From a virus, in IMG/VR virus record IMGVR_UViG_3300029940_000031: DNA of 64,000 nt. The stretch is one strand, 5' to 3'. Made by a program: the position numbers and the translations under genes. Below are positions 1 to 64,000 of this stretch, piece by piece. Below the pieces are notes generated by a model. That model had not been told where the DNA came from and did no database searches. It saw only the letters and a list, made by a program, of their open reading frames with translations. Each line of letters opens with the position of its first letter. Positions within the stretch are counted from its first letter, which is position 1.

Positions 1-2
1 GG

Positions 3-122
3 AAAATAAGTCAGGTTGTAGGAGGAGCAACTTTTAACTCACTGTTAATCTTTAGTATTATATTTATGATTATGAAAACTGGATTTACATACTTCTTAGA
101 AATAGAAAAAAGGCAGAAATAA
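3..122 (+). CDS. 3' end of a membrane protein gene truncated by the window edge
   Basis: Frame open from base 3 to TAA 120-122; hydrophobic tail FNSLLIFSIIFMIMKTGF; hairpin 162-192 plus T-run follows. Confidence 0.3.
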   Translation, partial: KISQVVGGATFNSLLIFSIIFMIMKTGFTYFLEIEKRQK

Positions 123-304
123 TTAAAGGTAGTGTTTAGTGACAATAAAATTGTTTAAAAAGATGGTATGGAATTTAGATTCTCATACCATCTTTTGTTA
201 CTTCTCTGTATAATAAAAAATGAATATTTCAAGCTAACGAATTAGCAGTTTGCTATTTAATTTATATGAGTCGTGCATATTCTGCGGGGCTTTTTTTCAT
301 AAAG

Positions 305-395
305 AAAAGACACCCAAAGGTGCCTTCCTCCGACTTGAACCACTTTAATTTTAATAATATGTTGGACGCCAATCCAAATATTATTTTACCATGTT
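305..395. repeat. Dispersed repeat, copy e1 (full length)
   Basis: AAAAGACACCC-AAA-GGTGCC hairpin, then CTTCCTCCGACTTGAACC, then ATTGGACGCCAAT dyad and TTTACCATGTT; near-identical to 1215-1309. Confidence 0.85.
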
Positions 396-424
396 AATAA
401 ATATTGGTCATTGAGAAATGACAG

Positions 425-1135
425 TTAGTGTTTTTTTACATCCGGTTTCTTTTGTTTTAAAAATGAAATTAGTACGTATGCATTTTTAGAATCATCATAA
501 GAAAAATGGCATATAACTTCTTCTGCGTAAAGGTCCCATTTAAAGGATTTACCTTTACCCCCGGATCCAGGGGCGCCATTACCTTTGTCTCCATCAAATG
601 CAGCAACAACTTCATCATATGTCATGTACTGTTTCAATGAATTATATGACTTGAGTTTATCATAATAATTTTTATTACCTTTAAACTCTTCGAGTTCCTT
701 GATTTTATCGTTTAGTTCTTTTTCTTTTCTTGTGTTATCGGAAATAATTCTATCTACTTCTTCTTCGGAAAAAGTTTTACTTCCAGTTGTGGTATTCGCT
801 CCTTGAATGTTTGGTGCTATCAATGCCATTCCAAAGAATAAGCTGATTGATACTAAAAATGTTAGACCAGTAACAATAAAAGTCTTTTTAATAGGCTTTT
901 TATTTATTAATTTAACAAGCGCAATAATAAAAGTAACGATGGTAACCAGTACGAATAAATAGAAAAACCATACTAATGTCTTAGTGAAAGAATAGGTAAG
1001 TATATCAGGATGATCGTATTCCAGTTCAGATACGATCGTGAATATGGTGAAAAATGTAATAACGAAAAATACTATAATCCCCGTAATTATAGTTACCAGT
1101 GATTGTTTTCTTGTCAGGTTCATAAGTATCTTCAT
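425..1135 (-). CDS. Membrane protein, hydrophobic N-terminal half plus soluble C-terminal domain
   Basis: ORF 425-1159; its first 24 nt lie in a leader conserved upstream of two other genes, so ATG 1135 (MKILMNL) or 1123 is preferred; several predicted TM helices. Confidence 0.6.
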   Translation of the reverse strand: MKILMNLTRKQSLVTIITGIIVFFVITFFTIFTIVSELEYDHPDILTYSFTKTLVWFFYLFVLVTIVTFIIALVKLINKKPIKKTFIVTGLTFLVSISLFFGMALIAPNIQGANTTTGSKTFSEEEVDRIISDNTRKEKELNDKIKELEEFKGNKNYYDKLKSYNSLKQYMTYDEVVAAFDGDKGNGAPGSGGKGKSFKWDLYAEEVICHFSYDDSKNAYVLISFLKQKKPDVKKH

Positions 1136-1143
1136 CACTCCAA

Positions 1144-1207
1144 ATGTAAGATTTCTCAACCAAGCATAACAAATTCAGTTACAACTATATTGTCAGATTA
1201 TGTCGAA
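1144..1207 (-). promoter_or_regulatory. Conserved promoter/leader, copy 1 of 3
   Basis: Minus-strand TTCGACA-N5-TGACAATATA ... TGTTATGCT (extended -10-like) ... AGAAATCTTACAT; same block at 2938-3000 and 3633-3694. Confidence 0.55.
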
Positions 1208-1214
1208 AGGTAAG

Positions 1215-1309
1215 AAAAAAGACACCCTAAGGTGCCTTCCTCCGACTTGAACCATCTTAATTTTAATAATATGTATTGGACGCCAATCCAAATGTTATTT
1301 TACCATGTT
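1215..1309. repeat. Dispersed repeat, copy e2 (full length)
   Basis: AAAAAAGACACCC-TAA-GGTGCCTTCCTCCGACTTGAACC...ATTGGACGCCAATCCAAAT...TTTACCATGTT; on the minus strand the hairpin plus T-run terminates the FRG gene. Confidence 0.85.
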
Positions 1310-1351
1310 TAGTTGTTTCACACATTGAGAAATGTTATTCGAATCTATATT

Positions 1352-2521
1352 TTATTGAAATTTACTTGTTATGTATTTCGCTATATTGTCATAATCTCCA
1401 TAAATAAATTTACCATTAATCCCTATAAAATTAAGTTCATCAAGAATTTTTTCTTTATTGTTAATGACAACTACTTTATCGGGCACAATTCTTTGTATAC
1501 CTTCAATATAAGGATTATTTATAAATTGACCACTCTGAAGATAATTTTGATATATAAATAATCCTTGTTGGTTACGTCCCCTTTCAAAAGTCAATATAGG
1601 AGCATATTTAAAATTAGGAAGTATATTTAACCATGCGTTCTTATTCCCTGGTCTGTAATGTATGCTATGTAATACTTCTTGTAGATAGACAGTGTAGATG
1701 AATATTGTCCAAGAAGGATTTTGTATCTTTTCACTTAGGTTTTTAAATTTCTTTAATTCTAACAACTTCATACAAGGTTCAAAGAATGCCATTTCATATA
1801 GACCTTCATCGTAAGGAGGAAACTTATTTACATCTATGATTGGCATTTCTGATGATATAAAGAAAGATTCAATCTGTTCATGAAGATCAGCATTTTGTTT
1901 TTTTAAGCAATCATAAAATATTTCAGGATGTTCGGTTTCGAATCTTAAAAACGCACCATACATATCTAAGAATATATCGTCATTATTAGATGCAAATATT
2001 TCTAATATATTCGCATCTTCAAATTTAGTTAAAATGTTTGTAATATCAATAAATTTATCTTTAAACAAATATACGAATCCTCTTTCTTCATCTAGCTGTT
2101 CTTCATTTGTATCTTTCGGATTTTTATAATCTTGACACGCGAAATATAAGGCTACTAGGGGTGAGGTAGTTACATCAATAAGGTTTGTTGGAATCCCATG
2201 ATGTTGAGAAAAAGCCGAAAAATGAGTACGTTCATCAGGTGTTAATTTGTACCAAACTTCTTTTTTAAACTCTTTTTGCATATTAAGAAAGGTATTTGCG
2301 TTTTTAGTTCCTTGTTCTGATCTATAACCAGGGGGTGTTGTATTTCTTAATCCTGAAGAGAAAGTTTCATGATAATTGGTTGGCTCTCCTCTAAATAAAT
2401 AATTTGTAAATTCCCCACTAGAGAATAAATCTATATACTCAGCTAAGTTCTTTATTTTAGTTACAGCAGGTGTATGAAGACCTGTTGTTTCACGGTGCAA
2501 ATATTGATTTGTATTTGTCAT
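1352..2521 (-). CDS. FRG-domain protein
   Basis: Motifs YLFRGEPTNY and HHGIPTNLIDVTTSPLVALYFAC match the FRG domain signature as I recall it; ATG 2521 preceded by GGAGG; upstream part of ORF 1352-2596 overlaps a terminator. Confidence 0.7.
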   Translation of the reverse strand: MTNTNQYLHRETTGLHTPAVTKIKNLAEYIDLFSSGEFTNYLFRGEPTNYHETFSSGLRNTTPPGYRSEQGTKNANTFLNMQKEFKKEVWYKLTPDERTHFSAFSQHHGIPTNLIDVTTSPLVALYFACQDYKNPKDTNEEQLDEERGFVYLFKDKFIDITNILTKFEDANILEIFASNNDDIFLDMYGAFLRFETEHPEIFYDCLKKQNADLHEQIESFFISSEMPIIDVNKFPPYDEGLYEMAFFEPCMKLLELKKFKNLSEKIQNPSWTIFIYTVYLQEVLHSIHYRPGNKNAWLNILPNFKYAPILTFERGRNQQGLFIYQNYLQSGQFINNPYIEGIQRIVPDKVVVINNKEKILDELNFIGINGKFIYGDYDNIAKYITSKFQ

Positions 2522-2573
2522 GATAACCTCCAAAATCAAAATAATAAAAGCACTCTTCTGAGTGCCTAGACAA

Positions 2574-2918
2574 TTAATTCTTAGATAGATCCACACCGTC
2601 TGTTTTGTTTCCTAGTGTTGTAGCAGCAGGTTCATTTTGCATTGCCTTCAACATATTAGGATCAATATTAACTTGAACAGTGTTAACGTTATTTACATTG
2701 TTTGTTCCAGCAGTACGGGCCGCAAATAATGCATTCTTGTAATCCACACGTCCGCTTAATAAGAATAAATCAATAAACCATAGAATCCCTAATCCTCCGC
2801 AAGTCAGAAGATTCAAGATACCCATGCCAATATCCCCAACATAAAATCTTCCTGCACCTAAGAATCCAAGGAAAATATGTAATAAATACGCTATACCTTT
2901 AGATTTCATCTTTTTCAC
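2574..2918 (-). CDS. TM2-domain membrane protein
   Basis: GAGRFYVGDIGMGILNLLTCGGLGILWFIDLFLL is a typical TM2 two-helix motif; own terminator (GCACTC-AGAA-GAGTGC + T-run, minus strand) at about 2540-2565. Confidence 0.7.
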   Translation of the reverse strand: MKKMKSKGIAYLLHIFLGFLGAGRFYVGDIGMGILNLLTCGGLGILWFIDLFLLSGRVDYKNALFAARTAGTNNVNNVNTVQVNIDPNMLKAMQNEPAATTLGNKTDGVDLSKN

Positions 2919-2937
2919 TCCGTCCTAAAAATATAAA

Positions 2938-3000
2938 ATGTAAGATTTCTAGAACATCATAACAGAAACAGTTACAACTATATTGTCATATTTTGTCGAA
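2938..3000 (-). promoter_or_regulatory. Conserved promoter/leader, copy 2 of 3
   Basis: Same block as 1144-1207, with TGTTATGAT extended -10-like element, upstream of the TM2 gene. Confidence 0.55.
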
Positions 3001-3042
3001 TGTAAAATAAAAAAGCACTCATAAGAGTGCTTTTCCATAAAT

Positions 3043-3606
3043 CTAATGTTTTTTACTAGATTTTTTATGTCCTTTATTTCGTTCACAAGCTACACCATCG
3101 CCATCACGATCTAAATGCGAAGCATAAGCTGGGCTATCTGGAGTTATATCATAGTAACCAGCATTATTTGCATCTGTACAGTTTGCAAAGTGAACTTTCT
3201 CTTGTTTAGGTGCAGCTTGTTGCTGAGGTGCTGTATTAGCTGCAGTTTTTTGTTGTTCCTGTTCTTTTGCTTGAGCTGCTTCTTGTTGTTTCTTTTGTTC
3301 TTCCTGTTGTCTTTGAGCCTCTTCTTGTTTGCGTTGTTCATCTAATCGCTTTTGTTCTTCAGCCTTTTTTTGTTCCTCAGCTTGCTTTTGCTCTTCAGCC
3401 TTTTTCTGTTCTTCTAACTTCTTTTGTTCCTCAGCTTGCTTTTGTTCTTCGGCCTTTTTCTGTTCTTCTATTTTCTTTTGTTCCTCTTCTTTTTTAGTTT
3501 CTTGTTTTGGTTCTTCTGATGTACTTGCTTTATCATTTGAACCACAAGCAGCCAATCCCATAAGTAACACGCTGCATGTTAAAGCCATTAATAATTTTTT
3601 GCTCAT
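3043..3606 (-). CDS. Lipoprotein with Glu/Lys/Gln repeat linker and C-terminal Excalibur-like Ca-binding motif
   Basis: Lipobox LMGLAACGS; EEQKKAEEQKQ tandem repeats; C-terminal HLDRDGDGVACE matches the Excalibur DxDxDGxxCE motif. Confidence 0.75.
   Translation of the reverse strand: MSKKLLMALTCSVLLMGLAACGSNDKASTSEEPKQETKKEEEQKKIEEQKKAEEQKQAEEQKKLEEQKKAEEQKQAEEQKKAEEQKRLDEQRKQEEAQRQQEEQKKQQEAAQAKEQEQQKTAANTAPQQQAAPKQEKVHFANCTDANNAGYYDITPDSPAYASHLDRDGDGVACERNKGHKKSSKKH
3290..3490. repeat. In-gene tandem repeats encoding (A/L)EEQKK units
   Basis: Repeated ttcagcctttttctgttcttc / ttgttcctcagcttgcttttg units; cause of the spurious antisense and alternate-frame ORFs 3115-3613. Confidence 0.8.
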
Positions 3607-3632
3607 AATTTAATTCCTCCAAGATATATATA

Positions 3633-3694
3633 ATGTAATATTTCTGGACAATCTTATCAAAATAAACATCTATATATTGTCATAATGTGTCGAA
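3633..3694 (-). promoter_or_regulatory. Conserved promoter/leader, copy 3 of 3
   Basis: TTCGACACATTATGACAATATA ... TGATAAGAT ... AGAAATATTACAT upstream of the lipoprotein gene. Confidence 0.5.
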
Positions 3695-3838
3695 TTAAAA
3701 CAAAAAAGAGAGAGCCATAACTCTCAATGGGAAAATGATAAGAATTTACCGATGGATATTAGAGCAATATCCTCTATTTTTTACTAATATTGAATAATGG
3801 GAAATCTTATTTTGATTGAACTTCATTTTTTTAAAAAA

Positions 3839-3894
3839 ACTTATAGTTATAAGTTTATTAAATAAGACTTTTAATTATAAGTGGACTTATAATT
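3839..3894. promoter_or_regulatory. Two palindromic operator-like sites upstream of 3952
   Basis: ACTTATA-GT-TATAAGT (3839-3854) and AATTATAAGT-GG-ACTTATAATT (3873-3894) share the ACTTATA/TATAAGT half-site. Confidence 0.5.
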
Positions 3895-3951
3895 ATTTTG
3901 ATGTTATATTGAAATCAATAAAAGAAAACTTGGAAGTAGGAGGAAGATGAC

Positions 3952-4362
3952 ATGGCAGACACAGTAACAGTAACTTTCGAGCACGCATTGAGAGCAATAA
4001 AAGAAAACCTAGAGGTAGGAAGAGGTTACAAGCAAAAGGATATTCGAGAAGTGTTAGAGAAGAACTTTCCGAATATTAACCCTAATCAGATCTCTGGTCT
4101 TATGACTCGCTTTATCAATAAATCGCTTTTCGATGTAAAGAGAGAAATAGGACATCGTAATACTTACGTCTTTACAGGTGGGAAAGAGATGGCTGGTTTA
4201 GGAAATAATGGAATCACAGTGAGAGACTATGTGAAACATACGCTTCAAACGAGTATCGCAAGCCTAAAGACGATATCATTTGGGGATATCAAAAGTGCGG
4301 AAGACTTCAACTTACTGAAAAATACGGAAGAGAAGTTGCAGGAGATGTTAAAGGAACTGTAA
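3952..4362 (+). CDS. Hypothetical protein, possibly winged-helix DNA binding
   Basis: AGGAGG RBS; 136 aa; the DIREVLEKNF...ISGLMTRFINKSLFDVKRE...YVFTG layout resembles a wHTH; assignment is weak. Confidence 0.55.
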   Translation: MADTVTVTFEHALRAIKENLEVGRGYKQKDIREVLEKNFPNINPNQISGLMTRFINKSLFDVKREIGHRNTYVFTGGKEMAGLGNNGITVRDYVKHTLQTSIASLKTISFGDIKSAEDFNLLKNTEEKLQEMLKEL

Positions 4363-4506
4363 GGCAGAGGTGCATCCTCAACTTTTTCTTGCTACCCCCA
4401 GTGGTAGTAGTTGAAGGAAATCAGAAGCAAATCATTCGAGGTATTTACATTATGATTTGGAAAACGAAAAGATGCGACTTAAAACAAAAACTAGGGGGAA
4501 AATAGA

Positions 4507-5526
4507 ATGGGGCATGAAATAAACTATTGGATTTCAGAAATGAATAAGCAAGGGATTCCAAATCAACATATTGAATTGATGAAAAATAGGGTTCTACAGG
4601 GAGAGTCCGAGTATCGTTTGTATTATGATGAAGTAGGCAAGGATACCAAACCGACTCTTGTTAAAGTTAGTAGGATTAAAGGGATTAATACAGGATGGTG
4701 TACAGAAAACAGAGCAGTTTATGAATTATTTTTTTCTGCTACTGGTGAAATTACAACGAGTGTGCAAAATTTAAATACTTTTCGTATTGAAGCAAACCTT
4801 AATTCGCTTATAGAGTTAGGCCGGGAAGAACAAAATGAATTTTATGCAAACGCTAAAGAAACCCATTTGAGGGACGGTCTTCCTAATTTTAACTATTATC
4901 AAAATGATGAAATTTACTTTTCAGATGCGACGCATAGGACAGTCAGCGCTATAATGTTTGATGCTCCGAAGATGATGGGATATGTTACTAACTATAGGAA
5001 GAATAGTGATAAATACAATAATTATTTAGTACATAAAAATTCTATGCAGAAATGGGAACAGCTAAATGCGGATTTTAAGTGCATTAATATAATTCGTATG
5101 GACAAAGATACGTATGATATATTGAATGGTAAAAAAGACGAGTATAAAATTCAATTGAAAGAGTTTCCTAATAAACAGTTGTATTTCCGTTTTGATACAC
5201 CTATTGTTGAAGTTAATAATCAAAATATGATAGATACAAAGAGAATTGAAGAAGAAAGAGACAGTATAGATGCTTTAATTCAAAAGTTACAACAAATAGA
5301 TGATTATTTATTTGCAAATTCAAAAAAACTAGGGAAATTACCGTTATCATTACGTTTAATGAAGAAAATGAATTTCAACTTGGGATATTTCCTTTTCTAT
5401 GAGTTATATAAAAAAGAAGTGTATTTGGATATAGATGATCCATCTGATGTTATAGGGTGGAAAATACAAAAGAGGATTCTTAACGATGTGATGGTTGACA
5501 ATCAGCCGAAGAAACGGTGGACTTAG
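4507..5526 (+). CDS. Hypothetical protein (339 aa) with a weak ParB/Srx-like D-x-x-HR-x-x-x-A motif
   Basis: GGGGGA RBS; YFSDATHRTVSAIMF loosely resembles the DGxHRxxA motif of ParB-like nuclease folds; 3' end abuts an IS6-type fragment. Confidence 0.55.
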   Translation: MGHEINYWISEMNKQGIPNQHIELMKNRVLQGESEYRLYYDEVGKDTKPTLVKVSRIKGINTGWCTENRAVYELFFSATGEITTSVQNLNTFRIEANLNSLIELGREEQNEFYANAKETHLRDGLPNFNYYQNDEIYFSDATHRTVSAIMFDAPKMMGYVTNYRKNSDKYNNYLVHKNSMQKWEQLNADFKCINIIRMDKDTYDILNGKKDEYKIQLKEFPNKQLYFRFDTPIVEVNNQNMIDTKRIEEERDSIDALIQKLQQIDDYLFANSKKLGKLPLSLRLMKKMNFNLGYFLFYELYKKEVYLDIDDPSDVIGWKIQKRILNDVMVDNQPKKRWT

Positions 5527-5569
5527 TGTTGTTATTATCTTAAAAAATACATTCATTTTTGATAATGCA

Positions 5570-5812
5570 ATGGAACTTTATTGCCGTTCTTGTTCCATGC
5601 TAGGGCTCAAATGTTTTGACACAGCTATATCCATTCTTTCTGGGGTAGAACCCATGCATATGATTAAAAAAGAACAGCTTGATTTACGGGACCAGTCTGT
5701 CCAAAATCAGAAAGAATTCATCCATCAATTGTTTGAACTTGCACCATAAGATACGATTCCGTTAGAGATATATGCGCTTTATTCTCTTTTATTTTATTTT
5801 TGCACCAGGACC
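5570..5812 (+). mobile_element. IS6-family right-end fragment, copy 1 (transposase C-terminus plus terminal IR)
   Basis: Encodes ...MLGLKCFDTAISILSGVEPMHMIKKEQLDLRDQ..., like IS6/IS26/IS257 transposase tails; ends in TTTTGCACCAGGACC, complement of the GGTTCTGNTGCAAA-type IR. Confidence 0.65.
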
Positions 5813-5816
5813 TCCA

Positions 5817-5990
5817 TTCTTACAGGAGTGGAAGCTATGCATATGATTAAAAAAGAGCAGCTTGATTTACGGGATCAGTCTGCTCAAAATCAGGAAGAAT
5901 TCATCCATCGATTGTTTGGGCTTGCAGCATAAGATACGATTCCGGTAGGAATATATGCGCCTTATTCTCTTTTATTTTTGCACCAGAACC
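5817..5990 (+). mobile_element. IS6-family right-end fragment, copy 2 (tandem duplicate)
   Basis: Encodes ...GVEAMHMIKKEQLDLRDQSAQNQEEFIHRLFGLAA*; ends in TTTTGCACCAGAACC (5976-5990); about 90 percent identical to copy 1. Confidence 0.65.
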
Positions 5991-5993
5991 TTA

Positions 5994-6266
5994 TTACTCA
6001 TTGTGCTGTTTGTATCTACGTCTTTCCAATTCTAACGCCTCTTCTTCTGTTAAATCCTTAAACAATTCTCTATATCCTACATTGAACATGTCTTCAAGTT
6101 CCATCATTTTATCTGGTCTAGGATGTTTTTTGCCATTCTCCCAATTACTTACAGTAGTGTGGTTAACATCTAAACGATCCGCTAAAGTATAAATAGTAAA
6201 TCCTGCATCCATGCGATATTTTCTAAGCCTCTTTGGAAGTTTCTTATTTTTTTCCATTAATATCAT
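5994..6266 (-). CDS. XRE-family HTH transcriptional regulator
   Basis: FTIYTLADRLDVNHTTVSNWENGKKHP is a classic Cro/C1-type HTH. Confidence 0.8.
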   Translation of the reverse strand: MILMEKNKKLPKRLRKYRMDAGFTIYTLADRLDVNHTTVSNWENGKKHPRPDKMMELEDMFNVGYRELFKDLTEEEALELERRRYKQHNE

Positions 6267-6376
6267 CCTCTTTATCTAAATTATAGAATTTACCTAAACT
6301 TCTTTTGTAATAAATTAACCTTAACAAGGATAGATTTCCCATCATAATTGACAATTGTATGTTCCATATTTTTACC

Positions 6377-7285
6377 TCACTGTTGATAAATCTCGTACTT
6401 TACCTGCGTCTCCTTCTCTAATTCTTGCTCATCAACACTTTCCTTTTCTAAGTCTTCTAATAAGAAATCTAATTCTACAATTGTAGATAGTGCATTAAAC
6501 AATCTTAGGGCATCTACTTGCTTCCAATTAATTGGATAGTCACGCCCATGTAATACCCAATCTCGATTTATAATTGGTAAACGATTTGAACGCTTATCAA
6601 AGTTGCCAGCTTTAAATACGCTATTTAAAAACTCTGCTACCGAAACATAAAATATTATATAGGTTCTATCAGTTTCTATTTCTTGTTGTACTTGTTTATA
6701 TTGATTTCTTAATGCTGGCTTTCTTTCTCGTTTCTTTTTGTCAGGATTAATATATTTTTGAAACCTTGGTGTTATAAGTATATGGGCAAGATTTTCAATT
6801 ACAATGAATAAATTTGGAATTACAATTAAATAATTTCCCTTCTCATAGTTATCAAAACATTGTGCAAGAAGCTCTCTCCATTGCTCAATTAACCCATTTT
6901 CAAGTATCTGGGTCTTCATATTCTGATATTCTGTTCCACTTGAATAGAAAGTTTGAATTAATAAGTCCAACTTGTTTTGATCGTTGACTTCTGATAATTC
7001 ACTTACTTCATGAAATGACATATGCATTGGAAAAGTCCATCCTTTTTGTCCCAACACCTCGGCTGCCTCTTTCTCTATTAGCCCAAAATCTCCCCAATCT
7101 ATATTTCGCAAAGGTTCTAAGGATTTATTGATTGTCTCTCTTATATCGGCAACCAGTTCTGTAAAACCCTTAAGCACCTCTTGCGTACCCTTTGTTAATT
7201 CAAAAGCAGGGGTAGAATGATTTATTCCTTTATCCCGTTTGTCCAATTCTCCCATAACTTCCTTTTTCTTTGCTTCTATATCCAA
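6377..7285 (-). CDS. Hypothetical protein with a C-terminal HEPN-like Rx4H motif
   Basis: 302 aa; IINRDWVLHGRD contains R-x4-H-G in a helical C-terminal region; TTG 7285 or ATG 7255 start; function inferred only. Confidence 0.55.
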   Translation of the reverse strand: MDIEAKKKEVMGELDKRDKGINHSTPAFELTKGTQEVLKGFTELVADIRETINKSLEPLRNIDWGDFGLIEKEAAEVLGQKGWTFPMHMSFHEVSELSEVNDQNKLDLLIQTFYSSGTEYQNMKTQILENGLIEQWRELLAQCFDNYEKGNYLIVIPNLFIVIENLAHILITPRFQKYINPDKKKRERKPALRNQYKQVQQEIETDRTYIIFYVSVAEFLNSVFKAGNFDKRSNRLPIINRDWVLHGRDYPINWKQVDALRLFNALSTIVELDFLLEDLEKESVDEQELEKETQVKYEIYQQ

Positions 7286-7359
7286 TTTAGTTTTCTCCCA
7301 TCTTTATAGAATTCTTAGTGTTTTCTAGTTTTATAAAAGAGAAGATAACGAGCCTTCTC

Positions 7360-7530
7360 TTAATCTTTTATTCTTGTAAGGTCGTCAATATTTATCCTAA
7401 TCAGTCTTTCAAAATTCTCGTCTACTGCACATATCTCTTCAACTGTGTATATCCCAAAAATCTCTTGAAGTGAACATATGTCATATTTAATATTGAATCT
7501 TATTAAGTTAGGGCTACTTCCATGCTTCAC
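7360..7530 (-). CDS. Small hypothetical protein (56 aa, GTG start)
   Basis: GTG 7530 lies a few nt after the stop of the upstream micro-ORF; open to TAA 7360-7362; below the ORF-track cutoff. Confidence 0.3.
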   Translation of the reverse strand: MKHGSSPNLIRFNIKYDICSLQEIFGIYTVEEICAVDENFERLIRINIDDLTRIKD

Positions 7531-7536
7531 TTCTAA

Positions 7537-7650
7537 TCAATCCATCTCTGCCTCTTCTTTGCTTGCAAACAATTTTTGAATTTCAATTTCTCCTTCTCGT
7601 TTGACTTCAATATTCCCGTATAAATGATAAAAATTTTTATATTTTTTCAT
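7537..7650 (-). CDS. Small hypothetical protein (37 aa)
   Basis: ATG 7650 with AAAGGGGA RBS 8 nt upstream; MKKYKNFYHLYGNIEVKREGEIEIQKLFASKEEAEMD. Confidence 0.4.
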   Translation of the reverse strand: MKKYKNFYHLYGNIEVKREGEIEIQKLFASKEEAEMD

Positions 7651-7692
7651 AGCTATATTCCCCTTTTTGATTATTTTTATAAAATATAGTTT

Positions 7693-8133
7693 TTACTGAT
7701 CATCACGTCTGTATCTTGGTTTAAGAACACATTGCAACACACCTTCTAAGGCTAATCGTCTATGATACCCTGTACAAACAGTCCAGTATATTCTAATCCG
7801 ACCTTGGATTGATTTGAAAAAAAGTATTCGTCTTGTCTGTTTGTTATCATATAGTTTTTCAATATGGCTGTGTAATCGTCCTTGAATCCAACCTTCACCT
7901 ACATATAATATTTCTTCAGTTATTAAATCAACAAACACATATACCCCTCTTTTATCATTAGATACAAATTCTTTTACTTTGTTTTTGAGCTCTAGACCTT
8001 TTCGAAGTTGATCCTCTTCGTTATATTTATATTCCAGAATAAAGTTAGACCACCCTTTAGGTATAAGCGGGAGTATGGAATTCTCTAAAAGAAATTGTTC
8101 TAAGTTATTATCGAAATATCCATTATATATCAT
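7693..8133 (-). CDS. Small GIY-YIG-like nuclease-superfamily protein
   Basis: GVYVF-x9-ILYVGEG-x4-RLHSH reproduces the GIY...YIG...R spacing. Confidence 0.5.
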   Translation of the reverse strand: MIYNGYFDNNLEQFLLENSILPLIPKGWSNFILEYKYNEEDQLRKGLELKNKVKEFVSNDKRGVYVFVDLITEEILYVGEGWIQGRLHSHIEKLYDNKQTRRILFFKSIQGRIRIYWTVCTGYHRRLALEGVLQCVLKPRYRRDDQ

Positions 8134-8235
8134 TCAAAATACTCACTTTCACACGATTTAAAAACGAGTTTATTCTATATTTTTACTGTTAGATAATACC
8201 ATACTTTTCTTAAATCATCTTAATCTATCTTTTAT

Positions 8236-8250
8236 TTTTGCACCAGAACC
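8236..8250. mobile_element. Solo IS6-family terminal inverted repeat
   Basis: TTTTGCACCAGAACC identical to 5976-5990 and preceded by the same CTTTTATTTT context; same orientation. Confidence 0.6.
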
Positions 8251-8799
8251 ACAAATAGTAATATCCACAGATTTTAATTTTGAAAATTATGTGAATTAAC
8301 AAAACAGAACGGTTTATCATTTTTTTCTCCTAAAAAATCTATTTAGTTATTTCGTATAAATAACTTTAAATTAACACTTACATCATAATAAATTAGTCAA
8401 TATATAAATGTAAGTGAATAGAGAAGAAAAATGCACTATTGCATATTCTTATCCGTAAAGCGTAAAAAGCACTGATATAAAGCTATTTTCAAATTTTCTC
8501 AATATTTTTCTGATAACCACAAGACTGAATTTTGGCAAAAATATGATATTATGAAAATAATAAAATAAACGGAACGAAAAAAAGACTCACAGCGTGTGTA
8601 AGTAGTGTTCGCATCACTCTTATACCGTTCGCCCGACTCACCAGGGGAACATCTGCCATAAGTCTCTTTTCGGTTACTTCATGAGTAACAATTACATTAT
8701 AACATGCCGATATTACTAAAGCATTACTGTGGTATGAACTTCCTGTTTATAATTTGAGGAAAATAGCGAAGCGTCTTTGTTCCAAAAGGAGCAAATTTG

Positions 8800-10026
8800 A
8801 TGGATCATACACTTATACAAAAAAAAGAAGAGTTCAAAAGAAAAGCATTAATGAATTTCTTAAGTAGCATTATCGATGAAATTGATTTTCAAAGAAGGAA
8901 TCAAGAAGACATCGCAAAAGAATTAGGTATTTCAGGAGGGGCACTCTCGAAAAACTTATCAGGTAAAAGTCAATTTAATTTTTGGAATATGATTAAGTTA
9001 CTTAATATCTTGTACGATGACAATGTCTTAAAGAAAAAAGAGATGATGCATAAGTTTTGCTCAGTTACAAAGAGCAAACAAAACTTGAGAATTGCTATGG
9101 AATATGCAAATTCAACAGGTGACTTAGAATTATTAAAATTAATTGTAGATATAGAAAAAACGTCATCGTTGGCTATGAATAGAGAGTGGGCTTATGTATA
9201 CGAATTGGTATGGATGCGAAGTAAAGGTGTCGTTAGTGGTAAAAACTTATTAGAGAAATTAGAAGATCGTAAGAAAAGTAAGGTAATTAGGACACAAGAA
9301 ATGAAGGTTTTATACGGAATACTAACTTTTTATACGATGTATGATTTAGAGAAATTCAATTCATTGTTCGAATACGCTGAAGTATTATTGCCTAAAGTCG
9401 AAGAAATTCAAGATGCTTTTATTAGAACAGCATATGCGGGTAGAATTAAAGAAGGCTTATCTTACGCCTATTTAATGCAAGATAATGTTTATAGATCAAG
9501 AGAATTGTGTCATGAAATTATGCATTTAAAAGATGATAAAAATTGTTTTTCTCTTTTAAGGGTGTCAGCTTTGGTATACCTTGCAGAGTCTTATACATTC
9601 GAAAGTTACGAAAGAGCTTCTTGGTACATCAATAAATCGTTAGAAATGTTAGGTACATGCCATTTTGAGAGAGCGATTAAAAGAAAAGAAAATGTTATGA
9701 ATACCTTTGCTTTTATTAAGCTTGTTTATAATAAAGAACTCGAGGAAATCGAAATATATAACGTATGCGAAGAAGCTTTTTATCAAGTGTTAATCGGTCA
9801 TTCTGATGTGGCGGTAAAACTTTTAAAGGAAACTGAAAGAAAAGATGGGAAGTTGAGTCCTATGAAAAAATGCATATTAGGATATGCGTTGAAAGACATT
9901 GATTTATTAAAAGAATCATTAGTAGATTTCGAGTGTGCAGGTAATAGGTTTTATAGCAAATTACCTAGAAAAATGTTGGTAGAATTTTATAAAATTGGTA
10001 TAATATATGAGGGTGATGCTAAATGA
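8800..10026 (+). CDS. aimR: AimR-like arbitrium receptor (HTH plus TPR-like repeats)
   Basis: AAGGAG RBS 8 nt before ATG 8800; N-terminal HTH IAKELGISGGALSKNLSG; about 390 aa helical body collinear with recalled SPbeta/phi3T AimR blocks; followed by a secreted-peptide ORF. Confidence 0.7.
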   Translation: MDHTLIQKKEEFKRKALMNFLSSIIDEIDFQRRNQEDIAKELGISGGALSKNLSGKSQFNFWNMIKLLNILYDDNVLKKKEMMHKFCSVTKSKQNLRIAMEYANSTGDLELLKLIVDIEKTSSLAMNREWAYVYELVWMRSKGVVSGKNLLEKLEDRKKSKVIRTQEMKVLYGILTFYTMYDLEKFNSLFEYAEVLLPKVEEIQDAFIRTAYAGRIKEGLSYAYLMQDNVYRSRELCHEIMHLKDDKNCFSLLRVSALVYLAESYTFESYERASWYINKSLEMLGTCHFERAIKRKENVMNTFAFIKLVYNKELEEIEIYNVCEEAFYQVLIGHSDVAVKLLKETERKDGKLSPMKKCILGYALKDIDLLKESLVDFECAGNRFYSKLPRKMLVEFYKIGIIYEGDAK

Positions 10027-10181
10027 AAAAATTATTAACTTTAGTAGTGACATTTGCTTTAGTTGGAGTACTATATATATCTCCTGCTAAAGAGCATAAA
10101 GAACAATCAGTACAAACAGCGAAGGTTTTTCAAGAAAATACGTATAGAATGATGGTTGATCCTGGAGGTGGAATGGGATAA
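10023..10181 (+). CDS. aimP: AimP-like secreted pro-peptide (52 aa)
   Basis: ATGA overlap with the aimR stop; GAGGGTG RBS; signal-like MKKLLTLVVTFALVGVLYISPA; C-terminus YRMMVDPGGGMG. Confidence 0.6.
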   Translation: MKKLLTLVVTFALVGVLYISPAKEHKEQSVQTAKVFQENTYRMMVDPGGGMG

Positions 10182-10218
10182 TATCCTATTCTATCAAGGA
10201 TGTAATATAAATACTTAG

Positions 10219-10260
10219 AATGCGATTGTCTCAAATGAGGCAATCGCATTCGCTGTTTTT
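10219..10260 (+). terminator. Strong hairpin plus T-run downstream of aimP
   Basis: AATGCGATTGTCTC-AAAT-GAGGCAATCGCATT then CGCTGTTTTT. Confidence 0.65.
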
Positions 10261-10348
10261 AGAGGGATTTCCTAAATATCGGATTCTATATTCGAGAAAA
10301 TATTGTGAATCGTTCACAAATTACATAGATAAACTGGGGGTTTTAGGG

Positions 10349-10480
10349 ATGAAAAAAGAAAGCTTAGCTGAGGTATTATGGAAGACACTTGTAATGGGAG
10401 AAACCACAAGTGATGAGAGCAAAAAACAAGAAGTTTCTAATATAGAGTTACTTATTATGAATAAAAAGAATGATTGTTAG
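10349..10480 (+). CDS. Small ORF (43 aa) in the aimX position
   Basis: ATG 10349 after GGGGG; MKKESLAEVLWKTLVMGETTSDESKKQEVSNIELLIMNKKNDC; may act as an RNA rather than a protein. Confidence 0.35.
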   Translation: MKKESLAEVLWKTLVMGETTSDESKKQEVSNIELLIMNKKNDC

Positions 10481-10499
10481 CATTTTGCTGACAATCATT
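10469..10499 (-). terminator. Terminator of the cI-like gene
   Basis: AATGATTGT-loop-ACAATCATT; a T-run follows only on the minus strand (plus-strand AAAAA 10464-10468). Confidence 0.6.
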
Positions 10500-10834
10500 T
10501 AATCATCTGAACCAAGGGCTGCCTGCATCATTTTATAAAGCATCTCTTGTTCGTGTTTAGGTTTTTGTTCTAGTTTTTCAAGTAAAACGTCAAACTTCTT
10601 TCGTAGGTCAGAGTATTGTTCATTACTTAAATGTGGATCGTCAGATAGCCCTAACAAATAATCAGTAGTTACATTTAGTACCTTAGATAATTTAGTTACA
10701 GACTCTCTAGATGGAGTTTTTTTATTACCTTCGAATCTTGAGATAGAAGCTTTAGTTAAATTAGTTAGTTCAGCTAATTCTTGCTGGGTTAAGTTTTTCT
10801 CTATCCTTAATTGTTTTAATCTCTCATTAAACAT
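10499..10834 (-). CDS. cI-like phage repressor (XRE HTH, no peptidase domain)
   Basis: LTQQELAELTNLTKASISRFEGNKKTP HTH; divergent from a cro-like gene across an operator-rich region. Confidence 0.8.
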   Translation of the reverse strand: MFNERLKQLRIEKNLTQQELAELTNLTKASISRFEGNKKTPSRESVTKLSKVLNVTTDYLLGLSDDPHLSNEQYSDLRKKFDVLLEKLEQKPKHEQEMLYKMMQAALGSDD

Positions 10835-10859
10835 TTATATTTTTCCTCCCCTAGAAAAA

Positions 10860-11049
10860 AGTTACCCGTAGGGTCAACCTTTAATTATATATTAATACGA
10901 ATGTTTCTCATAAGTAAACATTAAAAAGGGAATAAAAAGTAAAGCTTTTTATATTTTTCACTGTTTTTTGTCCTTATATAACATGATTGAAATTTAATTT
11001 TATATTTTTTACAAAAAATGTTGTCCTTAGGGTAACTTTTGTATATAAT
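10860..11049. promoter_or_regulatory. Divergent switch region with operators O1, O2 and the cro-side promoter
   Basis: O1 GTTACCCGTAGGGTCAAC (10861-10878); O2 GTTGTCCTTAGGGTAAC (11020-11036) overlapping -35 TTGTCC, 17 nt, -10 TATAAT (11044-11049). Confidence 0.65.
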
Positions 11050-11075
11050 AAAAATTGTAAACGAGGTGATCATAA

Positions 11076-11285
11076 ATGAAAGTTAACCATCAATTACTTT
11101 TAAGACTCCGCCGTAAACATAATATGACACAACGAGAACTTGGCGAACGACTTAATAAGGCTAAAGAAACGATCTCTAGATATGAAAATGGAGTGAAGAA
11201 TCCTAGCTTACAAACTTTATGTTCTTATGCAGAAGTTTTTGGTGTAACAATAGACGAATTAATGGAAAAGAAATTGAAAGTCTAA
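11076..11285 (+). CDS. Cro-like HTH regulator
   Basis: MTQRELGERLNKAKETISRYENGVKNP HTH; first gene of the rightward early operon. Confidence 0.8.
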   Translation: MKVNHQLLLRLRRKHNMTQRELGERLNKAKETISRYENGVKNPSLQTLCSYAEVFGVTIDELMEKKLKV

Positions 11286-11300
11286 TTTTTTTAACTATAA

Positions 11301-11317
11301 GTTACCTTCAGGGTAAC
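11301..11317. promoter_or_regulatory. Third operator copy O3 downstream of cro
   Basis: GTTACCTTCAGGGTAAC, the best palindrome of the three sites. Confidence 0.55.
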
Positions 11318-11377
11318 TAAAGCGATTAATTAAAAATAATCGGAAAGCAAAATCCCTTAGAACAGGAGGCGGTTTAA

Positions 11378-11494
11378 ATGTTAGAAGAAAGCATATTCTC
11401 ACATTTAATGATATTAGTGGGTGTTACCTTGCTTGCAGGATTCATTCAACTTATGGAATTCATAAACAAACGTTTGATTGAGGATGAAAAGTGA
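11378..11494 (+). CDS. Small membrane protein (38 aa)
   Basis: AGGAGG RBS; MLEESIFSHLMILVGVTLLAGFIQLMEFINKRLIEDEK. Confidence 0.5.
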   Translation: MLEESIFSHLMILVGVTLLAGFIQLMEFINKRLIEDEK

Positions 11495-11631
11495 TGGGGA
11501 AACAACAGCGAGATGAATACGAACGAAAGAAAATATTGTGGATCATAAAGGATTTAAGAGCTAGAGGGATACATAACAGCGCAGATAAGGTTGAGGAAAT
11601 GTATAAGAAGTTTATCACTCTAGCTAAATGA
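11494..11631 (+). CDS. Small basic protein (45 aa)
   Basis: TGATG overlap with the previous ORF; MGKQQRDEYERKKILWIIKDLRARG...; terminator-like GCCCTGCAAGGGGATGCAGGGC follows. Confidence 0.5.
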   Translation: MGKQQRDEYERKKILWIIKDLRARGIHNSADKVEEMYKKFITLAK

Positions 11632-11893
11632 TAAAAGCCCTGCAAGGGGATGCAGGGCAAGACTAAGGGTATTGAAGAATTGTCGATTCTAAAAGTAAAG
11701 GACTTCTTGGAATGTAATAAGTTTAACACGTAGTTCATTAAATTTTTATATAAAGATTTTACAGATTTATGAACACAATAAAATTTGATAAAAGGAGTGA
11801 TTCATGTGGAAGAAAACAAGAATCAAGCCCCTGCGGTAACAGAGGCTGTTGTAGAAGTGAAAATTCTATTAAATAATAAGCAAATTTGTGAAT

Positions 11894-12142
11894 CTAACGT
11901 TGTACTTCAACTTGACCAGAAATAGTAGCACTATATCGTTCATGCATACGTTTTCTTAAGTTATCTTCATAAGCTTTTGTCGCTTCTTTTATAACCATTT
12001 CTAGACTGCTCTCTGGAGTTAAATCATTATACTGGTGCGATTGTTCATGGACGTATTTTAAAACACCGTCAACAATTTCATGATGAGATAGTTTGAAAAT
12101 ATCATCTAAGTCAACACGAATATTTATAGTAGTTGGTTTCAT
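11894..12142 (-). CDS. Hypothetical protein, opposite orientation to the early operon
   Basis: 82 aa, GGAAGGAAG RBS region before ATG 12142; no recognisable motif. Confidence 0.5.
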   Translation of the reverse strand: MKPTTINIRVDLDDIFKLSHHEIVDGVLKYVHEQSHQYNDLTPESSLEMVIKEATKAYEDNLRKRMHERYSATISGQVEVQR

Positions 12143-12379
12143 AAAAACACTTCCTTCCGTCTGATTAATTCGACAAAAAGGAGGAAAATCCTACAAGGAT
12201 AAGACGCGTATTCACTTGTCGTAATATTCAGGGATTTAATGGTGTTCCCCATCTAGTAAAAGGATTCCTGGATATTTCGATGTGTGAAAGCATCAAAAAA
12301 GCCCGTACAGAAGCACAGGCCAGTTGTTACACATATCGGTAACTAAATTTTAACAAACTTTCAGAAAGTTAGCTATTAA

Positions 12380-12454
12380 AAAATAAAAAACGCTCGATAG
12401 CAACGAGCGTTGTAGAGAAAACATTCCCTAAAATTAGCTACCTATATTATACCA
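12380..12454 (-). ncRNA. Candidate short minus-strand transcript or attenuator
   Basis: Minus-strand TTTACT-16 nt-TGgTATAAT promoter (12446-12474), then hairpin ACGCTCG-TTGCTAT-CGAGCGT (12390-12410) and a long T-run. Confidence 0.3.
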
Positions 12455-12491
12455 TAAGTTTTCTCTCAGTAAATAAGGAGGAATTCAAAAA

Positions 12492-12692
12492 ATGATTGAA
12501 AATCCAATTACTTACGGAAATCATCACGATTCATCAGCAAGAGACTTTATGGATTATTGCCAAGGGTGTGGTGGAGAAATCTTCTACGGAGAAGGGTACC
12601 TTGATTTTAGTGGTGATCCGATCCATACCGAATCCGAATGCATCAAACAGTACGTTGAAGAACATTCAATGAAGAAAGTAGCGGGTAAATAA
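12492..12692 (+). CDS. Small Cys-containing hypothetical protein
   Basis: AAGGAGG RBS; CQGCGGE...ESEC suggests a small zinc-binding fold. Confidence 0.6.
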   Translation: MIENPITYGNHHDSSARDFMDYCQGCGGEIFYGEGYLDFSGDPIHTESECIKQYVEEHSMKKVAGK

Positions 12693-12693
12693 G

Positions 12694-12870
12694 GTGGTCC
12701 TACAAAACAAAATTGAAGCTGAAATTCAAATTATGAAGAGTCTAGTTGAACGATACAAGCAAAGCAAAGAGCCTGACGCTGCATCAATGGTTGTAGCTTA
12801 CGAATATGGATTACAAGCACTTATGGAAGTGTATGAAGCTAGTAAACAAACGGAAATAGCACCATTTTAA
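12694..12870 (+). CDS. Small hypothetical protein (58 aa, GTG start)
   Basis: GTG 12694 two nt after the previous stop, AAGG upstream; helical sequence. Confidence 0.4.
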   Translation: MVLQNKIEAEIQIMKSLVERYKQSKEPDAASMVVAYEYGLQALMEVYEASKQTEIAPF

Positions 12871-12887
12871 AAGAAGGGGAGATTCAT

Positions 12888-13520
12888 ATGATAACTGAAA
12901 ATTACTTTTCTAAATTGGCTCAAATAGATTGTTCGGGACATGTTGAGAAGAAAGGGCGTTTTAATTACTTATCGTGGGCATGGGCAGTTAAAAAGCTTCG
13001 TGAAGTAGATCCAACAGCCACATGGGAAGTAAAACGATTTGATGGAGTGCCTTACCTCAAAACAGATTGTGGTTACTTTGTAGAAGTTGAAGTAACTGTA
13101 CAAGGAATACCACTAAGTCAAATTCACCCGATACTTAACAATCAAAACAAGCCGATTGCAGAGCCTAACAGCTTTGACATTAACACAAGTATCCAACGTT
13201 GCTTAGTAAAGGCAATTGCACTTCACGGATTAGGATTGTACATCTATGCAGGTGAAGATTTACCAGAGATCCAAGAGGAAATGATTACTGCTCAACAAGT
13301 TGGTGCAATTAAATTAAACATAAAAAAATTAGCTACCCTTCGAAAAGTGGATGAAGACACGATTAAAGGATACTTAGGTATTAAAGAGGTTGGCGAATTG
13401 ACATTAAAACAAGCTGGAGAAGTACTTAAGAAATTAACAAAGTGGGTTAAACAGGCTGAAAAAGAAACTTCTGAAACTGAAGAGCAAGAACAAGTAGAAA
13501 AAATAGAACAAACAAACTAA
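12888..13520 (+). CDS. Single-strand annealing protein, Sak/Rad52-like (DUF1071-type)
   Basis: YLSWAWAVKKLREVDP...CLVKAIALHGLGLYIYAGEDLP matches the Sak/Rad52-like recombinase signature as recalled. Confidence 0.7.
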   Translation: MITENYFSKLAQIDCSGHVEKKGRFNYLSWAWAVKKLREVDPTATWEVKRFDGVPYLKTDCGYFVEVEVTVQGIPLSQIHPILNNQNKPIAEPNSFDINTSIQRCLVKAIALHGLGLYIYAGEDLPEIQEEMITAQQVGAIKLNIKKLATLRKVDEDTIKGYLGIKEVGELTLKQAGEVLKKLTKWVKQAEKETSETEEQEQVEKIEQTN

Positions 13521-13535
13521 GGAGATGCTAAACCT

Positions 13536-13712
13536 ATGTTAGACAAAAATCAATCTAAATTCGTCCTTCCGAAGTGGGTGTGGAAGGGCGCATGGAATGA
13601 AAAAGAAGCAAGAGTAAAGGCGATTGAGTACATCACCCCTGATCGCTACCCAGGATATAAAATAATCAAAATTCAAGGCGACATAGCGGTATGCGAAAGG
13701 GCGAATGCGTGA
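13536..13712 (+). CDS. Small hypothetical protein (58 aa)
   Basis: AAGGAG RBS; open ATG 13536 to TGA 13710-13712. Confidence 0.45.
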   Translation: MLDKNQSKFVLPKWVWKGAWNEKEARVKAIEYITPDRYPGYKIIKIQGDIAVCERANA

Positions 13713-13933
13713 TGTTTAAGATACCTGTAAGGCGTGGATCGATGAAAGAGATGTTAACAGCAGTTCGGGATTTAGAAAAACGAGGTTATGACTATGTAAC
13801 GCCAATTAAACGAATATATAGGGCAGAAAGAACTTTTTATCATGAAGGTAAATTTAGGGGGAGAGAAAAGGTTCGGTTTACTGGCATGGAAGACAATGTG
13901 AGCTATGAATGTTGGATGAAGAAGGTGGACTAA
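13712..13933 (+). CDS. Hypothetical protein (73 aa)
   Basis: TGATG coupling at 13710-13714; same frame as ORF 13691-13933. Confidence 0.55.
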   Translation: MFKIPVRRGSMKEMLTAVRDLEKRGYDYVTPIKRIYRAERTFYHEGKFRGREKVRFTGMEDNVSYECWMKKVD

Positions 13934-14812
13934 ATGGCAAAATACAGACACGTTCAAACTTCATTTTGGTCAGATGCAAAAGTTTCAGAAGAGATGACGC
14001 CAGAGGATAAATACTTTTACCTCTATCTAATGACTAATGAGCATACAAACCAAATTGGAGTTTATCAGATAACTAGAAAACAAATGGCTTTTGAATTGGG
14101 TTACTCAATTGAAAGTGCAAAAGCTTTATTGGATCGCTTTATTAATCATCATGATTTGGTAGTTTATAACGAAGAAACTAGAGAACTTTGCATACTTAAC
14201 TGGGGGAAATACAACCTTAACAAAGGTGGCAAGCCGATTGAGGATTGCATAAAGAAAGAGCTTAAAAGTATTAAAGATTTATCGTTAGTACGACTGGTGC
14301 TAGAACGAACAGAAAACATCTCGTTAGTACAAAAAGTCAGTGTTTATGCGGGTCTTGACGATACGTCACACGATACGTCCACGATACGGGGACAAAAAGA
14401 AAAAGAAAAAGAAAAAGAAAAAGAAAAAGAAAAAGAAAAAGAAAAAGAAAAAAAGACTCCTCGTCACAAGTTTGAAACTTGCGACACCAATGGGGCTAAG
14501 TATCTATTTGAAAAAATTAAGGGGAACAATCCTAAGCAAAAAGAACCTAACTTCAATAATTGGGCAAATGAATTTAGATTAATGCGAGAACGTGACAACA
14601 GAGAACCACAAGAGATTAAGGATGTTATTGATTGGTGCCAAGCTGATCCATTCTGGCAGGGGAACATTTTATCTCCTAAAAAGCTACGGGAAAAGTTCGA
14701 TCAACTAACTATTCAAATGAAATCTAAAAAGGGAGCGAAGAACAATGCAGAGAGCAGCGGCAGCAATACCAACCGATATAGCCAAAAAGGTGAATATGAT
14801 TATGGATTCTGA
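13934..14812 (+). CDS. Phage replisome organizer with C-terminal DnaD/DnaB-like domain
   Basis: N-terminus [12 protein letters not shown]...[21 protein letters not shown] is typical of replisome-organizer N domains; C-terminus [10 protein letters not shown]...[21 protein letters not shown]. Confidence 0.75.
   Translation: [292 protein letters not shown]
14358..14389. repeat. Three ACGATACG(T/G) direct repeats inside the organizer gene (candidate ori iterons)
   Basis: Copies at 14358, 14370 and 14381, spaced 11-12 bp, immediately before an A-rich tract. Confidence 0.5.
14394..14454. repeat. (AAAAAG)n hexanucleotide microsatellite, about 10 units
   Basis: Encodes (KE)n linker [22 protein letters not shown]; in-frame unit length. 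Confidence 0.9.
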
Positions 14813-15554
14813 TGTGTGTGATACACATGGCATGAATAAGATGAAGTTCGGTGGACAAGTTGTTTGCCCTCGATGCTTCCTTGAAAACGATAGTAAGAAG
14901 CTTCAGCAACAGGAGCAAGCGAAATACGATGCGGATAAAGCAAACGAGAAGAAATTCATGTTTCACCAACAAAGCATGATCGCAGATAGCAATATTAAAC
15001 AAGCAAATTTTGATAATTATAAACCTACTAGCAAGGAAGGAGCGAAGAACCTTGAACTTGCAAAGGTCATCGCTACGGATTATCTCAATGGTAAAGTATT
15101 TAACACGATTATGGCCGGAAATTGCGGGGCAGGGAAAACACATCTTGCTTACGCTATAGCGGATCAGCTTGCAGGAGCAGGGAAGTCAGTTGTTTTCGTT
15201 ACAGTTGGCGAATTGCTACGGAAGATTAAAAGTACATTCAGTAAAGATTCTACATTAACAGAGGATGCAATTATAAGAAGTTTAGTAAGAGCAGAAGTAT
15301 TAATAGTCGATGATTTAGGAGCGGAGTTAGGCGCATTAGATGCCAATACAAAAGCGACAAATTTTATTAATAGGGTGCTATTCGATGTTTTCGATGGTAG
15401 GCAAGGTAAATCTACTATCTTCACGACAAACCTCACAGGGAAGCGTTTAGACGAGGCATACGATGAACGAATTGTATCGCGGATTCTCAATGATTTCAGA
15501 ACGATTACTTTCAAAGAAACAAAGGATTACAGAAGAAAGGCATTGCCATTTTAA
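14796..15554 (+). CDS. DnaC/IstB-like AAA+ helicase loader with N-terminal zinc ribbon
   Basis: Walker A GNCGAGKTHL, Walker B LIVDDLGAE; CDTHG...CPRC; start 14796/14802 preferred over 14745 (GGTGA RBS). Confidence 0.8.
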   Translation: MIMDSDVCDTHGMNKMKFGGQVVCPRCFLENDSKKLQQQEQAKYDADKANEKKFMFHQQSMIADSNIKQANFDNYKPTSKEGAKNLELAKVIATDYLNGKVFNTIMAGNCGAGKTHLAYAIADQLAGAGKSVVFVTVGELLRKIKSTFSKDSTLTEDAIIRSLVRAEVLIVDDLGAELGALDANTKATNFINRVLFDVFDGRQGKSTIFTTNLTGKRLDEAYDERIVSRILNDFRTITFKETKDYRRKALPF

Positions 15555-15569
15555 AAGGGGGAATAAACG

Positions 15570-15833
15570 ATGTGTGTATGCGAAGGAACGGGAGTAATTA
15601 AGAACGATATGGGGAATGGCTGCTATCAATTTGCACCGTGTATTTGCGAAGCAGGGAATCGCAGTCCTGAAGAAGTGGATAGAAGACGTCATGCCGTTAT
15701 GGCGGAGTTACGAGAAATTCATCAATTACAACTGGAGGGGAAATGGGATGCCACGACTTGGAACGGATTTGGAAAAGGAGAATTACACAATGGCGTTGCA
15801 GCAGGGAAAGTACATGAAGAAGTCGCGTCGTAA
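15570..15833 (+). CDS. Cys-rich small protein
   Basis: GGGGGA RBS; MCVCEGTGVIKND...CICEAG; the 3' part overlaps the next ORF in another frame. Confidence 0.5.
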   Translation: MCVCEGTGVIKNDMGNGCYQFAPCICEAGNRSPEEVDRRRHAVMAELREIHQLQLEGKWDATTWNGFGKGELHNGVAAGKVHEEVAS

Positions 15834-16035
15834 CTTATATATCGCTTTAGAAGAGTTGGATTTAGTGTTTGATGAAAGCGAAGTGATTCAATTAAGAGAA
15901 ATGTGGGATGAGGATAAAGATATTCTTGAAATAGCAAAAGAGCTAGGAAGGCATCAACTAGAAATCGCCGCATTAATTATGGATCAGGCAGATAAGAATA
16001 AAATCAAATCGCGTCCAATGGGGTTAGGGGCATGA
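15748..16035 (+). CDS. Hypothetical protein with HTH-like segment
   Basis: GGAGGGGA RBS before ATG 15748; DILEIAKELGRHQLEIAALI; frame open from 15616. Confidence 0.5.
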   Translation: MPRLGTDLEKENYTMALQQGKYMKKSRRNLYIALEELDLVFDESEVIQLREMWDEDKDILEIAKELGRHQLEIAALIMDQADKNKIKSRPMGLGA

Positions 16036-16295
16036 AACAACTAACACTGGAGGATGTAGTCGGAAGTTTTGATTATACCGCAACAAGTACCGTGGACAAA
16101 TTCTTGAAGTGTAATAGCGTTATGACGTACTCAGTAGAGTTTTACGATATAGATGAGAAGTGGAAGCTTCGTTGGTTTGAGGCGAAGTCCGAGAGCGAAG
16201 CTATAGAAATGGCTAAAAAGAAATATGGAAAGATACAGATTATCACCACGTATATTTCCGATAGAACCTTAGAAGAGATAATGAATTTAGAGTAG
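16032..16295 (+). CDS. Hypothetical protein
   Basis: ATGA overlap with the previous gene; 87 aa. Confidence 0.6.
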   Translation: MKQLTLEDVVGSFDYTATSTVDKFLKCNSVMTYSVEFYDIDEKWKLRWFEAKSESEAIEMAKKKYGKIQIITTYISDRTLEEIMNLE

Positions 16296-16564
16296 GAGAC
16301 ATAGCGTTATGACGTATTTAAAGGACAGAAACTCATTTGATTGAACGAGGCACCAGTAGGCGTCATAGCGTCAGTAGAAACGTTGGGATTATTGGAATCA
16401 GAAAGAAATATGGGCCTCGGATTTACTGGCTATGGGCACTAAATAAAAAAATGGTCCTTACTATTACGTAAGAACCCCATAATCGAAGAAAAAAAGTCGT
16501 ATGTGAAACCAGGTGGGAATCACAATAATATTTTAACATCTAAATATATAGTTGTCTATACAAC

Positions 16565-16894
16565 AAAGTGAACAAAATAGTTATTTAAACGAAGGAGCCC
16601 TAGATTTAGGGATCTAGGGCTTCTTGTGTCGGTATAACTCACACAATTTTATGAAAAGAAAAGAACTTACTGAAGATAACACATAAATGTTTCGTAAATG
16701 TATCAAAAAAGTGAACAAAATAGTTATTTTATGATGAATAAATAAAAGAACCCGTTTGTTATAAACGGATTCTTCCCACAAGATTTGCAAGAAATTCAAG
16801 ATAACTAGACCGGAGCACTTATTGAATTTCTTGTGATAATACTGTATGTAAAGGAATCAATAAGGTTAATGAAATTTAAACAAAATAGTTATTT
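16565..16894. repeat. Three copies of an AAAGTGAACAAAATAGTTATTT-type box, each followed by a different hairpin
   Basis: Boxes at 16565-16586, 16708-16729 and 16878-16894 (17 nt core) in a 1.4 kb gene-poor stretch. Confidence 0.8.
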
Positions 16895-17439
16895 GAATAA
16901 AAGGAGCCCCATTTGTCTGGGGAGCCCCTAAGGGTAATCGTCAAGTAATGACGTACTCGACTAATTAACAATATCATGAATTTTTTGGTAAAAATACTGG
17001 TAAATGTGCCCAAATGAGCAGGGCATCAATTTGAATAAAAAAACGCTATTTTAGTAGAAAACGTTGAAAAAGGACCCGGAAAAGGGGGAGGGGTCCTTTT
17101 TAATGAAACAATAGAACTTTATGGGATTACCAATATATTACCATAAAAGGTAATTTATTTCCAGGTTGTAGATATTGAGAAAACTTTATATAAAAACTTC
17201 ATTTTGTATTAGGTTGGAATATAAAAAGAGCACTTAGTAAAGTGCTCTCGTGACGAGTCTCATTTTATAACGACTATTTTATAGAGAAAGGAAATCAGAA
17301 TATTATATGTGATTCCAGTTAATTGAGTGCTTCTTACAAATTAAAAGCAGCTAGCAAAAGCTAACTGCTCGGTTCTCCAAGGGGGAACAAGGAGAAAATC
17401 TGATGTCATATACAGTATTGACGGAATATTGAATTTTAT

Positions 17440-17628
17440 TCACGAGAGATTATATTCTGAAATTTGGATTATGATAGTCGATATTCTCCATATTGACCAG
17501 AAAAGAATTAAAAGTTCTAGTGAAATTCCAAGGGTTCTTTTCTTAGTTTTTTGAGATTCTTTTATCAAATAGCCAACAGCACTAATTGCTATAAGAATGA
17601 AAAGAATAAGTTCAAGTGTAACTGGCAT
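17440..17628 (-). CDS. Small two-TM membrane protein (moron, reverse orientation)
   Basis: AGGAG RBS; LILFILIAISAVGYLI and LELLILFWSIWRISTIIIQI; minus-strand terminator 17343-17372. Confidence 0.6.
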   Translation of the reverse strand: MPVTLELILFILIAISAVGYLIKESQKTKKRTLGISLELLILFWSIWRISTIIIQISEYNLS

Positions 17629-17739
17629 TCTATCTACTCCTAAAAATAAGTTTGTATATAACGATTATAAGATATTTTCGGTGATTGGTAGTAAAAAATT
17701 CAACAAAATAATCCTTTTAATAGAAAGTGGGGAATAACA

Positions 17740-18369
17740 ATGGGGCTAGGAAACCGTGGGATGGCATTTGAAATGCTTATCAATCTAGCGAATGAAATGT
17801 ATCAAAGAGGGGGAGTGGCGCTTATAAACAAGCGTCCGACTCCTGTGAAGGTGTTAAAGAGCAAAAGTGGTCGTGTACTAAATGGATTCTATGAAGCAAA
17901 GAGCACAGTAGACTATGACGGCGTGTATAAGGGACGAGCTATCGCATTTGAAGCGAAGTCTACAGAGAAAGATACACGTTTTGATTTAAAGAACATTGCA
18001 CAGCATCAATTGGATTACTTGGAGAAAGCGGAGAAGATGGGAGCGATATGCTTCTTCCTTATAGAATTCAGTAAGGATAGGTCAGTATTCGCAGTGCCAC
18101 TATCAGTCATTCAATCTTATATAAGGATGTCTCATCAACCGAAGGGCAAGAAGTCTATACCAAGAGCAGACTTTGATATTTATGGGTATTTAGTAGAACA
18201 GACAGAACGAGCGCCGATTGATTACTTGCAATATGTTGACGAAGTAGTAGCACCAGTCATGTTTGATGGAATGATTCAATTTGATCAGGACTATCAAAAG
18301 GTAGCGAATAATATTGAAGCAGCAAAAGAGAAGATGGCCAACAAGAAATGTAAATTATTAAGAGTTTAA
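17740..18369 (+). CDS. recU: RecU-type Holliday junction resolvase
   Basis: GMAFEMLIN...LINKRPTPVKV...VDYDGVYKGRAIAFEAKST...QHQLDYL matches the RecU signature. Confidence 0.8.
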   Translation: MGLGNRGMAFEMLINLANEMYQRGGVALINKRPTPVKVLKSKSGRVLNGFYEAKSTVDYDGVYKGRAIAFEAKSTEKDTRFDLKNIAQHQLDYLEKAEKMGAICFFLIEFSKDRSVFAVPLSVIQSYIRMSHQPKGKKSIPRADFDIYGYLVEQTERAPIDYLQYVDEVVAPVMFDGMIQFDQDYQKVANNIEAAKEKMANKKCKLLRV

Positions 18370-18507
18370 TGGATAACGGAACCTTGCAAGGTGGATGGTG
18401 GGGACTATTCGCTATGCATGTTTCCCTTATTCAACAAAGAGATAGTAAAATTTCACGTACCTGATGTGAATGTAAAAAGACAAATTCAGAAATAGGGGGA
18501 TTCCTTC

Positions 18508-18894
18508 ATGGAGAGACAATTAACATTATTACCGACTATTGATAGAGAGACAGAAAAACAGGTTCAGAAAGAAGTAGTGAAAATACTAAAGGAATACCGC
18601 GCATTGAAAACGCGTTTTGAGAATGAAGTGGAGTTAAAACACGAAGGAATCAGTTTGTTCCCGGAGATTAGAGACACGAGATATATTAGCAATATCAAGT
18701 TCAAGCAGATCGATAAGGCTTTAGGGTACGTTTTAGACTATGACGAGGCAGAAATCATCAAGAAGAAATACTTAAATGCAGATAAGCCGAAAGACAGCTT
18801 TATTTACACTGAATTATCGATGAAGAAAGATCACTTCTATTATAAGAAGAAAAATGCAATTCGATTGATCGCTACATCTTTAGGGATGATTTAA
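18508..18894 (+). CDS. ArpU-family late transcriptional regulator (sigma-like)
   Basis: 128 aa in the position before the packaging genes; N-terminal KEVVKILKEYRALKTRF and C-terminal HTH-like region, as in ArpU-type proteins; by recall. Confidence 0.55.
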   Translation: MERQLTLLPTIDRETEKQVQKEVVKILKEYRALKTRFENEVELKHEGISLFPEIRDTRYISNIKFKQIDKALGYVLDYDEAEIIKKKYLNADKPKDSFIYTELSMKKDHFYYKKKNAIRLIATSLGMI

Positions 18895-18952
18895 TAATAA
18901 AAAAAGCCAAATTAACAGTTTTTAATTAACTATCCATTTGGCTTTTTATGTT

Positions 18953-19291
18953 TTATTTTTTAGGCATCCATGTATGTCCGCAATTCATGCAACCATTAAC
19001 AATATTTTTTCTACCAACAAATCCACTGAATAAAATTATCGGTGGTCCTAGAAGTACAATAAGAAGACCAACAATTGCAGAAAGTCCAACAACTCCATCC
19101 ATAGAATTTCGAGGAACTATAACATATAAAAAATTAGAAACTATTCCAATAGTTATAAGTGTACCTAACAGAAGAAACAGAATAAAAAACGCCCTTTTGA
19201 AATTATAACCACGCTTATTACCGACTATTTGATCTGATTTGCATTTCCTACAAACCACGCGCTTTGTTACTTTTTCTTGTTGTACCGTCAT
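18953..19291 (-). CDS. Membrane protein bracketed by CxxC pairs (zinc-ribbon-like)
   Basis: CRKC...two TM helices...CMNC; reverse orientation; hairpin after the stop. Confidence 0.6.
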   Translation of the reverse strand: MTVQQEKVTKRVVCRKCKSDQIVGNKRGYNFKRAFFILFLLLGTLITIGIVSNFLYVIVPRNSMDGVVGLSAIVGLLIVLLGPPIILFSGFVGRKNIVNGCMNCGHTWMPKK

Positions 19292-19439
19292 GTCTAACCA
19301 TCCTTGCTTTTATAAAATTATAATAGCTTAATTATATGATATTATCACCTGAACTGGATACAAATATTATCAAAAAAAGAAAAAATATAATAAATTGGAA
19401 TGTTTATGTTTTTTAAAACTTCGACAAAATACCGACAAA

Positions 19440-20291
19440 AATGGGGACTAAATAGGGGGAATTTTGATAATGAAATCAACGGTATTCTTAATGTACAAGC
19501 CCTTTGACAACCGCATATCGAAGAGGATTAGTACACCTATAAGTGAAACGTTCTTATGCGAGAATGTCACGTTAACGTATACCGCATGGTAGGGCGGGCA
19601 AGGCGGTAAGAACCCGCGTTAAGACGAAAAGACCAATGAATGTATAACAATGACATATTTCAGTATGGCGGGTGTGAGATAACTCGCATTTGTCATGCTG
19701 TTTCTATTGTATTTATCAATCAGCTCAGAATGCGTCCTCTGGGTTGATAATAAATATAAGTCTATTTCTCTCTAATATGTCGGTTCTTGAAAATGAAATG
19801 GGGGTGGTTGCTCATGATTGAGTGACACTTGCATTCTAAAAAGCTAAAAAGTATACGTATCTCGTACATTAGTAATTACTCAAGATTCTTATTAATGACC
19901 AAAACGAGGGCAAAGAGTTCCACTCTTTGTTTGAGCCAATACAGCGGAAACATTCCCCTTCCGTCCCTCTAGTGTATTGGTTCAAACAAGGCGTCGGAAG
20001 AAACATATACGTCTTGGATATAAATTATTGTATAAACGATTTAATCAGCTAAGGCCATGCGACAGCCGATATATTGACCAGCTCTACGGAGTATAAACGA
20101 GAAGATTCTTAGTCTTTTCCTAGCCACCGAACGTAAAGCGCGTAGCTAATAAGAGCTAAAAAATTACATGATGCGGTGGCTTGGAGAAGGTTGAGAGTAA
20201 TCAGCCTTAAAATGATTGCGAAATTTCCCTTTCGTAAATGTTTCTTCCATCCCCTTGAAAGAAAGCTGTCACTCCGGTGATGGCTTTTTTT
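19440..20291 (+). ncRNA. ORF-poor segment that looks slightly GC-richer by eye; candidate structured RNA or decayed genes
   Basis: No plausible ORF over 40 codons on either strand; many local and long-range complementary blocks; ends in a good plus-strand intrinsic terminator. Confidence 0.3.
20264..20291 (+). terminator. Intrinsic terminator
   Basis: AGCTGTCAC-TCCG-GTGATGGCT (two G-U pairs) followed by TTTTTTT. Confidence 0.6.
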
Positions 20292-20364
20292 ATAAAAGGA
20301 TATTGTTGTCAATTGTCGAATAAATAAAGGTGGTTAGCACAAATATCCAAAGGGGGAATGTAGT

Positions 20365-20820
20365 ATGAAAAGCGTAGAAGTTAATGATTCTTTTACTATT
20401 GAAACTTGTATTGGTCAAGCAATGATAAAGGACCGAGAAGCAGAACTTAGAGATATTCTAAAAGGCGTGTCTCAATTTCATGATTATGATAAGGAATTTC
20501 ATGTATTCTATCCACAAAACATGTACGATCAAGAAAAAACTTACAAATTGTACTTCTTCTTCAAAAATGAAGTTGTTATCGGAGAAAGTGTTAAGGATGA
20601 AAATAAAAAAGAATTCGTCACGATTACTAGAATGAAGTACCAAAATATAAACGAAATTAAGATTTTACACCTAGATGATACATATTTTCTGCATGCGAAA
20701 GCAATTGAAATTGGATTTAATAATGGAAAAAGAATCAAACTGGATAGCTTAGAAGATTCTAAAGCCGGCAAGGTAGATTCCTTTACAAATAAAATTGAAC
20801 GTATATACACAATGCTATAA
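20365..20820 (+). CDS. Hypothetical protein (151 aa)
   Basis: GGGGGA RBS; terminator AAAGTGCATCC-ATAAT-GGGTGCACTTT follows. Confidence 0.65.
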   Translation: MKSVEVNDSFTIETCIGQAMIKDREAELRDILKGVSQFHDYDKEFHVFYPQNMYDQEKTYKLYFFFKNEVVIGESVKDENKKEFVTITRMKYQNINEIKILHLDDTYFLHAKAIEIGFNNGKRIKLDSLEDSKAGKVDSFTNKIERIYTML

Positions 20821-20984
20821 ATAAAGAAAAGTGCATCCATAATGGGTGCACTTTTCTTTGTTATATATAAATTACACATTAAATGTGAATTTGAACAAAA
20901 TGGACATTTGGTTAGGAGGATTCTATATAAATAGGTAGAATCTAATTACTTGGTTTACATTTTAATCCAAGGGGTACAAATTCG

Positions 20985-21176
20985 ATGCGACGTGAAAAGG
21001 ATTTGTTGAAACAATGGAAGGCGGATTTGCAAGCTGTTCAAGAAGAGAAAAGGATGAAGAAGAAGGCTAAGAAAAAGAATAAGAAATATAGTATTCCAGG
21101 TAATACAGCTGACTTCATGGATGGCAAGAATACTTATCGTAAAGAAAATGGGGTATGGAAGCAAAGAAATAAATAA
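20985..21176 (+). CDS. Lys-rich small protein
   Basis: 63 aa, highly basic (KRMKKKAKKKNKK); weak RBS. Confidence 0.4.
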   Translation: MRREKDLLKQWKADLQAVQEEKRMKKKAKKKNKKYSIPGNTADFMDGKNTYRKENGVWKQRNK

Positions 21177-21187
21177 TGTGAGGATAA

Positions 21188-21277
21188 ATGATTTTGATTA
21201 AGTGTATAGCAATTATCGTAGGCGCTGCCGTGATCTGGGTGGCGTCTTGTTTGCTGTTAAGGAAAGATAAGACGTGA
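21188..21277 (+). CDS. Tiny single-TM protein (29 aa)
   Basis: GAGG RBS; MILIKCIAIIVGAAVIWVASCLLLRKDKT. Confidence 0.35.
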   Translation: MILIKCIAIIVGAAVIWVASCLLLRKDKT

Positions 21278-21394
21278 GATAGACTTGCAAATTGAAATAT
21301 TATTATTTTGAAACATAGACTAGTAAACAAACTATTTCTACCTTTTAATCATAGAATATGATGAATTCTATTTTTAGAGGAGGGAATCATATCT

Positions 21395-21607
21395 ATGGGA
21401 TGGGATAATAATTTTGGACATTCTCGAGATTGTAATAGATTTTGGGATGATTTAGTATTTTGCGGTTGCGGCCGTAGACGAAGAAGAAACGATTTTAACG
21501 ACTGTCATTGTAGACGTGACTGCGATTGTGATGAGTGTCGTCGTAGACGTAATCATGACCGCGATCGTGAGCATGAACATGGACATGGTGAGCATCAAGA
21601 TTGGTAA
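21395..21607 (+). CDS. Cys/Arg/Asp/His-rich small protein
   Basis: GGAGGGA RBS; CGCGRRRRRNDFNDCHCRRDCDCDECRRRRNHDRDREHEHGHGEH; strong terminator follows. Confidence 0.6.
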   Translation: MGWDNNFGHSRDCNRFWDDLVFCGCGRRRRRNDFNDCHCRRDCDCDECRRRRNHDRDREHEHGHGEHQDW

Positions 21608-21619
21608 AGCCTTTTGAAA

Positions 21620-21648
21620 GAGTGCGATGAAAAAACGCACTCTTTTTT
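21620..21648 (+). terminator. Intrinsic terminator
   Basis: GAGTGCG-loop-CGCACTC then TTTTTT. Confidence 0.75.
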
Positions 21649-21754
21649 GTTATGTTTTTAATTAGTACTTATTAACCCGAAGGATGCAGTTTCAATTGGA
21701 TTTAACATTTTACAAAACAAGCGAACACAACGAACGAAAATAAATGTCCTACTT

Positions 21755-21885
21755 AACTGTCTAAAAGTTGACCCTTTTGTACAGTAGAAATGTATAGGGT
21801 AAAAACTTTGTAAACAGATAGTTGTTAATGTCTAAAAGATAGTCTAAAATAAAAGTATATAATTCTTAAGACTTTTAGACTATTT
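21755..21885. promoter_or_regulatory. res-like array of recombinase half-sites
   Basis: TGTCTAAAAG (21758), TGTCTAAAAG-A-TAGTCTAAAA (21829-21849) and inverted CTTTTAGACT (21872-21881) directly upstream of the recombinase gene. Confidence 0.55.
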
Positions 21886-21898
21886 TGAGGTGATTTGG

Positions 21899-22474
21899 AT
21901 GGCTATCGTTGGTTATGCAAGGGTGAGTACAAAAGATCAAAACTTAGATGCACAAATTGAAAGGTTAACAGAATATGGATGTGAAAAAATATATTCTGAA
22001 AAGTACAGTGGAGCTAATAGTGATCGGGAAGAATTACAAAAGGCATTAGAGTATATGAGAGAAGGGGATAAATTTGTTGTTTGTAAAATAGATCGTTTAG
22101 CTAGATCGATATTTGATTTGCATAAGATTGTAAATCAATTAGCTGATAGAGGAATAGCGGTGGTATTTCTTAAAGAACAAATTGATTTTTCTACACCAGC
22201 AGGTAAATTGATGTTTACTATGTTAGGGGCTATTGCTGAGTTTGAAAGGGATTTAATTAACGAAAGAACAGCTGAAGGAAGAGAAAGAGCTAAAGCAATG
22301 GGCAAACATATGGGGCGTAAGGGGCAGGATGAAAAACAGGTGAAGCAGGCTATGAACTTATTCTTTAATAGGAAAGAGAATGGTTTGAGTGTAAATGATA
22401 TTTCAAAAATGACGGGAGTTCCGCGTTCTACTCTTTATGCTAAAGCGAAAGAATTAAAAGAGGAGGAATTATGA
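21899..22474 (+). CDS. Small serine recombinase (resolvase/invertase family)
   Basis: MAIVGYARVSTKDQNLDAQ catalytic N-terminus; C-terminal HTH LSVNDISKMTGVPRSTLY; GAGGTG RBS before ATG 21899. Confidence 0.9.
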   Translation: MAIVGYARVSTKDQNLDAQIERLTEYGCEKIYSEKYSGANSDREELQKALEYMREGDKFVVCKIDRLARSIFDLHKIVNQLADRGIAVVFLKEQIDFSTPAGKLMFTMLGAIAEFERDLINERTAEGRERAKAMGKHMGRKGQDEKQVKQAMNLFFNRKENGLSVNDISKMTGVPRSTLYAKAKELKEEEL

Positions 22475-22645
22475 TGGAGGAATATGAACAGCTACGGCAG
22501 GAATTTTGAAATATAAGTAATCAGTTAAAGTAGCGAATCCGCTGCTTTTTTATTTTATAAAGAATTCACTTTAAACATTTTTCATAGTTAAGAATACTTA
22601 TGTAAATATGGTAACAGATTTGATTCTTGGAATGAGGGGATCGAT

Positions 22646-22921
22646 GTGGATATAACGAAAAGTATGGCAAGAATAGTTGTTAATGGGATAAATCTTCCGT
22701 TTACTTCAGTTAGGACAACTGCATGGATTAATGGACCTGCAAATGATTTAATTGTTACGACTAGGCAAAGAGTGAATGAGCTTTATCGTGTTATGTGGTC
22801 GCGGGTGCCAGTCATGCTAACAATGTATTTCATTCAGGGGGCGGACATGGTGAGATTTGCTAGGGTTGCAGGAGTTGATGAAAGTATAACGGGAGAATAT
22901 ATATATCATTTTATTTGGTGA
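22646..22921 (+). CDS. Hypothetical protein (GTG start)
   Basis: GAGGGGA RBS; 91 aa. Confidence 0.5.
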   Translation: MDITKSMARIVVNGINLPFTSVRTTAWINGPANDLIVTTRQRVNELYRVMWSRVPVMLTMYFIQGADMVRFARVAGVDESITGEYIYHFIW

Positions 22922-22965
22922 TAAGAAGAACTTTAAGTAGCCTAACAGCTGCTTTTTTATTTTAT

Positions 22966-23011
22966 AAAAAAAGAACCTGCAAACCTGCAGATTCTCCTGA
23001 TAATGATTTAT
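22966..23011. repeat. 46-bp direct repeat, copy 1
   Basis: AAAAAAAGAACCTGCAAACCTGCAGATTCTCCTGATAATGATTTAT, identical at 23569-23614; acts as a minus-strand terminator (CTGCA-GGTT-TGCAG + T-run). Confidence 0.9.
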
Positions 23012-23052
23012 ATAAATAAGATTCGAAAATGAGTTCAAGAACGCTTGTTGAT

Positions 23053-23283
23053 TCAGTCTGTTCTGTAATCGTTGTTTCTAATTTTCTTTTTTATATCTAA
23101 AAATCCTATAAGCATAATTGCTATAAATATTAATTTAGTCCAATAAAATTCTTGATGGAACATTAGCCCATAGAAGAAATCAAAAGCATATATTAGACCG
23201 ATGATGGGGAATAGCCAAATCATAAATTTCAAATCTTTTAAATGATATTTGTAATTATTGATTTTTTTCCACATATGTATCAA
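23053..23283 (-). CDS. Small two-TM membrane protein, paralog A
   Basis: 76 aa; C-terminal KKKIRNNDYRTD parallels FKKKNYRTS of the neighbouring gene. Confidence 0.6.
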   Translation of the reverse strand: MIHMWKKINNYKYHLKDLKFMIWLFPIIGLIYAFDFFYGLMFHQEFYWTKLIFIAIMLIGFLDIKKKIRNNDYRTD

Positions 23284-23292
23284 CTCCTAATG

Positions 23293-23499
23293 TTATGAGG
23301 TTCTGTAGTTTTTCTTTTTAAAATCGCGCATGTTGAGGATAAAGAATAGAAGGAAGATAACAGCTCCGATGCCATTAATCCAGTAGTATGTGCGCCCTGT
23401 TGTGAATCCGTTATAGAATTCATAGGCATTCCAAATTACAAGAAGTACTGAACAGACAGTGGAGATCATTAATGAGCCAAAACTTCTCATGATTTTCAC
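23293..23499 (-). CDS. Small two-TM membrane protein, paralog B
   Basis: 68 aa; same architecture as 23053-23283. Confidence 0.6.
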   Translation of the reverse strand: MKIMRSFGSLMISTVCSVLLVIWNAYEFYNGFTTGRTYYWINGIGAVIFLLFFILNMRDFKKKNYRTS

Positions 23500-23568
23500 C
23501 TCAATTCAAAATGTTAGAACTTATTTACAATTTTACATTTAAATAAATAGATTTACAAGAAGAGGAAT

Positions 23569-23614
23569 AAAAAAAGAACCTGCAAACCTGCAGATTCTCC
23601 TGATAATGATTTAT
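23569..23614. repeat. 46-bp direct repeat, copy 2
   Basis: Identical to 22966-23011; looser similarity continues about 40 bp (CGAAAAT...GAGTTCAAG). Confidence 0.9.
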
Positions 23615-23855
23615 GGAGCAAGACCCGAAAATATAATACAACAATTCAAAAATGAGTTCAAGTAAATAAAAAGAACCCGCTGGAGTTCGGGTCCTTTCAG
23701 AAGTGATGATGTATTCTCGGCTCGAGAACTGAGAAAAACACAAAAATATAATACATCGAGTTTTAGAGAATTTCAATACTAAATTTGGGATTACCATGAG
23801 GAGGAGTTATGACGAGTTTCATCCTATTAATATAGAAGGTGGTGGGTGATATGAA

Positions 23856-24614
23856 GTGAAACAAAAACATGAGTTAGCTCAAGAAGATTACATGCAAGGT
23901 ATGAAGTATAAGGAACTGGCTGAGAAATATGAGGTTAGTGTTAATACAATTAAGTCCTGGAGAAAAAGGCATGGTTGGAATCGAAAGAGGGTGCACCAAA
24001 AAGATGAAAAAGGGTGCACCCAAACCAAGAAAACAGGTGCACCCTTTGGCAATAAGAATGCGGTGGGTAATTCGGGTAACAAGAACCCTAAATGGGGTAA
24101 TAAGAATGCTGTGGGTCATGGCGCTCCAAAAGGGAACCATAACGCTATGACGCATGGATTTTTCCGCAAACACTTTCCAGAAGATGTGGCGGATTTAGCT
24201 GCTGAAATCATGGAGAAGCATCCAATTGATATGTTATGGGAAAACATAACGATTCAATACACAGCTATTATTAGAGCACAACGATTGATGTTTGTTAGAT
24301 ACCAAGAAGATACGACGAAGGAACTACGCAAGAATAAAGTTACAGAGGGTGGATTTGAAGAAGAATGGGAAATCCAATTCGCTTGGGACAAACATGCCAC
24401 ATTCCTAAACGCTCAATCCAGAGCAATGAGCACTTTGTCTTCGCTTATTCGAGACTTTGATAAGTTAGCTAATATAGATGATGAAAGACGTGCTAAATTG
24501 AGCCTGATGAATGCTCAAATAGACAAGATTAGAAATGAATTAAAAGACGAAAATCCAGCAGAAGACAAAATCGGTCAATACTTGGATAAGTTAGAAGGTG
24601 CGTTTAAGAAATGA
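23856..24614 (+). CDS. terS: Terminase small subunit
   Basis: N-terminal HTH YKELAEKYEVSVNTIKSWRKRHGW; GNKNAVG repeats typical of this TerS type; immediately upstream of terL. Confidence 0.8.
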   Translation: MKQKHELAQEDYMQGMKYKELAEKYEVSVNTIKSWRKRHGWNRKRVHQKDEKGCTQTKKTGAPFGNKNAVGNSGNKNPKWGNKNAVGHGAPKGNHNAMTHGFFRKHFPEDVADLAAEIMEKHPIDMLWENITIQYTAIIRAQRLMFVRYQEDTTKELRKNKVTEGGFEEEWEIQFAWDKHATFLNAQSRAMSTLSSLIRDFDKLANIDDERRAKLSLMNAQIDKIRNELKDENPAEDKIGQYLDKLEGAFKK

Positions 24615-25840
24615 GCATGAACGAGCTATATAACAAAAAGCAACAACAAGTATTGAATTACGTTTATAACAATGACTACTTCATGTTAATACAGCATGGA
24701 GCTAAACGTACTGGTAAAACAATCTTAAACAATGATTTGTTCCTTGCTGAGTTAAGACGAGTAAGAAGAATTGCTGATAATGAAGGTGTAGATTTACCAC
24801 AGTATATATTGGCTGGCGCATCATTAGGTACATTAGCAAAGAACGTACTCATTGAACTTACAAATAAGTATGGACTTGATTTTCAAATGGATAAATACAA
24901 TCGTTTTAAATTATTTGGCGTTCTTGTTTGTTGCACGGGTCATTCTAAGATAAGCCATTTAGATACTATTCGTGGTATGACTGCTTACGGCGCTTATGTG
25001 AATGAAGGTTCTCTTGCTAATAAAGATGTATTCGATGAGATTAAATCACGTTGTAGTGGTGAAGGTGCTCGTATATTAGTCGATACGAACCCAGATCATC
25101 CGGAACATTGGCTTAAAGTCGATTACATTGATAAAGACGACAACGTAACAATCAAAGCATTTCAATACGAATTAGATGATAATACATTCTTAAACGAAAG
25201 ATACAGAGAGCGTATTAAAGCTTCTACTCCTGAAGGAATGTTTTATGACCGTAACATAAAGGGATTATGGTGCAGTGCTGATGGAGTTGTATATAAAGAC
25301 TTTAATAAGGATGTACATTATATAGAAGAAACTGATCTAAAAGATATTAAATTCACGAAATACTTCGCTGGTGTCGATTGGGGTTACGAGCATTTTGGCT
25401 CCATTGTTGTTATTGGTGAAGATGATGAAGAGAATCTATACCTTTTAGAAGAACATGCAAAACAACATGAAGAAATAGATTTCTGGGTAGGTGTCGCTAA
25501 AGACGTAAAATCACGCTATGGTAACATCTTTTTTTATTGTGACAGTGCAAGGCCTGAACATATAAAACGATTCAAACGAGAGGGATTACGAGCAAGAAAC
25601 GCTGATAAATCTGTCTTATCTGGTATAGAAATGGTTGCAAAGTACATCAAAACAGAAAGCTTCAAGGCTGTATCTGAGCGTGTGGAGCGATTTAAGAAAG
25701 AAGTATTCATGTATGTTTGGAATGAGAAAACAGGTGAACCAGTGAAGGAATGGGACGATGTATTAGATGCTGTACGATATGCTATTTATACAGAGAAAAG
25801 TGAAAATAGAAAAGCAAGAGCTGTTAAATCAATTTATTAA
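24611..25840 (+). CDS. terL: Terminase large subunit
   Basis: Walker A HGAKRTGKT; 409 aa; ATGA overlap with terS; nuclease-half motif DVLDAVRYA. Confidence 0.9.
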   Translation: MSMNELYNKKQQQVLNYVYNNDYFMLIQHGAKRTGKTILNNDLFLAELRRVRRIADNEGVDLPQYILAGASLGTLAKNVLIELTNKYGLDFQMDKYNRFKLFGVLVCCTGHSKISHLDTIRGMTAYGAYVNEGSLANKDVFDEIKSRCSGEGARILVDTNPDHPEHWLKVDYIDKDDNVTIKAFQYELDDNTFLNERYRERIKASTPEGMFYDRNIKGLWCSADGVVYKDFNKDVHYIEETDLKDIKFTKYFAGVDWGYEHFGSIVVIGEDDEENLYLLEEHAKQHEEIDFWVGVAKDVKSRYGNIFFYCDSARPEHIKRFKREGLRARNADKSVLSGIEMVAKYIKTESFKAVSERVERFKKEVFMYVWNEKTGEPVKEWDDVLDAVRYAIYTEKSENRKARAVKSIY

Positions 25841-25852
25841 GGAGGTGAGACG

Positions 25853-27277
25853 ATGTTTGAACACTATATTCCGTTGCTGGATGAACAGAATGGCGAGCCT
25901 ACCTCAAAGTTACTAAAAAAAATTATTGATGAGTTTGAACCATTAAAACAACGTATGATTAACAGGTACGAGCGATACAAAGCAAGTGAAAAGGGAGTGC
26001 CTATCTTTACTCGCGAGTTTAAAGGTGATGGTAATAAAGACAAGGTTAACAATAAGCTAAACAATGACTTCTTTTCTGAAATTATCGATACAAAAATCGG
26101 TTATATGTTTGGGTTGCCTATCTCATACAGCTTAGATCATGAAGATGATGAAGTATTGAAACGTATTCAGGACTTTTTAAAAGCGAATCATACTGAGGAT
26201 GCTGACGCAGAAACAGGGAAGTTCGCTTCTATTTGTGGATACGGAGCGAGACTACTGTATCACGATAAAGAAGGCATCGAAAAGGTTATGAATATCAAAC
26301 CTTACGAAGCTATATTTCTTACGAATTCAAGCATTGCAGAACCTAAATACGCTATACGCTGCTATCCAATCAAAGTAATTGATGGTGATGATTTCAAGGA
26401 TGGTTACAAAGTAGAGTTTTACAATGAAACAAACATTATTGAGTACACTGGTGAAGATTTAGATAAGTTAACAGAGACTGACCGTATTCCTAACTTATTT
26501 AAAGGTGTGCCACTTATTGGGTTTCCTAATAATGAAGAATTACAAGGCGATGTAGATAAAGCTATTTCCCTTATTGAAGGTTATGACCGTTCGTTTTCCG
26601 ATGTAAACAGTGAGATTGAACAGTTTCGTCTGGCTTATATGATCTTTAAAGGCGTTGATATAGATGATGATACTATCGAGAAGCTAAGAAAAACTGGTGC
26701 TCTTGATGTAGGTGAAGATGGTGAGGCTTCTTTCTTAACTAAGGACCTTAATGACAACATCTTAGAACACCATCTTGACAGATTAGAAAAGAATATATGC
26801 CGTTTCACAAAGCATGTGAACCTTTCTGATGAATCATTTGGTGGTAATCTTACTGGTGTTGCTATTCGTTACAAGTTATTAGCTTTAGAAACTAAATCAG
26901 GAACATTAGAAATGAAGTTTACTAAGTCATTGCGACAACAATTTAAGTTATTGTTTGATGCTTGGAACTTACGCTCAAATAAAAGAGAACTAGACTACCT
27001 TTGTATGACGTTTCAATTTACGCGAAACCTTCCAGCCAACTTAGCTGATGAAGCTGATGTGCAGTCTAAACTACAAGGTTTAGTAAGTGAAGAAACACGA
27101 TTATCTATGTTATCTGTTGTTTCTGATCCGAAAGCGGAAATACAGAAGATGCAGGAAGAAGAAGCGGATTCCATGAATCTCGACAAGGTAGGTGAGCCTA
27201 ATGGAATGGGACAAGAAGCAGAAACACCTCCAAAAGATAGAGGACGAACTGGAAAAGGCGATTCTCTACCTGTATAA
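25853..27277 (+). CDS. Portal protein (SPP1-type by size and position)
   Basis: 474 aa directly after terL; acidic C-terminus. Confidence 0.8.
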   Translation: MFEHYIPLLDEQNGEPTSKLLKKIIDEFEPLKQRMINRYERYKASEKGVPIFTREFKGDGNKDKVNNKLNNDFFSEIIDTKIGYMFGLPISYSLDHEDDEVLKRIQDFLKANHTEDADAETGKFASICGYGARLLYHDKEGIEKVMNIKPYEAIFLTNSSIAEPKYAIRCYPIKVIDGDDFKDGYKVEFYNETNIIEYTGEDLDKLTETDRIPNLFKGVPLIGFPNNEELQGDVDKAISLIEGYDRSFSDVNSEIEQFRLAYMIFKGVDIDDDTIEKLRKTGALDVGEDGEASFLTKDLNDNILEHHLDRLEKNICRFTKHVNLSDESFGGNLTGVAIRYKLLALETKSGTLEMKFTKSLRQQFKLLFDAWNLRSNKRELDYLCMTFQFTRNLPANLADEADVQSKLQGLVSEETRLSMLSVVSDPKAEIQKMQEEEADSMNLDKVGEPNGMGQEAETPPKDRGRTGKGDSLPV

Positions 27278-28118
27278 AGATGCTTTAGAAGAAGTCAGAG
27301 GAATACTGGCTTTTTATTATGCCAAATATGCCGTAAATGAGCAGTTGAGTATGCAGGAAATGCGCCGATTCAATCGATATAAGAGCATGCAAAGTGAACT
27401 GCAACAAGTAATTAATGAAATAACATATGAGAAAAAGAAAACTCTCAATGAAACGCTCTCCAATCAGTATGGAGAGTCTTTTTATTATACGAGTTATCTC
27501 ATCGAGAAAGAAGTCGGCGTGGCTCTTTCGTATGGTCTTATTGACCCGAATGTCATTAAACGAGCGGTACAAATGCCAATCGATAAAATGACACTCAATC
27601 AAAGGTTAAGTACACATCGAGTACAGATAGTTAACCGAATACGCAGGGAGTTATCTATCGGTCTTAGAAAAGGCGAAGGATATGCAACAATGGCAAATCG
27701 GATTAAGCCGATACTTGATGGTGATGCGAAGAAAGCCCAAATGGTCGCTTGGACAGAAAGTGCTAGGGTGCAAAACTTAGGTACTTATGACAGTGCTTCT
27801 CACGCTTTTGATGAAGGTGTATCAATGAAGAAGATTTGGATTGCTACATTAGATAAACGTACGCGTCCCACTCACCAAGCAGCAGATCATCAAAAAGTAC
27901 CGTTTAAAGGATTATTTAAAGTCGGTGGTTATAGTTGCGAATATCCACATGATAGTAATTTACCTGCTAAAGAAGTTGTACGATGCCGCTGTACTTTCAT
28001 TACTGAGGTAGCGGATGTTAGCCCATTTATTGAGAGAAGGGCCAGAAACCCAACTACAGGTAAGAATGAGGTTATTACCGCAGTTAGTTATGAAGAATGG
28101 AAAGACTCTCTTGAATAA
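27192..28118 (+). CDS. Head morphogenesis protein (SPP1 gp7 / Mu F-like)
   Basis: Position after the portal; WTESARVQN...RTRPTHQAADHQ...CRCT motif region; start GTG 27192 or ATG 27201, overlapping the portal 3' end. Confidence 0.7.
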   Translation: MSLMEWDKKQKHLQKIEDELEKAILYLYKDALEEVRGILAFYYAKYAVNEQLSMQEMRRFNRYKSMQSELQQVINEITYEKKKTLNETLSNQYGESFYYTSYLIEKEVGVALSYGLIDPNVIKRAVQMPIDKMTLNQRLSTHRVQIVNRIRRELSIGLRKGEGYATMANRIKPILDGDAKKAQMVAWTESARVQNLGTYDSASHAFDEGVSMKKIWIATLDKRTRPTHQAADHQKVPFKGLFKVGGYSCEYPHDSNLPAKEVVRCRCTFITEVADVSPFIERRARNPTTGKNEVITAVSYEEWKDSLE

Positions 28119-28192
28119 TAAAAAACACTTGAGGGCTTATAGATTACGAACTTAATAGGGCGCAATTATAGGAACTCAGAGGAGGAATAATA

Positions 28193-28924
28193 ATGAAACA
28201 ATTACAAAAGCAAGCGGAAGTACAGTTTTTAAAAGAAAGAGAACTAACAAAGTTACCGTTTCGTTTATCAAATCTGCAATTCTTTTCTGATCCTGTAATA
28301 CCTGCAGATGAGACACTACAGAATGAACAAACATCACCTGCGGATGATATAAAAGATTCACTAGTTGAAGAGCAAAAAGAACCGCCAGTTGGTGAACAAA
28401 AAGAACCGAAATTAGATGATGCAACAAAAACATTTATTGAGAAGATGGTACAATCAGCGGAAGATAGAGTGCGCTCTAAATATTCGAAAGAACTGAATGC
28501 AACAAAGAAGGAATTAGAGAACTATAAAACCGCGTCTATGACTGCCCAAGAGAAAGCTGAATATGAGATGAAGCAACTTCAGGAACAACTAGAAGAGCGA
28601 GAAAGAGTACTTCATCAGAAAGAAATGCAGAGTGTTGCATCAGATGGTTTATCAGCGGTTGGATTGGATCTTAAATTTGTAGATTTTGTTATTGGTTCAG
28701 ATGTAGAAGATACAAAAGTTAGGGTGTCAAAGTTTAATGATTTATTCTCTAGTGCATTAGAAGTAAAAGTGGCTGAAAAGTTTAAAGCTGCTGGCCGAGA
28801 AATCCATGTTAGTGGCGGAACTGGAGGGGGATTTACGAGAGAACAAGTAAATTCAATGAGTCAAGCTGAAATTAATGCGAACTGGCCACAAATTCAGAAG
28901 GATATGCGCAATTGGGGTAAGTAG
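28193..28924 (+). CDS. Scaffolding protein
   Basis: Acidic, coiled-coil-rich 243 aa immediately before the capsid gene. Confidence 0.65.
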   Translation: MKQLQKQAEVQFLKERELTKLPFRLSNLQFFSDPVIPADETLQNEQTSPADDIKDSLVEEQKEPPVGEQKEPKLDDATKTFIEKMVQSAEDRVRSKYSKELNATKKELENYKTASMTAQEKAEYEMKQLQEQLEERERVLHQKEMQSVASDGLSAVGLDLKFVDFVIGSDVEDTKVRVSKFNDLFSSALEVKVAEKFKAAGREIHVSGGTGGGFTREQVNSMSQAEINANWPQIQKDMRNWGK

Positions 28925-29041
28925 CACTAGGAAAGTTAAGTGATTTGAATGGTACAGTCAAAAAAATATAAAACGAACAAAAGAGATTGCTAGTTTAGTA
29001 ATCTCTTTTGTTATGGAAAAACATTAAGGAGGAATTAATAT

Positions 29042-29887
29042 ATGTCAGTATCAACTTTTATTCCAACAATTTGGGAAGCGCGCTTGATGGCGAACTTTCA
29101 CAAGCGTTCTATTGCGGATTTAATTACAACAACGCCAACGAAAATCGAAGGTAATAAGATTATCTTTAATCGTGTAGGCGCAGTAAATGTAAAAGATTAT
29201 AATGGTACAATCGAATGGGATGATACTAACCCTTCTAAAGTAGAAATTAATATGGATCAACAAAAGTATTTTGCTTTCAAAGTTGATGATGTAGATGCAG
29301 TTCAGGCTGCTGGAGATTTAATCGACCCACATACACAAGAGGCAGGAGCGGTACTTCAGGAAACCGTTGATACATTCGTATTAGGGCTTTATAAAGGCGC
29401 TCATAAAACTCATACAATTGGGAGTGACTCTAGTCCAATTGAGTTATCACCTAAAAATGCATATGATTACATTGTAGACTTAAATACGATTTTAAATATT
29501 AAAAAGGTTCCTAAAACTGAACGATTCACAATCATCAATTCTCAGGTTTTAGGTTTATTATCTAAAGATGATCGCTTTACTAAGCAACCTGTTGTTTTAG
29601 AAAATGGTATTGTTGAAGGACAGATTATTAATGGATCACAAATCGTTGTATCAGAAGAAATTCACGGTACTAGTGGTAAGTATAAAATTTTAGGTCTTCA
29701 TAAGTCTGCCATTGGATACGGGACACAGTTAACTGAAACAGAGGCACAACGTCTGCAAAATTCCTTTGCAGATGGTATTCGTGGTCTTATGGTTTATGGT
29801 GGAGATATCCTTCGTCAAGAGTCAATAGCGGTACTTACAGCTACAGTTACATCAATTACTCCGGAAAAACCAGGTGGAGGGGCTTAA
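29042..29887 (+). CDS. Major capsid protein
   Basis: 281 aa, strong AAGGAGG RBS, position after the scaffold, terminator-like hairpin after the stop. Confidence 0.75.
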   Translation: MSVSTFIPTIWEARLMANFHKRSIADLITTTPTKIEGNKIIFNRVGAVNVKDYNGTIEWDDTNPSKVEINMDQQKYFAFKVDDVDAVQAAGDLIDPHTQEAGAVLQETVDTFVLGLYKGAHKTHTIGSDSSPIELSPKNAYDYIVDLNTILNIKKVPKTERFTIINSQVLGLLSKDDRFTKQPVVLENGIVEGQIINGSQIVVSEEIHGTSGKYKILGLHKSAIGYGTQLTETEAQRLQNSFADGIRGLMVYGGDILRQESIAVLTATVTSITPEKPGGGA

Positions 29888-29930
29888 TAAGCCTTCTCCA
29901 TTTTTTTCTTTTACGTAAGTAGGTGATTAG

Positions 29931-30242
29931 ATGAAAGATATGAAAGCAGAAATTTTAAAACGTGTAAAACTGCAAGTACCTAATATAAGTGATGAAAATT
30001 TATTAATAAGCATTGAAGATACAATGTTAATGGTTGCTGAGTACACCAATAGAACTATTCCTGAATTCCCTCCTGCTTATATTGGTATCATCGCTAAAAT
30101 GGTGGTTCATCAGTATATGGAGCACGAGAGAGAAGGAAAGAAAAGTGAATCGTTAGGTAACTATTCTGTTACTTATGATGATGTGGGAGATTATCCAGCA
30201 AGCGTCACAAAGGGGCTGAAAGTGAGGTTACGTGTTCGATGA
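29931..30242 (+). CDS. Head-tail connector / DNA packaging protein
   Basis: 103 aa, first of four overlapping small genes between capsid and tail genes. Confidence 0.6.
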   Translation: MKDMKAEILKRVKLQVPNISDENLLISIEDTMLMVAEYTNRTIPEFPPAYIGIIAKMVVHQYMEHEREGKKSESLGNYSVTYDDVGDYPASVTKGLKVRLRVR

Positions 30243-30583
30243 TTCAGTCAATGATACGCAAGTTTGGAAAAGATGCTACAGTACTTCGCAACGCTGGTTC
30301 TGATGATGGACCATATCCAACAGAAGAATGGAAAGAAATCAATACTGTTAAAGGTGTATTGGATGCTATCCAAGGGACAAAGGATGCTCGCAATAAAAAA
30401 ATAGAAGAGAAAAGCACACATTTCTTTTACTGCATGCTTTTCGACGTAACTATTCAAGATAGATTAGTTATCGATAAGAAGGTATACAGCGTTACTTATC
30501 CGGGCGATCCAATGAATGCGGGTAGATTCTTTCAAATAGAATTGGAGATGTTGCCATATGAGCATGAAATTCCAATCCAATAG
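30239..30583 (+). CDS. Head closure / head-tail adaptor
   Basis: ATGA overlap; 114 aa; synteny. Confidence 0.6.
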   Translation: MIQSMIRKFGKDATVLRNAGSDDGPYPTEEWKEINTVKGVLDAIQGTKDARNKKIEEKSTHFFYCMLFDVTIQDRLVIDKKVYSVTYPGDPMNAGRFFQIELEMLPYEHEIPIQ

Positions 30584-30965
30584 AGCCGCTGTTATGGCGA
30601 GACATTTGGCTGCAAAGAAAGCAGCTCATACTGCTATTGGTAAATTTGTATCTTCTAAAGCTAAATTACTTGCTGCTGTCGACACTGGCAATTTAAGAAG
30701 AAGCATTAGTTCTAAAGCAGAGCAAGAAAAAGTTGTTATCGGTACTTCTGCTGATCATGGTATTTATGTTGAGAAGGGAACAGGAATCTATGCTGTAGAC
30801 GGTGATGGGCGTAAAACTCCTTGGATGTACCGTGACCCTAAAACAGGGAAGATGGTTAAAACTCAAGGGCAACATGCACAGCCTTTTCTTAGACCAGCAG
30901 CAGAGAGCAATAAACCGCAAATTACACAAGTTGGCACGCGAACCTATTCGTCGTTAATGAGGTAG
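30558..30965 (+). CDS. HK97 gp10-family tail component
   Basis: TGNLRRSI...IGTSADHGIYVEKGTG...QPFLRPA resembles the HK97 gp10 family. Confidence 0.65.
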   Translation: MSMKFQSNRAAVMARHLAAKKAAHTAIGKFVSSKAKLLAAVDTGNLRRSISSKAEQEKVVIGTSADHGIYVEKGTGIYAVDGDGRKTPWMYRDPKTGKMVKTQGQHAQPFLRPAAESNKPQITQVGTRTYSSLMR

Positions 30966-30970
30966 ATAGC

Positions 30971-31333
30971 ATGAATGACTTTATAAATATATTACACAGT
31001 GAATTAAAACAGATTCATAAAGAAACGTATTATGAAATCGCTAAAACAACCGCTGTAATGCCTTATTTGGTGTACATGGTTAATGATGATAAAGAACCAT
31101 GGGGAAGAAAAAATATCATGCTTACAATTGATATTTACGGTACTTCTGCTCATCTTGCTCAAATAGATGAACTGATTACGAAACTAGAAAGCAATCTTCA
31201 TAGAAAAAGATTAAGCAGCGCTGAATTTGGTGCTGCTATTTCTTATCTTTCGAGTCAGAAAGTACCTGATTCAGACCCAAATATCATACGCAAAGAAGTG
31301 CGGTTCATTTTAAGAACTTATTTTAAACAATAG
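30971..31333 (+). CDS. Tail completion / tail terminator protein
   Basis: 120 aa; synteny before the major tail gene. Confidence 0.55.
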   Translation: MNDFINILHSELKQIHKETYYEIAKTTAVMPYLVYMVNDDKEPWGRKNIMLTIDIYGTSAHLAQIDELITKLESNLHRKRLSSAEFGAAISYLSSQKVPDSDPNIIRKEVRFILRTYFKQ

Positions 31334-31347
31334 AAAGGGTTGATTAT

Positions 31348-31941
31348 ATGGCAGCTCCACAACCAAAACCAGAAAATGTTCTCTTCGGAGACTGGGGGGC
31401 ATTCTTCTTTAATTACGGGGAAAAAGATGAACTACCAGTAGGTGCCACACAAGGTGGCGGTTCTTTTAAGTATGAACCAGAGTTTAAAGAAATTGAATAT
31501 GATGGTTCTCCTGGTGACACTATGGGGATGAAACGTATTACGAAATCAAAAACTCAAATCAGTTTTAAAACACTTGAATTCCTTGATAAAGATAAAATTA
31601 AAAACTTTATTGCTGGATTAAAAGTATCAGAAGAGACTGTTACGAAAGATGGAAAAACCCTCAAATACGATGTAATTGAAGCAACGGAACGTCTTACGAA
31701 AGAAAGCTATCTTAAAAATGTAGCATGGGTTGGCGAAACTTTAGGTGGCGATATTGTTGAAATTATCGTATATAACGCATTATCTGACGGTTCATTAGAA
31801 CTAGGATTTGAAAATGAGAGTGAAGTTGTTCCAGAAGTAACATTCACAGGACATCGTGATCCAGAAAACATTCGAAAAGTACCATGGAAAAAACGTATTT
31901 TAACAGCGACAGAAGCAGCAAAATTAATACCGGCAGGTTAA
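31348..31941 (+). CDS. Major tail protein
   Basis: 197 aa; position; terminator-like hairpin GTAGGGGAAATCCCTGC after the stop. Confidence 0.7.
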   Translation: MAAPQPKPENVLFGDWGAFFFNYGEKDELPVGATQGGGSFKYEPEFKEIEYDGSPGDTMGMKRITKSKTQISFKTLEFLDKDKIKNFIAGLKVSEETVTKDGKTLKYDVIEATERLTKESYLKNVAWVGETLGGDIVEIIVYNALSDGSLELGFENESEVVPEVTFTGHRDPENIRKVPWKKRILTATEAAKLIPAG

Positions 31942-31987
31942 AAAGTAGGGGAAATCCCTGCTCTTTTTATTTTAAGGAGGAATAAAT

Positions 31988-32416
31988 GTGACTATTGCAA
32001 TTCAAGAAAAAGAATACAAAGTGAGACAAATTCATGGCGGAGATTTATTTTCCGTAGTTCGTATTTTGAAGAAATCAAAATTCAAGGTTGATATTAACTT
32101 GCTTAAAGATTTAATGATGGGTGTACGAAGTAAAGAAGGTGCAACACAAGCAGATGTATTAGCTGCACAAGAGATGTTCGGTTACGACATCATTATGAAG
32201 TTTATCTTTGGATTAGAAGAAGCTGAGCAAGAATTTTTCGAGTTTATTTCTGATCTATTAGTGTGTGAAGATGAAAACGGTAAAAAAACATCCCCAGATT
32301 GGGAAACAATACGAACTTTAAATCTAGAAGAGTTAGCGAAGTTGTTTACTGCAATTAAAAACTCAGAAGTTGGACTGGTTAAGCTTTTTTCCAATGCGGT
32401 GAACTTGATGAAATAG
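31988..32416 (+). CDS. Tail assembly chaperone (G-like)
   Basis: GTG start after AAGGAGG; acidic 142 aa directly before the tape measure region. Confidence 0.65.
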   Translation: MTIAIQEKEYKVRQIHGGDLFSVVRILKKSKFKVDINLLKDLMMGVRSKEGATQADVLAAQEMFGYDIIMKFIFGLEEAEQEFFEFISDLLVCEDENGKKTSPDWETIRTLNLEELAKLFTAIKNSEVGLVKLFSNAVNLMK

Positions 32417-32451
32417 ACTTCATCGATACGTTAGCTTCTCGTTATCCGAAC

Positions 32452-32727
32452 ATGGAGTACATACGTGGTTTGGATGCCGAGATAGTTATTAATTTGTATC
32501 TCACCGCAAAGAAAAAAGAGATGGACCGCATGTTATGGGAAGAATGGTGCGCCCTACAACCATACTGCGATGAAACATTTCCTCAATTTAAACATAAGCG
32601 TGAAAATCCAACGCAAGAACAGGTACAACAATACAATGATTTAATCGAACAACTACCGAAACAGAAACTCACGAAAAAAGAAGTGTTCGCTCGAGTTGCG
32701 AAAATCCGCGGAAAGGCGGGTGAATAG
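32452..32727 (+). CDS. Tail assembly chaperone second part (T-like; frame open from 32383)
   Basis: -1 frame relative to 31988-32416, open from 32383 and overlapping it; T6 run at 32385-32390. Confidence 0.55.
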   Translation: MEYIRGLDAEIVINLYLTAKKKEMDRMLWEEWCALQPYCDETFPQFKHKRENPTQEQVQQYNDLIEQLPKQKLTKKEVFARVAKIRGKAGE

Positions 32728-35667
32728 ATGGAATTATTTAAGATGTTTGGATCAATCTTCTTAAAGGACGATCAGCTACAAAGAGGATTGGCTAACGCTG
32801 AAAGAAGTGGACAACGAACAACTGGTATTTTAGGTCGTGGATTCGGACAAGTCGGGCAAGCAGCAGTAGGATTAGGTTCTTCTGTTGGCGGTGCTGCTAT
32901 AGCTATGGGTGGATTAGTCGGTGTTACAGTAGGGGTAGGAGCTGCGATTGCTGGTGTAGTAAAAGTCGGTTCTGAATATACCCAACAGATGTCAAAAGTA
33001 GAAGCTCTCTCTGGTTCTAATGCTTTACAAATGGCTGAACTGGGAGCGAACGCACGTAAATTAGGTGCTGAAACACGTTGGTCAGCTACAAACGTAGCTC
33101 AAGCCTATGAATATATGGCCCTTGCAGGTTGGGACTCCAACCAAATGATTGCAGCTAGTAAACCGCTACTTGACTTAGCGACAGCTGGTGCATTAGACCT
33201 TGCAAAAGCTTCAGATATAGTAACCGATACAATGACTCCATTTGGTATGAAAGCTTCAGAAGCAGGAAGAGCTGCTGACGTATTCGCGCTGGCCCAAGCG
33301 ACTGCCAATTTAAACGTTGAGCAGCTGGGCGAAACCATGAAATACGCTGCTCCAGTAGCGGCTACATTTGGTTTGAATATTGAAGAAACTGCCGCAATTG
33401 CTCAGATATTTGCAAATAACGGTATTAAAGCTTCAATGGCTGGTACGGCATTACGTGCTGGTTTATCTCGGTTAGCAGCACCACCAAAAGAGGCTGCTAA
33501 ATCATTATCTGCATTAAATGTAACTGTTAAAGATTCTGAAGGTAACATGAAACCAATGAATGAAATCATCGGACAGTTACATGACGGATTTGGAAAGTTA
33601 TCTGAATCTCAACAAATTGCCGCTGCAAAAGCAATATTCGGTGAGGAAGCCTATGCAGGGTGGATTCAAGTTATCAAGGGTGGACAACCTGCATTTGATG
33701 ATATGGTAAATACACTAGAAACTTCTGAAGGTTCTGCCAAAGTTATGGCTGAAACAATGGCCAACAACTTATCGGGTGCAGTTGACGGAGTTAAATCTAG
33801 ATTAGAGAATTTGGGACTTGTTGTATTTTCTCATGTTGAACCTGCACTTGTTGCTATGACTAATGGAACAAATAGCGCAGTGAAATCTCTTACTGACTGG
33901 CTTGATCCATCTGGTAAAGCGGTCGAAGCAGCTAAATTAATGCAACAAACTGATCAGCAGTTAGCTCAATCTAAAGCTGTTCTTGATATGAATCTCAAAA
34001 AGGGGAAAATAACGCAAGAAGAGTATAACGAAAAGTTAGCTCTATCTAAGAAGCATGCCGAAGATATGATGAACGCTGATGGTATGTTAGCTCAGAAAAA
34101 AGAAGAGTTAAAAATGAAGGTTGAAGAAGGGAAAATGACTCAGGAAGAAGCTAATAAAATTCTTGATGAGTCTGAGGTTGAATATCAAAAACTTCAACAA
34201 GGTATTGAACAAACACGTCAACGGCAAGAAGCTATGAATAAGGTATTCGAACCACTTCGTAATGCCATTGGTATCATCCAACAAGTAGGCGCTGCGATTG
34301 AGCAGTTCTGGATTGCTGCAACTGGAGATAGAGATGCGCTAGTTGAAGGGTATGACATCCTTACTAAACTAGGTTTTTCATCTAATGCAATTCAGTTTAT
34401 ACAAGAAACTACCGCCGCTGTACAGTATGGTATAGAAACGATGAAAGCTCTCGTATCTGGCGATTGGGGATCTGCTAGTAACTTCTTAGATAAGTTAGGT
34501 TTTTCACCTGAACAAAAAGCAGATATTATTATGTTCGTTCAGGATGTGCACGCTCAATTGAGTAGTTTCATAGAAAATGTACAAGCTTTGATAGCAGCGC
34601 AAGCACCAGTAATTATGGGAATAATCGGCGCTACTTGGGACTTTATTAAAGGTGTATTCAATACAATAGCTCCTTACTTAATGCCTTTACTGACAGATGT
34701 AATGTCGTTTGTAAATGGGATTATATCTCAAATCACTTCGTTTTGGAAAGAAAACGGAAATCAAATTGTACAAGCTGTAAAAAATGCCTTCTCAATCATT
34801 CAATCTATTATAGCTTTTGTAATGCCAGCTGTAATGATGATTGTAAAAAGTGCATGGGACGCTATAAAAGATATTATCCAGGGTGCTGTTAATCTCATTA
34901 TGGGAATTATTAAATTTTTCGCATCTGTTTTAACTGGTGATTTCTCTGGAATGTGGGCAGGGATAAAACAAATCTTCAGCGGTGCAATCCAGTTAATCTG
35001 GGGGCTTATCCAATTTTCGTTTGTTAAACAAATTTTTGGTGCAGTGAAAGGGCTCGCATCTTCTTTTGGCTCTACGATTAGTAGCATGTGGTCTACTGTT
35101 GTTGGATATTTCAAGACATTTATTAAGGAACCAATCGCTTCTGTAGTTCGTATGGCAATTGATATAGGTGAAGCTGCTATGAAAATTAAAGACAAACTGA
35201 TTAATCCTATTAAAGAAGCTTGGAGTGGAATTATGGGCTGGATTGATAAAATTAAAAACGGTGTAGCGAATATGTTTAGTGGCGTTCACATTCCTGTTCC
35301 GAAGATTAGTGTAAATGGATCATTAAACCCGATAAATTGGGCAAGTGAGGGGCTTCCTTCATTTAGTGTCAAATGGGCAGCAAACGGCGCTTTAATCAAG
35401 CCTGGTAATCCTACATTGATTGGTGTCGGCGACGCGAGAGGATATGACGAAACTGTTTTGCCTCTCCGTAAACAAACATTCGATGCGATTGCCAATGGAA
35501 TAATGGGATCGCTACCATTAGTACAACAAGCTGGGGCACAACAATACGCATCACAAAGCCCAACTGTTTTGCAAATCAATCTAAACGGACGAGAAATAGC
35601 GAAGGAAATTTACTCAGATGTTAATGAATTTCAAGAACAAGAAAAAGAAAGACGTAAAGTATTTTAG
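32728..35667 (+). CDS. Tail tape measure protein
   Basis: 979 aa, Gly/Ala-rich N-terminal TM-like region, long helical repeats, position. Confidence 0.9.
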   Translation: MELFKMFGSIFLKDDQLQRGLANAERSGQRTTGILGRGFGQVGQAAVGLGSSVGGAAIAMGGLVGVTVGVGAAIAGVVKVGSEYTQQMSKVEALSGSNALQMAELGANARKLGAETRWSATNVAQAYEYMALAGWDSNQMIAASKPLLDLATAGALDLAKASDIVTDTMTPFGMKASEAGRAADVFALAQATANLNVEQLGETMKYAAPVAATFGLNIEETAAIAQIFANNGIKASMAGTALRAGLSRLAAPPKEAAKSLSALNVTVKDSEGNMKPMNEIIGQLHDGFGKLSESQQIAAAKAIFGEEAYAGWIQVIKGGQPAFDDMVNTLETSEGSAKVMAETMANNLSGAVDGVKSRLENLGLVVFSHVEPALVAMTNGTNSAVKSLTDWLDPSGKAVEAAKLMQQTDQQLAQSKAVLDMNLKKGKITQEEYNEKLALSKKHAEDMMNADGMLAQKKEELKMKVEEGKMTQEEANKILDESEVEYQKLQQGIEQTRQRQEAMNKVFEPLRNAIGIIQQVGAAIEQFWIAATGDRDALVEGYDILTKLGFSSNAIQFIQETTAAVQYGIETMKALVSGDWGSASNFLDKLGFSPEQKADIIMFVQDVHAQLSSFIENVQALIAAQAPVIMGIIGATWDFIKGVFNTIAPYLMPLLTDVMSFVNGIISQITSFWKENGNQIVQAVKNAFSIIQSIIAFVMPAVMMIVKSAWDAIKDIIQGAVNLIMGIIKFFASVLTGDFSGMWAGIKQIFSGAIQLIWGLIQFSFVKQIFGAVKGLASSFGSTISSMWSTVVGYFKTFIKEPIASVVRMAIDIGEAAMKIKDKLINPIKEAWSGIMGWIDKIKNGVANMFSGVHIPVPKISVNGSLNPINWASEGLPSFSVKWAANGALIKPGNPTLIGVGDARGYDETVLPLRKQTFDAIANGIMGSLPLVQQAGAQQYASQSPTVLQINLNGREIAKEIYSDVNEFQEQEKERRKVF

Positions 35668-35679
35668 GCAGGTGATGGT

Positions 35680-37152
35680 ATGACGGGAATTAGTTTCTTT
35701 AGTTTTAATGGGGAGAGGAATCCGAATGTAATACCATTGCAGGGTAAAAAACGCCCTGCATGGGCTCCTTTGGAACGTACATTTCTTGAAGTTCCCCACT
35801 ATCCAGGTGGGCGTTTGATAAGAACACAAACAAAAATGAGGAAAATAATTGTACCAGTTTCATTATTTTATGAATCTATGGAAGAAGCCGAAAAGTTAAA
35901 GGAAGAAATAGCTAATTGGCTTATTACAGACCAACCTCAAGAACTGATCTTTGATGATGAAAAAGATCGTACGTATTTGGCCGTTATTGATGAATCTTTT
36001 GACCCACAGCAATTAGTGAATTTAGGAGAAGGAGTACTTACTTTTATTTGTGAAATGCCATATAAATTAGGTCCTACAAGAATCGTAGAATTTCAAGCTA
36101 ATGAGCGTGGGCTAGTGGCGAATATTCAAAACAAAGGAAGTCTTGAATCTAACCCAATTATTAAAATTGAGGTAACGAAACCCTCAACTTTTCTTGATGT
36201 ATGGAATGGAGATAATTACTTTCGTATTGGATGGCCGCTTAGAATGGATCAGGTACCTGTTGAGAGAAATCAGCGTGTTATGTGGGATGAAATGTCTACC
36301 ACTATAGGATGGACGGATGTTCCGAATGCAGAAGATATGGTAGGGGGAGGAGCTTTCAAAGTGGATGCAGGCTCACGCCTAGTTCCGGTTTATTTAGGTG
36401 AAACAAACATAAAAGGATGGCATGGTTGCATAGCCAAAAAGAACATTCCGCAAGGGCCACTGCAAGACTTTATTATGCAGGCGTATGTTGGGGTAAGAAG
36501 CTCGCATCCAGATCAAATGGGACGCGTTGAAATAGGTTTATTGGATGAAAACAGCGACTATGTAGCGCGTATTTCTATGAATGATGTCCATTGGCAAGCT
36601 GAACAAAATACAGGGTTCGCTAAGCTTGGCAACAAAAAGAAACCAGCTGGTGAGCAAGTACTTATAAATGAACCAGGGGACCATCCTACTACATGGAATC
36701 AATATCGTGGTCGCTTGTGGTTAGCACGTACCGGTAATAGGTGGGAAGCGTATATTTCTAAGTTTTTATGGAATACCGAAAAGGATGACTCGGAACGCTT
36801 TGTTGTGTGGGAAGATGAAAACAATGTGAATATGGACAAAGTGGCACAAGTTCAAATTAGCATCAGTCAATTTTCGGATAACATGTTCTGTACAGACATG
36901 AGCATTGATGATTTGAAAATCTGGAAGGTCAATATGAATACACAAGATAATCCACCTTACATTTTTGATGTTGGAGATAAGGTAGTTATTGACACCGAGC
37001 GAAGCCTTGTATCGATTAATGGTAAAAAAGTTATAAATTTAAAAGATATATTCAGTGATTATCCAGTTGTTAGCAAAGGATCAAACAAGCTTGAAATTAT
37101 GCCTTCCGATGTGGGAATAGCCAAAGTAACATATAGGGAGAGATATCGATGA
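35680..37152 (+). CDS. Distal tail protein (Dit, siphovirus tail component)
   Basis: 490 aa immediately after the tape measure; ATGA overlap with the next gene. Confidence 0.7.
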   Translation: MTGISFFSFNGERNPNVIPLQGKKRPAWAPLERTFLEVPHYPGGRLIRTQTKMRKIIVPVSLFYESMEEAEKLKEEIANWLITDQPQELIFDDEKDRTYLAVIDESFDPQQLVNLGEGVLTFICEMPYKLGPTRIVEFQANERGLVANIQNKGSLESNPIIKIEVTKPSTFLDVWNGDNYFRIGWPLRMDQVPVERNQRVMWDEMSTTIGWTDVPNAEDMVGGGAFKVDAGSRLVPVYLGETNIKGWHGCIAKKNIPQGPLQDFIMQAYVGVRSSHPDQMGRVEIGLLDENSDYVARISMNDVHWQAEQNTGFAKLGNKKKPAGEQVLINEPGDHPTTWNQYRGRLWLARTGNRWEAYISKFLWNTEKDDSERFVVWEDENNVNMDKVAQVQISISQFSDNMFCTDMSIDDLKIWKVNMNTQDNPPYIFDVGDKVVIDTERSLVSINGKKVINLKDIFSDYPVVSKGSNKLEIMPSDVGIAKVTYRERYR

Positions 37153-40100
37153 GAGCACCTAGCGGCACACTTCATGTCATTGATTTTAAAACGGACCAAA
37201 TTGTTGCTAATATCCAGCCACAAAATTATTGGGATGATATACGTCATTGGGAGATTAAGAACAATATCGATACTTTAGAGTTTAAAGTGTTTGATAATAC
37301 AGAGCATGCAGTGACACTTATGCAGCAAAATTTAGTATTAAAAGAAGTACGTGATGGACGGATTGTTCCTTATGTTATAAATAATGAAGTTGAAAAGGAT
37401 TCAAGAGATAGATCACTTACTGTACGTACTTCGGGTGCATGGGTTCAGATAGCAAAAGACGGTTATATCATGCCGCAACGTATAGAAGGTAAAACAGTAA
37501 ATCAATTCATGGATATGGCTCTTGTAGGTACGAAGTGGAAACGCGGAAAAACTGAGTATGCAGGTTTCCATACAATGACCATCGATACCATTATAGATCC
37601 TCTTACCTTTTTAAAGAAGATAGCTGCTTTATTCGATTTAGAGGTTCAATACCGTGTGGAAGTAGTCGGTTCACAGATTGTAGGTTGGTACGTGGATATG
37701 GTGAAAAAACGTGGTAGAGACACTGGTAAGGAAGTCACTTTAGGTAAAGATTTAGTCGGTGTTAGACGTATTGAGCACTCTCGGGATGTCTGTACTGCCT
37801 TAGTCGGATTCGTCCAGGGCGAAGGGGATACCATTATTACAGTTGAAAGCATTAATGATGGTTTACCTTATATTACTGATAGCGATGCCTATCAACGCTG
37901 GAATGAGAACGGTAAACATAAATTTGGTTTCTATTCTCCGGAGACAGAAGAACAAAATATGACACCAAAGCGTCTCCTTACTCTTATGAAAACAGAGTTC
38001 GCAAAACGCGTTAATACTTCTGTTGTTTACGATGTAGAAGCAGCGGCTATAGGGCGTGTATTCGGATTATCTCACGAGCTAATTAATGAAGGCGATACAA
38101 TTCGAATTAAAGATACTGGATTTACACCGAAACTTTATTTAGAAGCACGGGTAATCGGTGGTGATGAATCATTTACAGACCCTTCACAAGATAAATATGT
38201 ATTTGGTGATTATCGCGAAATTACCGATCCGAATGAAGAAATGCGGAAATTATACAATAGGCTTCTTGGGCAATTAACTGGTAAGGCAAACAAAGAATTG
38301 TTGGATCAGCTAGAAAAATTGGTAGAAGAGAACGGAAAAACAATTGAAACCATACGAGAAGAGTCTAAAGCCGTTAAAGAGTTAGCACAAAAAGTTCAAG
38401 AAAATTTGAAGAATAATACCGTTAATATCATTGAATCTAAGCAGCCACCCACAGAGAATCTTCAAATTGGTAAAACGATATGGCGAGATATTAGTACCGG
38501 TAAGCCTGGTTTTTTAAAAGTGTGGAACGGTAAGGATTGGGAACTTCTTATTCCTGATGTAGAGTCAGTAAAGGAAGAAACACTGAAACAAGTTAATAAA
38601 GATATTCAGCTTACAAAAGAAGAATTAAACAAAAAAGTAGAAGAAGCGCAAAGTGAAACCAATGGACAATTTAAGGAAGTTAAAAACAGTCTCCAAGGAG
38701 TTTCACAAACTATTAAAAATGTACAAAACTCTCAAGGTGAAATTAATAAAACTGTTTCTGAAATGAAACAAACTAACGAGGGTTTTACTAAATCTATTGA
38801 ATCGTTAACAAAAAAAGATGGTGAAATCGCTGAAAAATTAAATAAAGTGGTAGAGACTGCTGAAGTTACGAAAAAGACCATCTCTGAGGTGCAGCAAACA
38901 ACTAATAATCTAAAGAAAACCACAACTGAAATTACAGAAAAAGCTGGCCAGGTTAGTGAGAAGTTGGAGAGCGTAGAAAAGAAAGTTAATAATGATAAAG
39001 CTGGAGGACGTAATCTTTTATTAGATTCAAATGTTAAATACGAAAAAACAGATTATCTAATCAATCCATATTCTTTAACTGAAAATTTTGTTGCAGGCGA
39101 GGAATACACTTTTGTAATTAAAGGAAGTGTCCCGCAAGGCCAACAATTTGGAATTTGGCAGAATGGTGGTTCAAATAATGTTGGATATGCAACAAGTGCC
39201 TATGCTAACGGAATAACTTATGTAACTTTCAAAGCTGTTGCAACTACAAGTGGGAATGAACGGAGATTAAACTTATATAATTATCCAAATAATGCTACAA
39301 AGGCAATTGTAGAATGGGTTGCTTTATATAAAGGGAATAAGCCGCAGGATTGGACACCAGCTCCAGAAAATCAAGTAACGAATGATGAATTCACTAAAAA
39401 AACAACCGAGATTGAAAAAAGTGTGAATGGTATTAAAGAAAGTATTAAAACGGTAGAAAAAACACAAGTCGATTTTAGCGAGCGTGTGACTACTGTAGAG
39501 AAAACAGCAGACGGTATTAAAGAAAAAGTTACTAGTTTACAAGAGATACAAACTAAACAAGGTACGCAGTTACAGGAGGCTAAAGCAGGTTGGGAAACTA
39601 CTGCAAAAGCTTTGGAAGGAAAAGTTGAAATAAAAGATGTTGAAGATTATGTTGGTGGGATCGGTAATCAAACTGTATTACGGAATGTTCTTTGGAAGAA
39701 TGACACAAAATATTGGGTTCTTCAATCAGGTGCAACAAGAGATACACAAGTCACTTATAAGGGATGCAATTCACTTAGTGTTATTACTGCAGGTAATGCG
39801 AGCAATTTGTATAAAGGTGCATCGCACGAGTATATAAATGCGGGGCCTGGATGGAATTATGTTTTCTCTGCTTACTTTTATACAGATAACAAAGCTAGTA
39901 TAGATGCCGGAGCTGCTATCGAGCTCCAATGTTACGATGTAAACAATAAAATGATTAAAAGTTACTTGCAAGAAATAACTATTTCACAAGGAACATGGAT
40001 TCGTACACATGTGGCAGGGCTATTAATCGAAGGCACAAAAAAAGTTAAAGTGCTGTTTTGGGTTCGTAAAAATGGTCGTCTATGGATGGCACAACCCATG

Positions 40101-41465
40101 CTACAAATTGGTGATAAACCTTCTTCGTTTATGGAGAACCCTGTTGATATTGTAGATAAAGATAAAATCATGGAAGAATTGGCCGATAAGATAGCAACTA
40201 AAGATTACGATAGAAAAGTAACCGAATTAGAAAGAGGTATTAGCGCTACTGCAGAAGGCGTCGAAATAACATCGAAGAAACAAGAAAAGTTTATTAATGA
40301 GACTTACGCCGTTTATGTAAAAGAAACGGGTTCTAAACTTAAAGTTCTTGATGAAGGAATCCTTGCAGAAGTTAAAAAAGGTAATATCATCGCAGCTATT
40401 AACTTTTCATCGGAAAAATTAGAAATTGATGTTTCAAAGGTAGCCATTAATGCCGATACAATGGTGAAATGGTTAACCGCAAAGGGTATTGATACAAATA
40501 TCATCAAAGTTAATGGCGATAAAATTACCATCGATAAAAACGGCGTTACTATTAAAATGTTAGACTTCCTTTTTGAAGATGAATGGGGAACGAAAACAAC
40601 TGTTATGCCAAAACGAAATTTAATAGCCGATCATGATTTTTCTAGTGTTCCAAAATTGAACATAGGTAACCCAAATTATCAGGGGTTTGGTGCTGGATAT
40701 GGTCTACCTTGGAAAGTACAAGGAAACGGTGTAGTGATAGAAAATAACACTTTTATATTTAACTATGAACAAATGGTAAATGCAGTCCGTGTCGACACGT
40801 ATAATTATCCAGAAACAAAGGTTCAAAACGGGATTCATCCAGGAAACTCTTATACATTGTCAGCACATTATAGAACCGCACAGATTAACGGTGTGCGTAC
40901 AACTGCAAAACCACGATTGCAGGTATGTTTTGTTACGCCATTGGATGAAGTGAGTTATAAAATTTGGCATGAAATATATAAAGATTTTCCAGAGCCATCT
41001 ACATTTTATGGTGAAATTAGAAGGTATAATTTCACATTTACCGTTCCTAACAATTACAATCCACAAGAACATATGATTGTAGTTAAAGTTACAGCTGCAA
41101 ATGCGCAAGTTTCTGCGGGGAGGGCTGTTTGTGTTTCAGGGATAACATTGGTTAGTGGTAACTATGCTTGCATGTATAACTGGGATCGTGCGGCAGCAGA
41201 AAGGGCCGATGGTCTTCAACCGTTTAATAGAATTGCTATAGGCAGCGTAAATAACAACATAGGTCCAGCTGCTCATGGGCAGACCTTTGATATAAGTACA
41301 GAAAAGGATGTATTCATAAATCAACCTATTCTAACGCAGGGAATAAATTTAGGGCGTAATAAAATGGGCCAAGCTGGGTCCATTCGTTTCTTTGATGGCG
41401 GTCAAGGCTATGGGTTTTATTTTATGGGAATGGGAGGACAATGGTACAAGCTACCTAACGTTTAG
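37149..41465 (+). CDS. Tail-associated protein (Tal-like N-terminus) fused to coiled-coil stalk and C-terminal receptor-binding region
   Basis: 1438 aa; N-terminal prophage-tail-like region; Lys/Glu-rich coiled coil about aa 370-620 and 750-810; beta-rich C-terminal modules. Confidence 0.8.
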   Translation: MRAPSGTLHVIDFKTDQIVANIQPQNYWDDIRHWEIKNNIDTLEFKVFDNTEHAVTLMQQNLVLKEVRDGRIVPYVINNEVEKDSRDRSLTVRTSGAWVQIAKDGYIMPQRIEGKTVNQFMDMALVGTKWKRGKTEYAGFHTMTIDTIIDPLTFLKKIAALFDLEVQYRVEVVGSQIVGWYVDMVKKRGRDTGKEVTLGKDLVGVRRIEHSRDVCTALVGFVQGEGDTIITVESINDGLPYITDSDAYQRWNENGKHKFGFYSPETEEQNMTPKRLLTLMKTEFAKRVNTSVVYDVEAAAIGRVFGLSHELINEGDTIRIKDTGFTPKLYLEARVIGGDESFTDPSQDKYVFGDYREITDPNEEMRKLYNRLLGQLTGKANKELLDQLEKLVEENGKTIETIREESKAVKELAQKVQENLKNNTVNIIESKQPPTENLQIGKTIWRDISTGKPGFLKVWNGKDWELLIPDVESVKEETLKQVNKDIQLTKEELNKKVEEAQSETNGQFKEVKNSLQGVSQTIKNVQNSQGEINKTVSEMKQTNEGFTKSIESLTKKDGEIAEKLNKVVETAEVTKKTISEVQQTTNNLKKTTTEITEKAGQVSEKLESVEKKVNNDKAGGRNLLLDSNVKYEKTDYLINPYSLTENFVAGEEYTFVIKGSVPQGQQFGIWQNGGSNNVGYATSAYANGITYVTFKAVATTSGNERRLNLYNYPNNATKAIVEWVALYKGNKPQDWTPAPENQVTNDEFTKKTTEIEKSVNGIKESIKTVEKTQVDFSERVTTVEKTADGIKEKVTSLQEIQTKQGTQLQEAKAGWETTAKALEGKVEIKDVEDYVGGIGNQTVLRNVLWKNDTKYWVLQSGATRDTQVTYKGCNSLSVITAGNASNLYKGASHEYINAGPGWNYVFSAYFYTDNKASIDAGAAIELQCYDVNNKMIKSYLQEITISQGTWIRTHVAGLLIEGTKKVKVLFWVRKNGRLWMAQPMLQIGDKPSSFMENPVDIVDKDKIMEELADKIATKDYDRKVTELERGISATAEGVEITSKKQEKFINETYAVYVKETGSKLKVLDEGILAEVKKGNIIAAINFSSEKLEIDVSKVAINADTMVKWLTAKGIDTNIIKVNGDKITIDKNGVTIKMLDFLFEDEWGTKTTVMPKRNLIADHDFSSVPKLNIGNPNYQGFGAGYGLPWKVQGNGVVIENNTFIFNYEQMVNAVRVDTYNYPETKVQNGIHPGNSYTLSAHYRTAQINGVRTTAKPRLQVCFVTPLDEVSYKIWHEIYKDFPEPSTFYGEIRRYNFTFTVPNNYNPQEHMIVVKVTAANAQVSAGRAVCVSGITLVSGNYACMYNWDRAAAERADGLQPFNRIAIGSVNNNIGPAAHGQTFDISTEKDVFINQPILTQGINLGRNKMGQAGSIRFFDGGQGYGFYFMGMGGQWYKLPNV

Positions 41466-41476
41466 GAGGAAAATAT

Positions 41477-41845
41477 ATGAATGATTACAAAGATTTACAA
41501 GGTTACCCCTTACAAGCAGGGCAAGGTGCTCCGTTTGCTGGTAGGTTAGTAGATTCAGAAAGAAACGAAAACGGAGTATTTGTGCGAATTCCTTTTGATA
41601 TGCTAAACAATGCCGGTTTATATGGTGCGAATAAAGTAGAGGTGTGGGGAGAAACAGATGGAACGATATATTTCCGTATTGCAACAAGATGCGAAATATG
41701 TAAACGTGGCGCGCGTTTGTATGAATTAGAAACGGGTTTTGGGAAAAAGAGACTTTGTTCTGATGATTATTTTTCATTTACTGGTCAACGCCCTCCGCAA
41801 GAGACACAAAAAACTGAAAATAAAACGCGAATAGAGCAGCCATAA
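41477..41845 (+). CDS. Hypothetical protein with AbrB/SpoVT-like segment and CxxC...C motif
   Basis: VFVRIPFDMLNNAGLYGANKVEVWGETDGTIYFRI resembles a swapped-hairpin AbrB-type fold; CEICKRG...RLCSDDY. Confidence 0.5.
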   Translation: MNDYKDLQGYPLQAGQGAPFAGRLVDSERNENGVFVRIPFDMLNNAGLYGANKVEVWGETDGTIYFRIATRCEICKRGARLYELETGFGKKRLCSDDYFSFTGQRPPQETQKTENKTRIEQP

Positions 41846-41884
41846 GCTGGTCTTTATTTATTATCTAAAAAAGGAGAGGAAAAG

Positions 41885-42310
41885 ATGGATCGTATTGATG
41901 TATTATTAAAAACCTTTATTGCCACTTTTGGTGGCTTCTGTGGGTATTTCTTGGGAGGATGGGATGCAACATTGAAAGTTCTAGTAATCATGGCAGCTAT
42001 CGACTATATCACAGGAGTAGTTGCAGCAGGATATAACGGAGAATTAAAAAGTAAAGTTGGTTTCAAAGGCATCGCCAAAAAGGTGGTGCTTTTTCTTTTG
42101 GTCGGAGCGGCTGCACAACTAGATTCAGCACTTGGAAGTAACAGTGCAATTCGTGAAGCGACTATCTTCTTCTTCATGGGTAATGAGCTACTTTCACTTT
42201 TAGAAAATGCTGGTCGAATGGGTATTCCGTTGCCACAAGCTTTAACAAATGCAGTTGAAATTTTAGGTGGTAAACAAAAACAAGAAGAGAAAAAGGGAGA
42301 TGTTCAATAA
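41885..42310 (+). CDS. Holin (phage_holin_4-type)
   Basis: AAIDYITGVVAAGYNGELKSKVGFKGIAKKVVLFLLV; 3-4 TM helices; directly before the endolysin. Confidence 0.85.
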   Translation: MDRIDVLLKTFIATFGGFCGYFLGGWDATLKVLVIMAAIDYITGVVAAGYNGELKSKVGFKGIAKKVVLFLLVGAAAQLDSALGSNSAIREATIFFFMGNELLSLLENAGRMGIPLPQALTNAVEILGGKQKQEEKKGDVQ

Positions 42311-43245
42311 TGGAAATCAGAAAAAAATTAGTTGACCCAAGTAAATATGGTACAAAGTGTCCGTATACAATGAACCCTGAATTAATCACGGTCCACAATA
42401 CTTACAACGATGCTACAGCAGAAAACGAAGTGGCTTATATGATTCGTAACGATAATCAGGTTTCGTTTCATATCGCGGTAGATGATAAGGAAGCTGTACA
42501 AGGAATTCCTTTAGAGCGTAACGCGTGGCATTGTGGCGATGGTGGCGGAAATGGTAATAGAAAGTCTATCGGGGTTGAGATTTGCTACTCTTTAAACGGT
42601 GGAGATCGATATTATAAAGCTGAAGATAATGCAGCCATCATTGTAGCTCAACTGATGAAACAGTACAATATTCCGATTAGCAAAGTTCGTACACACCAAT
42701 CGTGGAGTGGGAAATATTGTCCGCATCGAATGTTAGCAGAAGGACGTTGGGATAACTTTATCGAAAGAGTCCGAAACGCATATTACGGTGGTGAAAATAA
42801 CGTATCCCCAACCCCTACACCGCCTTCAAATAGTGAGACAGGCATTGCATATATTGAAGGGAATAATGTTAATCTTCGTAAAGGTCCAGGTACAGGATAT
42901 GGAGTTATTCGCCAATTAGGTAAAGGTGAGTCCTACCAAGTATGGGGCGATTCAAATGGGTGGCTAAACTTAGGCGGCGATCAGTGGGTATATAATGATT
43001 CATCATATATTCGTTATACAGGAGGGGATACACCGGAATCTTCTAAACCTACAAATGATGGCATTGGTGTAGTGACCATTACAGCTGATGTATTACGTGT
43101 TCGTACTGGTCCGAGAACTAACTATGGCGTCGTGAAGAATGTGTATCAAGGTGAAAAATATCAAACGTGGGGATATAGAGACGGTTGGTATAATGTTGGT
43201 GGCGACCAATGGGTTTCTGGTGAATATGTAAAGTTTGAAAAGTAA
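42310..43245 (+). CDS. Endolysin: N-acetylmuramoyl-L-alanine amidase (Amidase_2/PGRP type) with two SH3b-like repeats
   Basis: ITVHNTYNDA...FHIAVDD...NRKSIGVEICY...HQSWSGKYCPHRML; duplicated C-terminal GW(L/Y)N(L/V)GGDQWV repeats. Confidence 0.9.
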   Translation: MEIRKKLVDPSKYGTKCPYTMNPELITVHNTYNDATAENEVAYMIRNDNQVSFHIAVDDKEAVQGIPLERNAWHCGDGGGNGNRKSIGVEICYSLNGGDRYYKAEDNAAIIVAQLMKQYNIPISKVRTHQSWSGKYCPHRMLAEGRWDNFIERVRNAYYGGENNVSPTPTPPSNSETGIAYIEGNNVNLRKGPGTGYGVIRQLGKGESYQVWGDSNGWLNLGGDQWVYNDSSYIRYTGGDTPESSKPTNDGIGVVTITADVLRVRTGPRTNYGVVKNVYQGEKYQTWGYRDGWYNVGGDQWVSGEYVKFEK

Positions 43246-43318
43246 AATATATTACTATGCAAAAGAATAGTTTGGTAAAAAACAAAGGCTGTCCTTAATG
43301 GGGAGTCTTTTTTGTCAA

Positions 43319-43402
43319 TGGATCACCACAATATAAAGTTCACAATAGCAAAGGGAAAACATACTATATTACTGCAAATGAAGCCTATGTGTATGTGAAG
43401 TG
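43319..43402 (+). pseudogene. Orphan 3' remnant of a cell-wall-binding (SH3b-like) domain gene
   Basis: Encodes GSPQYKVHNSKGKTYYITANEAYVYVK* with no upstream ORF. Confidence 0.4.
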
Positions 43403-43412
43403 AGAAGAAAAA

Positions 43413-43440
43413 GACCGCCCTTTTTTTGGGAAGGGCGGTC
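43413..43440 (-). terminator. Terminator of the LXG/immunity operon
   Basis: GACCGCCC-loop-GGGCGGTC, T-run on the minus strand. Confidence 0.7.
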
Positions 43441-43445
43441 TAATA

Positions 43446-43748
43446 TTATTTACTTTCGTTTAATATACTTTGAAGTGATTGTTCTACCTTATGCATTTCA
43501 CCTAATACAGGGTTGTCATAGTCACTTGAACAATCAAGATATGCTCTTACTCCACCAAAAATTTTGAAATCCACTCTAGATAGTGAAGTATGTTCTTTAG
43601 TTTCTAAAATGGTTACAGCTGATTTATAGCGTTTAATTATATCATCAATCATTCTTTTGCCTTTTACTTGATTTTCTTTTTCAAGAGTTTGAATGATGTT
43701 ATTCATTTGTTTTTTTAATTCAGTAATATTTTGGTCCTGTGTAAGCAT
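43446..43748 (-). CDS. Candidate immunity protein for the upstream LXG toxin
   Basis: 100 aa, 25 nt downstream of the toxin gene on the same strand; assignment by position only. Confidence 0.5.
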   Translation of the reverse strand: MLTQDQNITELKKQMNNIIQTLEKENQVKGKRMIDDIIKRYKSAVTILETKEHTSLSRVDFKIFGGVRAYLDCSSDYDNPVLGEMHKVEQSLQSILNESK

Positions 43749-43773
43749 TTAAATACCTCCATTTTCATTTCAA

Positions 43774-45144
43774 TTACTTATTTGGTACTTTTCGTACATC
43801 TGAAATCCATTCTAAAGGCCAGTTTTGTGGAAGTAAAACTTGATCTCCACCACCTTTCAACGTAGTCCCGCTCATTGTGTATTGTTCAGCTACTTTTCCA
43901 AGATTAAGAGTTTCGCCTTCCGGAACTTTAATCGTAGCCTCATACATTCTACTATTTTTCCATTCCGGTAAAAGAGCTGTATCTAGTTTCGCTTGTATTC
44001 GATTTTGAGCGGGGACAGTTGTAGCGAAACCACCGCCTGCATCAGCACTATGCCCAAATGTACGATATAATGTTACCTCTTCATTAGTTTTTACAGTTCT
44101 AAATACTCCATCTGTAAATGAATCTCCAATCCAAGGTGGTAAATTCGCTTTTTCTATTTCAGTTACTTGATGATCGATACTTGTAGCATATTTTTTTATG
44201 TCTGAGGCACGATCAGCTTTTTTAATAGTATTAGCAGCTTCAACTGCATTCGCAGTCATTTTTACCCCTTTGCCAACTTTGGCAATTTTTCCGACTGGTG
44301 TAAGACCAGCTACAGCCATTCCTCCAGCAAAAACCCTTTCCCAAGTGGAAAGTTTTTCGCCAGTAGATGGATCGATACCGTCCCAAGCACGACGAACATC
44401 GTATTCACCACTTATTTCACCAGCAATATCTCTAGCTAATTTTTTACCATCAAATCCTTTTTCCTCCGAAGAAAGTTTACCACACATTGCACCTTCTTCG
44501 ATTGATTTATCAGCCTGACGCTTCCTATCTTCTTCAATCGCTTGAATAGAAGTAGTCCACTCCATATTCAACACTTGCGTACTAAATGTTCCGCTTGCAG
44601 GACTAAATCCTTTGCCACTTTGCACTTCCGCAAGACCTTGTGCGATACTCGCAGCTAGTTGAAGTGCTGTAGCATAGTTATTGCTAGACGCTTGATTAAA
44701 TTCATATAGGTGATTTAACTTTTCTTGAAGTTTGTGTCTCATGACAGTAAAAAGATTCGCCATAGCGTCCATACTTGGCATCGGCATAGCTTGACTGATA
44801 GCTTCCATACTTGCCTTCATTCGGTCAATTTCTCGAATTTGTTCTAATATTTCTTGTTCAATTACATCAGTTGAAGCGACCTGTGATTGAAATTGACTTG
44901 GAAAGGCATCATTCTGATGAATTAGTTCTTCACACAAGTAAATAATCCCTTGGGCTAAGGGACGGAAGGTTTGTACAAAAAATGCTTTGGCACTACTATA
45001 TGTTTGTCCTTGTAGAACAGTATCAATTGCAAAAGCATCAATCGACTGAATAACTTGTTCCATACCTTGAATGGTAGCGGTACATACAGCATTCATATCT
45101 TGTGTTTGTGTATGCACTTCCCCTAAATACATATTTAAACTCAA
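43774..45144 (-). CDS. LXG-domain polymorphic toxin (type VII secretion substrate family)
   Basis: N-terminal LXG-like helical domain (...IDTVLQGQTYSSAKAFF...); pre-toxin TG-like GLTPVGKIAKVGKG; divergent C-terminal about 130 aa toxin module. Confidence 0.75.
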   Translation of the reverse strand: MSLNMYLGEVHTQTQDMNAVCTATIQGMEQVIQSIDAFAIDTVLQGQTYSSAKAFFVQTFRPLAQGIIYLCEELIHQNDAFPSQFQSQVASTDVIEQEILEQIREIDRMKASMEAISQAMPMPSMDAMANLFTVMRHKLQEKLNHLYEFNQASSNNYATALQLAASIAQGLAEVQSGKGFSPASGTFSTQVLNMEWTTSIQAIEEDRKRQADKSIEEGAMCGKLSSEEKGFDGKKLARDIAGEISGEYDVRRAWDGIDPSTGEKLSTWERVFAGGMAVAGLTPVGKIAKVGKGVKMTANAVEAANTIKKADRASDIKKYATSIDHQVTEIEKANLPPWIGDSFTDGVFRTVKTNEEVTLYRTFGHSADAGGGFATTVPAQNRIQAKLDTALLPEWKNSRMYEATIKVPEGETLNLGKVAEQYTMSGTTLKGGGDQVLLPQNWPLEWISDVRKVPNK

Positions 45145-45213
45145 AAATCTCCCCCCCCTTTTTTAAACAAGTAAATCATACCAATTTAAGGAGGAAAATG
45201 TAAAAATATTTTT

Positions 45214-45555
45214 TTATTTAGCATCAATAATATCAATAAATTTCAACGTTATTTTATTATAAAATGCATCCGTACAAATTATAGATTTATTCAACGGATC
45301 AATATCAATGACGGTCATATAGCTAGTAAGTAAAAATCCATCTTCATAATATGTAATCAATATTTCTTCTTCAGAAAGCAGCGAACATAATAGTGTATTC
45401 TCAATAAGTTCTTGTTCATCCTGGGTTAATGTAGGGCGTTCTACTTTTGTCTTGTTTTTAATAATCTCACAGATACCTACGAATTGTTCTGGCATCGCTG
45501 CGAATGGAGTCCATTTAACCATTCCTCTTCCTTTTGGCATATTAGCGTTGTTCAT
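45214..45555 (-). CDS. YolD-like protein
   Basis: PKGRGMVKWTPFAAMPEQF N-terminus typical of YolD-like partners of Y-family polymerases; overlaps the polymerase stop. Confidence 0.7.
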   Translation of the reverse strand: MNNANMPKGRGMVKWTPFAAMPEQFVGICEIIKNKTKVERPTLTQDEQELIENTLLCSLLSEEEILITYYEDGFLLTSYMTVIDIDPLNKSIICTDAFYNKITLKFIDIIDAK

Positions 45556-46817
45556 GATTTATGTCCCCCTAACAATGTGTTTCTGTATCTTGCTGTTGCA
45601 CTATTTGTATACGAAATTCCTCTTAATATGCTGTTCTTACCAAATTTAGTGCGTATTTCGTCCATTACTTTCGTTAGTTTCATTTCTTTTTCTCGTTGTA
45701 TTACATTATAGAATAGTGAGATTTGTTCTTCGCCTTCATGGATTAAGTTAGTTAAAGAAACATTTATGGATCTAATGGGCTCCCCAGTGTAAAACTTGTG
45801 TAAAAAATATGTACAAATCTTATATATATCCATTGTTAAATTGGTCGGTCGGTTCATAGTGTGAGTTTTTCTGAAGCCACCAGAGTAATTTCTGCTATAA
45901 CCAATGGAAAAATGAACAGTTTGAGCTAGTTTGTTTTGCCTTCGCATTCGATAACAAACTTCTTCTATATGCTCCAGTAGAATAATTGGAAACTCTTCTA
46001 TGGTGTAATCGCGCATAAGTATTTGGCTTTTACCAATAGAAGTTGTTGCTGGAACATATTTTTCTGATATACGGCTAAAATCTATGCCGTTGCTATGTAA
46101 GTGCAATTCTTCGCCAATGACCCCGAAGCTTTGTTTTAAGTATTTAAGTGGGTATTGCGCTAAGTCTCCGATTGAATGAATTCCTTTTCGGTTTAACTTC
46201 GCTTCTGTTTTACCCGAAATCCCCCAAAACTTACTAAGTGGTTGTATTGGCCATAATTTTATGGGTACATTTTCGTACTTCCAGTATGCTATGCAATCTT
46301 TCGTTTTCTTCGCTTCTACATCTAAGGCAACCTTGCTCATTAAAGGGTTTGGACCAATTCCTATCGTGCATTCAATTCGCGTCTTAGCATATATCTCTCG
46401 TTTGAATTTCAATGCAAATTCATATGGATCATTAGCAAATAAATGAATACTATCCGTAATGTCCATAAAGAACTCATCGATGGAATATTGGTGAAAATCC
46501 TCAATTGGCACGTATTGTAGGGCCAACTTAGTAATGAAATTAGAACATTTTATGTAAGTACTCATAATTGGATTTATCACAAGGATATCTTTACGACGTG
46601 GTATCTCATACAATCTCGCCATTTTCTTAACGCCTAATGCTTTTAATGGTGGAGTTGCAGCCAAAACAATTGAACCACTCCTATTCACATCACCAACTAC
46701 AGCCAATTTAGTATGAAGTGGGTCTAATCCCATTTTGATGCACGATACACTGGCATAGAACGAACGAAGATCTACACATAAAACAATTCGATTTGGCAAT
46801 ATTGAATAGTCATACAC
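45552..46817 (-). CDS. Y-family (UmuC/UvrX/YqjW-like) translesion DNA polymerase
   Basis: ILCVDLRSFYASVSC active-site start, 421 aa, followed by a YolD-like gene. Confidence 0.85.
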   Translation of the reverse strand: MYDYSILPNRIVLCVDLRSFYASVSCIKMGLDPLHTKLAVVGDVNRSGSIVLAATPPLKALGVKKMARLYEIPRRKDILVINPIMSTYIKCSNFITKLALQYVPIEDFHQYSIDEFFMDITDSIHLFANDPYEFALKFKREIYAKTRIECTIGIGPNPLMSKVALDVEAKKTKDCIAYWKYENVPIKLWPIQPLSKFWGISGKTEAKLNRKGIHSIGDLAQYPLKYLKQSFGVIGEELHLHSNGIDFSRISEKYVPATTSIGKSQILMRDYTIEEFPIILLEHIEEVCYRMRRQNKLAQTVHFSIGYSRNYSGGFRKTHTMNRPTNLTMDIYKICTYFLHKFYTGEPIRSINVSLTNLIHEGEEQISLFYNVIQREKEMKLTKVMDEIRTKFGKNSILRGISYTNSATARYRNTLLGGHKS

Positions 46818-46838
46818 CGTTATTCCCCCTAAATAACA

Positions 46839-46873
46839 GAACGTTAGTTCTTATTATATACGAATGTATGTTC
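46839..46873. promoter_or_regulatory. Two LexA (Cheo/SOS) boxes upstream of the polymerase
   Basis: GAACGTTAGTTC (46839-46850) and CGAATGTATGTTC (46861-46873) fit GAAC-N4-GTTC. Confidence 0.7.
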
Positions 46874-46929
46874 TTTTATGAAGAGGTTTTTATAAAAAAA
46901 TAAAAATAGCCCCACCGGTTTTAGTGAAG

Positions 46930-47160
46930 CTACATCCAAAATTCATTTTCATTTATGTTTTTCCCTAACTTCTTCAATCCCCTTGTTATTTGGGATATAG
47001 TCGAAAATTTAGGTGTGTATTCTTTATCATTACAAACTTTTGAAATAGTACCCCTACTCAACTTAGCAGCCTTCTCTAATTCCCCTTGTGTGATTCCTTG
47101 TTTATCTAACCACTTACCAAATTTACTACGTTTTTTGCCTAATCCAAACACCTTTACCAC
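46930..47160 (-). CDS. Small HTH DNA-binding protein
   Basis: ITQGELEKAAKLSRGTISKVCND HTH. Confidence 0.65.
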   Translation of the reverse strand: MVKVFGLGKKRSKFGKWLDKQGITQGELEKAAKLSRGTISKVCNDKEYTPKFSTISQITRGLKKLGKNINENEFWM

Positions 47161-47450
47161 CTCATGAATAGCTTGCCCTTTTCGTCATTTTTTTAAACAC
47201 GAGAAAAAAACTGACATAAAGACCAAACAGTACACAATACTCTTTACCATACCAAACAAATTACGATTCTCAGTTCCGATTTGATAGCCTGTTAAAACTT
47301 CGTTTCACCTATTCCGAATAGAATACGGTCACAGAATAATACTTTAGACATTGAAAGATTAGTATTTTCAATGATTCATAGCTGTTTTTATCTCTTCTAA
47401 TCTTCAGGGACTATTCTTGCAGAATACAGAAAGAACGGTGGTGTGAGTTT

Positions 47451-48746
47451 GTGATATTTGAGTTAGTTAGTTCAGCTGCTGTCGGTGGTGTAGTCTTTCT
47501 ATCAAAAATGCATCAAAAAGGAGCAACAAATGATGCATCCAAGATTCAAAGGATCTGCGCGAACTGCGGATTAAAAGTAAAAGAAGGGAAAGAGACTAGG
47601 ACTATACAGCTGCTTCGCAAAACGAGGAATAATTGGGGAGTTGAATATGCGTATAGAATACCGCTTGGTCTTAGCTTCTCCGATTTCGAACAAAAAATAC
47701 AACATTTAGAGGATGGATTAAATCACAAGAGCAAGGTTTATGATTTCAAACTACAAGACTTCAAATCTCTTCGACTGCGAAAAGATATCTTAAAACAAAT
47801 ACAAAACATCATAAATAAGAAAAAACTCGTTAGAAAGGAAATTGAGCTGTCTTACGATGGTTTATTAAAAATACGCGTTTATGAGAAAGGAATACCTAAT
47901 TTCGTTAAATTTGTAGAGGATATGATGAGGCAATGTAGAGGTTGGGAGGTTCCGATTGGTTATACGAGGGATGGATTGATAAAACATGATTTTGATCAAC
48001 TAGCGCACATGATATCAGCCGGCATGACGGATATGGGTAAATCAAATGTATTAAAACTTATAATTACATCCCTGGTACGCAACCAACCAGAAAATACAAA
48101 GCTATTCCTTATAGATTTGAAGGGTGGTCTCTCTTTTAACCGTTACAGATTCTTAAACCAGGTCGAATCAATTGCGAAGAATCCAGAGGAAGCCCTAGAG
48201 ACTCTAAGGGAATTGCAAGATAAACTGAATGCTAGAAACGAATACTTACTAGAAAAAGGATACGAAGATATAAAAGAAGCTGGGGATCCAGTACGTTACT
48301 TTGTAATTGTTGATGAAGCAGCCGACATAGCGCCATATCAGGAGTGCAGGGACATCATTGTTGATATAGGGCGTCGTGGCAGGGCAGCGGGATTTCGCTT
48401 GGTGTATGCGACACAGTACCCAACAAACGAAGCGTTACCATCGCAGCTACGACAAAACATTGGCGCTCGTGTTTGTTTTAGATTACAGACAGAGGCAGGG
48501 AGCCGTGCTGTACTTGATGAGGGCGGCGCAGAAATGCTTCCTAACATAAAGGGGAGAGCGATATACCAAACAAATGAGAAGAAGGTCCTACAGACGGTTT
48601 ATATCGATAATAAGCAAATAGATAACATCATAAAGCCACACATTAACATCAGAGCGAGGAAGGAGCATGAAGATGCAAAAACTAGCCATGAAGGAAGCGA
48701 GAACGGAAAGTATACTCTTGAGCTTGAAGAAACTCGGCTTTCTTAG
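47451..48746 (+). CDS. FtsK/SpoIIIE-family DNA translocase ATPase
   Basis: N-terminal TM; Walker A GMTDMGKSN, Walker B FVIVDEAAD; GTG start after GGTGGTG. Confidence 0.85.
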   Translation: MIFELVSSAAVGGVVFLSKMHQKGATNDASKIQRICANCGLKVKEGKETRTIQLLRKTRNNWGVEYAYRIPLGLSFSDFEQKIQHLEDGLNHKSKVYDFKLQDFKSLRLRKDILKQIQNIINKKKLVRKEIELSYDGLLKIRVYEKGIPNFVKFVEDMMRQCRGWEVPIGYTRDGLIKHDFDQLAHMISAGMTDMGKSNVLKLIITSLVRNQPENTKLFLIDLKGGLSFNRYRFLNQVESIAKNPEEALETLRELQDKLNARNEYLLEKGYEDIKEAGDPVRYFVIVDEAADIAPYQECRDIIVDIGRRGRAAGFRLVYATQYPTNEALPSQLRQNIGARVCFRLQTEAGSRAVLDEGGAEMLPNIKGRAIYQTNEKKVLQTVYIDNKQIDNIIKPHINIRARKEHEDAKTSHEGSENGKYTLELEETRLS

Positions 48747-49263
48747 CAGGAAGCAAATCCAAGTACTCCATGACCTTGGTGGTGACAGGAATGCTTCCCG
48801 TGTAATGAAGTCTCTTGAAGAATATGTTTCTAGCTTTAGGGATGGAGAGAAGGTGTATTATCTCAACAAAGAAGGGCGCGAACGTATCGGAAGCAAGAAA
48901 ATACTCAAGCGTTCGAATCAATTTCGCCATTACATTATGAGGAATGATATCTACATCGCTTATGAATGCCCGAAAACGTGGAAGCAGGAAGTGAAAATGA
49001 ATGTGAAAGGTATCGTTTCCATAATTGCAGATGCACTATTCACTGATAATGGCCGTTATCACATTGTAGAAGTGGATCATGAGCAAAAGATGAGCGCAAA
49101 CCGTATCAAGATGCAGAAGTATCGTAAATTGATTGAATGCAATGTGTTTGAGAAGCCACCTAAATTTATTTGGTACACCACAACGGAATATCGCAGAAAA
49201 CAACTCCAGAAGCTTTGTGAGGGATTGGATTGCAACATCTTTACAGTTACTGATTTCCATTAA
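48673..49263 (+). CDS. Replication-relaxation family protein
   Basis: ILLSLKKLGFLSRKQIQVLH...ASRVMKSLEEY...YYLNKEGRE and HYIMRNDIY, as in replication-relaxation proteins paired with FtsK-like ATPases; by recall. Confidence 0.6.
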   Translation: MQKLAMKEARTESILLSLKKLGFLSRKQIQVLHDLGGDRNASRVMKSLEEYVSSFRDGEKVYYLNKEGRERIGSKKILKRSNQFRHYIMRNDIYIAYECPKTWKQEVKMNVKGIVSIIADALFTDNGRYHIVEVDHEQKMSANRIKMQKYRKLIECNVFEKPPKFIWYTTTEYRRKQLQKLCEGLDCNIFTVTDFH

Positions 49264-49282
49264 AAATAGGGAGATGGTCCAT

Positions 49283-49771
49283 ATGGCAGCAGAGACAATG
49301 AGCATCAAAGATTTTATGGATGGCAACTATGGGGCAAAGAAAAAGTGGAGCTTGTTCAAAAAGAAAGCAAAAAAATACGTACCCGTGGCGGCGCGAATAA
49401 GTATTGTGATCGGTAGTGCTATTATATTCAGCAATATTATAGATATTCCGCATGTATTTGCTGACGGTAATAACCCAGACGTGAATGAAGTATTTAAAGA
49501 TGTGCAGTCAAACGATGGGAAGATAAAAAATTATATAGATGGCCAACTGTACAATCGTATTGTGAATGCATTTGAACCAGTCATTTTCTTAATTAAAGCA
49601 GTGTCATATCCGATAGCATCCGTTGTAGCGTTATGCGGCGGTCTATTCATTATGGTTGGTAGCCAGGAACGGGGATTCTCTCTTATATCAAGGGCAGGGA
49701 TCGGATATATAGTAGTCCAAATGATTCCGTTGTTTATGAGATTGCTTGTTGAGATCGCTAAGGCTATCTAG
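49283..49771 (+). CDS. Membrane protein (N-terminal anchor plus two C-terminal TM helices), possible transfer-related
   Basis: GGGAGATGG RBS before ATG 49283; topology reminiscent of VirB2/TcpE-like proteins, weak. Confidence 0.5.
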   Translation: MAAETMSIKDFMDGNYGAKKKWSLFKKKAKKYVPVAARISIVIGSAIIFSNIIDIPHVFADGNNPDVNEVFKDVQSNDGKIKNYIDGQLYNRIVNAFEPVIFLIKAVSYPIASVVALCGGLFIMVGSQERGFSLISRAGIGYIVVQMIPLFMRLLVEIAKAI

Positions 49772-49956
49772 TCCTACTTAATGTAGGACTTTTTCATATG
49801 ATAATAACCATCTATCGTTATTATCAGACAACATATCTTAACTCAACATTCGCAATAAATAGTTTTATGTTTCTAAAATTGTAATATATTTACATTTACG
49901 AAAATCGAAAGTATGATGAAGGTGCAAGCTATAAAACTATTAAAGGGGGATTTTTT

Positions 49957-50388
49957 ATGTTAAAGAAACTAGCAATTGGGGCATTAGCAACTGGGATTGC
50001 TTTATCTGGGGCCGGAGGAGCATTTGCAGCCGAACAACCTAAGGTAGTTGATAAAAAGGTTTCATCCAATTCCATAGCATCGGTTGATGTAGGTAATGGG
50101 CAAACTGACGGAACACTTTATTCTATTAGTGCTTATCGTTTAATTCCAGTAAAAGCTTCGAGTTTAAGTCAAAAATCACTTTCTGTGGATTTATGGGGAC
50201 ACTCAGATACTAAAATTTCTATTTATGAAGATAGCGAGTATGGTAGACTTTTAGGTTCATGGACAATGTCTGAAACACCAAAGACTGTAAGCATTAACCC
50301 TAGTAAAACTTATTATTTACGTATTGGTGTAATGCCATATAGCCAAAATAGTCCGTGGAACTATGTGGTAAATTGGCAATTTAAATAA
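49957..50388 (+). CDS. Secreted protein
   Basis: Signal peptide MLKKLAIGALATGIALSGAGGAFA; terminator follows. Confidence 0.65.
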   Translation: MLKKLAIGALATGIALSGAGGAFAAEQPKVVDKKVSSNSIASVDVGNGQTDGTLYSISAYRLIPVKASSLSQKSLSVDLWGHSDTKISIYEDSEYGRLLGSWTMSETPKTVSINPSKTYYLRIGVMPYSQNSPWNYVVNWQFK

Positions 50389-50480
50389 TTAAGAAAAAGT
50401 CCTGTTTATACAGGGCTTTTTTCTTTGCAGGAATTTGCTACTCATCATGGAATACTCTCACTAGGAGGTGTTGTGACGTT

Positions 50481-51068
50481 ATGACGGACGAAATTGTTTA
50501 TTCTGCTAGTGAAGTATACAAAAGACTAGGAATAAGTGATAGCACCCTTAGAAAGTACATGGAAGTATTACAGCGCGAGGGATTCGCAGTAAAGAAAGAT
50601 AACCGTGGCAGACGCCAATACACAGACAATGACATTATGGTGATTGAGAAATTAATTGAACTGAGTAAGCATGACGGTATGACGCTAGAGAAAGCAGCGA
50701 AGATGATTGCGCAGCAAATAGAGAAAGTTAATCCGGATCTGATTCAAGAAGAGGCTGAAGAAACGGATTTAGTGCCATTCCACATTAAACAGCAATTACA
50801 GGAACAGTACAGCGTTATGGCGCAAGAAATGAATCAGAGTATGTTAGCGATGGAGAAACGATTAAGTGAGCAGGCGAAGCAAAGTAACGAGGAAATCAAA
50901 GCAAGCGTAGAAGCACATAATGAACGAGTGGAAAAACGATTGGAAGCGCGTGATGAGACTTTGATGAAGACATTACGAGAAATGCAGGAAACGAAGAGAG
51001 TGATGCAAGAATTTCGAAATGAGGTTGCTGCAGCGAAAGAGAGGAAGCCGTGGTGGAAGTTCTGGTGA
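50481..51068 (+). CDS. MerR-like HTH protein with coiled-coil tail
   Basis: YSASEVYKRLGISDSTLRKYMEVLQREGF; Glu/Gln-rich helical C-terminus ending WWKFW. Confidence 0.65.
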   Translation: MTDEIVYSASEVYKRLGISDSTLRKYMEVLQREGFAVKKDNRGRRQYTDNDIMVIEKLIELSKHDGMTLEKAAKMIAQQIEKVNPDLIQEEAEETDLVPFHIKQQLQEQYSVMAQEMNQSMLAMEKRLSEQAKQSNEEIKASVEAHNERVEKRLEARDETLMKTLREMQETKRVMQEFRNEVAAAKERKPWWKFW

Positions 51069-51140
51069 AAACAAGGCGGTTCCCTTGTGAGAGTAGGGTT
51101 CCTCTTTGTCTTCGCTACGGATAATGATGCGCTTTGTTAA
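51050..51140. repeat. Cassette-boundary repeat, copy A (intact gene end)
   Basis: GTGGTGGAAGTTCTGGTGA ... GAGTAGGGTTCCTCTTTGTCTTCGCTACGGATAATGATGCGCTTTGTTAA. Confidence 0.8.
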
Positions 51141-51176
51141 AATCAATTTAAATAAAACATTTGGAGGAATGGACTT

Positions 51177-51677
51177 ATGTCTAATGAAGTTTTGCCTTTC
51201 ACAGTAAGACTAGCTACTCCAGAAGATTTTTGGAATATATCAAATATAAACAAGCAAGTTCAACAGTTACATATAGAGGGAAGACCAGATATTTACTCTG
51301 ATACTTCAGCTTCTTTGGATCACAATGCATACGAAGAGTGGCTTAATGATAAAACCATAGAGATATTTGTAGTAGAGGCCAATAATAAAGAGATTCTTGC
51401 TTATTTAATCTTAGATATTAAAGAACCAGCCGAAAATCCAAAGTTAGTTGAGCGAAAAGTACTCTTTATCCGCAATATTGGTGTAAGTGAAATATGTCAA
51501 GGAACAGGAATAGGAAAAATATTAGTACAAAAAGCATTTGAGTATGCTAAAGAAATACAAGCAACAAGTGTAGAATTAAATGTTTTAGAATTTAACAAGA
51601 AGGCTATACAATTCTATGAAAAACTTGGATTTAAAACACAGAGTCGGCAAATGGAATTTGTATTACCTGATGCTTAA
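51177..51677 (+). CDS. GNAT-family N-acetyltransferase
   Basis: RNIGVSEICQGTGIGKILVQKAFEYAK acetyl-CoA motif A; 166 aa. Confidence 0.85.
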   Translation: MSNEVLPFTVRLATPEDFWNISNINKQVQQLHIEGRPDIYSDTSASLDHNAYEEWLNDKTIEIFVVEANNKEILAYLILDIKEPAENPKLVERKVLFIRNIGVSEICQGTGIGKILVQKAFEYAKEIQATSVELNVLEFNKKAIQFYEKLGFKTQSRQMEFVLPDA

Positions 51678-51739
51678 AACTATTTCCTATATCGATAAGG
51701 GAAAAGCCCGATTAAATTAACCGGGCTTTTTTTGATGAC

Positions 51740-52693
51740 TTATTTCGTTATATCAATAGCCTTCATTAGTGGTACGGATATATTCCAACCTGCTTGTGAT
51801 GTATAAGAATAACTTCCTTCAATATTTCCTGTTACTGTAACTATATCTTTTTCAACAAATTCTGTTGGTTTATCGAAGGTTACATAGACAATGTCGTTGG
51901 TGTTATATCCATATGACCTTTTTGTAACAGCTAATCTAATATCAGTTGAACCGCCACTTTCTATGATCTGAACAATTTCACCAGTATATTTCACTAATTC
52001 GTCCTTGTGTCCATCCGGATTTTTCTTTAATTCAGGATAAGAAAGATCTTTTGCTAGTTTCTTTTTTTCTTCAATTTTTACTTTTTCGGCTTCTTCTGCT
52101 GATAGAGCATTTTCAATATTTACTTTTCCAGCATTAATTCCTCTAACTTTAAATCCATTTTCTATCTCTTCTAATTCCCCATTAGATTTATAGTTTTTTT
52201 CGAAATTGTCATAGTCTTTGAATGCATCTAATGCAGCTTTGTTTTCGGCATCAACAGTAAAAGTCATTTTAAAATCATAGTTTCCATTTTTAACAACTTC
52301 ACGTCCTGACGTTTCGGATACATGGTCACCAAATTCAAAATGAAAATTCCCATCATGAACAGTGCTCTCTTTTGACATTACTGCTATATATTCTTTTTCT
52401 GGCTCTTTGATAACACCTTTTGCTTTTGATCCTTCCGGCATATTTGTTTTTACATTTACCGTTAACATTTTAGTTTCTGGATTATAAGAGTATTCGCCTA
52501 CTTCAAAATTAATTGCTTCTTTTTGTGCTTCTTTTTCGGCTTGTTCTTTTTCTAATCTTTGCTCATGTTCTGTCCAAGATTCCCTTTTTTTCTCTTCTGC
52601 TTTTTCTCCATTCCCACAGCCGCTAGCGAAGAGCGATGCAGCAAGAATAATTCCGCCAATTTTATAATGTCTTTTCAATGCACGATCCTCCAA
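51740..52693 (-). CDS. Lipoprotein, unknown function
   Basis: Lipobox LFASGCGNG; 317 aa. Confidence 0.7.
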   Translation of the reverse strand: MEDRALKRHYKIGGIILAASLFASGCGNGEKAEEKKRESWTEHEQRLEKEQAEKEAQKEAINFEVGEYSYNPETKMLTVNVKTNMPEGSKAKGVIKEPEKEYIAVMSKESTVHDGNFHFEFGDHVSETSGREVVKNGNYDFKMTFTVDAENKAALDAFKDYDNFEKNYKSNGELEEIENGFKVRGINAGKVNIENALSAEEAEKVKIEEKKKLAKDLSYPELKKNPDGHKDELVKYTGEIVQIIESGGSTDIRLAVTKRSYGYNTNDIVYVTFDKPTEFVEKDIVTVTGNIEGSYSYTSQAGWNISVPLMKAIDITK

Positions 52694-52853
52694 GATGTTT
52701 TGTAATAAGCTTTTTGTCGTATTATATTATAACAGAAATGTAATATTGTTCAATTTTGTTACTGAGATTCCATTTTTAAGGTGATTAACTTTTCTTTTAT
52801 AGGTAGTCCATCGCTAAATGTCTTCTATTAATGATAATTATTTAAATGAACTA

Positions 52854-52882
52854 GTGGTGGAAGTTCTGGTGAGGGTAAGGAG
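52854..52882. repeat. Cassette-boundary repeat, copy B (orphan)
   Basis: GTGGTGGAAGTTCTGGTGA identical to 51050-51068 but with no gene upstream. Confidence 0.75.
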
Positions 52883-52971
52883 ACCAGGTTAGTTGAATAA
52901 GGAATAATACCATTTTCTTCTATTTGGATATATAATTAATTTGTATTTTATATATAAGTGGGAGGAAATTT

Positions 52972-53442
52972 ATGACTACAAATAAGGACTACATTCGTTA
53001 TATTCGGGAAAAAGTAGGGCACGATTTAATATTTCTTAATTTTGCTGGAGGTATTGTTTATAACGAACGAAATGAAATCCTTTTACAAAAGAGGGGAGAT
53101 AGAAATGAGTGGGGTCTTCCAGGTGGTGCTATGGAACTTGGAGAATCTCTTGAAGAAACCGCTAAACGAGAAATACTTGAGGAGACAGGATTAAATGTTG
53201 AAGTTGAACATCTTATAGGTGTCTACTCTAAATACTCTGGTGAGTTTCCGAACGGAGATAAAGCTCAGACTATCGTTCATTGTTTTCAATGCAAGCCAAT
53301 TGATGGGGAACTTACTACAGACGGTATTGAAACTTTAGATTTAAAATACTTCCCAATAGACCAAATACCGAAATTATTTACAAAACTACACGAAGATGCC
53401 TTAGAAGATTGGCTTTCAAAAAGAAAAGGTGTATTTAGATAA
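52972..53442 (+). CDS. NUDIX hydrolase
   Basis: Nudix box GGAMELGESLEETAKREILEETGL. Confidence 0.9.
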   Translation: MTTNKDYIRYIREKVGHDLIFLNFAGGIVYNERNEILLQKRGDRNEWGLPGGAMELGESLEETAKREILEETGLNVEVEHLIGVYSKYSGEFPNGDKAQTIVHCFQCKPIDGELTTDGIETLDLKYFPIDQIPKLFTKLHEDALEDWLSKRKGVFR

Positions 53443-53550
53443 AAAGACTTTCAAATTAATTATTCATAATATTTAACCAACTGGCGCTTTAATTGAACAA
53501 GAAAATAAAAACTTTTAACTTCCCCTAAAGATAATTAAGTTAATGATCTA

Positions 53551-53682
53551 GTGGTGGAGGTTCCTGTAAGGATAAGAAGAGGAACGTATAAAAATAGAGT
53601 TGTAGAAATAGAAAGAGTGGATTCCTTCTAAGAGTAAGGATTCCCCTTTTTCATTGCTACTGATAATGATGCGTTATGTTAA
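53551..53682. repeat. Cassette-boundary repeat, copy C (orphan, with internal insertion)
   Basis: GTGGTGGAGGTTCCTGTAAGG ... GAGTAAGGATTCCCCTTTTTCATTGCTACTGATAATGATGCGTTATGTTAA parallels copy A. Confidence 0.7.
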
Positions 53683-53769
53683 CTGCATATGTATAGAGTA
53701 TACAGTCAAAAAAGCACAATACATCGCTTCTTCTAAATGGTACAATTAGGGAAAGAGGGGTGGAAGAAT

Positions 53770-53958
53770 ATGTATGATTACAAATTTGTGAAAGTCGAAA
53801 TGGATGGATGGAAAGGGCAACCCAAAGAAGATTATAAGCGTATTATTATAGAACATGCTGAAGATGGTTGGGAATTTGTTCAAGTCCTTACTCTAACACT
53901 TGCAGGATATACGACTTCTTTGGAGATTATCTTCAAACGAACCAAAGAACTTCTTTAA
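53770..53958 (+). CDS. Small protein, DUF4177-like
   Basis: MYDYKFVKVEM...IIEHAEDGWEFVQV; GAGGGGTGG RBS before ATG 53770. Confidence 0.55.
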   Translation: MYDYKFVKVEMDGWKGQPKEDYKRIIIEHAEDGWEFVQVLTLTLAGYTTSLEIIFKRTKELL

Positions 53959-54152
53959 AAAACGAAAGAAGTTTGCCTTAAATAACATACAAAAAGAACT
54001 GGAGTATTTTGGAATCTAATAGTTCTCGATTTAACTTATAAGACAAATAAGCTAATATTAATCAACTCCCAATAACGAAAGTTATGTACATAAGATAGTG
54101 ATTGTAGTAAGAGTATAACTACATAAAAAATAAGCCCTACAAAAAGTAGGGA

Positions 54153-54419
54153 TTATTTTTTATCAGAAACTATGTCATTTAGAATGTTCTGCTCATGTGC
54201 ATTCAATTTATTAGCAATGTAGTAATCCAATATTTCATCAATAAGCTCATAATTTTTCATGTCTTTCATTGTGCAAATGGTCTTTATTTTATTAAGTGTT
54301 TCAGGCGATACTTTTATATTTTTTCTGTCTGCTGCTGACAATGAATTCTTTTTCTTTGTCGCAGGATTATCTTGAACAGGTGTCACAGTCACTAAGTATT
54401 TTTTATCCAAATTGACCAC
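54153..54419 (-). CDS. Paralog of the centromere-binding protein C-terminal domain
   Basis: IKVSPETLNKIK...YELIDEILDYYIANKL parallels IKISNQSKEELE...YEIIDLLIDRYVENEL of 54533-54907; start GTG 54419 or TTG 54410. Confidence 0.55.
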   Translation of the reverse strand: MVNLDKKYLVTVTPVQDNPATKKKNSLSAADRKNIKVSPETLNKIKTICTMKDMKNYELIDEILDYYIANKLNAHEQNILNDIVSDKK

Positions 54420-54483
54420 TCCTATTTAGTATATTATCCCAAACTATTAAAACTAATTTGCGTATCTTATGTAGAGAGAAAAG

Positions 54484-54531
54484 TGGAAATATAGAAATAT
54501 CCCTATTTCTAAATAGGGATATTTCTATATT
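54484..54531. repeat. Perfect 20-bp-arm palindrome of the par iteron motif
   Basis: ATATAGAAATATCCCTATTT-CT-AAATAGGGATATTTCTATAT. Confidence 0.9.
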
Positions 54532-54532
54532 T

Positions 54533-54907
54533 TTAAATCTCTGTTAATAGCTTGAATTTTCTTTTCTGTTCAGGCGTTAGCTCATTTTCTACATAGCGAT
54601 CTATAAGTAAATCGATGATTTCATAAGCGAATTTTGTGTTTGTAAGTTTCATTAATACTTCTAGTTCTTCTTTTGATTGATTAGAAATTTTAATGCTGCC
54701 TTGCTGATTTTTAAATTTCTTTTTTGATTCAGTTTTTTCGTTTCTTTTTTCTTTTCGAGTTACTTGTTTTTCTTCAGACTTAGGTTGAGAAGGAGTAACT
54801 GGAACCTCGTTATTTTCCACCGTAGCTTGTCCTTGCTCTGGTACATAAGGCTCAGTAGGTTCAAAGTTACTTTTCTTTCTACCTAATAAACCAGGAGTTC
54901 TCGCCAT
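54533..54907 (-). CDS. Partition centromere-binding protein (ParB-function analog, small type Ib-like)
   Basis: Starts 2 nt after the ParA stop; basic disordered N-terminus plus small helical C-terminal domain. Confidence 0.6.
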   Translation of the reverse strand: MARTPGLLGRKKSNFEPTEPYVPEQGQATVENNEVPVTPSQPKSEEKQVTRKEKRNEKTESKKKFKNQQGSIKISNQSKEELEVLMKLTNTKFAYEIIDLLIDRYVENELTPEQKRKFKLLTEI

Positions 54908-54908
54908 T

Positions 54909-55730
54909 TTAAACACCAACCTTCATTTTTTCAAACATATCAATACGAGATAATAATTCATCACTAATTGTTTCGTATAGTTCAATTACATTCATATCAT
55001 GTCTATCTTTTTCAGTGATACCATTAACATCAAATCGTTTAATACGCTCCATTTGAGGAACGATGTTTTTGAATAGGTTTTCTTCACCGAAAATTTCACG
55101 TGCATTTTCCATGATATATTCGTCAACCTTACCGTTATTTTTTAATAGAACAGGAAGAATACCGACTACTTCAATATCAAGATCATATTGTTCTTTTAAC
55201 TTGATAAGCTCATTAACATAATTCTCAGCGCCAGTAAGAGAACGTTCTTGTGTTTGTAGAGCGATTAGAACATAATCAGAAGCTACAACGGCGTTCTTTG
55301 TAACTTCTAATGACATTGGAGGAACATCGATAAATATGTAGTCGTATTTATGCTTTATCTTTTCAAGCAATCCTCGGAAGTAATGATCTTCTTCAGCTTC
55401 CGAAGAACAATTTTTATAAAGGAATTTTGCGAAGTCCTGGAAATCAACGTAAGAAGGAATTAAATATAAGTTATCCGTAATTTCTACTTCTAAGCCATCC
55501 AAGTTCCCCTCTTGTATCCCTTTCATTAATGTTTTTTCAACAGTAACGATTTCATCAGGGTTAAGGATTGATTTTGTTAACATTAAAGATTTTGTTGCGT
55601 TACTTTGTGGATCAAGATCAACGAGTAATGTACGCTTACCTTTTTTAGCAAATTCATAAGAGTTCAATACAGCATTTGTGGTTTTACCGACTCCACCTTT
55701 GTAATTACCTACAGTAATTGTAATGGCCAT
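54909..55730 (-). CDS. parA: ParA/Soj-family partition ATPase
   Basis: Deviant Walker A GNYKGGVGKTT; LVDLDPQSN; GGAGTG RBS before ATG 55730. Confidence 0.9.
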   Translation of the reverse strand: MAITITVGNYKGGVGKTTNAVLNSYEFAKKGKRTLLVDLDPQSNATKSLMLTKSILNPDEIVTVEKTLMKGIQEGNLDGLEVEITDNLYLIPSYVDFQDFAKFLYKNCSSEAEEDHYFRGLLEKIKHKYDYIFIDVPPMSLEVTKNAVVASDYVLIALQTQERSLTGAENYVNELIKLKEQYDLDIEVVGILPVLLKNNGKVDEYIMENAREIFGEENLFKNIVPQMERIKRFDVNGITEKDRHDMNVIELYETISDELLSRIDMFEKMKVGV

Positions 55731-55759
55731 TTTTAACACTCCAGTTATAGTTTTTGAAA

Positions 55760-55850
55760 TTTCCCTATATCCCTTTATAGAAATAGGGAAAAATAGAAAT
55801 AGGGAAATAGGGATATTTCTAACTATAGAAATAGGGATATTTCTATATCT
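55760..55850. repeat. Iteron cluster upstream of parA (candidate centromere/operator)
   Basis: Repeated ATAGAAATAGGGA(A/T)A and ATAGGGATATTTCTAT units. Confidence 0.85.
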
Positions 55851-56019
55851 TTATGAAAATTATAACAATGATGTTTGGGTTATGCAATAGAATCATAGAG
55901 TTAGTAATTAATAACAGAAACGTTGATATTAAAAGATTTTTCAGTTGTATGAAGTATAGAAATTTAAGTAATAAATCTGAATTTTTTTATAGGAGATAGT
56001 AGACGCAAAAATAATAAAA

Positions 56020-56105
56020 ATAGGGAAATATAGATATAGGGAAAAGGGGAAATATCCCTATATCTATAAGTGGAAATAGGGAAATAGGGAAATAGGGATA
56101 TTATT
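56020..56105. repeat. Second iteron cluster
   Basis: AATAGGGAAATATAGATATAGGGAAAAGGGGAAATATCCCTATATCTATAAGTGGAAATAGGGAAATAGGGAAATAGGGATAT. Confidence 0.85.
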
Positions 56106-56495
56106 CAGAAAGTGTGCAAATTCACTGTTTACAAAGGATAATGCTTGTTGTAACGTAGTAAACAACAAGCACCATTCTACAAAACAAAACATAATTTGAT
56201 ATTTTACATAAATGAAGATCATGAAGATTGAACGAGATAAATTAAAGACAATTGAATATGAACACAAAACAAAAAGCCACTCCCGTATGCTAATGGCTAC
56301 CAACCTTTAGCGGGAATGACTTGCTCTAGCAAGTGTACCACCACTTGACTAGAAATTAGCTGTATTAACCCACAGTGTTAACGTTTAAGAAGTGTACCAC
56401 CACTAACCTTAAACAACTATGCCTTTTCACGAGGCTTCTTTGATATACCCATTTTATCTATTGTTTGACTAAAATTCAACTAGTAAATGCTAGAA

Positions 56496-56599
56496 TTGTA
56501 TTTTTTGTAGTCAAAAGATATATAGCGGGCATCTCTAAACCTAGAAGTCTTGTGAATCTACAGGCCATTTAGGAATTGGAGATGCCTTTTTGTTTTTTG
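56496..56599 (+). ncRNA. Candidate about 70-nt small RNA (promoter, long hairpin, U-tract)
   Basis: TTGTAT-17 nt-TATATA (56496-56524), then GGCATCTC...GAGATGCC stem (56528-56586) and TTTTTGTTTTTTG. Confidence 0.35.
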
Positions 56600-57369
56600 T
56601 TCGCGTGGAATTGCCTGATACCACGTAAATAAAAACTGATAAGCCGTAATTTCGTGCTTCTATATAGAGGGAACGTGTTACGTGCGTGGCTAGCTGTTGG
56701 TCGTGCAGGGGGTACAGAGTATGCGCCTACAAAAACAGCACCCCTCATTAGAATCCTGTTCTTCTGGTGAGGGAGGGCGAGAACTTGCCCAGGGACGATT
56801 CCCTAAAAGGTTCGGGAGGTTATCGTTAGCATTACGGTGCTAGGGAGTACATTCAGTTTGTCGTGTAGGGACGATATTACAAGGACAAGCCATAGAAAAA
56901 GGATGTATGCGGTGAAAATCGCTGAGTGAACAGGGTCTATACATACGGATACCTTATAAGTGACCGCATGGCGAAAACAAGACGCTTATCCATCTATTTT
57001 GATCGATTACTTTTTTGTGATCTTTCAAAGTAGGGGATAAATTTGCCTTCCAGCCGTGTTCCATAATCGTTCCCACATGATAAAAACCCTCAAGACCTTC
57101 AGTCAAGCTTAATTACGAAGAAAAGCAGAAAAATATGAGAGTGTTTAACTCATGGGGGAATGAATCACTAAGATAGAGGAATAAATATAGGATTTACTAC
57201 TTTTTTGGTTAGAGGATAAGGGGACGGATGGTAGAATAGGTTTTATTGCAAGATTTGGTTTTACACATCGGATATAGTACGTGAAATTTATAAGGTTAAT
57301 TTCTTGTTTATAGAAATTAATTATTATTTTACAATTGATTAGAAGGATAAAATTTAAGGGGAATATTTT

Positions 57370-58047
57370 ATGACTAATAATCTTATAGAGAAGAATTGGA
57401 TAGATGATTTTATTAAAACAGATGTATTTTCAGAGGCTTTAGGTATGGTATGGCGTAATGGTTATGAATCAGGAGGTTATTTTCAATTCACTCATAAGTC
57501 ACAAGTGATAGTAAAAAAGTTTGCTGATTTCTTTGGGAAAGAAACAAGATCAAGATATTGTGAAGATAAAGGGTATGTGGAATGGTATATGTCTATGAAT
57601 AGTGACCATCCATTTATTACAAAGGTAAAAGAATTTGGTTGGACACCGATACGAGGAAAATCTAGGTTATTTCCTAAAGGTGAGTTTAATAAAAAAATAT
57701 TCATTAAAAAATATGTTTTATTGAGGCATGAACTTGGCACGATCAAAGTTAAACGACCTAAAAATAAAATTTATGTTAGACCACGCTTTCGTATTCATGG
57801 GTCTGAAGATATCTTGGAGCATTTAAATAATTTTATGTTTGAAGAATTAGGCATTAAGAAGAAAAAATTACAAACTGACGGGAAAATACCAAAAGCAAAA
57901 ATTTTATATTTTCAATCTTACAAAGATATAGAGAGTATTTTGATATATATTGGAGCTTCAGAGACATTAGAAACGTTGTATTCGTTCGATTTAGGATTTC
58001 ATGATGCTGAAGATGAAGAATTTAAGAAGACCGATCTAGGGAAATAA
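57370..58047 (+). CDS. Hypothetical protein with degenerate double LAGLIDADG-like layout
   Basis: EALGMVWRNGYESGGYF and YVLLRHELGTIKV as degenerate motif helices; KVKEFGWTPIRGKSRLFPKG and LNNFMFEELGIKKK resemble homing-endonuclease/intein DOD spacing; weak. Confidence 0.4.
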   Translation: MTNNLIEKNWIDDFIKTDVFSEALGMVWRNGYESGGYFQFTHKSQVIVKKFADFFGKETRSRYCEDKGYVEWYMSMNSDHPFITKVKEFGWTPIRGKSRLFPKGEFNKKIFIKKYVLLRHELGTIKVKRPKNKIYVRPRFRIHGSEDILEHLNNFMFEELGIKKKKLQTDGKIPKAKILYFQSYKDIESILIYIGASETLETLYSFDLGFHDAEDEEFKKTDLGK

Positions 58048-58201
58048 GTAGGTTTTTAGGAGGGGTATTACTATCTCATTGGATAAAAATTTAACATTTT
58101 ATGATTATAAGAATAGTTTTCAACTTTTAATCTAATGTAAAGTTAGTGAGAGGTTTATTTTATATCAAAATGTTAATTAAAAAAGAGTTAGAAGTGATTA
58201 T

Positions 58202-58381
58202 TTGAATAAATTAATATTATTGTCTTTATTGGCTACATTTTGTTTAAATATCGCAGGATGTTCTAATGATATGGCTATACCAAGGGATAATGCTAAATTC
58301 TCAACACCTAAGAAGGTTAAATGCATTAACAAAGCATGGTACAAAAAACATATGTTAGGTAATAGTTTAAAGAAACTTTAA
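58202..58381 (+). CDS. Small lipoprotein (59 aa, TTG start)
   Basis: Lipobox CLNIAGCS; below the ORF-track cutoff; weak RBS. Confidence 0.35.
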   Translation: MNKLILLSLLATFCLNIAGCSNDMAIPRDNAKFSTPKKVKCINKAWYKKHMLGNSLKKL

Positions 58382-58537
58382 ATGGTGGATGATAAAGATT
58401 ATAAGAGAACAATAACAATATATTAATCATAATATTTTTATAATATGATTAATATCTATAAATTTATCTAAAAAGACTATCAGTAATGGTGGAATGTGGT
58501 GGAGTTTCTCTTAAAATATTGAAATTACTTTTTATGA

Positions 58538-58590
58538 AGAAAAGACACCTTAAGGTGCCTTCCCCCGACTTGAATTATTTTAACTTTAAA
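58538..58590. repeat. Dispersed repeat, copy e3 (partial)
   Basis: GAAAAGACACC-TTA-AGGTGCCTTCCCCCGACTTGAATTATTTTAAC. Confidence 0.75.
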
Positions 58591-58723
58591 TCGTATCATT
58601 TTTCAAATTATAATAAAATCTTTTTATTTCATATAAATATATAGCATTTAATATAAAAATATGACATTATATAACATGAATTTCTATTTTATTTAATATT
58701 TTTCCAAAGGAGGAAGATTTATC

Positions 58724-60328
58724 TTGAAGAAGTTGTTTTCATTTTTACTATTTGTATTTGTAATCTTTTCAGCGAACAATATTTCATTTGCTGATGAGGT
58801 TATACCATTTAACAAATCATTCTTTGCATATAACGAGCCAAAGTTTACATCTGCAAAGGGAAATGGTGGAGCTCAATATGGACCTCAAAAAGCTCTAACT
58901 GTAAAAGAGAAGCGTTCAAATGGTTGGTGGAAGATAGGAACTTGGGAAGGTGATAAGTGGATTAATGCCGATGGGGAACTTCAATACTTTGATAAACCAT
59001 TTTTAGCATTCTATGAACCTTCATTTTCGTCTCAAAAAGGTAATATGGAAATACCGTATAGCCCTACTACTGTTAGAGTAATTGATGGAAATACAGCGGG
59101 ATGGTTAAAGTTTCAATCTTGGGAAGGCGACAAATGGATGTATCCAGGTGTTGCAGAGACGGCAGCACTTAATAAAAATTTCTATAGCTATAATGAACCG
59201 TCGCTTATAGCAACTAAAGGAGCAGGTGGAAGTCAATTTGGTCCTCAAAAATTCTTACCAGTATTAGAAAAACGTTCTGATGGTTGGTGGAAAGTAATTA
59301 CATATGAAGGTCATAAATGGATTGCTCCTGACGGAATCAAAATGCCAGTGAATGCTAATTTTACTACTTTTGATGAGCCTTATTTAGAAGCTAAAAAAAG
59401 TTCTGTGTTTGGTCCTCAAAAAAATTTAGTTGCCTATGATGGAAAAAAGACAGAGCAGGGAGATTTTTATCTAGTTGGTACATATTTGGGACAGAAATGG
59501 ATGTCACTTAATGCTGAAAAAGAGTTCAATGAAAAAAGGGAACCTCTCCGTCAGGCATTAGGTTACAATGAAAATGATATTGGACCAGATAAAACACCTC
59601 AACAAAGAGTTGCAGAAGTAAAAGCTTCTTTAAGAGCACAAGGACTTGATGATAAATTTGAGGCTGTAAGAATACCTACAGAAGAAGAAAAAGCTGAGTT
59701 TTTAAGAAAAGAAGCAGAAAAACAACAGAATCCAAAGCAAGGCGTAGCACGTGCTGGAACAGTAACTTCATCTTGGAACATACCAGATGATTGGGTGCAA
59801 AAAGGTGACATTGTTGTTACACCAGACTCTAACTACGGTATTACAGGACATTCGGGTATTATCGGTAAAGACTTCACTGAAACACAAGGATTCTCGGGTG
59901 CTAATAAAGGAGAATATCTATTAGTACATGCACCAGGAACATCAGCATCGCCTGCAATCAAAATAATGCCTTTATCAAAATGGGAGTTTATCCATAAGGG
60001 AAATCAGGAATACTCTAACTTTGTATATTTAAGGTATAAAAAAGATAAGGGAGCTGCATTTAGAGCTGCTGATTATGCGTATAATCATTTCTATCAGAAT
60101 GGATCTAAATATCGATACGATATTTTTGGAACTTCTGCAAAGAGTAACGATTATAAAACATATTGTTCTAAATTAGTTTACTTATCATTCAGAGATGGAG
60201 CAGGAGTAGATTTCTTCCCAGTAAGTAATTTCTATATTGTACATCCTTATGATTTCTTACGTCCAATGCCAGCTGCGCTTGGATTAAGACCTTATTTCTT
60301 TGGTAAGGGTGGAATGTGGTGGGGTTAA
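58724..60328 (+). CDS. Secreted cell-wall hydrolase: four SH3-like repeats plus permuted papain-like (C92/YiiX-type) domain
   Basis: Signal peptide; four F(F/L/Y)xYNEP...GPQK...GWWK...WEGDKW repeats; C-terminal GDIVVTPDS...GHSGIIG (His) then YCSKLVY (Cys). Confidence 0.7.
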   Translation: MKKLFSFLLFVFVIFSANNISFADEVIPFNKSFFAYNEPKFTSAKGNGGAQYGPQKALTVKEKRSNGWWKIGTWEGDKWINADGELQYFDKPFLAFYEPSFSSQKGNMEIPYSPTTVRVIDGNTAGWLKFQSWEGDKWMYPGVAETAALNKNFYSYNEPSLIATKGAGGSQFGPQKFLPVLEKRSDGWWKVITYEGHKWIAPDGIKMPVNANFTTFDEPYLEAKKSSVFGPQKNLVAYDGKKTEQGDFYLVGTYLGQKWMSLNAEKEFNEKREPLRQALGYNENDIGPDKTPQQRVAEVKASLRAQGLDDKFEAVRIPTEEEKAEFLRKEAEKQQNPKQGVARAGTVTSSWNIPDDWVQKGDIVVTPDSNYGITGHSGIIGKDFTETQGFSGANKGEYLLVHAPGTSASPAIKIMPLSKWEFIHKGNQEYSNFVYLRYKKDKGAAFRAADYAYNHFYQNGSKYRYDIFGTSAKSNDYKTYCSKLVYLSFRDGAGVDFFPVSNFYIVHPYDFLRPMPAALGLRPYFFGKGGMWWG

Positions 60329-60392
60329 AATATAACTCTATCATATAAAATATAAAAATGTCCTACATAAAATGTAGGACATTTTTTATTTT

Positions 60393-60430
60393 AAAAAAGC
60401 CATCCTAAGATATCTTCCTCCGACTGGATT
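60393..60430. repeat. Dispersed repeat, copy e4 (degenerate)
   Basis: AAAAAAGCCATCCTAAGATATCTTCCTCCGACTGGATT. Confidence 0.55.
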
Positions 60431-60439
60431 AAATATTAA

Positions 60440-60787
60440 TCAGTTTAGTTCGTCGTGTTTTCCTTGTTCGTCATGATCTTGTCCAAATTCAATTTTGCCA
60501 GTATGAGGATTATCCCAACGTACGTATTTGTACCATATGTTTGGTTCATCTTTAAATATAACATGTGCTCCATATTGAGTTTGTTTACTATCAAAAAAAG
60601 GTTTAATTTCTAAAACATCTGACTTTGCGTACCCTTTTTCTTCTAGATGCCACATTATACCTATAATGGCTTCTTCTCTTAATTTCGAATCACCTGTAAT
60701 AAAATAACGATCTATTATTCCTTTTCCGATTATAAATAAACCAATTATAAGTAATACAGATGTAATTATAAGAGCCCTTTTTTGCAT
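60440..60787 (-). CDS. Membrane-anchored small protein (DUF3139-like)
   Basis: N-terminal TM ALIITSVLLIIGLFIIG; ...YGAHVIFKDEPNIWYKY... pattern common in Bacillus small anchored proteins; by recall. Confidence 0.6.
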   Translation of the reverse strand: MQKRALIITSVLLIIGLFIIGKGIIDRYFITGDSKLREEAIIGIMWHLEEKGYAKSDVLEIKPFFDSKQTQYGAHVIFKDEPNIWYKYVRWDNPHTGKIEFGQDHDEQGKHDELN

Positions 60788-60867
60788 GTATAAATATCCT
60801 CCTTATTTTAATTTATCCTTTATATAATAATAAGGGAATTGTACTGTAAAATATAGATTTAAGAATA

Positions 60868-60925
60868 AGAAAAGACACCCTAAGATGCCTTCCTCCGACT
60901 TGAACCATCTTAATTTTATTATGTT
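60868..60925. repeat. Dispersed repeat, copy e5 (partial)
   Basis: GAAAAGACACCCTAAGATGCCTTCCTCCGACTTGAACCATCTTAATTTTATT. Confidence 0.8.
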
Positions 60926-61609
60926 GTTATTATATAAGAAAAGAAGACATCGATTAAGATGTCTTCTTTTACTGGTAAACTTGGTGTTAAGAAGGTATTG
61001 TATTGCTTGAAAACCATAAAAAATATAACAATCATCGAGTAAACCTATTATAGCATCAATAAATAGAGTTTTTATATGCATTTTTACATATATATAGATT
61101 TATCTATATTTTATCTATATAGTTAAATTGTCTGTTTCTTGTTTTAATTCGTTTATTTATTTTGAGTGCTCCAGTAATGGAGCCTTTTTTTATGCAATAA
61201 AACATTTTCTTACCATTACTTAGTTGGTCTATATTAACTTTATCCTCTTAAATTATATCTATATTTTACCAAATACTTATATAGATAACCAGTTTTTTCT
61301 AATAATCTAATCAATTGATAATTTTAATGTTATTTGTTAATCCTTATAGGAAAATTTATCATGCAATGAAAATTTAGAAATTAAGAATTATAAAAACTCA
61401 TAGTATCTTTGGGAAAAACATATTTATAATTTGTATATTAATATGTTATAATTTGATTTCTAAAACTACCCAAAAAGGACTGCCAGTAATGGTGGTCTTT
61501 TTTATATTGGTGAGATTTTACTAGTATGATAGAATAGGATTAACTGTATATTGTGAGGGTGATTGGTTATCCCTTCTTTCCATTTGGAAGGAAAGGGGGT
61601 GATATACCT

Positions 61610-61765
61610 ATGGAGTTTTTGTTTGAGCTTCTAAAAGAATTTGTGAAAGCCATTGTACGTGAAGTTTCTGCGTATGTTTTTAGGAAACAAATTTTAGAAA
61701 AAGATAACAAAAAACCCACTCCTCGTCGCCGTCCAAAGCAAAAGGGTGGGTTTCGTAAAAAATAA
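61610..61765 (+). CDS. Small protein (51 aa) with amphipathic N-terminus and very basic tail
   Basis: GGGGGTGA RBS; MEFLFELLKEFVKAIVREV...KKPTPRRRPKQKGGFRKK; terminator AGAAGAGATG-loop-CATCTCTTCT follows. Confidence 0.45.
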   Translation: MEFLFELLKEFVKAIVREVSAYVFRKQILEKDNKKPTPRRRPKQKGGFRKK

Positions 61766-61967
61766 ATGATATAACCACCACCCTGACGGTAGCAGTTATT
61801 AGAAGAGATGTTAGCGCATCTCTTCTTTTATTATATACACAAGCTATTACTGTAATACTACTACAGCAATTATATCAAATGTACATAAAAAATCAATGAG
61901 CACGTAATAGATATAATGTACAAAAGAAAAGATACGCAAAGGTGCCTTTTTTCAATTTATTACATCC

Positions 61968-62411
61968 CTAATTGATTGTAAATAGATTTGAATACGTGAA
62001 TTCACCACGATATTTAATTGCAGCCACATAAGTACCACTTGTATAGCTATCTGTGATAGGGGTTTGCCAAATTTCTGTTCCAGGAATAAATTCCGGTTCT
62101 ATTGTTTGGAATCGTTCTAGGGTACCATTTGTGTGGATTTTAAAAATTTTCATTTGCGCACCAAAATGTTCTCTACCAAAGTGCTGTGTTAAGTAAAATG
62201 TATCACCAGTTATTAAATTCTTAATCTTCCAATCTGGTTGATATGTACTTTCCTCTGAATTTTGTAAATCCACAATGGTTTTAAATCCCCAATCATCATT
62301 AAGTGGATCTGAGTAAGCTGCAGCTGCTTGTGAGGTAGGCTTACTCATTTCTATTGCAGTAAAACCGCTAAAAGTTAACGCACCAATTAATGCTAATTTT
62401 CCTAACTTCAT
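61968..62411 (-). CDS. Secreted protein, paralog 1
   Basis: Signal MKLGKLALIGALTFSGFTAIEMSKPTSQAAAAY; shares ends and GAxMKIFK core with 62607-63077. Confidence 0.7.
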   Translation of the reverse strand: MKLGKLALIGALTFSGFTAIEMSKPTSQAAAAYSDPLNDDWGFKTIVDLQNSEESTYQPDWKIKNLITGDTFYLTQHFGREHFGAQMKIFKIHTNGTLERFQTIEPEFIPGTEIWQTPITDSYTSGTYVAAIKYRGEFTYSNLFTIN

Positions 62412-62522
62412 TATTGTTTCCCCCTATTAATTTTTGTAAGTTTTAAAACCAGAAATCATACACACATAATAATATAATCCACTGTATTATATTTCAAATA
62501 TTTTCTAAAAAAATCCATAAAT

Positions 62523-62570
62523 AAAAAGGCACCTTTGGGGTGCCTTCCTGTGACTTGAACCACTTTATCA
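62523..62570. repeat. Dispersed repeat, copy e6 (partial)
   Basis: AAAAAGGCACC-TTTGG-GGTGCCTTCCTGTGACTTGAACCACTTTATC. Confidence 0.75.
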
Positions 62571-62606
62571 TTACAATAAAGATGGCGTTTACAAGGATAA
62601 TTGTTA

Positions 62607-63077
62607 TTATTTATTAATTGTAAACCAATCACTTACGCCGTAACCTATTGAATCATTGACATGTTTTATAACAGCAATATAGCTACCAGGAGTATATACA
62701 TCTGTAATTACAGTTGACCAAGTAGGGTTTTGGTAATTAGCATCAAATTGAGGATAAATTGTTCTATAGCGTACAGGTTTTTTTCCAGCTTCAACTTTAA
62801 AAATCTTCATAACAGCTCCTGAGTCATCTTTTATTGAGCTAAGAGAGTAATTTAAGATATCTCCAGTTCTATATGATTTTTTAACCATGTGTGCATTTGG
62901 AAATTTGGATAGATATTCAAAATTATTTGGTGATGAAAATCCCCAACTATCATTATATGGATCAGAATATGGTTCTTCATAAGCTGCTGCAGCTTGTGAA
63001 GTAGGTTTAATCATTTCTACTGCAGTAAATCCCCCAAATGTTAATACTCCAACTAATGCTAATTTTCCTAATTTCAT
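62607..63077 (-). CDS. Secreted protein, paralog 2
   Basis: Signal MKLGKLALVGVLTFGGFTAVEMIKPTSQAAAAY; C-terminal ...TPGSYIAVIKH...WFTINK parallels paralog 1. Confidence 0.7.
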   Translation of the reverse strand: MKLGKLALVGVLTFGGFTAVEMIKPTSQAAAAYEEPYSDPYNDSWGFSSPNNFEYLSKFPNAHMVKKSYRTGDILNYSLSSIKDDSGAVMKIFKVEAGKKPVRYRTIYPQFDANYQNPTWSTVITDVYTPGSYIAVIKHVNDSIGYGVSDWFTINK

Positions 63078-63180
63078 TAAAAATCCCCCTAAATATTTTA
63101 ATTTAAATAATTACAATATAATGATATACTATTATGTATATTTTTTCAAATAATTTCTAAAAAAAGTTATAAATTCAAAA

Positions 63181-63272
63181 AAAATACACCTTAAGGTGCC
63201 TCCCTCCGACTTGAATCACTTTAATTCTAAGAATATGTATTGGACTCCCATTCAAGTATTATTTTTCTCAAT
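63181..63272. repeat. Dispersed repeat, copy e7 (full length, diverged)
   Basis: AAAATACACC-TTA-AGGTGCCTCCCTCCGACTTGAATCACTTTAATTCTAAGAATATGTATTGGACTCCCATTCAAGTATTATTTTTCTC. Confidence 0.75.
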
Positions 63273-63353
63273 GAATAATTGGTATATTTTAGGGTGTTTT
63301 TTACTATTTTTATGTTAAGATATTTTGGTTGATATTCATCTTATTTTAGGAGG

Positions 63354-63659
63354 TTGGAAGATCTGTTACATGCTTTTCATATGGATTTTAGTTTCTATAC
63401 CGAAAGTATAAAAGTTTTAGGGTTATTAGGGAATTCTACTCGCTTATCAATTGTTTGTAAATTGATTACATATGGATCGTTGTCAGTTTCTGATTTAAGT
63501 AAGCAAACAAGAATTACAGAGGATTTGATTGTACAACATTTGCGTAAATTAGCCTCTGGAAATATTGTAATTAGTGAACGTATAGGGAAAAGGCTTTATT
63601 TCAAAATAAAAGATAATAAAACAATTGAGATTATTAAGGTATTAGGATTAATAAGTTAA
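63354..63659 (+). CDS. ArsR/SmtB-like winged-helix regulator
   Basis: LGNSTRLSIVCKLITYGSLSVSDLSKQTRITEDLIVQHLRKLASGNIV; start uncertain (TTG 63354 or ATG 63381). Confidence 0.6.
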   Translation: MEDLLHAFHMDFSFYTESIKVLGLLGNSTRLSIVCKLITYGSLSVSDLSKQTRITEDLIVQHLRKLASGNIVISERIGKRLYFKIKDNKTIEIIKVLGLIS

Positions 63660-63793
63660 TTTTAATTACTTTCAATATAAATGATTTTGCTATAACTCAA
63701 TTGTGCAAAATTATATTTAGCCCGCCTATGGAAATAGGTAGGTTTTTAATATACAAAAAGGCGCCCATATAAGGGTGCCTTTTCCAATAGTTT

Positions 63794-63904
63794 TTAGCAG
63801 AAACAACTGCATCCGATAATGATTAATAAAATAAACAATACAACTAATAAAGCGAAACCTCCAGCGAAACCGCAGCCTTCGCCACAACTACCACCATATC
63901 CCAT
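63794..63904 (-). CDS. Tiny Gly/Cys-rich TM protein (YjcZ-like, tiny_TM_bacill type)
   Basis: AAGGAGG RBS; MGYGGSCGEGCGFAGGFALLVVLFILLIIIGCSCFC; hairpin terminator GGCGCCC-loop-GGGTGCC downstream. Confidence 0.65.
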   Translation of the reverse strand: MGYGGSCGEGCGFAGGFALLVVLFILLIIIGCSCFC

Positions 63905-64000
63905 AACAATAGTGCCTCCTTTAGATTAGAGGGTAAAACTAGGGTTCATTCCATGGATTTTAATGGGTTCACTTTACCTTATGTTTTCAAGAATGAATTG

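Follow-up and report, generated by a model that had tools for sequence, protein, structure and literature searches.

A probable extended arbitrium locus in a Bacillus cereus-group prophage and a conserved, possibly antisense RNA element upstream of aimR

The window analysed here, 64,000 nucleotides of the IMG/VR virus record IMGVR_UViG_3300029940_000031, carries a run of three plus-strand genes, aimR, aimP and a small ORF in the position of aimX, followed by a convergent HTH gene (aimC) and a divergent HTH gene (aimL). The identical order is found in PfNC7401, Athena and Waukesha92, in all IMG/VR loci for which the fetched sequence is long enough, and in another 10 contigs. Kabel et al. (bioRxiv 2025, 10.1101/2025.11.23.689978) describe this five-gene aimR-aimP-aimX-aimC-aimL layout in about 75% of 9,300 AimR loci, and the present locus fits both the definition and the frequency of their "extended arbitrium". 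As far as sequence can tell, it is probably (roughly 0.8) the lysis-lysogeny control of a B. cereus-group prophage, of that published type. Every feature named in the earlier note on this DNA, which had proposed an arbitrium-like module wired against a repressor, is found in the sequence where it had been placed. The receptor is already annotated as AimR at NCBI, the peptide is known from numerous genomes, and for relatives both the five-gene layout and the way it works are published; the finding as first stated represents a small gain in knowledge, and only the conserved antisense sRNA-like element just upstream of aimR is possibly new. The practical use of the locus is as a clean natural example of modular exchange and of unexplained conserved non-coding parts. 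A scan of genome contigs with AimR peptide words found only one locus, and megablast of the locus against phages gave no more than 40% query coverage at 84% identity.

The aimR gene (8800..10026, plus strand) encodes a 408-aa arbitrium peptide receptor and transcription regulator. Its ORF, 8797-10026, opens at a TTG; initiation at the ATG at 8800, preceded by a GGAG 8 nt upstream, yields the 408-aa product, which is 100% identical to NCBI protein P0001 (408 aa), named AimR, and occurs unchanged in 27 database sequences. The assignment of this protein to AimR, already made in the earlier note, is borne out by profile and structure searches. It matches Pfam AimR PF22871 at E = 1.2e-40 (140.1 bits against a cut-off of 26.7) and the NCBIfam equivalog NF038310 (lysogeny_AimR) with 410.9 bits (cut-off 70) over positions 1-365 of 365. 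The AF2 model (pLDDT 91.6) consists of 21 helices forming an N-terminal HTH and an all-helical TPR-like domain. In a Foldseek search of the PDB with this model, the top 16 matches are AimR chains (SPbeta, phi3T, Katmira33 and ATCC13952), with TM scores of 0.59-0.85 over 352-409 aligned columns and E values from 5e-11 to 1.5e-7; Rap and PlcR appear only after them, at E of about 1e-3. In structural alignments the solved AimRs are only 16-20% identical to it, which does not count against the assignment, given the known remoteness of the B. cereus-group clades. The string IAKELGISGGALSKNLSG is present, and so are the blocks NLRIAMEYAN, IRTAYAGRI and FYSKLPRKML that had been proposed as collinear with the SPbeta/phi3T receptors, but that collinearity is invisible in pairwise comparison: phmmer against all PDB sequences gives no AimR match at E <= 10. 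The kinship is visible solely through profiles and fold.

The second gene, aimP (10023..10181, plus strand), is joined to aimR by an ATGA overlap (ATG 10023-10025, TGA 10024-10026) and has its own ribosome-binding site, GAGGGTG at 10009-10015, 7 nt ahead of its ATG. It encodes a 52-aa pre-pro-peptide, MKKLLTLVVTFALVGVLYISPAKEHKEQSVQTAKVFQENTYRMMVDPGGGMG, whose C-terminus, ...YRMMVDPGGGMG, carries the putative signal peptide. The product matches phrog_2682 at E = 6e-21 and is conserved in related loci, which marks it as something other than a chance ORF. The overlap, the ribosome-binding site, the profile match and a family C-terminal motif together uphold its identification as AimP. On inspection by eye, the N-terminus shows MKK, a stretch of 17 hydrophobic residues and SPA/KE, and cleavage at the corresponding position has been predicted for the B83 homologue (PMC6669507). 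The comparison with AimPs of B. cereus-group phages that had been suggested for this ORF reveals a common C-terminal motif, M-x-[DEG]-P-G-[GT]-G, in PfNC7401, Athena, Waukesha92, B83 and RBClin15 (PMC6669507; PMC11526630). Related versions are GPGGGMG, DPGGGIG, DPGGGW, EPGGGGW, DPGGSVG, DPGGGGAG and DPGTGIG. Of the 16 IMG/VR loci retrieved with the same AimR, 12 have the C-terminus ...MMVDPGGGMG unchanged behind differing pro-regions, and the peptide sequence can no longer be counted as a new point.

Downstream of aimP, a hairpin with a T-run occupies 10218..10261 on the plus strand and is the presumed site of AimR-dependent anti-termination. The hairpin proper (10218-10251) comprises 15 pairs, 7 of them G-C, and a 4-nt loop, followed by the tail GCTGTTTTTA; it folds at -25 kcal/mol (z = -6.4), with none of 200 shuffles equally stable. 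Every related locus keeps this terminator, Athena and Waukesha92 with compensatory and wobble changes, and its position coincides with what is called the "aimP terminator region" in the published extended locus, where AimR is reported to act by anti-termination (10.1101/2025.11.23.689978). The earlier suggestion that the hairpin serves as a gate is supported by this correspondence. The following ORF, aimX (10349..10480, plus strand), has a GGGGG ribosome-binding site and encodes 43 residues, predicted to form an antirepressor of AimC. The proposal that an ORF of 43 codons stands in the aimX position holds. Like aimP, it is more than a chance ORF: the product matches phrog_12565 at E = 4e-23 and has 16 homologues at 81-98% identity, all intact. 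These came from PHROG and protein-cluster searches, tblastn of AimX against phages having given no match. The gene always lies between aimP and a 111-aa AimC, even where AimR is merely 29-48% identical, and its ribosome-binding site and start position are conserved across unrelated AimX types. Codon differences in aimX are enriched in synonymous changes (10/6, 8/4 and 6/6), these being small counts from non-independent comparisons.

The end of aimX lies 18 nt from the stop codon of aimC (10499..10834, minus strand), a short XRE-type phage repressor gene convergent with it. AimC (111 aa) matches HTH_3 at E = 2.3e-15 over residues 6-60 and continues into a C-terminal domain of about 45 aa; a profile search detected no peptidase S24/LexA-like match, i.e. 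no autocleavage domain. It is 41% identical to the phage Wbeta homologue and 47% to that of CUBc25, and its single-sequence structure model is unreliable (pLDDT 50). The aimC terminator hairpin (10468..10500, minus strand) includes the aimX stop codon and has folding energies of -18.6 kcal/mol (plus strand) and -14 kcal/mol (minus strand). A T-run (CTTTTTATT) follows it on the minus strand only, the plus-strand continuation being TTAATCATCTGAACC. On the other side of aimC, the region 10861..11036 between aimC and aimL contains two operator-like palindromes, GTTACCCGTAGGGTCAA at 10861-10877 and GTTGTCCTTAGGGTAAC at 11020-11036, the latter overlapping the predicted aimL promoter TTGTCC-17-TATAAT. 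Another operator-like site, GTTACCTTCAGGGTAAC, occupies 11301-11317. All three are also present in the related loci L025 and L026 (AimC 96% identical) and are absent where AimC is of another type. As in the published locus, aimL (11076..11285, plus strand) diverges from aimC; it encodes a Cro-like HTH protein of 69 aa (HTH_3, E = 7.8e-18) and is the first gene of the early lytic operon. Further plus-strand ORFs lie 3' of it, including a gene for a Sak single-strand annealing protein at 12888-13520.

The comparison of related loci demonstrates that these parts are exchanged in blocks. AimX (86-91% identity) and AimC (70-96%) recur behind AimRs that are only 29-48% identical and carry other peptides; conversely, the present AimR type (85-96% identical) occurs with four or more other AimX/AimC types. 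Over 78 locus pairs, AimX identity tracks AimC identity (rho 0.61) and not AimR identity (rho 0.02). In loci L021 and L029, the HTH half of AimC is 54% and AimL 25% identical, with the C-terminal half of AimC at 93% and AimX at 86%. The same AimX and AimC C-terminal domain combined with different AimR/AimP, AimC HTH halves and AimL point to a recombination joint inside aimC. A small AimX protein binds the AimC C-terminal domain in related phages (Kabel et al., bioRxiv 2025), and the exchange between AimR/AimP and AimX/AimC lends that published binding model indirect support; physical adjacency alone could also account for the joint inheritance of aimX and the 3' half of aimC.

Taken against the extended arbitrium of Kabel et al. 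2025, the locus shares the same five genes in order and orientation with a terminator after aimP, a small ORF of 43 aa (published range 29-80 aa), a single-HTH repressor of 111 aa with no cleavage domain (published 80-140 aa), and a divergent Cro-like gene with replication and recombination genes behind it. It differs in that the AimX/AimC pair is not among the published tested pairs and that its AimR shares only 27-29% identity with those of Wbeta and Waukesha92. The closest deposited phages are PfNC7401 and PfIS075 (Cecivirus), with an AimR 75.5% identical over its full length, an identical layout and an upstream non-coding region 91% identical. In contrast to the present locus, they have an AimP ending in ...YMEVGPGGGMG and another type of AimX (45 aa) and AimC (116 aa), and they retain a divergent upstream "prorepressor" gene. 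With the clade 2 arbitrium of SPbeta/phi3T (Erez 2017), the locus shares the receptor fold (TM 0.74-0.78 for full-length chains), the aimR-aimP-aimX order and the logic of an AimR inactivated by peptide, whereas AimR identity is only 16-20%, the downstream mechanism differs, and a convergent repressor follows aimX here. It is hardly credible that aimX acts as in SPbeta/phi3T, as a trans-acting RNA or a MazE-like antitoxin against a host toxin-antitoxin system. This is the sole mechanism established for clade 2 arbitrium according to PMC10769878, but the aimC/aimL context is the published signature of the extended architecture, AimX is co-inherited with AimC, and clade 2 is characterised by a six-residue mature peptide, mostly ending in RGA (PMC13220667), where the AimP C-terminus here, PGGGMG, lacks that motif.

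Starting from the observed identities, layout, conservation and co-inheritance of the parts, the extended-arbitrium mechanism can be proposed by homology to phi106, phiW23, Wbeta, BMBtp14 and Waukesha92. A single transcript would encode aimR and aimP; AimP would be secreted, trimmed to a short C-terminal peptide derived from ...MMVDPGGGMG, and re-imported. In its peptide-free state, AimR would allow transcription past the aimP terminator into aimX. AimX would then bind the C-terminal oligomerisation domain of AimC and take AimC off the operators at the aimC and aimL promoters, switching on aimL and the early lytic genes. As peptide builds up, AimR would become inactive, transcription would stop at the hairpin and no AimX would be made, leaving AimC to repress aimL and establish lysogeny.

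The antisense-to-repressor wiring, offered in the earlier note as a further new point, stands only as a physical possibility. Plus-strand transcripts can enter aimC, since the hairpin shared by aimX and aimC has its U-run on the minus strand only, and in 10.1101/2025.11.23.689978 and 10.1101/2021.09.20.460909 two related phages are described as giving peptide-dependent aimX transcripts over the repressor in RNA-seq. The same papers credit the convergent repressor and the antisense hypothesis to Stokar-Avihail 2019, whose RNA-seq they cite for aimX transcripts crossing the repressor; the wiring is not new, and in related phages it is minor. That the aimX transcript works mainly as antisense RNA or by transcriptional interference against the repressor, the 43-codon ORF being incidental, is unlikely: in phi106 and phiW23 the effect is carried by the AimX protein and not by antisense RNA, as alleles with the aimX start changed to stop lost the response and recoded alleles with no complementarity retained it (10.1101/2025.11.23.689978), and in Wbeta, BMBtp14 and Waukesha92 repression was lifted when AimX was supplied in trans (Kabel et al. 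2025). Furthermore, the ORF is conserved as a protein in its 16 homologues, together with its ribosome-binding site and start position. At this locus, antisense read-through into aimC probably makes only a minor contribution next to that of the AimX protein.

Upstream of aimR, homology to the relatives ends at about 8425-8473. The divergent XRE gene and Cheo box found upstream of aimR in most relatives are missing here, and there is no LexA-box-like site within 8000-11500; with the divergent gene and the LexA box absent, regulation may therefore differ or be impaired. These losses would suit a remnant, decayed or rewired, that has lost control of the prophage, its upstream XRE/LexA part having been replaced. 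Such a reading is very unlikely: the five genes are intact, including the AimR shared by 27 database sequences, the predicted promoters, terminator, ribosome-binding sites and operators are intact as well, and so are the early, packaging and lysis genes elsewhere in the prophage. The possibly new element upstream of aimR lies outside the coordinates given in the earlier note.

A candidate aimR promoter, recognised by consensus prediction only, lies at 8544..8552 on the plus strand (extended -10 TGATATTAT); the predicted start near 8560 gives a leader of about 240 nt. Convergent with it, and antisense to the aimR leader, a structured RNA (sRNA or leader) is predicted at 8576..8704 on the minus strand, composed of an extended -10 TGTTATAAT (8696-8704), a 5' hairpin (8673-8689) and a three-way-junction core (8576-8667) with a U7 tract (8577-8583) at its 3' end. 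At the candidate aimR promoter, 69 of 71 unique related regions share the motif TGNTATTAT, which ends 22-26 nt ahead of the AAAAAAGAC block. A covariance model, R1, detects 8576-8667 on the minus strand at 97.8 bits and finds one copy per locus in 78 of 78 related loci; in the R1-fitted alignment 97% of cells pair and 13 pairs are changed on both sides, against 31-54% pairing in slid controls. The minus strand folds better than the plus strand in 24 of 24 and 31 of 31 unique sequences, and for helix P1 98.1% of cells pair on the minus strand vs 72.4% on the plus strand. The support comes from hand-defined and covariance-model-based minus-strand alignments; a plus-strand MAFFT alignment with RNAalifold recovers only the base of one helix, owing to misplaced indels. 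A coding role for the element is rejected, as its loop lengths vary and its helices covary. Rfam returned nothing relevant at gathering thresholds over the whole window or at E <= 5 over 8300-8850, and no description of the three-way-junction RNA is found in the searchable literature.

Tentatively, and at odds a little below even, a subset of B. cereus-group arbitrium loci, the present one included, may carry an undescribed RNA of about 90-115 nt opposite aimR, forming an antisense or transcriptional-interference layer that sets receptor and signal output. Such an RNA would start at TGTTATAAT, fold as a three-way junction and end in a stem and U7 terminator; it would be complementary along its whole length to the aimR-aimP mRNA leader, whose conserved promoter would face it from about 130 nt away. 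An alternative role, in relatives, might be that of an attenuating leader of the divergent XRE gene. The enterococcal pheromone plasmids pCF10 (prgQ/prgX, Anti-Q RNA) and pAD1 (traA/iad, mD RNA) possess RRNPP-type peptide receptors in loci where promoters converge and a small antisense RNA runs to a terminator; in pCF10 this RNA arises from the receptor's own promoter and targets the peptide-gene transcript. The element at 8544-8704 resembles this arrangement, and the RNA layer would be analogous to Anti-Q and mD, but it would oppose the aimR-aimP leader, and it is not known to be related in sequence to either plasmid.

The second conserved non-coding part is the palindrome TTGTGAATCGTTCACAA (10303..10319) between the terminator and aimX, which occurs once in perfect form in the window. 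Where phi106 has a LexA box, the present locus has this TTGTGAA-N3-TTCACAA sequence. Of 69 unique related loci, 49 carry it, 38 with an N3 spacer and 11 with N4, and it is kept across AimR types with differing HTH helices. An AimR operator is rejected, since loci sharing the palindrome have divergent AimR recognition helices; a LexA box is rejected for lack of GAAC-N4-GTTC, and cre, CRP/FNR and Spo0A boxes by eye for wrong spacing or bases. Both Rex half-sites, TTGTGAA and TTCACAA, are matched perfectly (consensus: PMC4162614, PMC2883068), but the palindrome is not filed as a Rex site because the spacer has three bases here and in 38 of the 49 related loci, the four bases of the Rex consensus occurring in 11. 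As a weaker possibility, it may pass a host signal, e.g. redox via Rex, into the decision. If either non-coding part is functional, the arbitrium decision in these pathogen-related Bacillus phages would have inputs beyond peptide concentration. Across 8000-11500, four terminator-like sites are present against 0.9 expected.

The long plus-strand ORF at 8797-10026, read from the ATG at 8800 with a GGAG 8 nt upstream, encodes a 408-aa protein that matches both the Pfam AimR family (E = 1.2e-40) and, over the full model length, the NCBIfam equivalog lysogeny_AimR (410.9 bits against a cut-off of 70). NCBI already holds a 100% identical protein under the AimR name, together with more than 100 relatives named alike. 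The AF2 model, built on 26 homologues, is all helical (pLDDT 91.6, pTM 0.87), and AimR crystal-structure chains (SPbeta, phi3T, Katmira33 and ATCC13952; TM 0.59-0.85) fill the first 16 places in a PDB search, while Rap and PlcR, other receptors of the RRNPP group, match only at E ~1e-3. The HMM and structure searches therefore agree with the earlier note that this protein is an AimR. Membership does not rest on the block-by-block collinearity with the SPbeta/phi3T receptors that the note put forward: pairwise sequence similarity to the solved AimRs is below detection, with 16-20% identity in structural alignments.

The remaining ORFs, the ATGA overlap, the hairpins and the convergent XRE gene listed in the earlier note are likewise all found in the sequence. 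The 52-codon aimP (10023-10181, plus strand), a phrog_2682 match with a GAGGGTG 7 nt upstream, overlaps the end of aimR through the ATGA. The 43-codon aimX (10349-10480, plus strand; phrog_12565) runs convergently with the minus-strand XRE gene aimC (10499-10834, 111 aa), from which the HTH gene aimL (11076-11285, 69 aa) diverges; the second hairpin, at 10468-10500, has a T-run on the minus strand only. The annotated gene order is the same in four deposited phages, Athena, Waukesha92 and the two closest, PfNC7401 and PfIS075 (AimR 75.5% identical to that of the window): it starts with a divergent XRE gene and, after ~530 bp, continues with aimR and two small ORFs, followed by one convergent and one divergent HTH gene. 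The order is alike in the 16 IMG/VR prophage loci fetched with the window AimR, wherever the fetched sequence extends that far. In the B. cereus ACH27 locus (3956-5600), aimR, aimP, the terminator and the palindrome discussed below are present and no aimX/aimC is recognisable downstream; this arbitrium locus may have been truncated or may be wired in another way.

This architecture is published. AimR/AimP beside CI- and Cro-like genes was described in B. cereus-group phages in 2019 for phage B83 (PMC6669507) and again in a 2022 paper on Wbeta relatives. In the survey of Kabel et al. (10.1101/2025.11.23.689978), ~80% of loci carry aimC, a short single-HTH gene of 80-140 aa without an autocleavage domain, lying directly downstream in the opposite direction; 94% of these also have the divergent HTH gene aimL, and a small ORF, aimX (29-80 aa), follows aimP in essentially all. 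The locus thus belongs to the extended arbitrium architecture already in print and had been annotated before, and the finding as originally given is consequently of low interest. The peptide, put forward as a new point, recurs elsewhere: 12 of the 16 IMG/VR loci share the AimP C-terminus ...YRMMVDPGGGMG without change, and related precursors end in GPGGGMG, DPGGGIG, DPGGGW or EPGGGGW, alongside the published DPGGSVG of B83 (PMC6669507) and DPGGGGW of RBClin15 (PMC11526630). From these shared and related ends, the window peptide is read as a known variant of the clade motif. The hairpin gate is known as well, the introduction of the preprint stating that AimR promotes aimX expression via anti-termination. 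An antisense mechanism, and aimX transcripts running through the repressor gene by RNA-seq, are both credited to the Stokar-Avihail 2019 survey in passages of 10.1101/2025.11.23.689978 and 10.1101/2021.09.20.460909. The antisense-to-repressor wiring had therefore already been hypothesised, and also tested: start-to-stop and recoded aimX alleles of phi106 and phiW23 show that the effect is carried by the AimX protein, with little role for the RNA, and for Wbeta, BMBtp14 and Waukesha92 AimX lifts the repression that AimC exerts on P_aimL (10.1101/2025.11.23.689978). Collectively, the AimR/AimP assignment and the layout stand, the claim of novelty does not, and the main effector was probably misidentified. 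The only items that may be new are an antisense RNA-like element upstream of aimR and a palindrome before aimX.

Regarding the pairing of AimX with AimC, the window pair is unlike every pair in the first 20 loci compared, where AimC is at most 37% identical; its AimC is 41% identical to the homologue in phage Wbeta, whose aimC is among those tested in the preprint (10.1101/2025.11.23.689978). In the protein collection, 16 sequences are close homologues of the window AimX and every one is intact; the codon differences in aimX lean synonymous (10/6, 8/4 and 6/6). In ten contigs carrying homologues at 86-91% identity, AimX without exception has an aimP on one side and a 111-aa AimC on the other, the AimRs being only 29-48% identical to that of the window and the peptides different (...MMVDPGGGGAG, ...LRMDPGTGIG); conversely, four or more further AimX/AimC types occur with the window AimR type. 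Over 78 locus pairs, the identity of AimX correlates with that of AimC (rho 0.61), not with that of AimR (rho 0.02). Comparison of aimC in two loci, L021 and L029 (gene at 3651-3986), with the window gene (10499-10834) places a recombination joint inside aimC, between the HTH domain and the C-terminal domain. The C-terminal 46 residues of AimC are 93% identical and AimX 86%, while the HTH half is at 54% and AimL at 25%. This suggests that AimX and the AimC C-terminal domain travel together, independently of AimL, the operators and the AimC HTH. That AimX appears to stay with the domain that it reportedly binds is supportive of the antirepressor model, not decisive, since physical adjacency alone could yield the same pattern. 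Three palindromes of the GTTACC-N5-GGTAAC type (10861-10877, 11020-11036 and 11301-11317) flank aimC and aimL. The second overlaps the predicted aimL promoter, and the type recurs only where a locus shares the AimC type; these are probably AimC or AimL operators.

The spacer between aimP and aimX contains two conserved elements. The first is the aimP terminator, a 15-bp hairpin at 10218-10251 with the tail GCTGTTTTTA (-25 kcal/mol, z = -6.4), listed by a scan of 8000-11500 that returned 4 sites against 0.9 expected. It is conserved in an alignment of 18 distinct spacers, and the base changes in Athena and Waukesha92 preserve the stem. The second, ~50 nt downstream and ahead of the aimX RBS and start codon, is the palindrome TTGTGAATCGTTCACAA (TTGTGAA-N3-TTCACAA; 10303-10319). 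Of 69 unique loci, 49 have it; the half-sites are 3 bases apart in 38 of them and 4 bases apart in 11. It is kept across AimC types and across AimR types with differing HTH recognition helices, which makes it unlikely to be an AimR operator. The half-sites equal the Rex consensus TTGTGAAnnnnTTCACAA (PMC4162614, PMC2883068), with a spacing that in most loci is one base short (3, not 4). In phi106, by contrast, this position is held by a LexA box; no LexA-box-like site is found in 8000-11500 of the window.

The other element, outside the region covered by the earlier note, is a conserved three-way-junction RNA on the minus strand (8544-8704, core 8576-8667) between predicted convergent extended -10 promoters. 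All relatives of the A-type group share 82-97% identity over the 330 nt that precede aimR (8473-8800), even where AimR identity is only ~29% (Waukesha92, Athena). A 20-mer from this region retrieves 82 viral contigs; 66 have sufficient sequence, and every one of these has an AimR-like ORF (23-97% identical) with its start 100-420 nt downstream. In 55 of 55 unique sequences tested, the minus strand gives the more stable fold. In helix P1, 98.1% of cells are paired on the minus strand and 72.4% on the plus, a difference that arises because many pairs are G.U; an invariant U6-7 run, U7 in the window, follows P1 on the minus strand. A hand-defined structure on a MAFFT alignment has 94.2% of cells paired and 9 pairs with changes on both sides. 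The covariance-model alignment (78 hits, 58 distinct), which is fitted to the model and hence leans towards the structure, gives 97.0% and 13 pairs, against 31-54% in slid controls.

The 78 related loci have exactly one copy each; its strand is in every case the one opposite to aimR, and it ends 100-160 nt before the aimR start. Of 71 unique regions, 66 have a minus-strand extended -10, TGTTATAAT, a short way upstream of the structure, and 69 have the plus-strand TGNTATTAT, which ends 22-26 nt beyond the other end. The element is found in PfNC7401, Athena, Waukesha92, CUBc25, phBC6A52, IEBH and phIS3501, and is absent from Wbeta, BMBtp14 and B83, where the upstream gaps are short. In CUBc25, a CDS annotated 'ribonuclease' (2146-2328) overlaps the element (2244-2334, minus strand); this gene call is probably spurious. 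Rfam gives no match, and no mention was found in the searchable literature, which does not include Stokar-Avihail 2019.

The simplest reading of these sequence features is an RNA of ~90-115 nt, with predicted promoters and transcript ends, that would converge with the aimR-aimP leader and be complementary to it. It is probably either an antisense sRNA acting on the aimR leader or a leader that attenuates a leftward gene; in the relatives it could attenuate a divergent XRE gene that is missing from the window prophage. In the A-type RNA, a hairpin loop (8615-8625) holds GUGAGUC, identical to the P1 3' arm (8585-8592) on the minus-strand RNA, so that the loop could pair with the P1 5' arm instead, which would make a structural switch possible.

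Beyond this element, homology to the relatives stops at ~8425-8473 (window ~8134-8473 compared with L001-L003 and L005-L030). In most relatives the equivalent of ~8134-8473 contains a divergent XRE-family gene, and ~150 nt further upstream there is a Cheo/LexA box (e.g. AGAACAAAAGTTCG) beside a plus-strand TGGTAAAAT promoter. The window instead has unrelated AT-rich sequence and a 146-aa ORF (7693-8133, phrog_28596). With both the gene and the box replaced, SOS input to the window arbitrium locus may be missing.

Elsewhere in the window, two LexA-box-like sites (AGAACGTTAGTTCT and CGAATGTATGTTCT, 46838-46874) lie just upstream of a minus-strand ImpB/UmuC-family (Y-family polymerase) gene (45552-46817), which looks like an ordinary SOS gene beyond the prophage lysis genes. 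An LXG/Pre-toxin-TG domain protein, a polymorphic toxin, is encoded on the minus strand at 43774-45144, just after the phage amidase endolysin gene (42310-43245).
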